Assembly: GCA_003344405.1 (NCBI GenBank)
Contig: NOWV01000083.1
Span: forward strand, 42,119-106,118
DNA from: Trichoplax sp. H2
Lineage: Eukaryota
Direction: 5' to 3'
DNA: 64,000 nucleotides
Shown: one piece after another, positions 1 to 64,000 of the stretch
Layout of the letters: each line of letters opens with the position of its first letter
Numbering within the stretch: the stretch's first letter is position 1
Notes under the pieces: model-generated
Seen by the model: only the letters and a program-made list of their open reading frames with translations
The model's database searches: none
What the model was told of the DNA's origin: nothing
Program-made: the position numbers and the translations under genes

Positions 1-147
1 TGTCTTCCCATGCCGTGACCATACATACATTTTTTTACGTAAGGTATTATCATCAATTTAAAGACGTAGTACTTGAACCATGGTAGGGGCACACACTTGC
101 CGAACCATTCAAAATCTTCGATAAAGCGATTATATACAATTACGGCC
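1..147 (-). CDS. FAXC: FAXC-like (failed axon connections homolog; GST_C metaxin-like domain) copy 1, exon 2, truncated at the window edge
   Basis: Reverse-complement translation gives AVIVYNRFIEDFEWFGKCVPLPWFKYYVFKLMIIPYVKKCMYGHGMGRH. This is collinear with exon 2 of copies 2 and 3 (YGHGIGRH motif). An AG acceptor sits at 148-149 on the minus strand. Confidence 0.75.
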
Positions 148-380
148 CTAAATGTTGTAGGTAAAAGTTTTGAGTTATCATAACGAATTAATACTGTACA
201 CTTGCGCGCATATTTACAAAACAGAAAAGCTATTCGTATTACAATAATCTGATTTTTACCACTCGTGCAGTGTGGCAATTATATAAATGGAATACTCCTA
301 GATCAAACTGATCAGCTCGTACTTATTACAGTGTTATAAAGAACTTTATATCTTTAGAAATGGTACTAGAAATTGCTTAC

Positions 381-838
381 CATATCGTATTTTCCTCTAC
401 AGTCTTTAATATAAAACGAGCCAATGCTTTTTGCTCGGCATCTAGGTGATCGTCAATTTGAACATTAAATCGTTCTGTTAAAAATTCCATTATAAACGTA
501 GAATCGCAGTAGCTTTTGCCATCCAACTCTATCCATGGCATCTTATTTTCTCTACCGAAGGGGTGTCTAAGATCATGTACAAATTCAATGTTAGCCATAC
601 GAAGAAATGTCTGGAGCTTCAACACAAATGGTGACGGATTAACTATCACAGGGCAAGGTCCATCGCCGTGAAGAACTACTAGACCCGGTTTTGCCAGTGG
701 GCTCATATATTCTTTGCATTTATTCCTTGTAAAGCCATAGTAAGTTGCTAATGATGCCATACATGACATAGCTACTACAGTGGTGCCTACTGGGTGATTT
801 AGGACGTATTCAACAATTTGGGATACATCAAACGCCAT
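381..838 (-). CDS. FAXC: FAXC-like copy 1, exon 1 (start codon to phase-2 donor after ..EENTIW)
   Basis: The ORF gives MAFDVSQ...SPLAKPGLVVLHGDGPCPVIVNPSPFVLKLQTFLRMANIEF...WIELDGKSYCDSTFIMEFLTERFNV, a GST_N metaxin-like fold. The donor is TG|GTAAGC, the same split-codon position as in copies 2 and 3. Confidence 0.8.
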
Positions 839-1242
839 CTATCTATGAGCTGTATTTAGTTTTAGTTTTAAGTGAAGATCAAATTACGCACACAGTTAAG
901 TATACAGTATTACACTACACAGCAGTGTCCTGTATTTCACAGAGCACAGTAAATAAATAAATATACTTAGATCTGCTCAATCTATTTTGACTTGAGTATA
1001 AACTGCAGTATATCGATCTGTTTCTTTCGTCAATACAATGTTCACTTGAGACCCTGTCACAGTAATAGTAATTAAAATTATGTAACAGTAAGCATTTAGA
1101 TCATATTATATAGATTGTAATATGGAAAATTAAATGTGCCTATGGTTCTGTTAGAGCACAGTGCAGCAGTCAATAAGGCATGATTACAAGGGGGCATGAT
1201 TAGAGCATGATCAGGGTGTGATTATAAAGCAATAAGAAAGGT

Positions 1243-1378
1243 GGGTATGATTACAAGACAACAAGAAACGTTTGTTCATTGGCCTAATTCCCACTTAACC
1301 GAAAAAAATTAGGAAAATCATTAGGACCAGATCAATGAGCAAGCGTTTCTTGTTGGCTTGTTCTGTAATCATGCCCTA
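1243..1378. repeat. Long imperfect inverted repeat (~45-nt arms, ~60-nt spacer) between FAXC copies 1 and 2; MITE-like or hairpin-RNA-like
   Basis: Left arm gggtatgattacaagacaacaagaaacgtttgttcattg. The reverse complement of the right arm is gggcatgattacagaacaagccaacaagaaacgcttgctcattg. Nearby catgatta motifs repeat at 1190-1250. Confidence 0.6.
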
Positions 1379-2334
1379 ATCTAATTTTAGTAAAATTAAA
1401 TAGTTTTTGATAAGTTATGCAGCAGCAAGCGCTCAGTTAAACTTATTTACAGATAAATTACTAGATAAATAAACGTCGAATAACTACGTTGGTTACACAT
1501 CGCTGCTAGACAGCCAATCAGCACCTGCCTCGTTGACACTAAACATGACTTGTATGAAATTTCTCAAATTATTCTGAGCAAGTCCAGTCAAGAATGTGCA
1601 TAAAGTTATTATTGTATTAATTTAAAGATATGATCACGTTCGCTATTGCTTACTGCAAATGATCTAATACGAAATCATTACTTCATTTGAATGACTCTTG
1701 TTTTCTTTACGAATATACGTTAATACGTTATAAAATCATGTATTGTATATGAGTGCGGTAAACTGTATCTACTGCATTTTATTCGAACAGTTCAAATAGA
1801 TTGCGTATTGCTACGTATTATCAATACACTGTACATATATCTCATAATTATACTTAATACAAGTAGTTATCATAATAATTTTAGGCAAGGAAGAACATAT
1901 ATATTACAAGTCATATACATAACACTATAAAATTGACTAATCAATAAAATAAAATTAATTAATAAATGGTATAGTGCTGTATATTGTACACTACCGTGCA
2001 ACACTCGTAACTTTACATCATACGCTTACAATACGTACATGTGTGTGCATAGTAGTGATAGTACGCGTTTTAAGAATGATGCAAAACCGATGATGTCATT
2101 ATTATATAAACAATATGTATTGGCTTATAGCATAGATATTTATTGAGAGCATTTCAAGATACTCCTCATATCCTTTTATTGCTGGTTTTATTCGAGCTCG
2201 CATCTTGTTATCTGCATTAACATCAGCAACATCTATTAGTCAAGCTATTAGCTGCATCCATTTCATGTTCAAACTTTAATATACTCCTATAATAATCTTA
2301 TTCCATTCCATCTACGAATCTACATCGTATAAAT

Positions 2335-2798
2335 ATGACATCAAATATAGATCACATTACAGATTTTCTTGGAAAGAACCCTTATCCAGTCATTGCCATT
2401 ACTATTATTGGCATTGGAAGCTGCTACTTCTATATAACAGGTGGTCGTAACTCCAAATCTAAATCATTTCCTAAAAGTCCGTTGGCTAAACCTGGTTTGG
2501 TTGTCCTTCACGGTGCTAACCCTGGCAGTTCAATTGTCAATCCATCACCTTATGTGTTAAAGCTGCAAACATTTCTACGAATGGCAAAGATCGAATATGT
2601 ATTTGATCGTAATAACCCTATGGGTAGAAAGGGGAAAATGCCTTGGATCGAGCTTGATGGAGATGCTTATTGCGATTCTACTTTTATAATTGAACATCTG
2701 ACAAAAAAATTCAATGTATCTATTGACCGTAGCCTTAGCGAGCAGCAAAAAGCAGTGGCTCGAGTTATCCAGAAAACGATTGAAGAGAATACAATCTG
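2335..2798 (+). CDS. FAXC: FAXC-like copy 2, exon 1
   Basis: ORF gives MTSNIDH...SPLAKPGLVVLHGANPGSSIVNPSPYVLKLQTFLRMAKIEYVFDRNNPMGRKGKMPWIELDGDAYCDSTFIIEHL...EENTIW. Donor is TG|GTACTA at 2799. Confidence 0.8.
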
Positions 2799-3017
2799 GT
2801 ACTACAAATTAAGCTGATTTTTTATGATGTTTACGACCAGGCTCATTTAGAATGCATGGTAGTTATATTAATTAATTATTTTAATATATCTATGCGTGTA
2901 ACATGTATGCTTATACATATGACGTAAACGTGTATATACGCATCTAGCTACAACTTTACATTTCATTGTATATATATATGTCATATTGTACAGTAATATT
3001 TGACTGTTAATTTATAG

Positions 3018-3432
3018 GGCTACAATAATTTATAATCGCCTTATTGAGGAGGCTGACTGGTTTGTAAACATGATGAAATTTCCCTGGTTTGTTGGGGTAA
3101 TATTCAAGTTATTCTTTGTTCCTCCAGTTAAGAAGAACTTGTACGGACATGGTATCGGCAGACACACACCCCAAGAGATTAGGCACATTGCCAGAGGCGA
3201 TCTGGCAGCTCTGTCTGCCCTGCTTAAAGATAAATCGTTCTTTCTTGGTGATCAACCCACTACAATAGATGCGTGTGTTTTCTCCTTTACTGCTAATATT
3301 ATATATGGGTTACGCCCTGGAAGCTGGCCAAATGAAATGATCAAAAGCGAATTTCCGAATCTTGTAGCATTTACAAATCGTATGAAAGAGAATTATTGGC
3401 CTGATTGGGACGAAATTATTAGCAAAGCATAA
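3018..3432 (+). CDS. FAXC: FAXC-like copy 2, exon 2 (GST C-terminal domain), ends at stop
   Basis: Acceptor is tttatag|G. It completes the TGG (W) codon and continues ATIIYNRLIEEADWFVNMMKFPWFVG...YGHGIGRHTPQEIRHIARGDLAALSALLKDKSFFLGDQPTTIDACVFSF...NYWPDWDEIISKA*. Confidence 0.8.
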
Positions 3433-5134
3433 CGTTAGCTTGAAAAATTATCGTAAATTGCTATCATGAAGAGGACACTGCAGCTCTAAGATCAATTAAT
3501 TATATGACCTTGAAAAAGCCTCATCCATATTTGTGTCACGGGCTAGTACGAATGTACGGTTATACCGGTGCATATAGTAGTCCATGTTTGTGCAATTTTT
3601 AGTAATGTAGAAAAGTTGGTTAGTGAAGTGTGATGTAGCTATGGACCACTACATGCTTTACCATAAAGCATCTACCGAGGTCCATGTTGTAGTAAGCATG
3701 CTATGCTACAGCTGTTTCTGATAAAGAAATGTTAATCTATGTATAATGTATGGTCGACTTATTTCAGATTACAATTATGTATAATTTGATCACCGGCTCC
3801 TTTATAGCTGAGGGCACTAAATTTTGAGAGCCATTTTAAAATTCTTACTGACTGTGAATCTATGTTTAAAAATGTAACCAAGTTTAGCCCCATTTTGTAT
3901 TAGACAAAATAATTTGTAAATTTTCTACTCGTGTATTAAAATAAAATTAATACGGTAGAGACAAGTTATGATTCTGGTCATGGTTAAATACACCTATCGG
4001 TACAACTGCTCATGATACTTGGCATACTCGTACCATATTTAGTATAAAGCTAGAATAACGCACATAACCCACAGATCAATAGAAGTAGGTTTTCTTAACG
4101 TGGTCCGTGACTAATCACGTAAGCTAGACCATGGACCACTAGAAATACTGTAGGAAGGCACTATCTGGCATGAGTTGCGGGTACACAGCCGTAAACTACA
4201 GTCTGTACTCTCAGTAGAGCTTAGCAACAGGCAATGCAATGGAACGTAAATTACTATGTATTAGTAAGTAATATTACTTACTTACTTTTAGAAAAAAATC
4301 AGTCAATTCAGAACCGACTGTCTTCATACTGAAGTCATAACGAGGTATATGACTTAATTTGTTGACGAAATAAGGCCAAGTGTCCGTCCGCCCGCAGGAG
4401 TGTCCATTGTCCATTCCTGTCTGAGCTTACGAAGTCAAAAAGTTTTGGCTGCTGTTATATGTAGTCAAAGGCAATTTGTGAAATTATAGCAATACTATCT
4501 GTAAAGAAGAAGCTCAAAATCATTTACCTGTTCGTTAGTCTGCATTTAACTTTAAGGATCGAGGATTCAGGTATGAAGTGATTTATACATACTGTACTGT
4601 ATAGTATAATTTGTTTTTTAATTCCGTACCGTATCATTGGACTATTTTATAGCTCACCAGTATTCACATTACTCAAATTCTACTAGTATCAGCAATGCAG
4701 AGTCCTATTGACACCTGTTAACAACTGCATAAGTGCATTGTTGATCGTGGAGATTACGACAGTCTCTAGCTCTTGAGATTGTTGTAAGTAATGTTGGAAA
4801 TGATTCAGCACTGTTCTAATAATAAAGCAAAAGGATTAACTGCGAAGCTGTGTGCAATAAGATCTATAAAACACGCAATGCATGTACTGTACGCATGGTG
4901 TAATGAGAGTTCCACTCATTGCATTTTTCGTACGCGTACAAGTTAAATTAAATTTTATTTTAATTTTACTTCAATATTCGTATTTATTGTGCTAGGTTAA
5001 TACGGGCGTTCTAACAGTGTTTGTAACCGGCAGACGGTAACCAGAATACGACTCATCATTATTTATTGGCCTACGGAAGTCAGGTGTTGAGTGTCTTCAG
5101 TACTATACACCCTTGACAGATCTATCAATGGGAT

Positions 5135-5196
5135 ACTATCTGTTAAATGAACACATTATCGTAAACCGTCAGCAAAGCGACGGGAGTTTGCACTAG
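5135..5196 (+). repeat. Copy A of a ~60 bp dispersed element (ACTATCTGTTAAATGAGCACATTATCGTAAACCGTCAGCAAAGCGACGGGAGTTTGCACTAG), ~80 bp upstream of the FAXC copy 3 ATG
   Basis: Near-identical to 41725-41786 and 41476-41532. It contains a CCGTC/GACGG 5-bp stem around an 8-nt loop. Confidence 0.8.
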
Positions 5197-5277
5197 TAAT
5201 ATTTAAAAGCATAGCCGGCATTACTGTACTGTACACTACCTGAGACACTACAGTACTCAACAATAAAGTTAAACAAG

Positions 5278-5729
5278 ATGAACTTTGACCTGTCGTCGCC
5301 CATAAATTTCGCCAGCAGCAATCCGATTGCAGTGGGATCTTTAATAGTTTTATGTGTCGGAGGTTATTTATACATGAGCAAAAAAAAGCCAAAATCATTC
5401 CCTAAAAGTGCCTTAGCTAAGCCAGGGTTAGTCGTCCTTCATGGCGCTGGAGCTGGGAGTACTGTAGTCAATCCATCACCGTTCGTCTTGAAGTTACAAA
5501 CCTTTTTACGAATGGCTAACATCGAATTTGTCCACGATTTGAAAAATCCGTGTGGCAGAAAAAATAAGATGCCATGGATTGAGCTTGATGGAGAAGACTA
5601 CTGTGATTCTACATTTATCATTGAGTTTTTAACGGAAAGATTTAACGTTCAAATTGATAGTCATCTAAGCGACGAACAAAAGGCCGTAGCTCGAGTTATT
5701 CAGAAGACCGTTGAAGAGAATACAGTATG
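5278..5729 (+). CDS. FAXC: FAXC-like copy 3, exon 1
   Basis: ORF gives MNFDLSSP...ALAKPGLVVLHGAGAGSTVVNPSPFVLKLQTFLRMANIEFVHDLKNPCGRKNKMPWIELDGEDYCDSTFIIEFLTERF...EENTVW. Donor is TG|GTAAGT. Confidence 0.85.
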
Positions 5730-6329
5730 GTAAGTTAATTTTTTTATTATACAGTTGACTTCAACCGCGATCGCTTGCTATAATTATATAATCCGTGTAA
5801 GTATATACAGTATTTTATGTAATGTAAAGCGTACTATCTGCAAGCCTTTAGTCTGTATATTGGAGATACGCAAACTACGAATTCTAGATTGAATTCAAAC
5901 AGAGTGACTTGTTGTACCTTAGGACAACATCATTAGAGGCTTTACATCTAATTAACTTCAGGCTTATTCTAAAATTAAACAAGCTTGTAACGAATCGGCA
6001 TAGTTTACTTTACTACAGCTTGTATTATTTCCAACCATATTAACTAACGATGCTGCACGCGTTAAATATTACCTGTAAATGAACCTAATGTAGCGGCTAT
6101 AACGATAGTGATACGAAAAGCAGGTTTCAATCGAATTAAGATAAAATTGTATTGGCAATAAAGTAGGCAAATTTTTGATATGTTATAATGTATTGCAATT
6201 ATTTTTGAGTCTACAACAGTCCCTATCTTAAAATGGCGATCTATTGTATGTCTATTTGATCTTAAATTTCTAATAGCCAACTGTAGTAGTGGATCCATAA
6301 TAATTTTATCATTGATTATATAACTATAG

Positions 6330-6756
6330 GGCTGCAATCATCTATAATCGTTGGATTCAAGATACCGATTATTTCCGTCAGATGATGAAGCTCTCCTGGT
6401 TTGTTGGCCGGATATTAAAGATGGCTGTTGTACCTGCAATTAAGAAAAGCATGTACGGCCATGGAATTGGTAGGCATTCCGCAGAAGAGATTCAGCACAT
6501 AGCTAGAGGTGACATTAAAGCGCTCTCGGATCTGCTTAAGGACAAGCAGTTTTTTTTTGGTGATAAACCGACTACAATCGATGCTTGTGTGTTTGCTTTT
6601 CTTGCCAATGTTCTTCATGGTTTGCGTAAAGATAGTTGGCCGGCTGAAATGGTAAGGAACGAATTTCCTAATCTTGCAGCTTACTTTGAACGCATAAAAG
6701 AGAATGTTTGGCCAGACTGGGATGAAATCGTTAGTAAAGCTGGCTCGAAAAAATAA
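6330..6756 (+). CDS. FAXC: FAXC-like copy 3, exon 2, ends at stop
   Basis: Acceptor is ctatag|G. Translation gives (W)AAIIYNRWIQDTDYFRQMMKLSWFVGRILKMAVVPAIKKSMYGHGIGRHSAEEIQHIARGD...WPDWDEIVSKAGSKK*. Confidence 0.85.
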
Positions 6757-6970
6757 GATCAAGTATTATATAGTAACAACTTTATACTTTGTAGTTTTAG
6801 TGATTCATAAGATTATAACTTTGCTTTTATAAAGGCAGCGATAAAAGATATAGATATATTTAATGAATCTGTTACTCATTTAAAAAATTGGATTAGACTA
6901 GTAAACTACCATATTCTATTTTTACGAAATTGCTGACGCGTATAAAAAGCAGGAATTCAACTGCGACACT

Positions 6971-7232
6971 ATTCGATAATAGGCAAGTTCTTATGGGATT
7001 TATCGGACTGTTTTATATGGTAGAGCAACTATAAGGGACTAACCATCCTTTTTTGCTATTACTTACGTAATGCTCTACACTTAATTCGCTGCTTATACAA
7101 TATTCGATAGTAGACAAATTTTTATGAAATTTATCGAACCGTTTTATGTGGTAGAGCAACTAGAAGGGGCTAAACATCCTTTACTTTTACTTACGTAATA
7201 TTGTATACTTAATTCGTTGCTAAGAAATACTG
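6971..7232. repeat. Tandem duplication, 2 x ~130 bp, ~80% identical, just 3' of FAXC copy 3
   Basis: Unit 1 is attcgataataggcaagttcttatgggatttatcggactgttttatatggtagagcaactataagggactaaccatcc...ttacgtaatgctctacacttaattcgctgct. Unit 2 is tattcgatagtagacaaatttttatgaaatttatcgaaccgttttatgtggtagagcaactagaaggggctaaacatcc...ttacgtaatattgtatacttaattcgttgct. Confidence 0.85.
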
Positions 7233-8524
7233 ATGTACCTCGATATATTATTATTTACGGTCCAGTATTTGACGTCTCCCAAGCTAAGCGTCTGATACAA
7301 GCCGCAGCTTATATGGCTCTTTAAGAAAATAACACAATAAAGTCAATATAATTTTAATATTTAGCTTCCAAAATAACTATTCAATGATGCTTAGACATAT
7401 CTTAGTGGAAGCGTTGCTATTTCCAATTGTTTTACTCCATTGATCTGCAGGACGAAGGTTTGCATGAGTTTTATCTTTCGTACTGGATTCGCGAATACAT
7501 AATTATTAAATCACCTTAACATAACCATTACCGCAACTCTTGCAAATAACGCTATGAAAATATCTTGGAATTTTTTTTCATGATGGCTTGAGCTGCCGCC
7601 TGCATAATTTATAATCGTATTACTCTTATACTCGTACATGTATGTCAGCAATTCAAGTTAAAGCTTGACGAATTATAAATACTATTTCATTCTCCTTTCA
7701 TTTAAATATAAATGTTGTTAATATGAGAGAATGATCTTTGATATTATTATAGTTTTGTTTCTCAAAGAGTATTTATCATTACTATTAGCTACCGTTATTG
7801 CAGAGCCGAGAGGATTTGACCGGTCTAAATTTGCAGTGATAGTGTAACATCCAAGATCCCGTGATCTTTACAAGTAATTAATTATTCACTGAAGACTACA
7901 TGGAAAAATTCAAGAAAAACAACATAGATTTGCAATTTGAGAACTGTGCACAAGAGGGGGAAGACTAAGAGTTAAAGAATCACCAAGAGTTCATATTATT
8001 CACGCAATCCCTTAAAATTTAGACGTACTAAGAATAACTATATTCATTTAGTAGTAGCAAACATTTCTCCTACGCAAGTTAGTTTAATCTCGTGCTAAGT
8101 TTTAATTGGAGTATAGTCTCTTAAAAAGGATCCATCATCAACCACGAAACTACTATATCAACAAGGTTTACTAAGCACAGTACCCGCTACAGTACTGTAC
8201 AGTGTACAAGTGTGAGCCAGTTCTCTTTAGATTGCTATTAGGCAAAATAAATTGTAGTAAACTTGCAAAATTTGCCTTAAATTCTATACATACAGATAGA
8301 TGAAGGAACGATCTATCCACTTTTAAAACTATAATTCAGTAAATATCCTCCTGATTTGAAATAATTACAGTAGAAAATTCGGAATTTAATACAATATTAC
8401 GTAAAAGTTGCTCTAATAACCTCATTTTAATCAATTAAATTAAAAAGCCAAGTTATTCAGCTTTACATTCGTTTAATTCTTATTACATTTTGATTCACAC
8501 TCGTGATTTTAGGGTACCTTAAAG

Positions 8525-8700
8525 TACTCTGATTCGAACTGGTTCACACTGTACACTGTGCAGTACTGTACTGTACTGTACTGTACTGTAGGTTCTTATA
8601 CTGTACAGTACAGTACTTTCCTTTTAATACAGTACTGTACTGTACTGTACACTGTACAGTACTGTACAGTACAGTAATTCATGGATGTACTGTACTGAAA
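8525..8700. repeat. Cluster of palindromic simple repeat based on TACTGTACAGTA / (ACTGT)n(ACAGT)n
   Basis: Runs of ctgtactgtactgtactgtactgta and tactgtacagtacagtac are visible directly. TACTGTACAGTA is its own reverse complement. Confidence 0.9.
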
Positions 8701-9993
8701 GAGAAGACAAGCTGCTACGCTTGGCCGATTGATTGATTGAATTTGAGGGTGTTGTCGATTGTGTTACCTAGATTCATTCGGTTCATCAAAGATTGCATAT
8801 GAATTAGGCACTGTGCAAAATTAGTTGTCACCCCATGAACCGTTTCTTCTTTAATAGCGTAGTAAAAGACGAAGTAAAGATGAAAATAACATGACAATTC
8901 GTTTTGCACACTACTGGAGATTACCAAACTTGCGGCCTGGTTAGATTAGACACTCAGTTAATTTGCAGCTGTTACCCGTCGGCGCTGTTATTAACAATAC
9001 TGCTGTAGGCAGCAGATGAGTTAATAACTATCTATAACTATATAATTTCTGGTAAAAAGTAATTTCATTTTTCTTATTGACGATGCCTTCTGTCTTGCTG
9101 TTATACAGCTCGAAGGGAAAGGAGTGCGGAAATTCATCAACTTCTGAAAGGTTGAGGTAATAAGGAAATTAAGATATTTACAATGAATATCTTACACGTA
9201 CGTTAACGTTAAACTACCTCAGTATTACTAATGATAATTGTGTGTGTATTTGCTATTACTTTCACAAGCGTTTATCTACTACATAATATATGGATATTTA
9301 TCATTGACAGTTGATTGAATGTAAAGCATTAGGATCTGTAATCGTCGATCTGTCGTAAATTTCTTGACATTATACATACAGTACTATACGTAGAGCTAAG
9401 AAAGGTTCGGTTATAACTAATTAGATTATTCAGTTTTAGTTGTCTTAGGTATTTCGTTTATAAATTCAATGTAGGGGTTAAGAATGATCATACTAAGATA
9501 GTGCATACTGTACAGAACAGTGTATAGTATCTTAGTATGATCATGCACTGAAATAGAATCTAATCTAATAGCACCTCAAAATTATTTCACGAAAACTCTT
9601 GAAATCTTAACAATAATATTATCATTCAATGAGGCTGATCATTACTTTGTGATTCTGTGCTATATTGTTGTAATTGCTGATAGATTATAATTATAGCACA
9701 GACTTAAAAATCACTAGACCATTAATATTGTAAAAATAGGTAGAACATTAGTCTGTATTCCAGGGCCATTCTGAGTAACATGTCTTCTTGTATTGGAGAA
9801 ATTTACCTAGCCAATAAATCGTCGAGTCTCTAGAAATTGACTTGTTGTGTATTCTCTAAATCCGTATTTTAGATATACTGTACTTTACTGTACATTGATG
9901 AATTATAATGGCTCATTTAGAAAATTTGTTTGTATTCACTTTCGCCTATGTTTTAACTAGGAAATTCTAGTAGACCGTGGCTTTAGACACGCA

Positions 9994-10171
9994 TTGATGA
10001 ATTATAATATCTGCTTATTTAGGAAACTTTTAAACCATGCAGGAATCGGATGCACATGTAAACAAATCGCTGACTTTACCGGTGCACCATCACTAAACAA
10101 TTACCTCCAAGGAAATCATTTTAATTGTGTTATTGGCATTCATGCTTATCGAACTGGCAATTTGTTGATTA
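9994..10171 (+). CDS. GLT1D1: GLT1D1-like glycosyltransferase (GT1 family), first identifiable coding exon
   Basis: MMNYNICLFRKLLNHAGIGCTCKQIADFTGAPSLNNYLQGNHFNCVIGIHAYRTGNLLI aligns to the GLT1D1 N-terminus (..HLEAAGHVCVLKDAFDF..ALALHLYRGGRLL). Donor is A|GTAAGC. An upstream exon is not excluded. Confidence 0.6.
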
Positions 10172-10522
10172 GTAAGCCAAACTACGAAAGAATCCTTATT
10201 GTAACTATCGTATTATACTGTAAAGGAATAAATAATGAACTGTTCGCCATGTCTGAGAGTAGACGTATTAAAAGCCAGAAAGATAATAAGCTTATATATA
10301 ATTTGTTGTTGTGACTATAAAATACTACAGTTCCATTTCGAATCCAAATAATATCGATTAACTCTATTGAGATTTTAATGTAATCCTACTTGCAATAATT
10401 GATTGATCACTCTAAGTAATGATACGGGTAAAGATTCTGAGTTAACTAATAGCGCTAGTAGCTTGCCAATGTATTCCTAATATTTTTGACAAGCACGCAC
10501 AATTACGTCTACTTTCTTCTAG

Positions 10523-10628
10523 GCTGCTGCCTACCATATGCCATAGTTTTTGCAGGTACGGACCTGAACACGCACATTCACGATGCTAAGAAAATGCCTA
10601 TTATCACTGAAGCCGTTCTTGGGGCTAG
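10523..10628 (+). CDS. GLT1D1: GLT1D1-like exon 2
   Basis: CCLPYAIVFAGTDLNTHIHDAKKMPIITEAVLGA(R) aligns to GLT1D1 [34 protein letters not shown]. The exon is bounded by an AG acceptor and a GT donor. Confidence 0.75.
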
Positions 10629-10959
10629 GTACTAATAAATTGTAATTAATTTGTGATATAACTGATGTTAGTATGAAATCTAACCTCGAGAAATTAACTA
10701 AACTTTCAGAATCATTCCTTTTCATATTGCATGCACTTTTTTTGATATATTTTTTACAAGGTATTTAGTTAGTACATATATTTAGTCAGAATTGTACAGC
10801 TATTCGTATATCAATAAAATTGAGCTACTTTCGGTTTGTATTCTTGTGTATTACTGTTAGTGCAGTATAAATATATTAAAAAACAGATTATTGATTGATA
10901 GGATTATTATTTCCGATATTACATAAGAGAATTACTCAGTTTATTTTTGTCTACTACAG

Positions 10960-11011
10960 ATACTTAATTGCGTTTACCCGCTCTCATTTTAATCTAGCTA
11001 TGGCTCAATGG
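10960..11011 (+). CDS. GLT1D1: GLT1D1-like exon 3
   Basis: (R)YLIAFTRSHFNLAMAQW aligns to FAVAFTESMKEMAQAQW. Donor is TGG|GTGAGA. Phase is consistent with exon 2. Confidence 0.7.
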
Positions 11012-11598
11012 GTGAGAGGATAAAATAAGTTTTCTTATATAACCTTAAAAATATTGCAATCTAAACAAATGTTATATATATTTGTACCATGATATATTTT
11101 CTGATCCCGGAATATATAGCCAACACAAATAAATAACATTATTAAACAGCCACAAAGTAAGACATAGCCTAGTAATACTAACGTAATGTAGATGATTAAA
11201 ATTTAAATATTCATTTCTTATAACTGTGTAAAGACTACAGTCTTAATTGATTCCCTACTCCCAGTAATATTTCCATAAACCCTTTTTAACATCTACCTTC
11301 AAGGTGTTGTTACAAACCCACAAAATACGTTTTCTTTTAAAGCCCATTTACAAGAGAAATTGGGTAAGTAACCTTTAAGACAATGGATCTTAATAGAACA
11401 TTTAATCATGTTTCTATAAATATTACAATATTATATTTGCTTCCTGCTATAATTTTTTGCTCGGTTCTGATAATGTACCAAACTCATCCTTTAGCTGGAA
11501 TTTTTTAAGTTTGATAACAATAAATCAGTTATCAATGGAATGTTACTCGCTTATAAACAGTCCGTCACCACCGCATTAATTTTGAATTTTCTTCCTAG

Positions 11599-11627
11599 GC
11601 ATGCAAGAACAAAATCTACAAAACATC
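11599..11627 (+). CDS. GLT1D1: GLT1D1-like exon 4 (micro-exon)
   Basis: ACKNKIYKT(S) aligns to HAKGKVYVQS. Acceptor is ttcttcctag, donor is GTAAGA. Confidence 0.5.
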
Positions 11628-11726
11628 GTAAGATTAATCGAGTACTAAGTCACATTGTAATAGTCTCTCAGTGTTATGAATACTATAATTAGTGGTGAAT
11701 ATTTAATAAGAAAAATACCGATAAAG

Positions 11727-11799
11727 TTTCTGTTGCAACCTGAATGAGAGATATAGACTTATAAAACAACGGACTATCATCAACTACCATGCCCAATAT
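11727..11799 (+). CDS. GLT1D1: GLT1D1-like exon 5 (boundaries uncertain; putative GC donor)
   Basis: (S)FCCNLNERYRLIKQRTIINYHAQY aligns to FNWNTFLQRSEINQSADN. No GT exists before the in-frame stop. The only phase-compatible donor is TAT|GCAATT. Confidence 0.35.
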
Positions 11800-11849
11800 G
11801 CAATTTTTGCATGATTTTAACCAAGTTGAAAATTTTCAATCCTGTATAG

Positions 11850-21436: not shown

Positions 21437-21597
21437 CTACGAAGAAGGAAATTAAAACATTGTGAATGATATAAGCAACTATATCAAAGAATCACAGTTG
21501 CAAAATTTGCATAGTTTACAAAGCGAACAGAAATTTACGTTAATATTACTAGTTAAAGAGTACACTATGCACTGAGAAGCAGTAAATTGATGATTAC

Positions 21598-21829
21598 CTT
21601 TTTACTTCGTTGTTTTGTCAAGATACGGTCAACAATTAATCGTTCGATACCTGCCGCATGACATCGTTGTGCAAGCACACGACCAATATTTTCTGCTGCA
21701 GCTACGTCGCTAGTTTTATATAAATGCCTTGCTATTGGAAATTCTTTCGTAGAAGCACTAGCAACCCGATGTCCATCTCGATGGCATACATAAGCACTGA
21801 TGTGCCAGTTGGAAATTTCCAAATATGCT
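21598..21829 (-). CDS. MRPL18: MRPL18 exon 2 (uL18 / 5S rRNA-binding fold)
   Basis: (K)[77 protein letters not shown] aligns to [54 protein letters not shown]. Donor is AAG|GTAATC. Confidence 0.8.
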
Positions 21830-22572
21830 CTGAAAGGGATTATATTTCGCAGATCAGTATTACGTAGCATACACTATCCTGTCGAATAAGTTCATATAGT
21901 AAACGGGGTGCAATGAACATAGATCGCTGAAGTACAGTTTTATAGCCTTTTAAGGACACGTATTGCGTATTTTTTCTCGGTATAGAGCTGCAGCCCCTAA
22001 TTCAATTTCTCATCTACAGTAGATGGTTATAACACTGCACCGAGGGTTATTTCTTTAATTCACCGTTATAAGCACACGCTTTAACGTTAAAAGGCAACAA
22101 GGGATCCACTTGCACTCCGAAATATTGAGCCAACATTTAGTTAAAGTGCAGAGCTGTGCTTATTACAGTGTACGAGATAAATTACGCACACTGCATGTTG
22201 CACTATATTTACAGTGCGTTTATCATCAGTCCGTTAAGTTCAAACTTCGAAGTACACGTTTGTATAATTTAGGATTAAGCTACTAGCCAATAAAATCAGT
22301 ATACGCGTAAAAGTCATTTATCTTGATGAGATAAGTACTGTACTGTAACATAATACTACATGGTGTTTGTAAGATCTCACTACCTTGTTATGTTGATAGC
22401 AAATAGTTCAAATGGTAGGTTTAACTAATTATAGTACAGCATAGTATTACAGTATCCTCTTTCCATGTGTCAGCAGAACCCCATAATCACATTGCACGGT
22501 GAATTAATACTGAATCTTTCATTAGACTCTACATTTGCATCAGAGTGTAAAAAATTAGGATCAGATTCTTAC

Positions 22573-22883
22573 TTGTGGTAATAGTCCTGCCTTATCGGAT
22601 TTGTTCCATAACCTCTTGCCTTCGGTGCTAAGGCCATCAATTCTAAATTACGCGGATTACGATTATTAAAAACGGTAGCATATTTTAATTGTTTCGTCCC
22701 ATCTTCTTTATCCATCATATCATCACTTGAGGAATACTTTGCAGCTGGTTTCAATGTGTTTGCTATAGTGCTTGTCGAAAGTGCCCGATAACCAAAGAAC
22801 ATCGTATTTGAAATGTTCATGAGCAATCGATGACCTATGCAAGTCGGTAGCGAAGACATTTCTATACCATTGGTACTAGACAC
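22573..22883 (-). CDS. MRPL18: MRPL18 exon 1
   Basis: M..FFGYRALSTSTIANTLKPAAK...[35 protein letters not shown] aligns to FAALSTSSEPAAKP...[22 protein letters not shown]. Donor is AA|GTAAGA. The start may be the first or the second in-frame ATG. Confidence 0.75.
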
Positions 22884-23089
22884 AGTTGATAAAATTGGAT
22901 AAAGCAGAACACAAATTCACAACAGCGGAAGCAGCAATCTACACGACTTTGCTCCTTGCAATGAAATAAAGCTAGACCCACCCGGACTACGCTAAACCAG
23001 CTTTTAACAGTACAGTTGCAGTTGTGCCGTAACCGTAGCAAGCAGACTGGCTGGCAGGTTGCGGTGCTGTGGTAGTGCGGACGGATGGA

Positions 23090-23650
23090 CAGTGAGTACT
23101 GTACAGCGTGTATGGGGGGTGCTTACAGTAAATTTGGATCATTCAACAATAACTAAATGAGCACCAACAAAAATGGTCGATTCGCAATAGTTACAGGGAA
23201 ATTAATCCTACAATACTAAAGTTATAGGCTGCAGAAGTTTTGATAAGTGTACAGTTCAATGTACAACGTGAAGAATTTCAATCCAGATTTTTCCAAATGA
23301 AATAAAGTGGCCGAAAATTGATCGACTTTATTTAAATTTTATATAAATCATACATATAAAGTTTGTTTTACAGGTTTTATTTCGAAAATAAACCATAAAA
23401 ATATGCACTGATTACTCTACTGTACAGTAGAAAAGAAATCCTACACAATGTAGAGTTTTACAGTGCTATACAGTACAGTACAGGCTAAAAAATGATCGAA
23501 GAGGATCTCCCGCTTGGCAAGGAGTTTTTACTGGGCATTATACGCCAGCATATTGTACAGTGTACACTCGGTGTAGGGTACAGTGTAAAAGAATATTTAA
23601 ACAAGGCAATATACAGTACAGTACTGCCACAGTAATACGAGTATGTCACT
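23090..23650. repeat. Palindromic TACTGTACAGTA-type repeat patches between MRPL18 and the RILP-like gene
   Basis: gagtactgtacagcgtg, ctactgtacagtag, atacagtacagtacagg, gtacagtgtacactcggtgtagggtacagtg, atacagtacagtactgcc. Confidence 0.8.
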
Positions 23651-24745
23651 TTAGCTTACCAATGTCAATTTCTATCATGAAATAAATAGCTTCTATATTA
23701 CTATAGTATATCACGGTTAGTTTAAACTAGCCCATTCGTATATGGAACATAGCTGTTGTACGTATGTCGGTTACTGCCAGTAATAATTTTTTGATGAGTG
23801 AATTCATTAAAGATCGTACTTTAGCAGTATAAGAATCAAAGCATTATTACTGATAATTAATCTACAAAAAAAAGATTTTATTCCCTGTCCATTCTGTGCA
23901 TTTAATAGCTTTAACAGTTTTAATCAATGGTGAGATATTAAAGGTATTACAGAGCAGTTTCGGGAACTTCAGATTTCTTTTCAGAAATCCTTGGAATCAC
24001 ATTGAACCATTTAATTTCCTCCATAACTGGCATACCAATTTTGATTGATGGGTACTTTAAACGCTACTTGCAATTGCGATCAATGTCCTCTAGAAAGCAG
24101 CATAACATGAGCTTCACTAAGAACCAAATATTCTACAATAGTTAAATAACGTAGGAAAATAGTTATTTCTTGTGTCGACACAAACATTTTCGATCACCAA
24201 ATCTTGAGAATTTAAAATATAATTAAATAAAAGTAAGCGTAACTAAAAGAGTAGCAGCATTAGTTCATGAGTTAAATGAATATTTTAATTCAAGTTGTAA
24301 GTGGATTGTAGTGATTCATTCTTCAAAATGTATGACGTTCTCCTGAACACATTTACCTTAGCACGCCAATACCATCTTGCGGTTCGATTTTTACCACTAT
24401 GATTGGTCGATTGCGTTGTCATGATAATGTGTTCATTGGTTAACATAAATATTTAGAAAATGAATAATACAGTATATTATATCGCCCACCGTCTTTAGTT
24501 TTGGCATGCTATTGTCTTCTCGTGAGACAGCCCAAATATTTTGCATGGATACAGTATATAGTACTGTAGTCATAATAATATTAAACAGTAATATTCCTTT
24601 CTTTTTTATAACCTTAAGCAATATCCAGTATTTAGTGATCAGTCACTGTCAATTTTATCGATTAGTTATCGGTACACGCTTGATGATATAGTGTAATTTT
24701 TAAATTTCTTCTTTTCTCTCAGTAATTGCGAAGTAAATTACTATT

Positions 24746-25063
24746 ATGCCGAATACCGACATGGAAGAGCCGATGCAAGAACCAGATGAAACAAAGCCTA
24801 GCCTCACTCGAGCCTTAAGTATATCAGACGTATACCAAGTTGCTGCTGATATCGGCCGTGACTTTGAGACTATAGCCCAAAAATATGGCCAGGACATAAT
24901 TTTTGATTTAATGCCTAAAGTCATAGGAACGTTGGAAAATATGGAAAAACTTGTGAATCAACAAAGTTCCGAACATAAACTCATTGAGCAATTAAATGTA
25001 GAAAACGATAGATTAAAATTTGAACATAAAAAGGAATTATCTAATAGAAAGAAAGTTGAAGAT
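24746..25063 (+). CDS. RILPL1: RILP-like (RH1/RH2 domain) protein, exon 1 with RH1 domain
   Basis: MPNTDMEEP...ISDVYQVAADIGRDFETIAQKYGQDIIFDLMPKVIGTLENMEKLVN...KKVED aligns to the RILPL1 RH1 segment VMDVYDIASLVGHEFERVIDQHGCEAIARLMPKVVRVLEILE. Donor is GAT|GTAAGT. Confidence 0.8.
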
Positions 25064-27999
25064 GTAAGTACCATTTCACTATTAATTTGCCATTTTAATA
25101 TCAATCTAAGCGTAAGACGAGAGAACACAGCAGCCTTATGTAGCAAATACACAGTATTGTCAACAAATGGTATTATGATATCAAACATCGGATCAATAAA
25201 GTAGACCAAGCCCATTCCAAAAATGCAGGGTACTTTGAGGTTAAAGATAGGAATTAAAGCCAACGCACGTCTTTTACTTGAAATATGATAATACCTATAC
25301 GATTATCCTAGTTTGAGACATTGTAAACTAGCACCAGATGTAGATATTAGTGTAATCAAAACATTAATAAGGCCGTTGGTTCATGCCTAAGGCCAAATAT
25401 TAAACCATATTTGATGACGAAACGGATAAAACTCTAATTAAACATTCGTATGACTGTATCCATCGAGCTTAAGCTTCATTCAAACTGTTATTAACTAGTT
25501 GCACCATACATATATTAGATATGCCACCGTTTTCATTTATAGTTTGCATCAACAGTACTTTTATCTGTTACAGTAGTCGTAATCTTTCATTTCTGATTCC
25601 TCGTAATTACCATCCGGATTAGTTCTAGATCATGATTTTTTGAAATATAACTGATAGCCAGCCATCACGGAAATATGCTATTTAGCCAATATAACGCAGA
25701 CATCAGTGAAGCGATAATGTATTTGCAGATAATACACATGCACCAGCGACAGTAATGCTGACTGAATTAAAGAATACGTTTACTATATTTTTATTGCTAT
25801 GGTATAATAACGTTATGAGTACATTAGTTTGATATAAGTAGCGTTATGATCGTGTTCAATTGTAATTATTATTAGTTCATATAAAATAGACACTTGCATT
25901 AAAATGTAATGTAGGATATCAAAGTTATTATCCTAGATTTGTTTCATACTACAGAATATAGAGAGTAATATATAATTGGAATGAGAAGAGATAGATATTA
26001 GAATCTTATCATACCGTTAAAAAGAACCCTCAGTTAGATAATTAAATATTCAATATTATTTGTGAATCTTAATCTAAATAAGATCCTTTTAGCTTAACAT
26101 GAATATCTTTCATTAATGCAATAACTTAGCAAGCACTTTGCAATTGAACAACGTAGTGATGAAAAATTATGATTTTTAAGAACATCAATAATTTAAAGCA
26201 TTCCAAAATAATGTAAATTAAATTAATCTGCCTATTGCTGCAATATTTCATTTTCGAATTTCTGTTACATGATATTATAGAATTAGATAGACAAAAATAT
26301 CACTAATGGCGCCTTTAATTAAACGTGTATGCCTTACAATACTTTATTTAGCACTGCAATGAAATCGAAATTTTAAGTATTAATCTAGAATAATAATTAA
26401 CGCTATAGATCTCTTTTATTTTACTTGATGTAAAAATGTATATAATAATCCCAATCTTTTATTAAGGAGAGTGTACCGTAATTAGTAACATACGCTTCAT
26501 TCTCAACAAAGCAAGCGGTATTGAATGATTATTCGAAATAAAAGATTTACCGGTACGGAAGTACCTAGTAAGTTCATATATTATATTTTATAACCAGTTT
26601 TAGCTTTGTAATTAATTTTATTTTGCACATCTATGAGATATTTCGGACTTCTGCATATAATTCAGGATGTGAAAGGACATTAAGATTTACAACCGCGTAA
26701 AATCACATGATAAAATGTTTTCTGTTCAAAAAAATTTATCGGAGACTTACTCTATGTTATTTAATGTAACACAAATAAAATTGTTGGTAATGAATGGCCA
26801 TATTTTACAATACGACATAATGACCAAGTGTCATACATGAGTTACGTAACTACGCTATAATAATATTTTCAATGCCCTATTTCACCACCGTACGGTACTT
26901 GCATAAGCGGTAGTTCAATGGTTTCAAAATTGCTTACTAATTAATGTATAGTATTGGCATAAAAATGGCTCACTAGCTTCTATAAATTAATTAATCATTA
27001 TTTACGAATAACTTCTTAAATGATAATTTACAATTAGTCAAGACTATTGCAGTAATGCATTTGTCTTTATCTTTAATATTTAAAACTTTATATTTTTCTT
27101 CCGAAATGAATTTATTTGGTACCTTAAAAGATTTTAAGAGGAATTTACGCAGCAAATTTTATGAGAATTCATAGGGCGTCAGTAGTTTATCAATTTTCTT
27201 CAAATGTGGAATATTATCATCTACCGTATAACTCCAAAAGTATGCACGTAGGTCTTATACCTTATTTAATGTCCGGTGTAGGTTAAAAACATATGTCGGC
27301 AATAGAGATTGGATACTGGCTTAGTCAAGATTCTATGAAGTCTATATTGTTGTCTGATAGTAATCATAACTTAGGTTTATACAGCAACAATTGAGATTTA
27401 ATAAAATTCTAAATTAAGGGCAATCGTAAGAAATGACCAAATGACATCTTGTGCAACTTATCCTCCCAGTTTTGTTATGGAATATCTACCATACAAAATT
27501 TACTTACTCTAATGTCGTCGTGTATCCGTGTCATTTTCTAAAGGGCTTGCTTAAAATTTTTAAGAAATTGGATGACAGTTATATAAATCCTAAATCTTAA
27601 GATCGCATAAGGATTATGGAAACTAATGAATTCTACCACAATTCTCGCGGATTTCTAAGCAGATAATTAAACGAGCAAAGGATGTTTGGGTTTTAACATC
27701 TATTAGAAACTTTTGTTTTATTATAATTTCTCAATATAAATATTTTACTCTATGGTTCCAAGATAGTAACATATCGTTGCATTGTTTTATTATGAAAGAA
27801 ATTTACCGATTGATTGCGTTGTGATTTGGAAATTGTGGTTATTTATGACTATCTTAAGAAGAAATAGAGTATAGCGATCACTGTAAATAACGAATTACCA
27901 TATTGTTACACTTATTGAATATCATTAAGAGAAAAAATCGCTACTATGTGTACATAAGAGGGCTTTAAACTTATACTATTTCCAACGTTTATGATTCAG

Positions 28000-28144
28000 G
28001 AACTTCTCCAGCAACAGCAACTTAGGTTAAAAGACGCTGAGGTCTTACGTGATAAAATTGCAAGTCTGATTAGCGATAATAAGCGTCTTAATGAGAAACT
28101 TGTAGACATGAAGAAAGAAGGATACCAAGCTGAGGCTAGCAGAG
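28000..28144 (+). CDS. RILPL1: RILP-like exon 2 (coiled coil)
   Basis: ELLQQQQLRLKDAEVLRDKIASLISDNKRLNEKLVDMKKEGYQAEASR. Acceptor is gattcag, donor is G|GTAAAT. Intervening micro-exons in the 2.9 kb intron are not excluded. Confidence 0.65.
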
Positions 28145-28401
28145 GTAAATCTAGTCTAGTGACATTATCCCATGATATCTAGCCAACAGAATACGCAAAC
28201 AAATACACCTGAATTCATCCACTTTATCTGTCATAGGCTAAATTTCGTAAGAATGACAGCTCTTTAACATGTTACTATATGGAATAACAAACTAGACGAC
28301 TGAAAAATGCAGACTAAATAATACATTATCATAGTCTAATTGATTATTGGATAAATTAAAGGGATATTACCTTATGTTTATTTCTCATTCTTTTATAATA
28401 G

Positions 28402-28514
28402 CTGCAGTGGATGAAGTTACTCTTCAGAGATTAAAAAGTGTCATTGAAAAACAAAAAGATATTATTAGAACAAAAGAGAAAGAACTGACTCGTTTAAAGG
28501 AGGAATTGGAAGTT
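28402..28514 (+). CDS. RILPL1: RILP-like exon 3
   Basis: (A)AVDEVTLQRLKSVIEKQKDIIRTKEKELTRLKEELEV aligns to ERERQVMKKLKEVVDKQRDEIRAKDRELGLKNEDVEAL. Donor is GTT|GTGAGT. Confidence 0.75.
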
Positions 28515-28675
28515 GTGAGTTCTTCACTATTCGTATATCCAAATTATATTACGGTAGAGTATAAGTATTAGATGAAGACCCTAGTTTTTCGACAGCATCC
28601 TAAATCTACAAGGAATATTAAGTATGCAAATATCAATAAATTACTTTATCAAATCCATATTCATATTCTTTGCAG

Positions 28676-28921
28676 ACTCAATCACAAGGAGACCAAGTAT
28701 TGCAACTCAATCAAGAGCTTCGTAAACGGTGCGATGAGCTACAGGAGCGTGTGGAAACACTAAAAGTTAAAAAACATAGTATGAAAGAGCAAGTAGCTGA
28801 GATCACACAAAAAATGTCTGCTGCAATATTATCACACGAAAAATGGGAGAATGAACAAGAAAATGAAAAAATTATTAGCACAAGGAAAGAGAGTGAAGGT
28901 TCATCTCCTGAATGTGAAAAG
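28676..28921 (+). CDS. RILPL1: RILP-like exon 4 (coiled coil)
   Basis: TQSQGDQVLQLNQELRKRCDELQERVETLKVKKHSMKEQVAEITQKMSAAILSHEKWENEQENEKIISTRKESEGSSPECEK. Acceptor is tctttgcag, donor is AAG|GTAAAA. Confidence 0.7.
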
Positions 28922-29102
28922 GTAAAACACATTTCTATCGCTTGTTACTTAACTTTGATAAGCTGCGAACAGAAAGTTTAAAAAATATCTATCCCATGGT
29001 ATGAATGACCAATTTTTTTACATAATCGTTAAGCTCTAGCAATATTTAGGTTACTTTAGCTTCAATTCCAGCTAAATACTTCTTGTTCATTACTCGTTAT
29101 AG

Positions 29103-29248
29103 TATTCGTGGTCAGGGTCTGATATTGACACACCAAGCAACGATATTAACCACATAATCAAGCAACGTGATCACTATAAATCTATGGTCGCAGATATAAG
29201 CATTGAACTAGAAGATTTAAGGCAAAAATTAATTCGATCAGAATCAGA
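29103..29248 (+). CDS. RILPL1: RILP-like exon 5 (RH2 domain)
   Basis: YSWSGSDIDTPSNDINHIIKQRDHYKSMVADISIELEDLRQKLIRSES aligns to the RH2 segment PRFTLQELRDVLHERNELKSKVFLLQEELAYYKSE. Donor is GA|GTAAGC. Confidence 0.75.
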
Positions 29249-30116
29249 GTAAGCAATTATCCAATCATGGTCTTATTCATTAAATATAATAAATTATACT
29301 GAATATCAGCCTTGTATTCGTATACTAAAGGATGTATATTAATCTATAACATTTAGTTGAAGGCTGACATTTTATTGGATCTATCATAAATCAGTAGGCA
29401 AGATATCAACTATTTTTTACGTATAATTTAGGCTAAATTTACTGAAACTCCGATTTTCAACACCTTCCAATCGCAAATCTACTGAATATATCAAGGCTAA
29501 TCAGAGCGGAGGAATTCGAGGATTGTACGTAGTAATAATTGCTGATTTTACTACTACTGATAATCGTGTACGTAGTTTATTTCTACTTCTGCAGCAGTGC
29601 TCAGACTAATCTTAAAAAGTCTTAGGCATACGAGTATATTGATAGATCTGTGAGGTGCTACAGTATATGAGCTACTATAGCAATAGTCTCGTGTGCTTGT
29701 TATGCTTTTAAATGTGTTAATATATATATACACTTACTGATCAGTGTTCTTTAGTAAATGCATCATAATAATCAAGTGATAAAATATAAAGGTATAAATT
29801 AACATTTATGCTACAGCAAGATACGTTTAAATTATATATAGATAGTATGAATAGTTATAAAGCTATCTAGAATTAGTAAATGGAGCAAGATGCAGTATAA
29901 TTGCAAAGTTAATGGGCATGGTATGAAATTATTATACCGTGAAGTTTTTGAGTTTAACTACACCTTTGGCAAAAATTTGATATTTGAATATAATTATAAC
30001 TATAGCTGTAAAGATACATGTTAAGCTAAGTTAATAATCTTAAATTGATAGCTATAACTAGCTTCTTGGTATCAAGTTTTTAGTACGCAAATTTAACTAA
30101 TGATATCGCACTTTAG

Positions 30117-30765
30117 TTTTAAGATGTTTAATGCTAAACATCAAACGGAAATCTCAGAAGGCAACAAAAGCTCAGAAGTTATTAGCCACAGCAATCAAAA
30201 CAGTCAAAAATCTTCTCCTATCATTATGAAACGTCACTTTGCCTCGCCAGCTACCAGGCAATCTACACCGAACCTAGCGTCTGAGTCTAAACCTCGCCGA
30301 TTTAGTTTTGACCGAAGTGTATTTTCATTACGTTCTTCTCCAAGAGCAACGAAAAAACAGTCTGACGAAGCAGTGATAATTGGTGATGGTAATCCTAATA
30401 GCAACAAAAACGGCAGTAAGCCATCAAGCAAAAAGTCTATAAAGAGCTTAAGTACAGTTAGTGTAAATCAACCTTCTACTAGTAAACCGAAGATGACAAG
30501 ATCAACTTCAATAGAACATTATATGTCGAAATTTGGGCATCGAAAATTAACTCGTCAAGATGCGTCTGATTTAATGAACCCTAATGCAGATTTCGAAGAT
30601 AATACCCAATCAAGTCGTCAGATGCGATACGAATCGATGCAACTTATTGCACAATCTTTTGATAACGATTCTATTGTTATATCGCACTTCGATAGTAATT
30701 CAAACAGCAGCAATGAAAATCAAGACATTCAAGATAAGAGCGGTTGCAGTCCATCAAGTCTGTGA
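30117..30765 (+). CDS. RILPL1: RILP-like terminal exon (S/N-rich low-complexity tail; stop TGA at 30763-30765)
   Basis: The phase-matched acceptor is at 30115-30116. Translation gives (D)FKMFNAKHQTE...SKPRRFSFDRSVFSLRSSPRATKKQSD..., which aligns to the RILPL1 C-terminal motif GIKRLFSFFSRDKKRLANTQ. A long serine-rich disordered tail follows. Confidence 0.6.
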
Positions 30766-33196
30766 ATTATGGCTTTAGTGAGCGAAACTAAAATCAAATT
30801 AGGCCGCATGTTTTATATATCATTAATTTTGTATACGGTACTCAGTAAAAATGGCTACTGAATTTCTTCGGTGGTCTGTACTTGTAATCATATCAGCGAG
30901 GACACTTGCAATTCAAATTACCGTATTATAGTGTTTGCAGAGCGTTCATGTATTGTTTGTAATATGCACATAGCGAAAACGCTTTCGATGCCTTCAGTGC
31001 AATTCTATTATTACATTAGTAGATTAACATTGGCTATTATAACCAGAACGGATGATCACGTAATAGGTAATCATCGCCTAATCTGAAAAATCTTATGCTA
31101 AGACTAGCCAAGACTATGAAATTTTTTACATTAATTAATATGGCAAATTAGATTTGAACAGTAATTAAATATTCATGGATGAAATATCAAAAGCTGGAAT
31201 AATACTTTTATAAAATGTAAAATCTATACGATTTTTAGTTCTAGAGTTTAAAATTTATGGCTGGCGTAACAATAATGCAGCTTATAGTTGAATGTATTTA
31301 TCAATTCGTGTATCTCAGCTTTTATAAAAATAAGAATGCCGATACATCTTCATCTTTTCACGGCAGTCGTCCTGTTGATAAAACAAGATTTTGCGCATTC
31401 ATATATGCCTGTTATTATAAAAGCACTTTTCTAAATGTTTATAAATTGGAAATATAACTTATGTATCGGCTAGAGTTTGCTGAGCAAACCTAGTGTAAAG
31501 TTATACTCTACGGAATTAGTGATATCTATTCTTTACTTTGGGTGTTTGTGTAACGAAGTCGATATACCGTCTTTAAAATGTTACGAATGTCTAGTGCTAT
31601 TTATTTAATATCGTTTTCTATAGGAAATGTTTGTTTATTATTTGTATAAAATAGCTATCACAGCTTAATAAATTATCACTTTAATAGCACTTTAGTTAGA
31701 AAAGATTTATAATAATTACGTATTTAGTAAAATGTAAACGTATACCACAATTTCACTATCTTGGAGAAGATTTGACAGTGCAATAGTTCAGTGAAATATT
31801 CACAATAACAACTGCAAATAGGCTTTCCTTTTCAAATTGTTGCCAATATCAATTTGATAATTAGTGACGCTGTCGTTACAACGATTACAGCGCATGATTA
31901 CACTGCTTTCGGTAAGATGATTATTTGGAAAGTTGGGATTGTATTGATATTTTATCTGCTCTCAGCACATATTTGTATTATATTCGAAAGTTTCTTTTGT
32001 AGATTAGGCCAGAGACAGTTTTAGAATGCAATTTTGATACGTTCTCCATATGACTTACGGCAGCTTTAGCTTTGTAGTCCATCTGTGAGACCTACCGCTA
32101 AATCATTTGTAATAGTTAACTTGGGTCAATCAAATTTTTGTACTATGTAGCAATATTTTCCACCTGATCGCCTAGTATTATTAATTTGAGTTCAAAAGGT
32201 ATTAAAGCAGATATCCAATACTTTAAATAATCAATATAAGAAATCTTTAAATGTGTCGAATAACCTATCTTTAGAATACCTTCATTGGTAAGGTATTAGT
32301 TCGACATACGATTTAGCAAGGCGATGATGATGGTCCTGGCACTATAGTCTGGCACAATAGTTAATTAATCAAAGAATAATCACTGGATTTCTTAAGATGA
32401 ACTTCGCTCTAATTGGATTGCTATTTGGCTCATTTGTTTCGCTACATTATGTTATTGCTTAGTCAAGGATATTGCTACTTTAGCTCCTACAGCAACGAAG
32501 CAGTAGTTAGCAGTTAGTGAGGATCTCAAGATGAATTTCATTTACATGGGTATTCGATAAATCCTGTTTTGCTATAATGTAATACTATTTAGTACCTTAG
32601 CTACTTTAAGAATTTCAATTCTATATAAAGTGATGCAGAAGATGGAGTTAATCAATTAAATCATTAAAATATTTGATTTTTATCCATTCCAAATAAGATT
32701 TAATAGAACATTAAAGGATTTTCTGGTAATTTATGTAACCATTTCGCTAGACATGGATATAATGGATATACACTTTATGTTGTACAAAATAGTGTTATCA
32801 CCATCTACACAGTAAGTATAAAACGTGCTAATTAGAACAAAATTCAAATACTATTTATAAAATATATAGATACTTGTATAACCACATATACAGTCTGACT
32901 AGTCATGGTTCAATCTATACGCGTATTTCTGTCATGCTACTCTGGATCATTTTCTGCACACGAATGTTATAAGCGATGTTTTGTTGAAATTTTAACAGAT
33001 CTGTATAACTAAAGTGATATGTATATTGTACAGGATCAATTCTGATTCAATTTCGGCGTATGCTAGTCAGTATACTTGTCAGAATTTAGGGAAGAGATAT
33101 ATGACTCAAACTGTAAATGTCATATAAAAATTTTTTAATCATTTTGTATCTAAGAAGCGGCAATACAACACAATTAGGTCAATTTCTAGTTGATCA

Positions 33197-33296
33197 TCAT
33201 TTAGCATTTATCTTTTTCCATTGCTCTTCAGTATAAGTCTTTTGCGAGAAGGCATGTATAGATTTTAATTCTTCTTCCAAGCAAGCATTAACCAAT
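33197..33296 (-). CDS. BOLA2: BOLA2 (BolA-like 2) terminal exon
   Basis: (R)LVNACLEEELKSIHAFSQKTYTEEQWKKINAK* aligns to RLVNACLAEELPHIHAFEQKTLTPDQWARERQK. Acceptor is ttacag. Confidence 0.85.
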
Positions 33297-33680
33297 CTGT
33301 AAGAGTCAGAAAATATAGTCTTGGAGCTAGAAATCGATGCTATTTAAGAAATTAAGTTGTATTTTGCTAACAAAATTAGCATTCCGATCGATTAAGTTCA
33401 TTAATAGTACATACTGAACTGCACACTGTACAGCATACGTATACAAAAAATGATAAATTAACCAACTACGATCTTTACTAGCAATTGCTTCCTCCTTAAT
33501 TATCGTAAAATGCGAGGATTAAACTATAGTATAAGGTTGTGTTGATTTCTAGTTGAAAGGATTTTCAGCTAGACGGTGAATGTTACAATGTATCATTATG
33601 TGAATAACTTAATATGCTGAATTATCGTCAAAGTAGTTTCTACTATACTTATATTACTTAACATTTATAAGGTACTGTAC

Positions 33681-33775
33681 CTATGTCGTTGCAATAGCGG
33701 TTTTCCTTCAAATTTTTCCGAAACAATAATCACAGAATAACTCGATCCACAGCCTCCAGAAATATCTTCTACTTT
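33681..33775 (-). CDS. BOLA2: BOLA2 exon 2
   Basis: KVEDISGGCGSSYSVIIVSEKFEGKPLLQRH(R) aligns to HVEVEDTTLNRCSCSFRVLVVSAKFEGKPLLQRHR. Donor is AG|GTACAG. Confidence 0.85.
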
Positions 33776-33934
33776 CTAAACACATTTTTATAATCAATGC
33801 TCAGTCAGCGATTACAAATTACTTCCAATACCACACAATTACTAGTAGCACAGGATACACGATGCACATGAACACTTTAACGTTTAAATGTGTTCATATG
33901 TAAATATTATAACAGATATAGTATGTTATCTTAC

Positions 33935-33997
33935 CACAAAAGAAGCATTTAATTCGTTTTTCAACTTATTTTCTATAGTATCTGCTGAAACTGACAT
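33935..33997 (-). CDS. BOLA2: BOLA2 exon 1 (ATG at 33997-33995)
   Basis: MSVSADTIENKLKNELNASFV aligns to MELSAEYLREKLQRDLEAEHV. Donor is GTG|GTAAGA. Confidence 0.8.
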
Positions 33998-34039
33998 AAT
34001 TTCTTAAATAAGAATAATTTATCAATCTTCAAAAGTTAT

Positions 34040-34350
34040 CTACTGTACCAGATGATGGACTACTAGATACTGTACAGTACATCTGAACTCTGTACTGTAC
34101 CTGGCTGTACAGTACAGTACACTGTACTGTACACCTGTCGATGGTTAGAGCTCTTTGCAGTACTGTACAGTACTGTACTGTAATAATACAGTATAGTGGA
34201 GCAGACCAGACCATGAAGACCTCTAACAGTACAGTACAGTACAGTGTATGGTTACAATACACTACTGTACTGTACAGTTAAGGGGCCCCTTATTAGTTTT
34301 GTACCGTGTACAGTGTACAGTGTACAGTACTGTACTGTGCTCCATCTAAA
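34040..34350. repeat. Palindromic TACTGTACAGTA-type repeat cluster next to the BOLA2 5' end
   Basis: Dense tactgtacagtac / gtacagtgtacagtgtacagtactgtactg units. Confidence 0.9.
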
Positions 34351-34840
34351 GTAATTTGCACCGTGAGTGGCATGGCATAGGCCTAAAGGAAAAAATCTTT
34401 TGCTTTACCCCTGCTAAGTCTACAGATCCAACAGGAATAGATGAAATGATGGCTTTCTCTTATGGGTGCAAAGTAGCTGCAAGAAACTGGCTATCTTGCG
34501 TCTACTGTAGTTATCGAGGCCTGACTAATAGTAGCCCTATGCATAGAATTTTTGGTAGGAGTAAAGAAATTGCTACCGAAGAGAATACTGGCTCGCAAAG
34601 ACATATTGGAGTCCCTATGCAAGACGCTGTAGACATCAATGATTTTAATAATTCATCATCTCGACAAGATCGTAAAATTAAACCTTTGTTAGTTTTTGAT
34701 TATAATATATAACTAGTTAAAATAGCAATAATATAACTATCTAAAGGTTATGGCATACTTTATTGTGTATTCTTTCATGTCATTAAGCTATCTTATGATA
34801 ATAACGGATTATGGGAATACGGATGCTTTTTCATTAATAG

Positions 34841-34982
34841 AGTTCTAAAGGAAGGATATATACCCCCACCGGACGTTGTTGCGCGCTTGAGAAAAATTGT
34901 GGAGAATACGTGTACAGTAGAATCTAGCCAATCTGATAACTGGAAAGAAATTAACTTAGATGATTTAGACATTAAGTTTCAA
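34841..34982 (+). CDS. Unidentified protein, internal exon (phase-1 start, so an upstream exon exists)
   Basis: Open frame VLKEGYIPPPDVVARLRKIVENTCTVESSQSDNWKEINLDDLDIKFQ between acceptor ttaatag and donor CAA|GTTTGT. No confident homolog recognised. Confidence 0.4.
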
Positions 34983-35095
34983 GTTTGTACTATTTTAATT
35001 AATTAATTCATCCTAATCTTTCAGTATTATTTTCCACCTTATCGATATAACCTTTACTGCTACACTAACATTCTACTTCGCTCGACTTTTAACAG

Positions 35096-35272
35096 ATTCT
35101 AACAAAATGCCAGGAAGAATTTCAGTTAATTGTACCCAATTTTAAGTTATCATCAATGAAAAGTGTTCGTGACGTATTAAAATTTTATAGAAAGCCTATC
35201 AAAGAAAGAAGAATATTTAACAACATCGACATGGATCGATTGCCTTCAAACTTAATTATTCAGGCTCGTTAA
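35096..35272 (+). CDS. Unidentified protein, terminal exon (same gene as 34841-34982)
   Basis: Acceptor ttttaacag. ILTKCQEEFQLIVPNFKLSSMKSVRDVLKFYRKPIKERRIFNNIDMDRLPSNLIIQAR*, phase-compatible with the previous exon. Weak SOCS-box/COMM-like flavour only. Confidence 0.4.
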   Translation: MLTKCQEEFQLIVPNFKLSSMKSVRDVLKFYRKPIKERRIFNNIDMDRLPSNLIIQAR

Positions 35273-36762
35273 GAAATTGAACATCCGCTAGTGTATTGTG
35301 CTCATGGTAATATTGCAAGTAACTGAGCTATGGTGAATTTAAAGCATAGCTATCATGCATGGCATGTCTGTACAAAAAGAATGATTTACAATTTGCTGTA
35401 ATACAAACCTGTGTAATCGATTAAACTTTCATTACCTTATGCATGGAGCTAGGTAAAATTGAAGGGAATATATAGTATGTAACGTTAGTTACTATATAAA
35501 TTAAATTTTAAGTATTACGACACTGTATTATTTGTCTTTATATTCTTCATAATGATTTGCTAATAAATCAGCCTTTGCTATCTCTTTGAAATATCGATAT
35601 GTTGGTGGTTGTTGTTAGTATTTGATCTTTTAGAGAGTGACATTATTTCTTTACTAATGAAGAAAGCAATAGTGATACTAGTGCTGACGTTTCTGAGGAT
35701 TAATTACTTAGCTAAGATCCTTATGCAATCAATACCTGAACCTGAAATGTGACGTTATCGCTATACTCTTTTGGAATCTGACTGTGTATTATATCATTTC
35801 TAATTAATCTACATAACAAAATAATAACGTAATTGCTTTATCATTCCACGATAGTGATTATACCGTACTTGCAAAACTAACAATTATACATGTGTGAAAC
35901 AAATCTTTACGAACGATAGCTTGAATACAAAATTGCTACCTTCAAAATTATAGTTGATATTTAACACCCAATTTGATATAAAAGTATTAGTAAGTTGCAT
36001 ATGTTAATAATTAGAAAATAAATATCACGAAAGTAAAGTTGACAATTTTCACTTATCTTCCGACTTTAATTTGCATTATACAGAGTATGATTGATATATG
36101 TCATCTTTCCTAATATATCTGTTAACATGAATTCCGTAATGGTTATGATATAATCACTTCAAGCGTAGACATCGCGTACAGTATTATTTACATGGTAATA
36201 CGATTTAAAATTATTGTAAATGCGAAAGAAAACCTATCGTTTAAATTAAATTAATGAAGTTATCATTCCTGCCAACAAAAAAATTAATAACTTTTTTCAG
36301 TTATGGAAATCTATCAGTGGCCAAACCAGAGGAAACACCGATCAGTGAATGACAACTTAAATACAGATTGCAAATCAGTAGTACAAGCTTAGAATGTTAT
36401 TAATTTATAACCTGTATATAACGAGTTACCAATGAACGGAAGCGATATTAAATTTTGGTTAGTAAAATTAGTGATTTTACTGATTGTACCAATAACTACT
36501 GTATCATACGCGTTCACAGTGATGTATCATCTTCAAGCAACGAATATCGAAATTTATTATTTCCTAATACTTTTCCTATTAAGAGATGAAGCATCACGTA
36601 ATTGATCATTTTAATAAACACAAAAAATTTGTTCTTAAAAATACGTATCCGTATACAATTGCAAAATAATAGCTATAAAACGTAAATTTGCAATAACAAA
36701 ACAGTATTATGAAAACAAAGTCATAACTCCGTCTCATTTTAACAAGCTATTTCATACATAAT

Positions 36763-37600
36763 TCATGTATGATAACAGAATTCCGCAATTGTACAGTTTG
36801 AAAATTTGTTTTTGTCTTGTTTTCGGTATAGACGTATCTCACTGTCCGCTACTTGCAACTTTATTCGATCTATGACTATAAGTATTATCACCATGTCTTT
36901 TAGACAGTCCCCCTAAACAAGATAAAAGTAAAAACATTGTTGTGCAACTGGAGCTATCCAAGATCGACAATTCGCATCATGTTAGCTATGTAGCTGTTAC
37001 TAGTTCTGACTTCAGAAATAACAATTAGTAAATATACTGAAAAGGTAAATAAAAATACCCGAAAATGATGATCCATATTTACCTCTATGATACTCCTTCC
37101 GCCCTTTACTTAATTTATTGTCAGCATCTGCAAAAGAAAATTATCATTACAAGAAGTTAAATGTGAGTTCATAACTGTGAGTATGTAACCGCAGTCTACC
37201 TCCATTTTCGGCATTATATTCATGATGATTTTCCTTCAAACTGTTTTTCCATCCTAAATTTAATATCAAATTATAGCAGGATTGTGAAAATACCATATTA
37301 ATAAATAAAGGAACGACTAAATTGTTTCGTAAAACTCGTAGGAATATGCATAAATATTGAATATAAGTTAAAATGTCTTTGCTGTAGAAATAGCAAAGAT
37401 GCACGGATGATAATTAAATAACACAACAGAAAGAACAGCTGAGGGAAGTAATATATGAATGTTGAAACTTTATACCTGCGAATAAGCTCTCACAGTACTT
37501 TTTATATCGAAAGAAATTAGATAATTCGTATTTTAATTTATCATGGATTAAGGTACTAAGGGTTATCAGAATAATGGTACTAATACTAAGTCTCTCTGTA
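36763..37600 (-). CDS. Putative small multi-pass membrane protein gene (approx. exons 37490-37600, 37200-37376, 37083-37127, 36763-36912); function unknown
   Basis: Good splice signals (ttttcttttgcag, GTAAAT, GTAGAC, tttatcttgtttag). The hydrophobic ORF reads ..ILTYIQYLCIFLRVLRNNLVVPLFINMVFSQSCYNLILNLGWKNSLKENHHEYNAENG. The reading frame of the last exon is ambiguous between two open frames. Confidence 0.3.
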
Positions 37601-38041
37601 ATTATAGCAGTATCTATAATAGTAAATTATATAATCGTTACGATGTATCATAGCTAGATCTTTTTATTATTTGTTTACCTTGAAATAAATAATTGGCAGC
37701 TTCTTTATGCATAAATGAATTCGGTATAGATTTATTTTGATACGTTGTTTTTCCTTCACTGGAAAAATGGTTGTTGGAAAGTTGACTTGCTTTATTTTTG
37801 CCTAAAAAAATTTTATACAGCATGAGTTTAAACAAAATTCAAGTCTACGAATTATGCAAGCTTTTTAGGGACGACAAACCCATTCTGCTAGATAAGAAAT
37901 TGTTAGCTGCAAGAAAGGTAGTAAAATTTATTTATTGAACTTCAAGATCATCAAAGCCTATGCTTCTACTACATATAAAAAAGCGGTAGCATTGATATAC
38001 GTATAGCTGTTTGCGCTATGAGTATAATCTCGATTATAACT

Positions 38042-38923
38042 TTATTTACCGTGAATCATTGCGTTGTCTTTTGCTGTTGTTTTGAGCTGCTTAACAGAAT
38101 CATGAGTAGCTTCAAGGTTGCGATCTTCGCCACGGTTTTCGGCGACTTCTACTGATACTTTCGATAGCAGATCGGTACTAGCCTGCAGTAACTGGGATTC
38201 TGACGGTGGAAAGCCAAAGGGCGGTTCGTTGGTAATAGTCTGATGCCCTTCATCAGAACCTCGCGAGGTATTATCATCTAAATTCTTCAATTCCTGATCT
38301 GTAATAATCTTAGGTGAAGAATCAACATTAGAAGATTTTCGTCCATCAATAATATTGCCTTCAAGGGTCATCTCTGAAGAATTACTACGTTCGACTTTAG
38401 GTAATCGTGAAGGAGATGGTGATGATGTACGGTGACTACCGTCGATACTGTTATCTCTATGACCTCGATTTCCTCTTCCACTCTTGCCACGTATCAAATA
38501 ATCATTCTTTCTTGTCTTATTTCTAGATTGTGAACGCTTATCAGGGGAGAATTTATGTTCATTACTCCCGCTACCATATGATCTTCGATGACCTCTTTCG
38601 TCACGCTGTCTATCGCTGCTCTTACCAAATGGCTGACCGCTACTCGTAGTATGTTCAGTTGATCTAAGCCTCCAGTTATTTGGATCGCGCCAATTCTCGT
38701 TATTGCTTCTACTATTTTTACTACCACTGCTATTGACATTACCACTGTTACTGCTACTATTTGGATTAATTCTACTCTTACTAGTAGAAAAACTGTTACC
38801 ACTATCAGTACTATGATTATTTTTATTAGGATTACTATTAGAGTTACTACTACGTCGCTGGCTTTGATAGCTTTCTTCATCCATTTCTGACAATATGCGA
38901 GCTTGCTCTTTAATGCGCTCTAT
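38042..38923 (-). CDS. Ser/Asn/Arg-rich low-complexity nuclear-type protein, large terminal exon (SR-related?), identity unknown
   Basis: Acceptor ttttctag at 38924-38925. 294 codons reading IERIKEQARILSEMDEESYQSQRRSSNSNSNPNKNNHSTDSGNSF...RSQSRNKTRKNDYLIRGKSGRGNRGHRDNS...*. Strong compositional bias. Confidence 0.6.
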   Translation of the reverse strand: MERIKEQARILSEMDEESYQSQRRSSNSNSNPNKNNHSTDSGNSFSTSKSRINPNSSSNSGNVNSSGSKNSRSNNENWRDPNNWRLRSTEHTTSSGQPFGKSSDRQRDERGHRRSYGSGSNEHKFSPDKRSQSRNKTRKNDYLIRGKSGRGNRGHRDNSIDGSHRTSSPSPSRLPKVERSNSSEMTLEGNIIDGRKSSNVDSSPKIITDQELKNLDDNTSRGSDEGHQTITNEPPFGFPPSESQLLQASTDLLSKVSVEVAENRGEDRNLEATHDSVKQLKTTAKDNAMIHGK

Positions 38924-40897
38924 CTAGAAAATAACAACAATACGCCACTTTACAAGATTCTCTAGTAGCGTTAACAAGTCACAGGAACGTAAAGCATTCA
39001 ATATAAATAAATGCAAATGCAAACTGCAATATGCACCTCGATTTTAGTGTTTCTACATATAAGGATAACTTCATTTAGCCGCACTAACACATATGCACAT
39101 TGCTAACTACCGCAAAACTATCACCAAATCTAGAAAATCTTTTCTAATGAGAAATATGTTAAGATTGCTCCATGTCACTCCTGTACCACTGTTAGACAAA
39201 ATGGATACTAACGCATATTTTTAAGTAAGGCCAAACACTCACTATTGTTGAAACCTCAAATGATTGATTGACTAAGTTCTAAATACTTTCGCAGTTCATA
39301 AGCCCAATATTTCATGAGATATTATTTTGTACCCGCGGATTAATTACAATGGGATATAAAAATTAACTTCTGAAATCTCTAACTTAATATTTATCATATC
39401 ATTTTCAAATCGTTTTCATGCGTAGAAAGTGGACAAAATTTCGCTATTTTTACTATCAGCTGCTTTCAATAATTACGATTCTTATGATCCCTAAACGCCA
39501 GGCGCAATACACTTACTCTAACAGTTAGATAATTATAATCGCCGTTAAATTAACTATACAGTCTCGTTTCGTAAATTTCTGTACTAGTTTTCATGATAAG
39601 TAGTTGCTACCATAATAACCAGCTTACCGGTAGCACAGTACATTCATCATAATCTGGTCGTACTATAGTAATCCTGTAACTGTGAACGGTACCTTAGTAA
39701 TTTTTAAGTTTAGCTAATCATATTAGCGAATCACTTAAATGTGACAATATCCATAAAATAATCAGATAAAATTAAAAATCGTATTTTCTTAAAAACGTTA
39801 ATTTATACATCGTATAAACACTGGACTAATCTAATTTTAATGAAACTATACTTACATATACGCTGGTTAAGACTAATTATAATTATTAGTATCTTATTCT
39901 ATTAGCAAGATAGAGCCCGTGAGATGTTGAAAGTATGAAAGCTGTACACTGTGAAAGTATTCTAAACAGACCTAATGTAGTAAGATTGTACAGAATTTGG
40001 AAGCAATTCAAATACATATACTGCAATAGGATATAGTTTCTACCAAACTGCAATACAAGTTGAAAAATAATAAATTACGTATATCCTTGAGTACTGTACT
40101 ACTTAGTCAGTACTTACTTTCCTTAAGGTTCAGTATACGAATCCTACTATAAATTTTATTCTACGTTGACTGTATTTTATAGCATTTACGCTATATAACA
40201 TACTTCAGCTCGTTAGTCTACTGTAAATTTATATAGTGCAGCACACACAAAAATCGAGTAAGTATTTACAGAAACGAAAACTGTATAGTATATATCTACA
40301 TGACTTCCTAAATAGTTTGGTAGAAGTGTGACGAAAAAGATAGGCGTAGCTAAGACAATCCAACTTTAGTTAATTAGAATATACAGTAGGTGCTACTTGA
40401 CGCTATTGCAATATAATTATGAAGATCAATCCCCCCAAATTTTCATCGTACCAGTTATCTAGATATTATATGTGCAATTTAAACACAAGGTGAAAGTAAC
40501 TTAAGAACTATATTTGTTTCTTCTTTTAGTTTTTAACTCTTCATCATAACTTGCTTATCGGTGCAGCAAACTCTAATATAACAATAGCTAAAATCACATA
40601 AGCAGCGTGTTATGCAAGCTTTAGAGAGTCAAGTGTAAAATAATTATAGCTAAGATTTGCTCTAAAACTCTAAATATATTAAAGTCGAATCTCTGTTCTG
40701 TACAATATGGTGTTGATCAGAGACATTGAAGAAAATCTCTCACGCTAATTTCGTGCTTGCATACAGTACTGTACAATATCAGCGGTGCAAGTTACTGTGC
40801 GACAGGAAAGTTAGCAATATTTGGGTGCCGTACAGTATTATATGTTTCATAGAAAAAAAATGACAAATTAGTCAGATACCAATTTATATTAACTCAC

Positions 40898-41038
40898 CTG
40901 TTTAAAATCAGTTTCTTTTGGTAATAAATCGTCGTAAATTTGCAAGAATTGGTCCACGTTATCGCCTCTTAATGCGTCTGCTAATGAGAATGATATGCCA
41001 ATCCAATTCTGATTTTTGCTATGGTAATCATCCGCCAT
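40898..41038 (-). CDS. Probable first coding exon of the S/N/R-rich gene (ATG at 41038-41036)
   Basis: MADDYHSKNQNWIGISFSLADALRGDNVDQFLQIYDDLLPKETDFKQ, then donor CAG|GTGAGT. This is phase-0 compatible with the acceptor at 38923. Confidence 0.45.
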
Positions 41039-41475
41039 TGACTAAATGACGAACTACGCAAGCGCAAAGGGTTGAAGCGGTAATGTATCAGGTCTGTTAT
41101 GGCCTGTAATGACTCTACTGTACTGTACACTGTACACTGTAGTGTACTGTACAGTACAATCTGATTATTTTCGATGTTTCCCCTCCGTTAAAAAATCAAA
41201 GTTGTACAGTACTGTATTCCGTTGAAATTCCTGTATAGTATTTATATAGACCCGTAGAATATAGAACTTATCTAGTTTGGGCCTGATTTAGCTTATACAA
41301 TTATGTGTTTTCAGGGTGCCATCGAAAATAATCACACTCAGTACTGTACTACAGTACTTGTTTGTACCGTACTGTACGTTGGGAGAAGAAACCTCTCTTT
41401 CCATACTGTATTCCATACCCTACCACTGATAGTACTAGCAGACAGTACACGGTACGGTATAAAGTTACTGAACCT

Positions 41476-41532
41476 CTGTTAAATGAGCACATTATCGTAA
41501 ACCGTCAGTAAAGCGACGGGAGCTTGCACTAA
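41476..41532 (+). repeat. Copy B of the ~60 bp dispersed element
   Basis: ctctgttaaatgagcacattatcgtaaaccgtcagtaaagcgacgggagcttgcactaaaa. The preceding 25 bp (cggtataaagttactgaacctctg) is also duplicated at 41675-41700. Confidence 0.8.
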
Positions 41533-41724
41533 AATTATATATAAATATATATATTATACAGTATGAATGAGTGGGTAAGAGTGTTCCACATAGCTAAAAA
41601 TGGAGAGTTACTGTAAGATTAGAGAAATGTGGTATGTATATCAGTATATGTCATACACTCTACTACTACACAGTACACGGTATAAAGTTACTGAACCTCT
41701 GACAGGTCTACGACAAATGGTAAC

Positions 41725-41786
41725 ACTATCTGTTAAATGAGCACATTATCGTAAACCGTCAGCAAAGCGACGGGAGTTTGCACTAG
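41725..41786 (+). repeat. Copy C of the ~60 bp dispersed element
   Basis: actatctgttaaatgagcacattatcgtaaaccgtcagcaaagcgacgggagtttgcactag. This is identical to copy A except for one substitution. Confidence 0.85.
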
Positions 41787-44347
41787 TGACTCTAAAAAAA
41801 AATAGAATTACAGTACATTAGACTCTAATCGAAAACAACTGATACTGCACTGTACAGTACAGTACAAAACCGTACAGTATATTTATACAGTACAGTACAT
41901 CGTACTGTACAATATGACTGTATTGTCCAGTCAGTTGCACGTAAATTTGGTCAAACACAAGTCAAATCATGGTTCAAATACGGTTTTCGTAGAGCAACTC
42001 CCAACGGTGTGGTATACTGAATGGATGGGGAACTGGGTAAAGTGGTTAATCAAACTATTAATTAATTAAATACTGTACTAATGATTGCCTGCTGTGTTAA
42101 TAAATATGCGTATATAGTAGACGGAGATACTACCCCTTCGTTGGTTTTCTTATCCGTATTACGAAGCTGGTGCATTAAGTAAATTGATAAGTCCATCTAG
42201 GGAACACTAAAATATGACAAAAGCTGAGATACTTGCAGTATTACAGTGACGCAGGTCCATAAACTTTAACCGATTCTTATCTGGACATTGATGAAGTACC
42301 TTTCAAAATCCTAATTACTCTTTAACCGTACTATAAAAAATAAAAAATAAAATTAAATTAGGAATCAATGTTTTTACGCATGAAATAGAGTGCTATAGTA
42401 CCGGAAGTGCGGTACGGAAGTACATGACGTAGTCAGTAAACAGTACTGTACCTGGTAAACCATGATACAGTTTGGGTACCTGTCTCAGACACTGTAATCC
42501 ATAATGCCAACTACAAATGACAAGTTCTCAGTATAGGGTAATAAGTTAACAAACAGGCTTGGCAAGTCAGCCTAGTCTAATCATGGACTAGCTCAGTACA
42601 GTACAGTACAGTACTGCGCCATGATCACATTTGCAGCATGTCAGTATGACTGACAAGAAATATTGTTCGAGCACAAAAATTTTTCGGCATGCCGCATGGG
42701 GCAATTCATGAATTTGATTCATTTTTTAATGACTAAAAATCGAAATTTTACAGTTAATAATCGTAATATTGATCTTGGAGATGAAAGTTACCTCATTCAA
42801 TGCACTATTTTTCACTGCCTTATACACAACATGTACATTGTACAGTGACTGTACATAAGAAATCTCGCTTTACAACCGCAAGTGCTCAATGATATTACAG
42901 TAATAAATCAATTAATAATGTAATTAATGAGAGTAATAGGAGTGGTATTCCGCAACTAAATTTTAATAAATTGGTTATTGGTATTTTTATTAATTTTTAC
43001 CGCAGTATTGAGCTATTTTATTTCTTTCAAATTTCTAATACAAACCAACAGTCACTGGTGCATATACGGTCGGTTCAACTAGTATACATAGCTCACGCAG
43101 TAATCGTGGTCATAACTACAAAGTTACTATTTTTTTATTCTTGAGGCCTACAGTTGTTTAATTACTGTACCCCACCTCAATGTTAATTATACTGTATGTT
43201 ATTTATTATCATGATAACTTTTGTCACATAAACTGTAAATTAAAAATGAATTTGCATAAGCATTTATGAACAGACGTTCATGGGAAATCACAGCGATTGT
43301 TTTCTGTTGTTAGCATTTTTTTGATGTAAGAATTTGTTGCTGTACTTCTACCAACGGCTATACGAAGTATAATATAGTGAATTGATTATTGCTGTCGAGC
43401 ACTATTAAAAGCATTATTAAATGAAGGGTTAACGTTTACGTAAGGCAATAAGCACGCAGTTTAATGCAATGCTTAAGATCACGTACTGCAATAAAGGCGT
43501 TTTGCGATATTTTGCAACGGTGCTAGTTGATAGCAAGACATACAATACAGTGTTACGCGTAAACTTCCACTGAAGAGCTTTGCCTAGCTGTTCAAGCTAT
43601 TGCTAAATTACGTATTTAATTTATTCTTGTATGTGGCAATCTTATCCGCCGTCTATGTTCGTCTTATCTAACTCAAGAAGGTACAGTAGACTCATTTAAA
43701 ACCTTGCTCTCTACTCAATAATTTTGGCAATAAATAGAATACATACGAGGCTGCAAAATTGAATAAAGGCACAATATTGCACTCAAAGAACAAACCCTCT
43801 TATACTGGTCCTGCATTACTGCCAAGATCAATAGATGATTATTCTACTTTTATTGTTTATTGTTCTTTCATTTACCAATAACGTCTACCCGCATTGACAC
43901 CTTGCCTGTTATGTAATACACTATAAATAATGCATTAACTATACTACCCTTGGTGCTTATTTGTTATCTTTTCTTCCTAAATTATAATACACATTAATAC
44001 AAGTTCTACTTTTATCTTAAAACGCCTGTTCTAGCATAATTGTTCATAAATAATTTAGCAGCCATTGATTAAAATCCATCCAATTACAGTTGATCAACAA
44101 CTCAACCCCTACGGTACAGTGCATTAGACCGTGCCATCCAGGCAAACAACAAGATGGCGGAAGGGGTAAGATTCGATTCTATTTCATCGCTTATTCAGCA
44201 TTATTACCTTGATATATTGACCATTCATCGTTCATCAAGTGATTTTTGATATCGATTTAGAACATGTTCGTGTGGATAAGTAACACTTTGTAATTCTTAG
44301 AAAGATAATTCCATCTCAAAAGATAGATTAAAATTGCTTGTGAAAAT

Positions 44348-44440
44348 TTGATAACTTACTGTACTGTATACTGTGTAACACATACTGTACAGTACAGTAC
44401 TGTATTATTACATTACACAGTACAGTATCACAAGACGGCG
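44348..44440. repeat. Palindromic TACTGTACAGTA-type repeat patch
   Basis: ttactgtactgtatactgtgtaacacatactgtacagtacagtactgtattattacattacacagtacagtatcac. Confidence 0.85.
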
Positions 44441-45347
44441 TTGATAGTTTACATAGTCCTTGTGAGTACTTTTTACCTGTTGAAGATTTTAACATTAGTG
44501 TTCTTTCCTTTCCCTACATATTCAAATGTTCACTCAAGGTATTAAAAAAATATCAATATTAAAATATCAGTGTAAGAAATTAATCTCATTAGTTGTCGTA
44601 AATCGTACCTATAAGATTAAATCCTTTCATGTTTTAAGTCCTGTCGACAGAAGATTGGAAATCTTTATCGTATCGAAACCATATTTCAAGATGTATTGAT
44701 TGCATACCGTGTACAGTATAATAAGCATGAAAATAATCGTCAGGCCAATGTGTACAAATTTGTCTACACCTGATGTTTCTTAGCTTGGCTTTATTATAAA
44801 CGCTAATGCTAAGTTTAGAAGGTATTTTTTCAACTTGCGTTCTTCTGCAGCAGACAAAACCATATTACATTATACAGTACAAATATAGAAACGAATATCA
44901 GCTTTATCCATTCACCATTAAATGCAATATCGTAAATAGCCTTAATATTGTTTCGATAGGGTCCTCATATCTCTTTCTTCGTTCTTTTAAGAAATTATTA
45001 AATAATTGGGCATACTTAATGTTTATAAATAAATTTACTTTACTAGGCTATTGACGATTTTGTAGCAAAGAACTTTAAGCTCTATCAGAAACCTCCGTCT
45101 AAAGAAAATAAGTATGTTATTTACGGGAATAACTAGTTATCCACTTCGATACTCGTACTCGAAAATGACAACAATCCATTAAGATTTTTTCTTCTTGATT
45201 TTCTTCTAAAATCTAGTAAAAACTAGTACAACGTTTTTAAATCTAATCTATTAATTATGAATAGTCATATGTTATGTTTAATTAAACTTAAGATAAACAA
45301 TCTTGTATAGATATATCTCACTTTTATCTATTACTATAGTATTACAG

Positions 45348-45403
45348 ATGCTTACGGAGAAATTGAATTCAATTACGCCGGATATGAAGCATCAAAGGCG
45401 AAG
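45348..45403 (+). CDS. TRPM: TRPM-family cation channel, N-terminal exon (MHR region); earlier 5' exons unresolved
   Basis: (D)AYGEIEFNYAGYEASKAK aligns to TRPM2 TDAFGDIVFTGLSQKVKK. Donor is AAG|GTTTGT. A possible start ATGGCGGAAGGG|GTAAGA lies at ~44153. Confidence 0.6.
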
Positions 45404-46174
45404 GTTTGTCAGTATTTACTATTATTAACAATTAATATGTTAAGGTCGTTTTACGAGTTTATTTTTAATTTGTACTCTCATTTGCTTTATTAGTTTAGTA
45501 CTTTCGTAACTACAGAGATATACCCTGATTAATCTTTTGTAGTATTTGTAGTTGTAATCTAACTTATATAGCGCTTAAAAATAAAATAGTTTAAGATGAT
45601 ACTCACTCCTATGTTGAACTAAGAATGGTAAAATAAATCAACGTACTGTTCTAGTTATTTAATTCTATGCTTGCTTAAACCCATCTTCAATAGAGCGCAC
45701 AGTGTTTATTGTTTGTTTCTAAAGGTGTCGTTCTTGATAATGTATTATGTATAAAATTTGAGATTTTAAGATTAGCTGCGAATTTCCTTGCTTGAACAGT
45801 AACAGTTATTACCTGTTGAATATTTTCTGTATAACGCAATGACCTGCCTATGGAAGAAATAATTTTGTAGACCTACGCGGTGCTAATGTACAGTATGCCT
45901 TGCAATGGGAATCAAAACATCCCATTATCCCATGTGTATTTTCTTTATAAATACTAGTAACATCCAATGCGTTGTATAATCAGAATAGATATAAGTTCCA
46001 TTAAGAATTAATCAAACATAAACGGCCTTAAGCATGTAGATGGTATACGAGCCTTACCTCACATCAGTTAATATCCATGATTCATAGCAATGCTTATTAT
46101 TTTCTTTCTACAACCGTGAAAGAGATTCTTGTTTATTTCGAAGTGAAGTAATTATGCAATAATTTACTAAATAG

Positions 46175-46501
46175 TATCTTAAGACCTCCATTAACGCTGA
46201 AATAGCTAAAATTGGTGAGCTATTTCTTAATTACTGGAACATCCGTGAACCAGATTTGGTCATGTCGATAGTTGGTGGTTTCGAAAATTTACCAAGGAAA
46301 CCTTCAATACTTCGATTAAATCAAAATCTTGCTGCAATAATGAAAAGAATATGCAGTTATCATTCAACAGCTATCATAACAAGTGGATACTGTGAAGGTT
46401 TCATTCGCAGTACTGCCAAAGCAGTAAATAAACAAGGTACTATCGTTGGTATACCTTCCTGGAATTCCGTTTTTAAGAAGGAGCTACTCACGAGTAAAAA
46501 G
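46175..46501 (+). CDS. TRPM: TRPM exon (MHR1)
   Basis: YLKTSINAEIAKIGELFLNYWNIREPDLVMSIVGGFENLPRKPSILRLNQNLAAIMKRICSYHSTAIITSGYCEGFIRSTAKAVNKQGTIVGIPSWNSV aligns to [81 protein letters not shown]. Confidence 0.85.
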
Positions 46502-47453
46502 GTAACTTGTCAATATTATAAGTAGCGATTTAAATTTTTATATTATTATGATTAGCGTATGCCCACAAACAATGTTTGTGCGTTGAGGTTCGTCAAGCAA
46601 TACTGTGCTGTATCGCTAGCTTAATACATTATAACCGTTCACACTGCATCTGGCAAATCAGAATCAGACAGCACGCACACGCACTGAATAAATCCAAAGC
46701 GGACACTGTTTTTTTTGTTATAGTATTCAAATAGATATAGATATTGTGCTGCATAGTCAATGCATACAATATATCAAGAACGTTAGTAATTTATGCGGGT
46801 TGGTTAATCGTAAAATTTGTTGATAGTAAATATTTACGTCGTTAATGCGTATCTAAGTAATAAGTAAGTGCCGATGAAACCATACAGCACAAAATGAACT
46901 AAGCTGCATGTTAGCAGCTAATTTGGATGTCCATCGTGAACAGTATGGTATACAGCTGTAGACATGCGATACAGTTGAAATGGCTGGTAAAATACAGTAA
47001 TTATTAAATTTGTGACAACCGCCTCCTGTCCCTGTCTTTTCCTTTTAGTAGTCTCTGGTGCGTATTCTATTGTACCTTAATTCTACGTAAGCAGGTTCTC
47101 TGCTAGTAGTAGATGAGTAACAGGTCAAATTACATACTGGATACTGGTACATTAGTATGCGGCAGCTTGCTTTGCTAGCTCCAAATATTACAGTAATAAT
47201 AATTTTTTTACGTCTATGTTGCATACTATCAGTACAGTAGCCAATCAGAATGGGTATACATACAATTACCGTGCCCGTCTGACCGGCATGACAGAAAACG
47301 GATATAACATTTTTATATTGTATATATTGATAGATAGATTTTAAAACGTTAGTGTACAGAAAGTTTGCTTGTGAATGATTGACTTTTTCGCCTCAGTTTA
47401 TGATGACATAAATATGATTAGGTTTTTGAATACGTATGTCATCAATCTTGTAG

Positions 47454-47643
47454 GGTAAAGGGCGCTTTCCGGCTAAGTATGTCGTAAACAAACGGGAATC
47501 GACTGTTGGAGTATCCGCCCTACCGCTAGATCCGTGCCACAGTCATTTTTTGCTACCTGATGATGATAGCAACGGTTCTGAAGGAGAGGAAATTCCATTT
47601 CGCATCAAAATTGAAGAATTTCTCTCGAAGAAGCTTGTTCGCA
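47454..47643 (+). CDS. TRPM: TRPM exon
   Basis: GKGRFPAKYVVNKRESTVGVSALPLDPCHSHFLLPDDDSNGSEGEEIPFRIKIEEFLSKKLVR aligns to [56 protein letters not shown]. Confidence 0.85.
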
Positions 47644-47769
47644 GTAAGTTAAAAGTAGACGAATACTATTGATTAAACCATCCTAAATAACAAGATCATT
47701 AGAAAATTTACAATGAAAATACGGCTAATATTGATAAAGGTCATAAGAGAACTCGGGTATTTAGCAAAG

Positions 47770-47914
47770 TCCCTATTGTCTGCATTGTGATTGGTGGAGA
47801 TGAAAACACGTTCCGTTATGTTGATGAGGCTTTGCAAAAAAATCATCAAATCGTAATCGTTCCAGGAGGCGAAGGAGCTGCTGATATTATATGTAGTCAT
47901 CTTAGCAATAAAAG
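47770..47914 (+). CDS. TRPM: TRPM exon
   Basis: (I)PIVCIVIGGDENTFRYVDEALQKNHQIVIVPGGEGAADIICSHLSNK aligns to [46 protein letters not shown]. Confidence 0.8.
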
Positions 47915-47994
47915 GTTACAAACCCCTGTGTGTTGCATTAATGATACAAATTTTATCACTAGTCTTTAACTACTTAGTTCTTTATTTTGCACAG

Positions 47995-48136
47995 CATAAC
48001 AAAATTGAACGATGCAGCAAAGAAAAGTATACAAGAAGCTTTATGCAAAACTTTTAAATGGAGCGTTTCTAAAGATAATGATAAAATTGATCGATGCATC
48101 AAAGGGATAAAAGCGATACTATCTCATAGAAGCAAA
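47995..48136 (+). CDS. TRPM: TRPM exon
   Basis: (S)ITKLNDAAKKSIQEALCKTFKWSVSKDNDKIDRCIKGIKAILSHRSK. Phase is consistent with its neighbours. Confidence 0.7.
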
Positions 48137-48509
48137 GTAAGGTTCTGCGCTACAGCATTTAATAGCTATTTTAATTGTGCGATCTTGTAACACATAGCAT
48201 TACTCTTGTTTATTGTATTATTGTTAATTATCAGTTACTAGAATCTCTTATATATATTTAGTAAATTATATTTATATATAGAAAGCATTATCATTAGAGT
48301 TTCCTTAAAGTTTAGTTGCTTCAGTCTAATAGTGAGTTAGAACGCTATTCCCGCAAAATACTTCAATATTTTTAAATATCAGGGATTATTTATAATTTTA
48401 TGTATCAAGTCAATATACAATATTCCCGATATAATGTTACTTATCAGTGAATAGCTACGCATAGTATTAGGGTAATTTAGAAGTTATTACAATCATTTTT
48501 GCTTTATAG

Positions 48510-48576
48510 GTTACTATAGTTAAGGAGACTGCAACCGCTGAAGTTCTGGAAAATGCCATCTTCAAATGTTTATATG
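48510..48576 (+). CDS. TRPM: TRPM exon
   Basis: VTIVKETATAEVLENAIFKCLY(G) aligns to DIDVAILTALLKGT. Donor is G|GTAGAT. Confidence 0.6.
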
Positions 48577-48782
48577 GTAGATATCAACTATGCTATTTGT
48601 TTATAATATGCATATTTTAGTGAAATATATAAGTTTTGACAATAAGTTAACCTAACATCGTTAATTGTTAAAACTGTATTAAGATGCTTTATTATGAATG
48701 ATGTATTATTGTGTAAAGGAGAATATTGTGTTGCTATTATTAAGTCATTTTAACGTAGTTATATTGCATTACAACTAATTAG

Positions 48783-48871
48783 CATTGGCTCAAAATAAGG
48801 AGGAGAAAAGAAGTTTAGAAGTTGTTTGGAATAAAGTCGACTTGGGCAAATTAATCAGTAATAATCTTGAA
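48783..48871 (+). CDS. TRPM: TRPM exon
   Basis: (A)LAQNKEEKRSLEVVWNKVDLGKLISNNLE aligns to DHQLKLAVAWNRVDIARSEIFMDE. Confidence 0.75.
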
Positions 48872-48996
48872 GTAAGTTAAACATATACAAGGATTGATGT
48901 AATAACATGAACTAATATTGTACATTGAAAGTCTTTCCATCATGCTTCGAATATCAACACAAGATTTGTAATCCACGTTCTGATATTTCTATTTAG

Positions 48997-49644
48997 GCAG
49001 AAGGGTCCGATGACGAAGAAGGTGAAAGTCAACTTGCCATCTTTAAATTTCCTGCGAAGAATATGTTATCATCTACTAATGCGCTTGCAAATAAAGACGG
49101 CAATGAAATCAATCGCTCATGGACCGATGCAGAAAAATATCGAGTGCAGAAAGATGCTGCTAAAGCGATAACGGCAAATAATGACACTGGAAAACCTTCC
49201 AAGAAATCTTCTAAGCCCAAAGATATTGCTATAACAACTAATAAGGCCAGCAAAATTAATCAACGCAGTGTATCATCCCAAGATCTTAGTGGTCCTATTC
49301 CTAGTAAAAGATCACCTTTACCAAAGACGCCAGAGCATGAAGTTATTACTCAACCATCAGTGTCTCCGCGATCAAGAAAATCAAGCGGTGAAAGAAGCCA
49401 ACATATTTCACGTTATAATGCGCTAACTGTATTAGATGCAACAATTAGAGATGGGTTAAAAGAAAATTTACGAGCTTTAATCACTACTAAACAAGTGCAA
49501 GCAGAGCAGGCTTTGGAAGTCGCGTTAACACGCGATCATTTGACTGGAAATCATATTGCAATCGTTGATTTTTTGATCAAAAATGAGTTTATCGACATGT
49601 CGACTTTTGTAACGGCAGAAACATTAGAGAGAATATATGATAAA
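48997..49644 (+). CDS. TRPM: TRPM exon containing a long S/K/P-rich disordered insert, then MHR4
   Basis: 216 codons. ~120 aa are low-complexity (NKDGNEINRSWTDAEKYRVQKDAAKAITANNDTGKPSKKSSKPKDIAITTNKASKINQRSVSSQDLSGPIPSKRSPLPKTPEHEVITQPSVSPRSRKSSGERSQ..). Then ..NHIAIVDFLIKNEFIDMSTFVTAETLERIYDK aligns to NKPEFVKLFLENGVQLKEFVTWDTLLYLY. An analogous disordered insert occurs in TRPM6/7 and TRPM1/3. Confidence 0.75.
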
Positions 49645-50136
49645 GTAAGATTGTGCTGGACGCTATATGAAAATATCTTGACTTGCTATTCGGAAGATAA
49701 CCGTATTTTGCAATATCAAATTACTTTATACTTATTAGTATTTTTCTTACTTGCGTAGTTGAGTAGTAATAGCCAGTTACTAAACGATTCCTATTTATAA
49801 GACATATTGTCGTTCATCATTGAAGTAATTAAATAGATTTTTGTAATACTTTAAAATTTGATACTTGTATTTCTGGAAAGCATTGCTACATTGTTTCAGG
49901 TAGAACTTATTGGTTATTTTTAAAATCTAATTAGACTTGGAATATACCTTCCTCTGTGATGTACTGGGCGCGGAAGATCAAAATAATCAAGGAGGTAAGC
50001 CTTTAGTCAAGTCAGAGTGATCATTTCATGGATATAAGTTACGTACCATTTGCAATGGTCGGAATAAATATTTTTACTGATTTTAGGAGAGAAATACCAT
50101 TACATAGCCTAGTAAGTTTATATTTGATATTTTTAG

Positions 50137-50486
50137 GAAAAAAAGGAAAGAAAAAGTTTATTATTTGAAGCTGGCAAAATTTTATCTGTACTGATAAGTG
50201 ATCACTGTACTAATGTCTACTCACAATTTGGTGAAGATATCGAAACGGCAATCATTGATGTTGACGATGGCAACTCTGGTGATCCATTTACTCATCTTTT
50301 CTTATGGTCTATTATGACCGGACGCTATAAGCTATCTTATGTTCTGTGGAAAAGAGTCGATCATCCCATTACCGCTGCTATTGCAGCCAACCGCATTTTA
50401 TGGAGATTGTCAACTAATTCTGTATTCAAAGAAAAGTCTAGAGAGGAATTTATACAGCTTAAGGATGAATTTCAAACAAATTCAGA
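50137..50486 (+). CDS. TRPM: TRPM exon (MHR4 / pre-S1)
   Basis: ..DIETAIIDVDDGNSGDPFTHLFLWSIMTGRYKLSYVLWKRVDHPITAAIAANRILWRLSTNSVFKEKSREEFIQLKDEFQTNS aligns to TRPM7 [74 protein letters not shown]. Confidence 0.8.
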
Positions 50487-50854
50487 GTTAGTAGTAATTA
50501 GAATCTAAGTTAATCTATTTTCTGGTAACATAAATACTGTACAGAGTTACTAGAAAAGTTTTTGGATCAGTTCGGGGTGTTTAATTGTATTAAAATTACT
50601 TAATTTAGTTAACTAATACAACTTAGATTAAATTCATTACAGTACATCTTTGCAAACAGTCGAAATGAGAAAATAGATTCGTTTTACATAAATTTAGAAA
50701 TAATGTGTTAAAGTGCTAACCAACTTTATGCTGTGATATCTAGAAGCTTTCAGATAAGTATTATAAGTTAATTATCTGAAAGGGATAATTGCGGCACTGT
50801 TTATTGCTCAGAAATACATGAAATCTTACAATTATCTTACTCTCTTTATTTCAG

Positions 50855-51083
50855 TAAGTTTATGCGCTTAGCTGTCAAGATTATGGATGAACAATATAAA
50901 CATCATCCAATTAACACCGTTATCATGCTATTACAAGAATTACCGGAGTGGGGATTCAAATCTTCCTTTTCAATGGCTTTCTCTTCCTCATCTTTAGTGC
51001 CATTCAATACTCACAATGCATACGTTGATTGCTTACGGTATTTGTGGACAGGAGATTTCGCAGTTTTTACGCCGCTGTGGAAG
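50855..51083 (+). CDS. TRPM: TRPM exon
   Basis: (D)KFMRLAVKIMDEQYKHHPINTVIMLLQELPEWGFKSSFSMAFSSSSLVPFNTHNAYVDCLRYLWTGDFAVFTPLWK aligns to [63 protein letters not shown]. Confidence 0.8.
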
Positions 51084-51466
51084 GTTATAATTAATTAATT
51101 AATATTATTTTGATAAACTTATTCAATATCTTTAGAACAAAATGATTTAAATTCAGTTAATTTATTAATACTAGAGATTCTTTTAATTGCATACTAGATT
51201 AAAGCGTTATAGCAGTTTGCCTCTTTTCTGTATGTACTAATTGTAAACATGTAACGTAGTCGCTGTACAGCCAATAATTAATTGGACTTAACTCAATCAT
51301 CCTTAATTGTGTAATTATTACTTCTCCTACTAGCAGTAATCTAGTCTAATCACTCATCTACTCTACAGTTATAGACAACCCATCAATAGTAACTTACAAT
51401 ATGTTATGTATAACTAGGTTAATGGGATTTTATTAATCATTTATCTGCAATATCCATCTATAATAG

Positions 51467-51688
51467 GTTATTTTAGCTTTTATTCTACCGATACCATGCC
51501 TATTGTTTCCATCCTTTATTAAATCGAAAGCATTGCGAATTGGATGCTATAGTAAAATCAATGGTAGCTTTAATAATGATGATGAAGATAGTGTCTCAAC
51601 TACACGATCCTCTAACTTATGCAAGGATTTTATCTTACGAGTTTATCACTTTTATACTGCTCCTCGCATCAAGTTTACTACCAACTTT
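51467..51688 (+). CDS. TRPM: TRPM exon (pre-S1 / S1)
   Basis: VILAFILPIPCLLFPSFIKSKALRIG...LCKDFILRVYHFYTAPRIKFTTNF aligns to KVILSILVPPAILLLEYKTKAEMS...KLPITRKFYAFYHAPIVKFWFNTL. Confidence 0.8.
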
Positions 51689-51995
51689 GTAAGTTTCATT
51701 AATAATGCTATATATGCAATAAATAGATCCATTGATTAGTTCTTATATGCTAGTAGCTATCCAAAAGTGCACGGGAATACTATTATGATAAGTTGATATT
51801 TACTTATCTGATGTAAATTATACTATTCTAACTAAAATCGATAATTGTTACTGCATTGATATATTGCTGCACTTTTATTTTAACTGTATTGTTAACTACT
51901 TTGGAATTAACATGAATTCATCCTTCAATTTGGTTGACGACGCGATTCTTGTTAACGATAAATTTACTGTTTGTATGTATTCTACCATCTTCTAG

Positions 51996-52127
51996 CTCGC
52001 ATATGTGGCCTTCTTAATATATTTCGCCATATTTCTACTATTTCTGTACGAAGATAAGTCAATGAATATTTATGAAGTAATTCTCACGGTATGGTGTCTC
52101 GCATTAGTATTCGAAGAAATACATCAG
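51996..52127 (+). CDS. TRPM: TRPM exon (S1-S2)
   Basis: LAYVAFLIYFAIFLLFLYEDKSMNIYEVILTVWCLALVFEEIHQ aligns to [44 protein letters not shown]. Confidence 0.85.
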
Positions 52128-52228
52128 GTAAGTGGCTATTCCATAATTAATTTTAGTTATAACAGATGAAACTGAATTTTGGTTGATCACTTCCATCTCT
52201 CTTTACACTTAATTTGGAATAATGTCAG

Positions 52229-52477
52229 ATTATGGAAACCCCTCGCAAGACGTTTTATGAGAAAGTACGTCTTTGGAATTCGGAATACTGGAATAGAATT
52301 GACGCGGGCGCTTTAATCACCTTTTTCATAATAGTCGTCCTGCGAAATTTTTTTCCTATAGTTTATTTTGGTCGCATATTCTATGCTATTGATTTCATCA
52401 TATTTTGTTCGAGAAGTCTGCAAATTCTCTCTATTTGGAGTAACCATGGTCCAAAACTTGTTATGATTAGGAAATTG
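52229..52477 (+). CDS. TRPM: TRPM exon (S2-S4)
   Basis: IMETPRKTFYEKVRLWNSEYWNRIDAGALITFFIIVVLRNFFPIVYFGRIFYAIDFIIFCSRSLQILSIWSNHGPKLVMIRKL aligns to [36 protein letters not shown]. Confidence 0.85.
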
Positions 52478-52844
52478 GTAAGATAGGATTGGATTACTTG
52501 ACTACAGAAAATCTTTTACTTTTAATTATCTTCACTTGTCTTTCGATTGATGTCACTTTTTTCCATTCTTTGAACCGCTATTGTAAAAGCTAGCGTTACG
52601 TTTGCAATAAATGTTGACTAATTAAGGATATGATATTTGCTTCAGTTGCTCATCTAAGTGAAAATGTTTCTATTTTTATACCTTTAAAGTACAAAGTAAA
52701 TCAAATATATTAAGTTGTGCAAATCACGATTCGCGTTTCTAGTAATATGATACTAGCGTACTTTTGGATGTATTATTTATAGGTAAAATTCTTACAGATG
52801 ATTAATTTACTCTTCTTTCTCAATTTATTTAAAAATCGTTATAG

Positions 52845-53164
52845 CTGAACGACCTGATGTCGTTTGTGGTGATATTATCAATCTTCTTGATTTCATTTGG
52901 TGTAGCCACTGAAGTTGTGTTACGATCTGGTCCTGAATATAAAAATTATCAGTTTACAGCTAGAAATATTTTCGCTCTGCCGTATTACAGGATTTATGGC
53001 GAACTTTACCTTGATGATGCAAATCTTGATTGCAAGAATGAGACTCTCGGTACTAGCCTTTATAATAACTGTATGGCGAGAAATGTAATTGTCAATATCC
53101 TGATCGTTATTTACCTCCTGATTACAACAATTTTACTACTCAATCTACTGATTGCTATATTCAA
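52845..53164 (+). CDS. TRPM: TRPM exon (S5, pore loop, S6)
   Basis: LNDLMSFVVILSIFLISFGVATEVVLRSGPEYKNYQFTARNIFALPYYRIYGELYLDDANLDCKNETLGTSLYNNCMARNVIVNILIVIYLLITTILLLNLLIAIFK aligns to the TRPM pore and S6 (..VNLLIAMF). Confidence 0.85.
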
Positions 53165-53727
53165 GTAAGTCAGCTGTCTAGTCTTTTAAAAAAATTAATG
53201 CATACAATAAGATAAGTAGATTTTTAATATGTTATTCAATTTTGTTGACTGGCATATAGGCTTGCAGTTGCGCTTATTCTTAATTATGTTTTATTTATAA
53301 AACTTAACATAGTATCTCATAATTTTCGTAATATTTGGCTTGAATATATTAAATTTATTAGTTTTGTTAATCAATTACAAAACTCAAAATAATCAGTTTA
53401 TTGTGTTGTAATTGTAAAGTGTATTGTTTCCAAGCATTGCATCGTGGTTAGTGGATTGCGGGTATTGCATGCTCGTATTTCAATTTGTTTCTAAAAGTAA
53501 TTTATTAAATTTATTAAAAAATTTTTATGATATGGGATTAATTTTACGACACTATTTTAGTAATTATTATATTAATAATCTTTATCGGAATATTTTAAAT
53601 AGTTAAAGGGTTAAGAAAACTACCTTGAAAAAATTAGAAATTTTAGACTCTATTGGGTTATAGTTATTTGATGATTAATATATCGTACTATGATTACTAA
53701 TCAAATCTATATTTCTATTTCCATTAG

Positions 53728-53933
53728 CAAAACATACGATAGGATAGAAGTGGAAAGTATCAAAGTTTGGCGAATTCAATATAGAGAACTCGTTCGAGAA
53801 TATTTGTATCGATTGCCACTTGTACCGCCATTCAACTTAATTCTTGCCGTACCTTTTTTGATTAGTAAAATTATGTATGGATTGTTTTCTATCGAATGCC
53901 TACAACAATTTCAAAGTCGAGCGCTTCACTTAA
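53728..53933 (+). CDS. TRPM: TRPM exon (TRP domain)
   Basis: (N)KTYDRIEVESIKVWRIQYRELVREYLYRLPLVPPFNLILAVPF... aligns to the TRP box NDQVWKFQRYFLVQEY...PPPF. Confidence 0.8.
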
Positions 53934-54051
53934 GTATGATTATCAAGATACCATAATATATTACGCTATTGTCTTAAATAATAACACAGACAAGACACTG
54001 AAGTATATAATATTATTTCATATTTTTACATTTTGGTACTTGCATTTACAG

Positions 54052-54178
54052 AAATATTGAAACAACACTTGATGACTGTCAATTACGATCTATGGTATAA
54101 AATTCAGAATGAAGAAAGAGAAGCGTTATGTCGTGTTACTAGTCAGACTTTCAAAAATGAAGATGGTAAAGCTGTTGA
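54052..54178 (+). CDS. TRPM: TRPM exon (post-TRP)
   Basis: (K)ILKQHLMTVNYDLWYKIQNEEREALCRVTSQTFKNEDGKAV, phase-consistent between acceptor tttacag and donor GA|GTAAGT. Confidence 0.65.
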
Positions 54179-54387
54179 GTAAGTCGTACTTGAAGTCTAA
54201 TCATTTCCTGATTATAGATATTCAGATTATTTATCAATATAAAAAGTAGTAGTTAGCACTCTAAATGTTACAGTTGTTCAATTATAACTGTATGTTATTG
54301 ATAACTATTTTTTAAATTACAATATTAATCGTGATCATAGTCGTTCTATTACATTTTGAACTAAATAGTAATATTTCTTTCATATTA

Positions 54388-54510
54388 GGAAAAATTACGT
54401 TTTTCCTAACAAAATTCAGATCGGTACTATTTCTGATATCGATATTTATGCGGGTCTTGAAAGAGATTCTTTCGCTTCCATGAATGATATTCTGCATGAT
54501 TTGCTGGAAA
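54388..54510 (+). CDS. TRPM: TRPM exon (C-terminal coiled coil)
   Basis: (E)KNYVFPNKIQIGTISDIDIYAGLERDSFASMNDILHDLLE(R). Donor is AG|GTAAAT. Confidence 0.65.
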
Positions 54511-54696
54511 GGTAAATTAATTTTCTTTTCTAGTAGAAAATTATCCGTTAGAGTCCATTTGTGATATTAGAAATAGAAAAGCAACTACTGATTTAATGTT
54601 GGGTAGCATATTTAATCCTAAATTGAGATAAGATCAATAGTTGCAGTCTGTGTAATGATACATTGATCTGTTTCTACAATTAATGGAATATTTTAG

Positions 54697-54781
54697 GCAA
54701 GCAAATATGGAAAGGTACTTATACAAAACGCAATCTAACAGCAAATCTACATCGAAATCAAAGACTTCGATGTTGCGTTAG
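54697..54781 (+). CDS. TRPM: TRPM terminal exon (stop TAG at 54779-54781)
   Basis: (R)QANMERYLYKTQSNSKSTSKSKTSMLR*. Phase is consistent with the previous exon. Confidence 0.55.
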
Positions 54782-56300
54782 GCACATTAAAGTAATCTAG
54801 GGCTTACGTTGGCTAGAACAGCACAAGAATACTTTTTACTCTATTACCAAGTGCTGCCATAGCAATGGTTCAAAGTTACAATACGTACACTTAAAGTTTT
54901 TAACTGGTAATAGTATTTAGGATAAACATAGACATAAATCCTATATCTTCTATTATTATCGGAGTAAGAGGTACGATTGATTTTTTAATGCAATTTTAAT
55001 AGTGATACAAATGATTTATATCATATTTGTGCTTGTTATATAATTTTATGTCATTGCTCACCTGTTAATAGTTTATCAGTTTTGATAATTCTAATTTCTG
55101 AACTGGGTACGTTAATTATGGACTATTAGAACAGGATTAATTTTAGTATAGTGGGTAAGAAAATACTTAACTTTATTGCTGAGAACTGTTGTTTGGTATA
55201 ATATGTTCGAGAGTTGTTTGGCTGCATATATGAAGGGAGAAAGTCGCGAGATTGGCAATCTTCATTTAGGTACATGATGTCTTTCGTAATAATTGTTTGA
55301 TATGGGTTTATGTACTGTACAGTACAAGTGTAAGTTCTGTATCAGAGTACAGCTTTTAGCTTACAGTTAAGAGTAACCATCATTATATAATATAATGCTA
55401 TACTGTTTAATTTGTTTAGCTTTTATTAATTATTGATGATGTCACAGGAGATATACTTTGAGATTCTTGTAGTGTTCATAATTAATAGCCAACGGTATAA
55501 TAAAAAGTTGCTATCTTATTTTGTTGATGCTAACATTATCTATTAATTCATTATGATTATTATAAACACAATTGATTATACCTTCATTCCGTGATGGGCA
55601 AAAGTACAATGTACAGTGATGACCCAGACCCTGTCACTCTTGAGGATTAGGTACTACCAAGAGGGTAATGTACGAGTATCTTAACAGCTAACAATACATT
55701 TTATAACAAGTATTGCCGCATCTCCCTTGATAGCTGAGCTTTTACGTACAGTAACTGTCTACTTTGGAACTGATCAATACCGAATTGACCTAGTGACTTT
55801 TTCTAGAAGGTTTTCTAATGCAACTAGTAACATGAAAAAAACATCTTACAATTTAGTAAATGATAAGGTGTACAGATATCAACAAGGAGTATAAGATATA
55901 CTGTATACTCGTATGTCTACATTAACTTTATATCATACAGCCGTGCCAGAAGGAAATTTTATAGTAAAGACATGATTTATGTACAATGTACATAGACTAC
56001 ACTGCTGTAGATTCTACAGCCAGTACGATACAGTACTGTTATAAAAATACACAAATATAACAACCGTATTGATGGTCGTGAACATAAAGTTTTTCTTATA
56101 CAAGGTGTAGCAAAGGTCTTTTCCGGCGTTTGAACATATGTCAAAAGTTTTAATACGTAACTTTTTAAGTTTTTTGACACAAATTTGGCATCAATCGATA
56201 CAGTATCTCTATGGCAGAGCTCTGCAAACCATGACTGAAAACAAGCTCACACTAACTCTACCTGCTCATGCAAATGATATACTGTACTTGCCACTGCCCA

Positions 56301-56331
56301 AGCCTGACTACGCCTGACTACGCCTGACTAA
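56301..56331. repeat. Short tandem repeat (CGCCTGACTA) x3
   Basis: agcctgactacgcctgactacgcctgactaa. Confidence 0.8.
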
Positions 56332-56789
56332 CATACTGTATTACTTGTCGGATCAAGTGCATTAACGGACTCAAAGATATTTTTTATACTATATCATATA
56401 GACATATACAAATAGGCAAAACACTAATCTAAACCTGTGCATCATGAATTTTGCAGCTAGCCTAAACTAGACCCACCAACGGTTCTGTAAATAGCTAGTT
56501 GACACATCCAAAGCCCATCGTAGTTACATGACTTACACCCGCAACTTACATGGTTTAGTATTTACAAAGTCTTGCTTTAATGCACAGAAGTCCTGGTATT
56601 ATACTGTAAATTGAAGATCCGCTATCTAGAGTTAATACTAAGGACAACAGGGTGTTTACATTTGCTTCAGAATACTGTATAAGAATTCTATTTAAATGCC
56701 ATTATCAATATCAAAACTGTATAGATTTTAGATTTTATACCAGCATGTAGCTAATGACCTGAAGATTCTTTGTATACTGTAGTTTTTAC

Positions 56790-56970
56790 TATATTGTCTG
56801 TATTACTGTACTGTACAGTGTACAGTGTACAGTACCGTACTCTCAATCTCACAACTTGCCAACTTTACGGCCGTCAATCTGGATTAGTACTGTATATTGT
56901 AGTGCTGAGTACTGTAGTAGTGTACTAAGTACTGTAGCTTACTGTAGCTACAGTACTTAGTTACCGCCCA
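56790..56970. repeat. Palindromic TACTGTACAGTA-type repeat cluster upstream of TUBD1
   Basis: tattactgtactgtacagtgtacagtgtacagtaccgtac ... tactgtagtagtgtactaagtactgtagcttactgtagctacagtac. Confidence 0.85.
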
Positions 56971-57342
56971 ACTTGCTCTCAAACCTTCGTGTGAATGTCG
57001 TAATCACAGAGTAAAATAAAATCAAATCTAAATCTATTTTCGTTTTCAGTCAATACTACTATTCTCTATAATTGAGAGATTGATTCCTTGATGTAATCTT
57101 CCATTAGTGAATAACACTACATGAATAAATAGCATGAAGGACTTTACACGTATTATATATATAATTATAAGTCATTCGGCTGACTGATGTCAAGTGTCTT
57201 AACTGAATTATTACATGTATACTGTAGTTAGTTTTTTTACCTGTGAGTAAAGACAGGTACTGAAAGACGATTAGTAAACACCGGTGTTGTGCTTCGGTGT
57301 GATAATTACAGTATATAATTTAGCTTTGGTATCAGCCCAGTT

Positions 57343-57594
57343 ATGTCCATAGTTACGTTACAACTAGGCCAATTTGGCAACCAGCTTGGCTATGAGTTCT
57401 TTAATACTGTTCTTGACGATATTTATTGTTTTCACGGAAAGAATACTCTCAGAAAGAAACTTGCCGCGACTAATAAGTATAATTACGAAGATGCCGCTTT
57501 CGAGAGCTTTTTCTATGCTACATCTGACTTACCATTAGCTCGTGCTGTTATGATTGATACAGAAGCGAAAGTAGTCGATGATGTTTTTACCAAG
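57343..57594 (+). CDS. TUBD1: Delta-tubulin (TUBD1) exon 1
   Basis: MSIVTLQLGQFGNQLGYEFFNTVLDD...PLARAVMIDTEAKVVDDVFTK aligns to human TUBD1 [26 protein letters not shown]...PIARAVLVDMEPKVINQMLSK. Donor is AAG|GTGGGT. Confidence 0.9.
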
Positions 57595-57793
57595 GTGGGT
57601 GATAATAGTGTACTACCAACTTGGGATCTATTTAGTGAATTGAGGCGATTAATTTTGATCTGTAAAAATTGAACACCCACTTGTTATCCAGTTTATTGAG
57701 AAATGCAGTATACCTGCTCGTGATAATATTCTCATGTCATCATAATTGATTGAAGGCTGCTTACTAACGATACTACTTTTATTTGATCGCCAG

Positions 57794-58328
57794 GCGAAAA
57801 TGAGTAAATTGTGGTCGTATGATCCAAAATGTTGTATACGCAAAAAACGAGGCTCTGGAAACAATTGGGCTCTTGGATATTGCATGGATGGCGATCAAGT
57901 TTTACTAGAAGAAATTATGGACAGCGTGCAAAGGCAAGTTGAGTACTGCGATCGATTTAGTGGATTTTTGCTATTAATGAGTTTAGCTGGTGGAACTGGA
58001 TCTGGTCTAGGTACGCGATGTACCGAAGAGTTACGAGATCGTTATCCTAATAGTCAGATTATCAATGAAGTTGTTTGGCCTTACAGTAATGGAGAAGTTA
58101 TTGTTCAAGATTACAATACTATTTTAACTCTTTCTCATTTATATAAGGCATCAACTGGACTCATTATTCTAGAAAATGATAAATTACATGAAATATGTAC
58201 AAGACTGCTCAAAATAAAAAATGTGGGCTTTCATCACATTAATAGAGTCATTGCTCATAAATTAGCTGGAGTTTTGTTACCTTCTACTTGCTTGCAAAAT
58301 CAACACTCAAAACGAAATGACTATGCAG
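57794..58328 (+). CDS. TUBD1: TUBD1 exon 2
   Basis: [120 protein letters not shown]... aligns to [86 protein letters not shown].. Confidence 0.9.
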
Positions 58329-58412
58329 GTAATATCTATCGCACAGGTTGCACTAATTACAGTATACGTACGGTATTATTGATTGTTCACTTCTTTGCAT
58401 TCTTATCTTCAG

Positions 58413-58592
58413 GGATAAATATCTTCGGTGAGATCGGGGAGCATCTATGTAGTCATACCGATTACAAGTTGTTGAATATTATAGATATCCCTCAGATTCC
58501 TGATCACTCTTTCGATTACACCAATTATAATTGGCACGGACTGTTAAAACATCTCCATCAAATGCTAATTGCAAATGCATTTATGGAGGAAA
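58413..58592 (+). CDS. TUBD1: TUBD1 exon 3
   Basis: (G)INIFGEIGEHLCSHTDYKLLNIIDIPQIPDHSFDYTNYNWHGLLKHLHQMLIANAFMEE aligns to [58 protein letters not shown]. Confidence 0.85.
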
Positions 58593-58736
58593 GTAAGTAT
58601 ACTCATATTGAGGTGAATTTTATATTTTCCGTTATTACAGTCTACAGGGATATCCGCTCGAGAAATTACGTAGATCTGAAAAAGTGTAACATAATTGCTT
58701 TCTTTTTACTTACTAATTCGGCTTTAAAATTTTTAG

Positions 58737-58892
58737 ACATCAAATGGGAAGTTAAGTTACCATCCCCTAAAGCACTATCTCAAAATAAAAAGCTGGCGAA
58801 GTTATCATCTGGATTGCCTGTTCATAGCGACGTTATGGTTAATAAATCAATCGCAAATATGTTGGTAATTCGAGGGACTGAAATCGATAAAG
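58737..58892 (+). CDS. TUBD1: TUBD1 exon 4
   Basis: (N)IKWEVKLPSPKALSQNKKLAKLSSGLPVHSDVMVNKSIANMLVIRGTEIDK aligns to [43 protein letters not shown]. Confidence 0.85.
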
Positions 58893-59111
58893 GTAGATTG
58901 TATACTGTGTATTTATTCACTTTACGTATTAGCCACGGTGTAAGATAGGATGATTGCTAGATTAGGCCAAGATTTTTGCTGTGATAGGCCATTGGTATCG
59001 TTGCAGCTTAGCAGTAAAATAACGTAAAAGTATCATAAGTAATCGTAGACGGTGTCACCTTGCTAATATTAAATACAATTCTCTATTAAGCTGATATAGG
59101 CGCGTTTAGAG

Positions 59112-59386
59112 ATTCTCGCCTCTATGTAAATTGGATGCCAAATTCTTCTGGATTAGCTACTAGAGTAAATAGTCGTCCTTATAATAAGTACGAAAAATCT
59201 GCTTTTCTGCTGAGCAATAGCCAATTTTGTATACCAACTATAAATAATGTAACGGAAAAAGCATGGAATATGTTTGCAAACCGTGCTTACATTCATCAGT
59301 ACATTAGCAACGGTATATCGGAAGATGATTTCATTGACAGTTTTGCTACTGCGGAACAAATTATTACTAATTATAATAAGCTGTAA
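59112..59386 (+). CDS. TUBD1: TUBD1 exon 5 (terminal; stop at 59384-59386)
   Basis: (D)SRLYVNWMPNSSGLATRVNSRPYNKYEKSAFLLSNSQFCIPTINNVTEKAWNMFANRAYIHQYISNGISEDDFIDSFATAEQIITNYNKL* aligns to [89 protein letters not shown]. Confidence 0.85.
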
Positions 59387-60739
59387 AATACATGAGTATA
59401 TTTATGGCCAAAACTGGGATAGTTTTGCTTGTCCAAAAAAGACAAAATGTTGCATGCTAACTAGTAAATTATGTTAATAATACTTTGCATCTACAGGTAG
59501 CTGTAGGAATTTTAACGTCACATGTCTGTGATTGACGAGAGCGTAGCTTTGTAATTGATTTCCAAACTAGGAGAGTAAAATAAAAGTACGCCCTATTTTC
59601 TTTCTGTAGCACTAAAGACTAGCATTGTTAATGGATGCACGGCATCTCCAATCTGTATATTTTACAACAGCTTTTGCTTTAAAGCATTCAAGACTATTCA
59701 GCGAGTATGGATAATTGCTAAATTTATTAATTTACAAGTAGACCACTTTCACTATTCAGCACACAGATACACTCATTATAAGCAATAAGCATAGTCAGCA
59801 AAGATTGAAGCGAAACAATAATTAACGTTTGGTAATGTGATCCTACCGAATGATATCACATAATACATAATCGTGTAATTGAAAAAGTATAGTACATTTC
59901 GCTTAAATATATACAGTGCAATTTGAAAGTATTTCAGTGAGACCTATGATTAATTGGATAGACACGAATATAAACAGATCGATGTATTCAATTGCTCCAG
60001 TCATGATTTCACTTTTTATGTATCTTATAGAAATATCATTTACATAGAAATTGTTTTAAGCTTCGTAATCTTATAGCATAACAAGTTTATGCAAACAGTG
60101 ATAATGCTATAGTCAAGTGCAATATACGAGTAAAATCAATTAGCAACCTTCATCTCTTCAATTTTGGAGTTATTGAGCTTTTTGTAACACTCAAAACTGC
60201 ATAATGGTAAATTTAATTTAGAATCAGCATACCGGCGAAAATTCTTACAACCGTCTACTGCACATAATTCTCGTTCTTTCGGGCTGTAAATATAATTGTT
60301 GAATGATGAGTATCACCTTACTCGAATAGTAACCATGGAAAAATGTTATTAACAGATTTAATCATCAAAAGTCACCGCGTTCATGGCAGAAGCAAAAGTA
60401 GAATAACAAGAACTCACATTTTTATGGTCTGAGCGATCATAGGGAATTCTATGTTTTCAGGAAAGGATAAGCTAAAAAAATTTACACGATTTGTATAACG
60501 GATTCTTGGAATATCTTTACTTCCCATAGACTTCTAAAAGTGATAATATAGGAATTTTATAAGGGATTTGGATGAAAATAGTGTATCATCTAATCCTACT
60601 TTTAAGTGTATATGCGCTATTTGAGTTAAAGTTGCACATATCATAATGCTTACCTTAGCTGCATCTTTTCGAGAACGACTAGCTTGTTTGTACAATAATT
60701 TATCAATAGTTTGGGCCTATCATAAGTAAATAATTTTAA

Positions 60740-62584
60740 GCTGATTCTTATCTCAGACAAACATCAATTAATTACTTATGGCTTTACTGTTAGCCAATAT
60801 AAACGTAAGTAAAGTGCCCTAACTTTATTCTGTTCAATTTTTTTTGCAATTTGTAACTTTCTCTTTGTCGCTCGCTGTTGCTTCCGTTGTAACATTTCTT
60901 CCGTTACCTCTTTGCTTTGCTTGCGTCCTAGTTAAGAAAGTGGGATGTTAACTTAGAATAGATCTTTCCAATTTTCTTAGCCGTTTTTATCAAGTGTAGT
61001 AATGCATATTACTATTAACTAATTGATTACCCATAGGTAGTTCTAGTAAAGGTTCTACATATTCTACTTCTCCCATCATCGCTCGCTAAACGTAACGATT
61101 GAATAAAGTCCAGATAATTTCAATAGTACAATAGTCCATCTTTATAATTTTTAAACAAGCACATAGTCTCACTTGTCTTGCAGTCATCATGGATTTCTTC
61201 CTTGAAGTTCTGACTCTTCCATTTTCATCTAAGTCTCCGCTTTCCAGAGCAGCAAGCCATTCGTCCTCACTTATACAAATATGCAATGAACGAATGATAC
61301 ACGTTGACAATGGTGTAAAGCAGAAGACAAAATTAGATTTCTATAAATAAATATAGCAGTTGTTCTTGGACTATAAAGGGCTGCTCTTCTACCTGTCTCC
61401 ATTTTCTACATTGACTTCTTGGGATTTTTCATCTGCAGATGCTGTTCATATAGATTATTTCATTAAGCCATAGCTATACATTTTTGGCAATACTGGCCTT
61501 ATAAAATTGTATTAATTATGCTATGTACAGTATACTAAAAGATAGAAAATAATGCATTTTATGATTTTACCATAATGTTCATCTTCGTGTCTTTCGCTAT
61601 TAGCACTGTAGACCTCTATATCTTCTTCTTCTTCAGATACCATAAACTCTCTAACCCTGTGATACAAGATAGGAGTCTATCTTAATTTATTCATAAAACG
61701 CTAGCATTTTAGGAGCCCGATTTACAGTATACGGGCGTAAAACTCTAGTTTATGAATGATTGTACGTTGTTATGCAGTTTATTCAATTTCGCGAGATTTT
61801 AGTGCAAGGGGCTAGTGTACCTCTCATGATAGTCGTTTATGACAGTAAATGCACTATAAAAGAATTGAAATAATTTAAATCCTGCAATTTTTTAATCAGA
61901 CAAACTTACTGTGCGTGGGTCGTAGCTAATGTTTGGCCACCGAGTTTAATCTTTAATTTGACTTCTCTACCTTTACTTTCAGACGACTCTTCCATTGAGC
62001 CATGTTCTTTCTTTCTTTTATGTTTCTTATGCTTATGTTTATGCTTCTTTTTATGAGTTGGTCCTGAACAAGATAAAGCTAAGCTGTAGTCTGATCTACC
62101 TATTTATACCTTTACTAAATCATACGGTGTAAATGATCGTATGGTAGATACTACTAGATACTATTGTGGTCAATTATAATAATTAGTTTCACGATCACTG
62201 TATCGGCATCAGGATGAGCAAGTAAAGAAATGATATGTAGTTATGCCCCAACTGCTATTGATATACCTAATTGTTTAATACAGTAAATGAAAGTATTGAA
62301 AATCTAATCTCCAACAATAGTAGAATTAAATATTACGTAGATTTGTAAATTTATCTACCAAAAATAAAAATTGACCTATCTAATGCGCTGCAATCAGCAG
62401 AGAAATACACACCGTTGATTACTGAATATCTACAGTATACGTACAATATACTGTACATACTGTATACTGTATAATAGTTTCGTCAGTCTCATGATAAGGT
62501 GAAATGGTTAAAATACTACATCGTGAACTTACTTGAATTATTTACTTCCTCTTCCAATTCTTTATTCGATTTCTGTTTCCCCAT
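60740..62584 (-). CDS. Unidentified multi-exon gene: K/H-rich N-terminus, acidic stretch, basic C-terminus
   Basis: Mapped exons: 62533-62584 (MGKQKSNKELEEEVNNS, donor GTAAGT), ~61971-62063 (PTHKKKHKHKHKKHKRKKEHGSMEESSESK), 61571-61648 (FMVSEEEEDIEVYSANSERHEDEHY), 61393-61441 (SADEKSQEVNVENGD), 61173-61269 (SEDEWLAALESGDLDENGRVRTSRKKSMMTARQ). Phases are mutually consistent. A probable basic C-terminal exon lies ~60745-60870 (..LQRKQQRATKRKLQIAKKIEQNK..). No homolog recognised. Confidence 0.45.
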
Positions 62585-62799
62585 TACAGTTCTTAATGCC
62601 GCGCCAATCTATTGATGAAAATTAGTTTCAGCAACAACTGAAAATAATATTCCAATCTCTCTCTTCTCTCTTCAGTAGTCCACTAGTCCCCCTATACTGC
62701 ACATTGCTCCATACAATCCGTTGATCTGCATCAATTCTTATGAGTTGTCAATTTCTAGAGCTTCTTCTAGCCGATATGGTGTGCCGATACCAGTACGGT

Positions 62800-62960
62800 A
62801 CGGTAAGTCAATGTACAGTACTGTATAGTATTGTACCGTAAATACTATTCAGGTGCTTGAGTACCGTACAGTACAGTACTGTGTATGGTAGTCACAAATA
62901 CGGTACAGTGCAATGTACTGTACACTAGTGCGGTACTGTACTGTATGACACGGCCAGTCT
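62800..62960. repeat. Palindromic TACTGTACAGTA-type repeat cluster
   Basis: gtacggtacggtaagtcaatgtacagtactgtatagtattgtaccgtaaatac...gtaccgtacagtacagtactgtgtatgg...gtacagtgcaatgtactgtacactagtgcggtactgtactgtatg. Confidence 0.85.
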
Positions 62961-64000
62961 GACTGTACCCTGCACTCTCCTGGTACGCGCACAGTTGGGT
63001 TGAAATCTAGCAAGATTCGAAAATGGCGTGCGGCTATCTATCGCCACTAACTGGAGACTAACATTGAAACGATTTACTGTAAAATTGATACACTATAAAT
63101 AAGATTGCTGTTGTCACGATCGTTTACTTTAAATTGTGGCTTGAAAATTGAATTCATCCGGCTTGATTATGGAGTCAACATTCGAAGCTAATGATAATCC
63201 AGACGGTAGGTAGTATCCATATTTTGAACTTGGTGTTACAGACGGTCAAAAACTAATTTCCAAACTACACATTTATGCAATGGTTTTTATGATAGCGGGT
63301 ATAAACGCATATTAACGACTTAAATTATCTTAGCCAACTGTAAAATTATGTCTTTAAACCTACTGTTAAGATACTGAATAACACTCAATACAAGAGCGTT
63401 GCTAGCTGATACTGGTTGACGTTATCAAATTAGTCAAAAATTAATCTGTAGTCTCAATTAATTACAGAATTATAGTACAGTAGTGTTTGAATGTACTGTT
63501 TCCATTTGCATATTCTCGCTGACAAAATATGGACAATGCCATTCTACGTGATGATTACAATTTCGAATGACTTATCACACTGTAAAGTAGATCATCTTTT
63601 CGTAGCAAAGATGATCACATTAGTACGTAATACAGTATGTAATCGCTCAATAATGCAGTACTAATTCAGAATTACATACTGTATGATATTTCAGACTTCA
63701 AACGTGAAACATATTCGTTATTACTATACTTCTTAATCACAGGCCACGGCTACAAAGATGTTGAATAGAGATCCGTTAAAAAGTGTCTACCTATTTACTT
63801 CGCTTCATGTTCTAGTGATTGCTATTCCTAGAAAAGCTGTTTGTGCAATATTGTATGAAGTATAAGTATTGTACTTCATCTACTATGTACTGTACTGTAT
63901 GGAGCTAAACTATCAACCTTTATTAGCCAGATTGTTATACCGCACGAGTAGATAGATACATATCAGCTCTTGAGATTTTTGTTCGTTTGATACTACGAAA

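What the first reader, a model, noticed from the sequence alone, without database searches (positions are those of the whole stretch)
1..6756. Inverted tandem triplication of a FAXC-like GST-fold gene with conserved intron position and phase
Three paralogs of the FAXC-like (metaxin-like GST_N plus GST_C) gene sit within 6.8 kb. Copy 1 is on the minus strand and copies 2 and 3 are on the plus strand, so copies 1 and 2 are head-to-head (divergent), sharing ~1.5 kb of upstream sequence. All three split the W codon of ..EENTIW|A.IIYNR.. after its second base. Protein identity is only ~60-70%, and the introns differ in length (~230, 219 and 600 nt). This points to an old local expansion under selection, not a recent duplication.
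Basis: partly seen in the sequence, partly recalled or inferred. Interest (0 to 1): 0.55.

Follow-up and report, generated by a model that had tools for sequence, protein, structure and literature searches.

The report
Known FAXC-like gene cluster in Trichoplax
The three neighbouring genes are real, intact, old copies of a glutathione-transferase-fold ("failed axon connections"-like) gene in the placozoan Trichoplax, but they are already annotated in GenBank, belong to a four-gene cluster, and are ordinary for this family.

Summary
Window 1-6756 holds three two-exon genes with Pfam GST_N_4 + GST_C_6. Each has a GT..AG intron (233, 219, 600 nt) that splits the Trp codon of EENT[IV]W as TG|G (phase 2).

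Corrections:
- Copy 1 is cut by the window start, so only 201 of 293 aa are visible.
- Protein identity is 55-65%, not 60-70%.
- In the 98.5%-identical T. adhaerens scaffold, a fourth copy lies just left of the window (order → ← → →).

The window is Trichoplax sp. H2. All four proteins match GenBank RDD41081-83 and RDD41086 ("Failed axon connections-like protein") exactly.

The "old, under selection" reading holds. Synonymous sites are saturated and dN is 0.25-0.39. Exons diverge about 3 times less than intergenic DNA between H1 and H2. A metagenomic placozoan fragment groups with copy 2.

The shared intron says nothing about this cluster. The same TG|G intron occurs in coral and acorn-worm FAXC genes.

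Multi-copy FAXC genes and clusters in Trichoplax (at least 12 genes) are already published (Adolph 2023).

Likely function (inferred): membrane-anchored glutathione-binding GST-fold proteins. The nearest solved relative is the epoxide-conjugating GST StyI, not the metaxins.

Interest is low.

The parts
1..147 (-). Copy 1, exon 2, truncated by the window start. It encodes G of the split Trp codon plus AVIVYNRF...GHGMGR. The remaining ~92 codons lie outside the window.
   Evidence: The full gene is seen in T. adhaerens L002 13951..13528. The exact protein is RDD41081.1.
148..380 (-). Copy 1 intron, 233 nt, GT..AG, phase 2 inside the Trp codon.
   Evidence: and the sequence.
381..838 (-). Copy 1, exon 1 (ATG at 838). 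It carries the N-terminal hydrophobic segment and the GST_N_4 domain, ending ...EENTIW (TG|).
839..2334 (.). Divergent (head-to-head) intergenic region between the ATGs of copies 1 and 2, 1,496 bp. It has no similarity to the other upstream regions. It contains a 29-nt inverted repeat at 1253-1281/1333-1361.
2335..2798 (+). Copy 2, exon 1.
   Evidence: The protein is identical to RDD41082.1.
2799..3017 (+). Copy 2 intron, 219 nt, GT..AG, phase 2.
3018..3432 (+). Copy 2, exon 2 including the stop codon (GST_C_6 domain). The protein is 292 aa.
5278..5729 (+). Copy 3, exon 1.
   Evidence: The protein is identical to RDD41083.1.
5730..6329 (+). Copy 3 intron, 600 nt (608 nt in T. adhaerens H1), GT..AG, phase 2.
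6330..6756 (+). Copy 3, exon 2 including the stop codon. The protein is 292 aa.

Best explanation
This is the right-hand three-quarters of a four-gene tandem cluster (order → ← → →) of FAXC-like genes in the placozoan Trichoplax sp. H2. The genes carry Pfam GST_N_4 and GST_C_6.

Shown:
- The cluster arose by ancient local duplications within the placozoan lineage. The four copies form an exclusive clade.
- All copies are kept intact by purifying selection.
- The single phase-2 intron is inherited from the ancestral animal FAXC gene.

Inferred function:
- Each protein is a roughly 290-aa GST-fold protein held at a membrane by an N-terminal hydrophobic helix followed by a basic patch.
- Each has an intact canonical glutathione site: a Ser-Pro at the start of helix α1, a Pro before strand β3, and an Asp-Ser at the start of α3.
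- I therefore think they are glutathione-binding, probably catalytic, Ser-type transferases acting on hydrophobic electrophiles at a membrane surface.
- The tandem expansion would be the usual diversification of a detoxification or stress gene family.
- The enzymatic part is inference, at roughly 0.35-0.4. The identity and evolutionary part is at or above 0.95.
For: Gene structures, domains and copy number.

Species and prior annotation:
- The window is 98.5% identical to T. adhaerens DS985249.1.
- The proteins match Trichoplax sp. H2 RDD41081/82/83/86 exactly.

Age and selection:
- pS is 0.73-0.88 and dN is 0.25-0.39.
- DNA similarity is confined to exons.
- H1-H2 divergence is 0.38% in exons, 0.95% in introns and 1.29% in intergenic DNA, p = 3.7e-4.
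- The NJ tree places the four copies in a clade with 100% bootstrap. The metagenomic fragment P0005 joins copy 2 at 95%.

Ancestral intron: the same TG|G site occurs in three Stylophora genes, in Saccoglossus and in P0005.

Function:
- The AF2 model has pLDDT 88.6. It shows an N-terminal helix at 16-34 and a thioredoxin-like plus helical domain.
- S67, P99, D110 and S111 are invariant or nearly invariant across 14 animal homologs. They sit at the N-cap of α1, before β3 and at the start of α3.
- The nearest solved relative is StyI: phmmer E = 4e-15 with aligned SPF, K-x-P and DS motifs, and Foldseek TM 0.85, rmsd 2.3 Å.
- The aligned part of the StyI sequence (residues 38-256 of the chain, taken from the alignment) scores above Pfam's gathering cut-offs for the same GST_N_4 and GST_C_6 families.
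- StyI conjugates glutathione to styrene oxide at 48 U/mg (PMC8552685).
- Hydropathy peaks of 1.68-1.69 occur at residues 16-37 in copies 2 and 3, and 2.12 in the coral homolog.
Against: - No expression, localisation or activity data exist for any copy. None could be obtained here.
- Identity to StyI is only 24%.
- The N-terminal segments of copy 1 and copy 0 did not reach the 1.2 peak threshold in the scan (by my own hand calculation about 0.9-1.1 on the Kyte-Doolittle scale). The AF2 confidence there is only 62-75.
- Human FAXC is predicted to heterodimerise with metaxin 2 and was found in mitochondria (PMC10452860, PMC11145136). That fits a non-enzymatic adaptor role equally well.
- The NJ tree is a simple distance tree. 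The order of duplications within the cluster is weakly supported (58%).
Confidence: 0.85

Rival explanations
1. The proteins are non-catalytic, metaxin-like adaptors anchored in the mitochondrial outer membrane. They would act through protein-protein contacts, for example heterodimers with metaxin 2 or the SAM/MIB complex. The copies would then diversify binding partners rather than substrates.
For: - Weak Tom37 hits, and Sam35 among the fold matches.
- A human FAXC-MTX2 heterodimer is predicted by AlphaFold-multimer (PMC10452860).
- FAXC is reported in mitochondria (PMC11145136).
- A moderately hydrophobic N-terminal helix followed by basic residues resembles signal-anchored outer-membrane proteins. 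This is my inference.
Against: - The Tom37 scores (18-23.5 bits) are below Pfam's cut-off of 25.1.
- Sam35 matches are far weaker (TM 0.55-0.6, E about 1e-7) than StyI (TM 0.85, E 7e-13).
- The canonical G-site residues are strictly conserved, whereas the metaxin G-site is described as blocked.
Confidence: 0.3
2. Copies 2 and 3 are not independent genes. They would be alternative exon sets of one transcription unit, producing mix-and-match proteins such as exon 1 of copy 2 spliced to exon 2 of copy 3.
For: - The 2008 T. adhaerens model TRIADDRAFT_28700 is exactly such a chimera: copy 2 residues 96-155 joined to copy 3 exon 2.
- Identical intron phase makes any such join in-frame.
Against: - The model starts at an internal Met and skips two complete exons, which is typical of a homology-stitched prediction.
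- The evidence-based Maker annotation of Trichoplax sp. H2 calls copies 2 and 3 as separate full-length 292-aa proteins (PMC6057997).
- Each copy has its own ATG, N-terminal helix and stop codon.
Confidence: 0.03
3. It is a recent duplication, an assembly artefact, or includes decaying pseudogenes.
For: None beyond the physical proximity of the copies.
Against: - Paralogs are only 55-65% identical, with saturated synonymous sites.
- There is no intron or intergenic similarity.
- The same arrangement is present in two independent assemblies, H1 and H2.
- All reading frames are intact, and exons are about 3 times more conserved than intergenic DNA.
Confidence: 0.01

Closest known systems
Clustered multi-copy FAXC genes of invertebrates (Adolph, bioRxiv 10.1101/2023.01.04.522723 and 10.64898/2026.01.05.697642)
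   Same: - The preprints report at least 12 FAXC genes in T. adhaerens, six of them in one genomic region on both strands.
- They report clusters in Exaiptasia (11 genes), Stylophora and Pocillopora (4 each).
- Paralogs are 40-60% identical.
- I saw a three-gene Stylophora cluster with a head-to-head pair myself.
   Different: - The preprints do not discuss intron positions.
- They used the truncated or chimeric 2008 T. adhaerens models.
- They state that no transmembrane helix is present in FAXC proteins, whereas the full-length copies here (at least copies 2 and 3) and the coral homolog have an N-terminal hydrophobic helix.
- I could not establish whether their figure shows this exact cluster.
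GenBank annotation of Trichoplax sp. H2 (Kamm et al. 2018, PMC6057997): RDD41081.1, RDD41082.1, RDD41083.1, RDD41086.1 'Failed axon connections-like protein'
   Same: The sequences are exactly identical to the proteins I spliced by hand from the window and from the H1 locus.
   Different: Nothing differs. This is the same locus, already annotated.
StyI / IsoI-type bacterial glutathione S-transferases (PDB 9qd3; PMC8552685)
   Same: - Same Pfam pair, GST_N_4 + GST_C_6.
- Best sequence and fold match among solved structures.
- Shared SPF, K-x-P and DS G-site motifs.
   Different: - Identity is only about 24%.
- StyI is a soluble bacterial enzyme in a styrene-degradation operon.
- The placozoan proteins carry an N-terminal hydrophobic helix, and their activity is untested.
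Drosophila Fax / vertebrate FAXC
   Same: Same domain pair, and the family name is given by the databases. The phase-2 intron in the EENxxW Trp codon is shared with a deuterostome FAXC.
   Different: - They are not one-to-one orthologs. The four copies form a placozoan-only clade.
- They lack the long charged C-terminal tail seen in the Hydra, Rhopilema and mite homologs (440-480 aa).
- Trichoplax has no neurons, so the 'axon' role cannot transfer.
Metaxins / Sam35-Sam37 (mitochondrial SAM complex)
   Same: Same GST-fold superfamily, with extra helices inserted between α4 and α5. There is distant sequence and fold similarity.
   Different: - The Tom37 score is below the cut-off.
- The TM-score is only 0.55-0.6.
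- The G-site is conserved here, whereas it is described as blocked in metaxins.
- The anchor is N-terminal rather than C-terminal.

Membership tests
FAXC-like GST-fold family (Pfam GST_N_4 + GST_C_6) | GST_N_4 (PF17172) above the gathering score | tested here: met
   88.7-99 bits against a cut-off of 30 for copies 1-3. 94.7 bits for copy 0 and 87.6 bits for full-length copy 1.
FAXC-like GST-fold family (Pfam GST_N_4 + GST_C_6) | GST_C_6 (PF17171) above the gathering score | tested here: met
   68.7-78.6 bits against a cut-off of 28 for copies 0-3. For copy 1 this domain lies outside the window and was tested on the H1/H2 sequence.
FAXC-like GST-fold family (Pfam GST_N_4 + GST_C_6) | Closest named homologs are 'failed axon connections' proteins of other animals | tested here: met
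   coral, Hydra, mollusc, hemichordate and arthropod FAXC at 32-43% identity, E 1e-50 to 1e-128.
FAXC-like GST-fold family (Pfam GST_N_4 + GST_C_6) | One-to-one orthology with Drosophila fax / human FAXC | tested here: not met
   The NJ tree places the four copies in a placozoan-only clade (100% bootstrap). That clade sits among other animal FAXC-like lineages and is not sister to a single bilaterian gene.
Metaxin / Tom37 family | Tom37 (PF10568) domain above the gathering score | tested here: not met
   18.3-23.5 bits against a cut-off of 25.1. No Tom37 hit was listed for copies 0 and 1 at E <= 0.001.
Metaxin / Tom37 family | Association with SAM50 at the mitochondrial outer membrane | not testable with these tools
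   This needs localisation or co-purification experiments.
Catalytic Ser-type cytosolic-fold GSTs (IsoI/StyI-like) | Thioredoxin-like N-domain plus helical C-domain, close to a solved active enzyme | tested here: met
   AF2 model with pLDDT 88.6. Foldseek to StyI 9qd3 gives TM 0.85, rmsd 2.3 Å, E 7e-13.
Catalytic Ser-type cytosolic-fold GSTs (IsoI/StyI-like) | Conserved G-site elements: Ser at the α1 N-cap, a Pro before β3 (the position of the cis-Pro in canonical GSTs), and Asp/Glu-Ser at the α3 start | tested here: met
   - S67 and P99 are invariant, and P68, D110 and S111 are at least 90% conserved, in 14 homologs.
- They align to SPF, LP and DS of StyI.
- Assigning roles to these residues rests on general GST knowledge.
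Catalytic Ser-type cytosolic-fold GSTs (IsoI/StyI-like) | Glutathione binding and conjugating activity | not testable with these tools
   This needs biochemistry.
Tandemly duplicated gene cluster | Adjacent paralogs with no intervening unrelated gene, forming a clade | tested here: met
   Four copies lie within about 10.7 kb in T. adhaerens L002 (9812..20541).

The most novel reading that the evidence does not exclude
Animal FAXC-like proteins may be membrane-tethered, catalytically active glutathione transferases rather than metaxin-like scaffolds. They would belong to the same class as the bacterial epoxide-conjugating enzymes IsoI and StyI. The repeated tandem expansions in placozoans, cnidarians, molluscs and amphioxus would then be a so-far unrecognised detoxification or lipid-electrophile defence gene family of early animals. 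A minor variant: shared intron phase lets neighbouring copies produce in-frame chimeric proteins.
Probability: 0.3. Interest if true: 0.45.

Novelty: already known. Interest (0 to 1): 0.12.

Why it matters
As a genome feature it matters little. It is a correctly spotted but ordinary lineage-specific tandem gene family, already annotated and already noted in the literature.

Three by-products are modestly useful:
1. The widely used 2008 T. adhaerens models for this locus are wrong. Two are N-terminally truncated, and one (TRIADDRAFT_28700) is a chimera of two neighbouring genes. Analyses based on them miss the N-terminal hydrophobic helix.
2. The phase-2 intron in the EENxxW Trp codon is shared by placozoans, corals and a hemichordate. 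This makes it a very old intron in this family.
3. The closest solved and biochemically characterised relative of FAXC-type proteins is an active epoxide-conjugating GST. This gives a concrete, testable hypothesis for a family whose function is essentially unknown.

Tried and rejected
- I looked for further copies or pseudogene fragments in the other 57 kb of the window, using tblastn with 3 + 6 family members at E up to 10. I found none.
- I looked for intron or intergenic similarity between copies, which would indicate recent duplication or gene conversion. Only the exons match.
- I tried to fetch the Trichoplax sp. H2 contig itself, to see copy 0 in the window's own genome. Its gene positions are not in the index, so the fourth copy rests on two things: the 98.5%-identical H1 locus, and the exact H2 protein RDD41086.1 on the same 328-kb contig as the other three.
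- I searched papers for the T. adhaerens locus tags to find expression data. There were no hits. The placozoan cell-atlas paper does not mention FAXC or GST in its main text.
- The Mizuhopecten gene locus could not be fetched.
- Rfam and tRNA scans of the window found nothing.
- The sigma-70 promoter scan was not used because the organism is an animal.
- Jukes-Cantor dS could not be computed for most paralog pairs because pS exceeds 0.75. I therefore report saturation rather than a precise dN/dS. Where it was computable, dN/dS was 0.085-0.12.
Full report
**What is in the sequence**

Reading window 1-7500 and listing ORFs shows three pairs of open reading frames. After splicing at GT..AG sites they give closely related proteins.

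| Copy | Strand | Exon 1 | Intron | Exon 2 | Protein |
|---|---|---|---|---|---|
| 1 | minus | 838..381 | 380..148 (233 nt) | 147..1, then leaves the window | 201 of 293 aa visible |
| 2 | plus | 2335..2798 | 2799..3017 (219 nt) | 3018..3432 | 292 aa |
| 3 | plus | 5278..5729 | 5730..6329 (600 nt) | 6330..6756 | 292 aa |

- In all three, the donor follows the second base of the Trp codon of EENT(I/V)W, and the acceptor supplies the G. This is phase 2.
- The start codons of copies 1 and 2 face away from each other, 1,496 bp apart.
- tblastn with these and six more family members finds nothing else in the 64 kb.
- Pfam gives GST_N_4 for all three and GST_C_6 for copies 2 and 3, well above the gathering scores. 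Tom37 stays below its cut-off.

**Corrections to the observation**

1. Copy 1 is truncated by the window edge. About 92 codons are missing, so 'no frameshifts' could not be known from the window.
2. Measured protein identities are 55.2%, 59.6% and 64.9%. This is somewhat lower than the stated 60-70%.
3. The cluster is larger than three genes.
   - The window is 98.5% identical to Trichoplax adhaerens scaffold DS985249.1.
   - In that locus (L002), a fourth paralog ('copy 0', plus strand, 289 aa) lies tail-to-tail with copy 1. It has a 356-nt intron at the same TG|G site.
   - The order is → ← → →, within about 10.7 kb.

**Which organism, and whether it is already known**

- Copy 2 is identical to a Trichoplax sp. 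H2 protein.
- An exact-sequence look-up shows that all four hand-spliced proteins are GenBank entries of Trichoplax sp. H2 named 'Failed axon connections-like protein'.
  - Copy 1 is RDD41081.1, copy 2 is RDD41082.1, copy 3 is RDD41083.1, and copy 0 is RDD41086.1.
  - All four lie on one 328,311-bp contig.
- That annotation was evidence-based (Maker with transcriptome data; PMC6057997).
- Adolph's preprint (10.1101/2023.01.04.522723) already reports at least 12 FAXC genes in T. adhaerens.
  - Six of them are in one region, three on each strand.
  - Comparable clusters occur in Exaiptasia. The 2026 follow-up adds Stylophora, Pocillopora and Octopus.
- The feature is therefore known both in the databases and in the literature.

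**An annotation problem in the older T. adhaerens models**

- TRIADDRAFT_28855 (copy 1) and TRIADDRAFT_5603 (copy 0) lack their N-termini.
- TRIADDRAFT_28700 is a chimera. It joins residues 96-155 of copy 2 exon 1 directly to exon 2 of copy 3, skipping two exons.
- The identical intron phase makes this join in-frame.
- I regard it as a prediction artefact, because the H2 annotation separates the genes. Junction reads would settle the matter.

**Age and selection**

- Between paralogs, pN is 0.21-0.30 (dN 0.25-0.39). pS is 0.73-0.88, which is at or beyond saturation. Where dS is computable, dN/dS is 0.085-0.12.
- DNA similarity between copies is limited to exons at 71-74%. Introns and flanks do not match.
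- Between the window (H2) and H1, divergence is as follows:
  - Exons differ at 0.38% of sites, with no indels.
  - Introns differ at 0.95%.
  - Intergenic DNA differs at 1.29%, plus 42 gap columns.
  - Fisher tests give p = 3.7e-4 for exon versus all non-coding, and p = 2e-4 for exon versus intergenic.
- A bootstrapped NJ tree of 32 family members gives three results:
  - The four copies form an exclusive clade (100%).
  - Copies 2 and 3 are nearest neighbours (83%).
  - A metagenomic placozoan fragment (P0005) pairs with copy 2 (95%). It is 72% identical to copy 2 exon 1 and has a GT donor at the same site.
- Hence at least the copy 2/copy 3 duplication predates the split from that other placozoan lineage.
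- Other Trichoplax FAXC-like genes (TRIADDRAFT_28248 and 22364) fall outside the clade.

**The intron**

- The same phase-2 intron inside the Trp codon of EENTYW is present in three clustered Stylophora pistillata genes, two of which are also head-to-head.
- It is also present in the five-exon FAXC gene of the hemichordate Saccoglossus.
- It is therefore an ancestral intron of the animal family. It carries no information about this particular expansion.
- One other Trichoplax paralog (22364) is intronless.

**What the proteins probably do (inference)**

- An AlphaFold2 model of copy 3 has mean pLDDT 88.6 and pTM 0.81.
  - It shows an N-terminal helix (residues 16-34, lower confidence).
  - It shows a thioredoxin-like β-α-β...β-β-α domain and an all-helical C-domain.
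- Kyte-Doolittle 19-residue peaks at the N-terminus are 1.68-1.69 for copies 2 and 3, and 2.12 for the coral homolog.
  - Copies 0 and 1 did not reach the 1.2 threshold in that scan. By my own hand calculation they are weaker, about 0.9-1.1.
  - In every copy the segment is followed by a Lys/Arg-rich patch.
- This contradicts the statement that FAXC proteins lack transmembrane helices. That statement was based on truncated models.
- Across 14 animal homologs, S67 and P99 are invariant, and P68, D110 and S111 are at least 90% conserved.
  - In the model they sit at the N-cap of α1, just before β3, and at the start of α3.
  - These are the three canonical glutathione-site elements of cytosolic-fold GSTs. 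That assignment rests on general GST knowledge.
- The nearest solved structure, by sequence and by fold, is StyI of Gordonia rubripertincta (PDB 9qd3).
  - By sequence: phmmer E = 4e-15, with the motifs aligned.
  - By fold: Foldseek E = 7e-13, TM 0.85, rmsd 2.3 Å.
  - The aligned part of the StyI sequence (residues 38-256 of the chain, taken from the alignment) scores above Pfam's gathering cut-offs for the same GST_N_4 and GST_C_6 families.
  - StyI conjugates glutathione to styrene oxide (PMC8552685).
- Sam35 (the metaxin side) matches much more weakly, at TM 0.55-0.6.
- I therefore favour a membrane-tethered, glutathione-binding and probably catalytic protein, at about 0.35-0.4.
- I rank it above a non-catalytic metaxin-like adaptor (about 0.3). 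The adaptor model is suggested by the predicted human FAXC-MTX2 dimer and by the mitochondrial localisation of human FAXC.
- Neither model can be tested with sequence tools.

**Verdict**

- However, it is a four-gene cluster and the intron is ancestral.
- The locus is already annotated, and clustered FAXC expansions are documented.
- Novelty: already known. Interest: low (0.12).

Noticed in passing
Window-wide. Clusters at about 4.59k, 5.22k, 8.19-8.68k, 9.5-9.9k, 17.7-19.7k, 22.3-23.6k, 34.07-34.34k, 40.8-42.6k, 44.36-44.40k, 55.3k, 56.8k, 62.8-62.95k and 63.9k.: Pentamer-periodic (GTACW)n tracts such as ACTGTACTGTACAGTAC are hugely over-represented. ACTGTACWGTAC with up to 1 mismatch gives 188 hits against 0.97 expected (maximum 4 in 100 shuffles). 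One tract (5223-5239) sits about 40-55 nt upstream of copy 3's ATG, and a similar one lies about 100 nt upstream of copy 0 in T. adhaerens (L002 ~9701-9722). It might relate to the promoter-hub / Mutator-TIR motif reported for placozoans (PMC12221973). That paper's text does not give the motif sequence, so the link is untested.
   Followed up: partly
T. adhaerens locus L002 16416-20541 (corresponds to window ~2620-6756): The JGI gene model TRIADDRAFT_28700 (XP_002114981.1, UniRef100_B3S4C6) is a chimera of copy 2 exon 1 (from an internal Met) and copy 3 exon 2. TRIADDRAFT_28855 and TRIADDRAFT_5603 are N-terminally truncated. The Trichoplax sp. H2 models are the correct ones.
   Followed up: yes
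Window 6966-7093 and 7097-7221: Two tandem units of about 128-131 nt (83-85% identical) lie immediately downstream of copy 3's stop codon. Their nature is unknown. They could be a 3'UTR or terminator-region repeat, or a small mobile-element remnant.
   Followed up: no
Window 1253-1281 / 1333-1361: A 29-nt inverted repeat (90% complementary, 51-nt spacer) lies in the divergent intergenic region between copies 1 and 2.
   Followed up: no
Stylophora pistillata locus L003 2008-11886: This is an independent three-gene FAXC-like cluster in a coral (− − +). It contains a head-to-head pair separated by about 650 bp and the same two-exon structure. The annotated 341-aa protein P0115 appears to read through part of the intron region.
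   Followed up: partly
Protein search results: Bacterial (Pseudomonadota) 'glutathione S-transferase family' proteins of about 233 aa are as similar to the placozoan copies (35-40% identity over about 77%) as most animal FAXC proteins are. The family is thus unusually well conserved between bacteria and animals. This is already noted by Adolph 2025 (bioRxiv 10.1101/2025.01.06.631459). The direction or existence of horizontal transfer was not examined.
   Followed up: no
T. adhaerens locus L006 10001-10807: The paralog TRIADDRAFT_22364, which groups next to the cluster clade with only weak support (60% bootstrap), is a single-exon gene on another scaffold. This suggests intron loss or retroposition.
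   Followed up: no
Window 24746-25204, 30100-30765, 38042-38893 (−), 49063-49758, 57746-58948: These long ORFs are exons of unrelated genes. They include Ser/Asn-rich low-complexity proteins. I guessed that 57.7-58.9k might be tubulin-like from reading the translation, but I ran no domain search on it. No tRNA or Rfam matches occur anywhere in the window.
   Followed up: no
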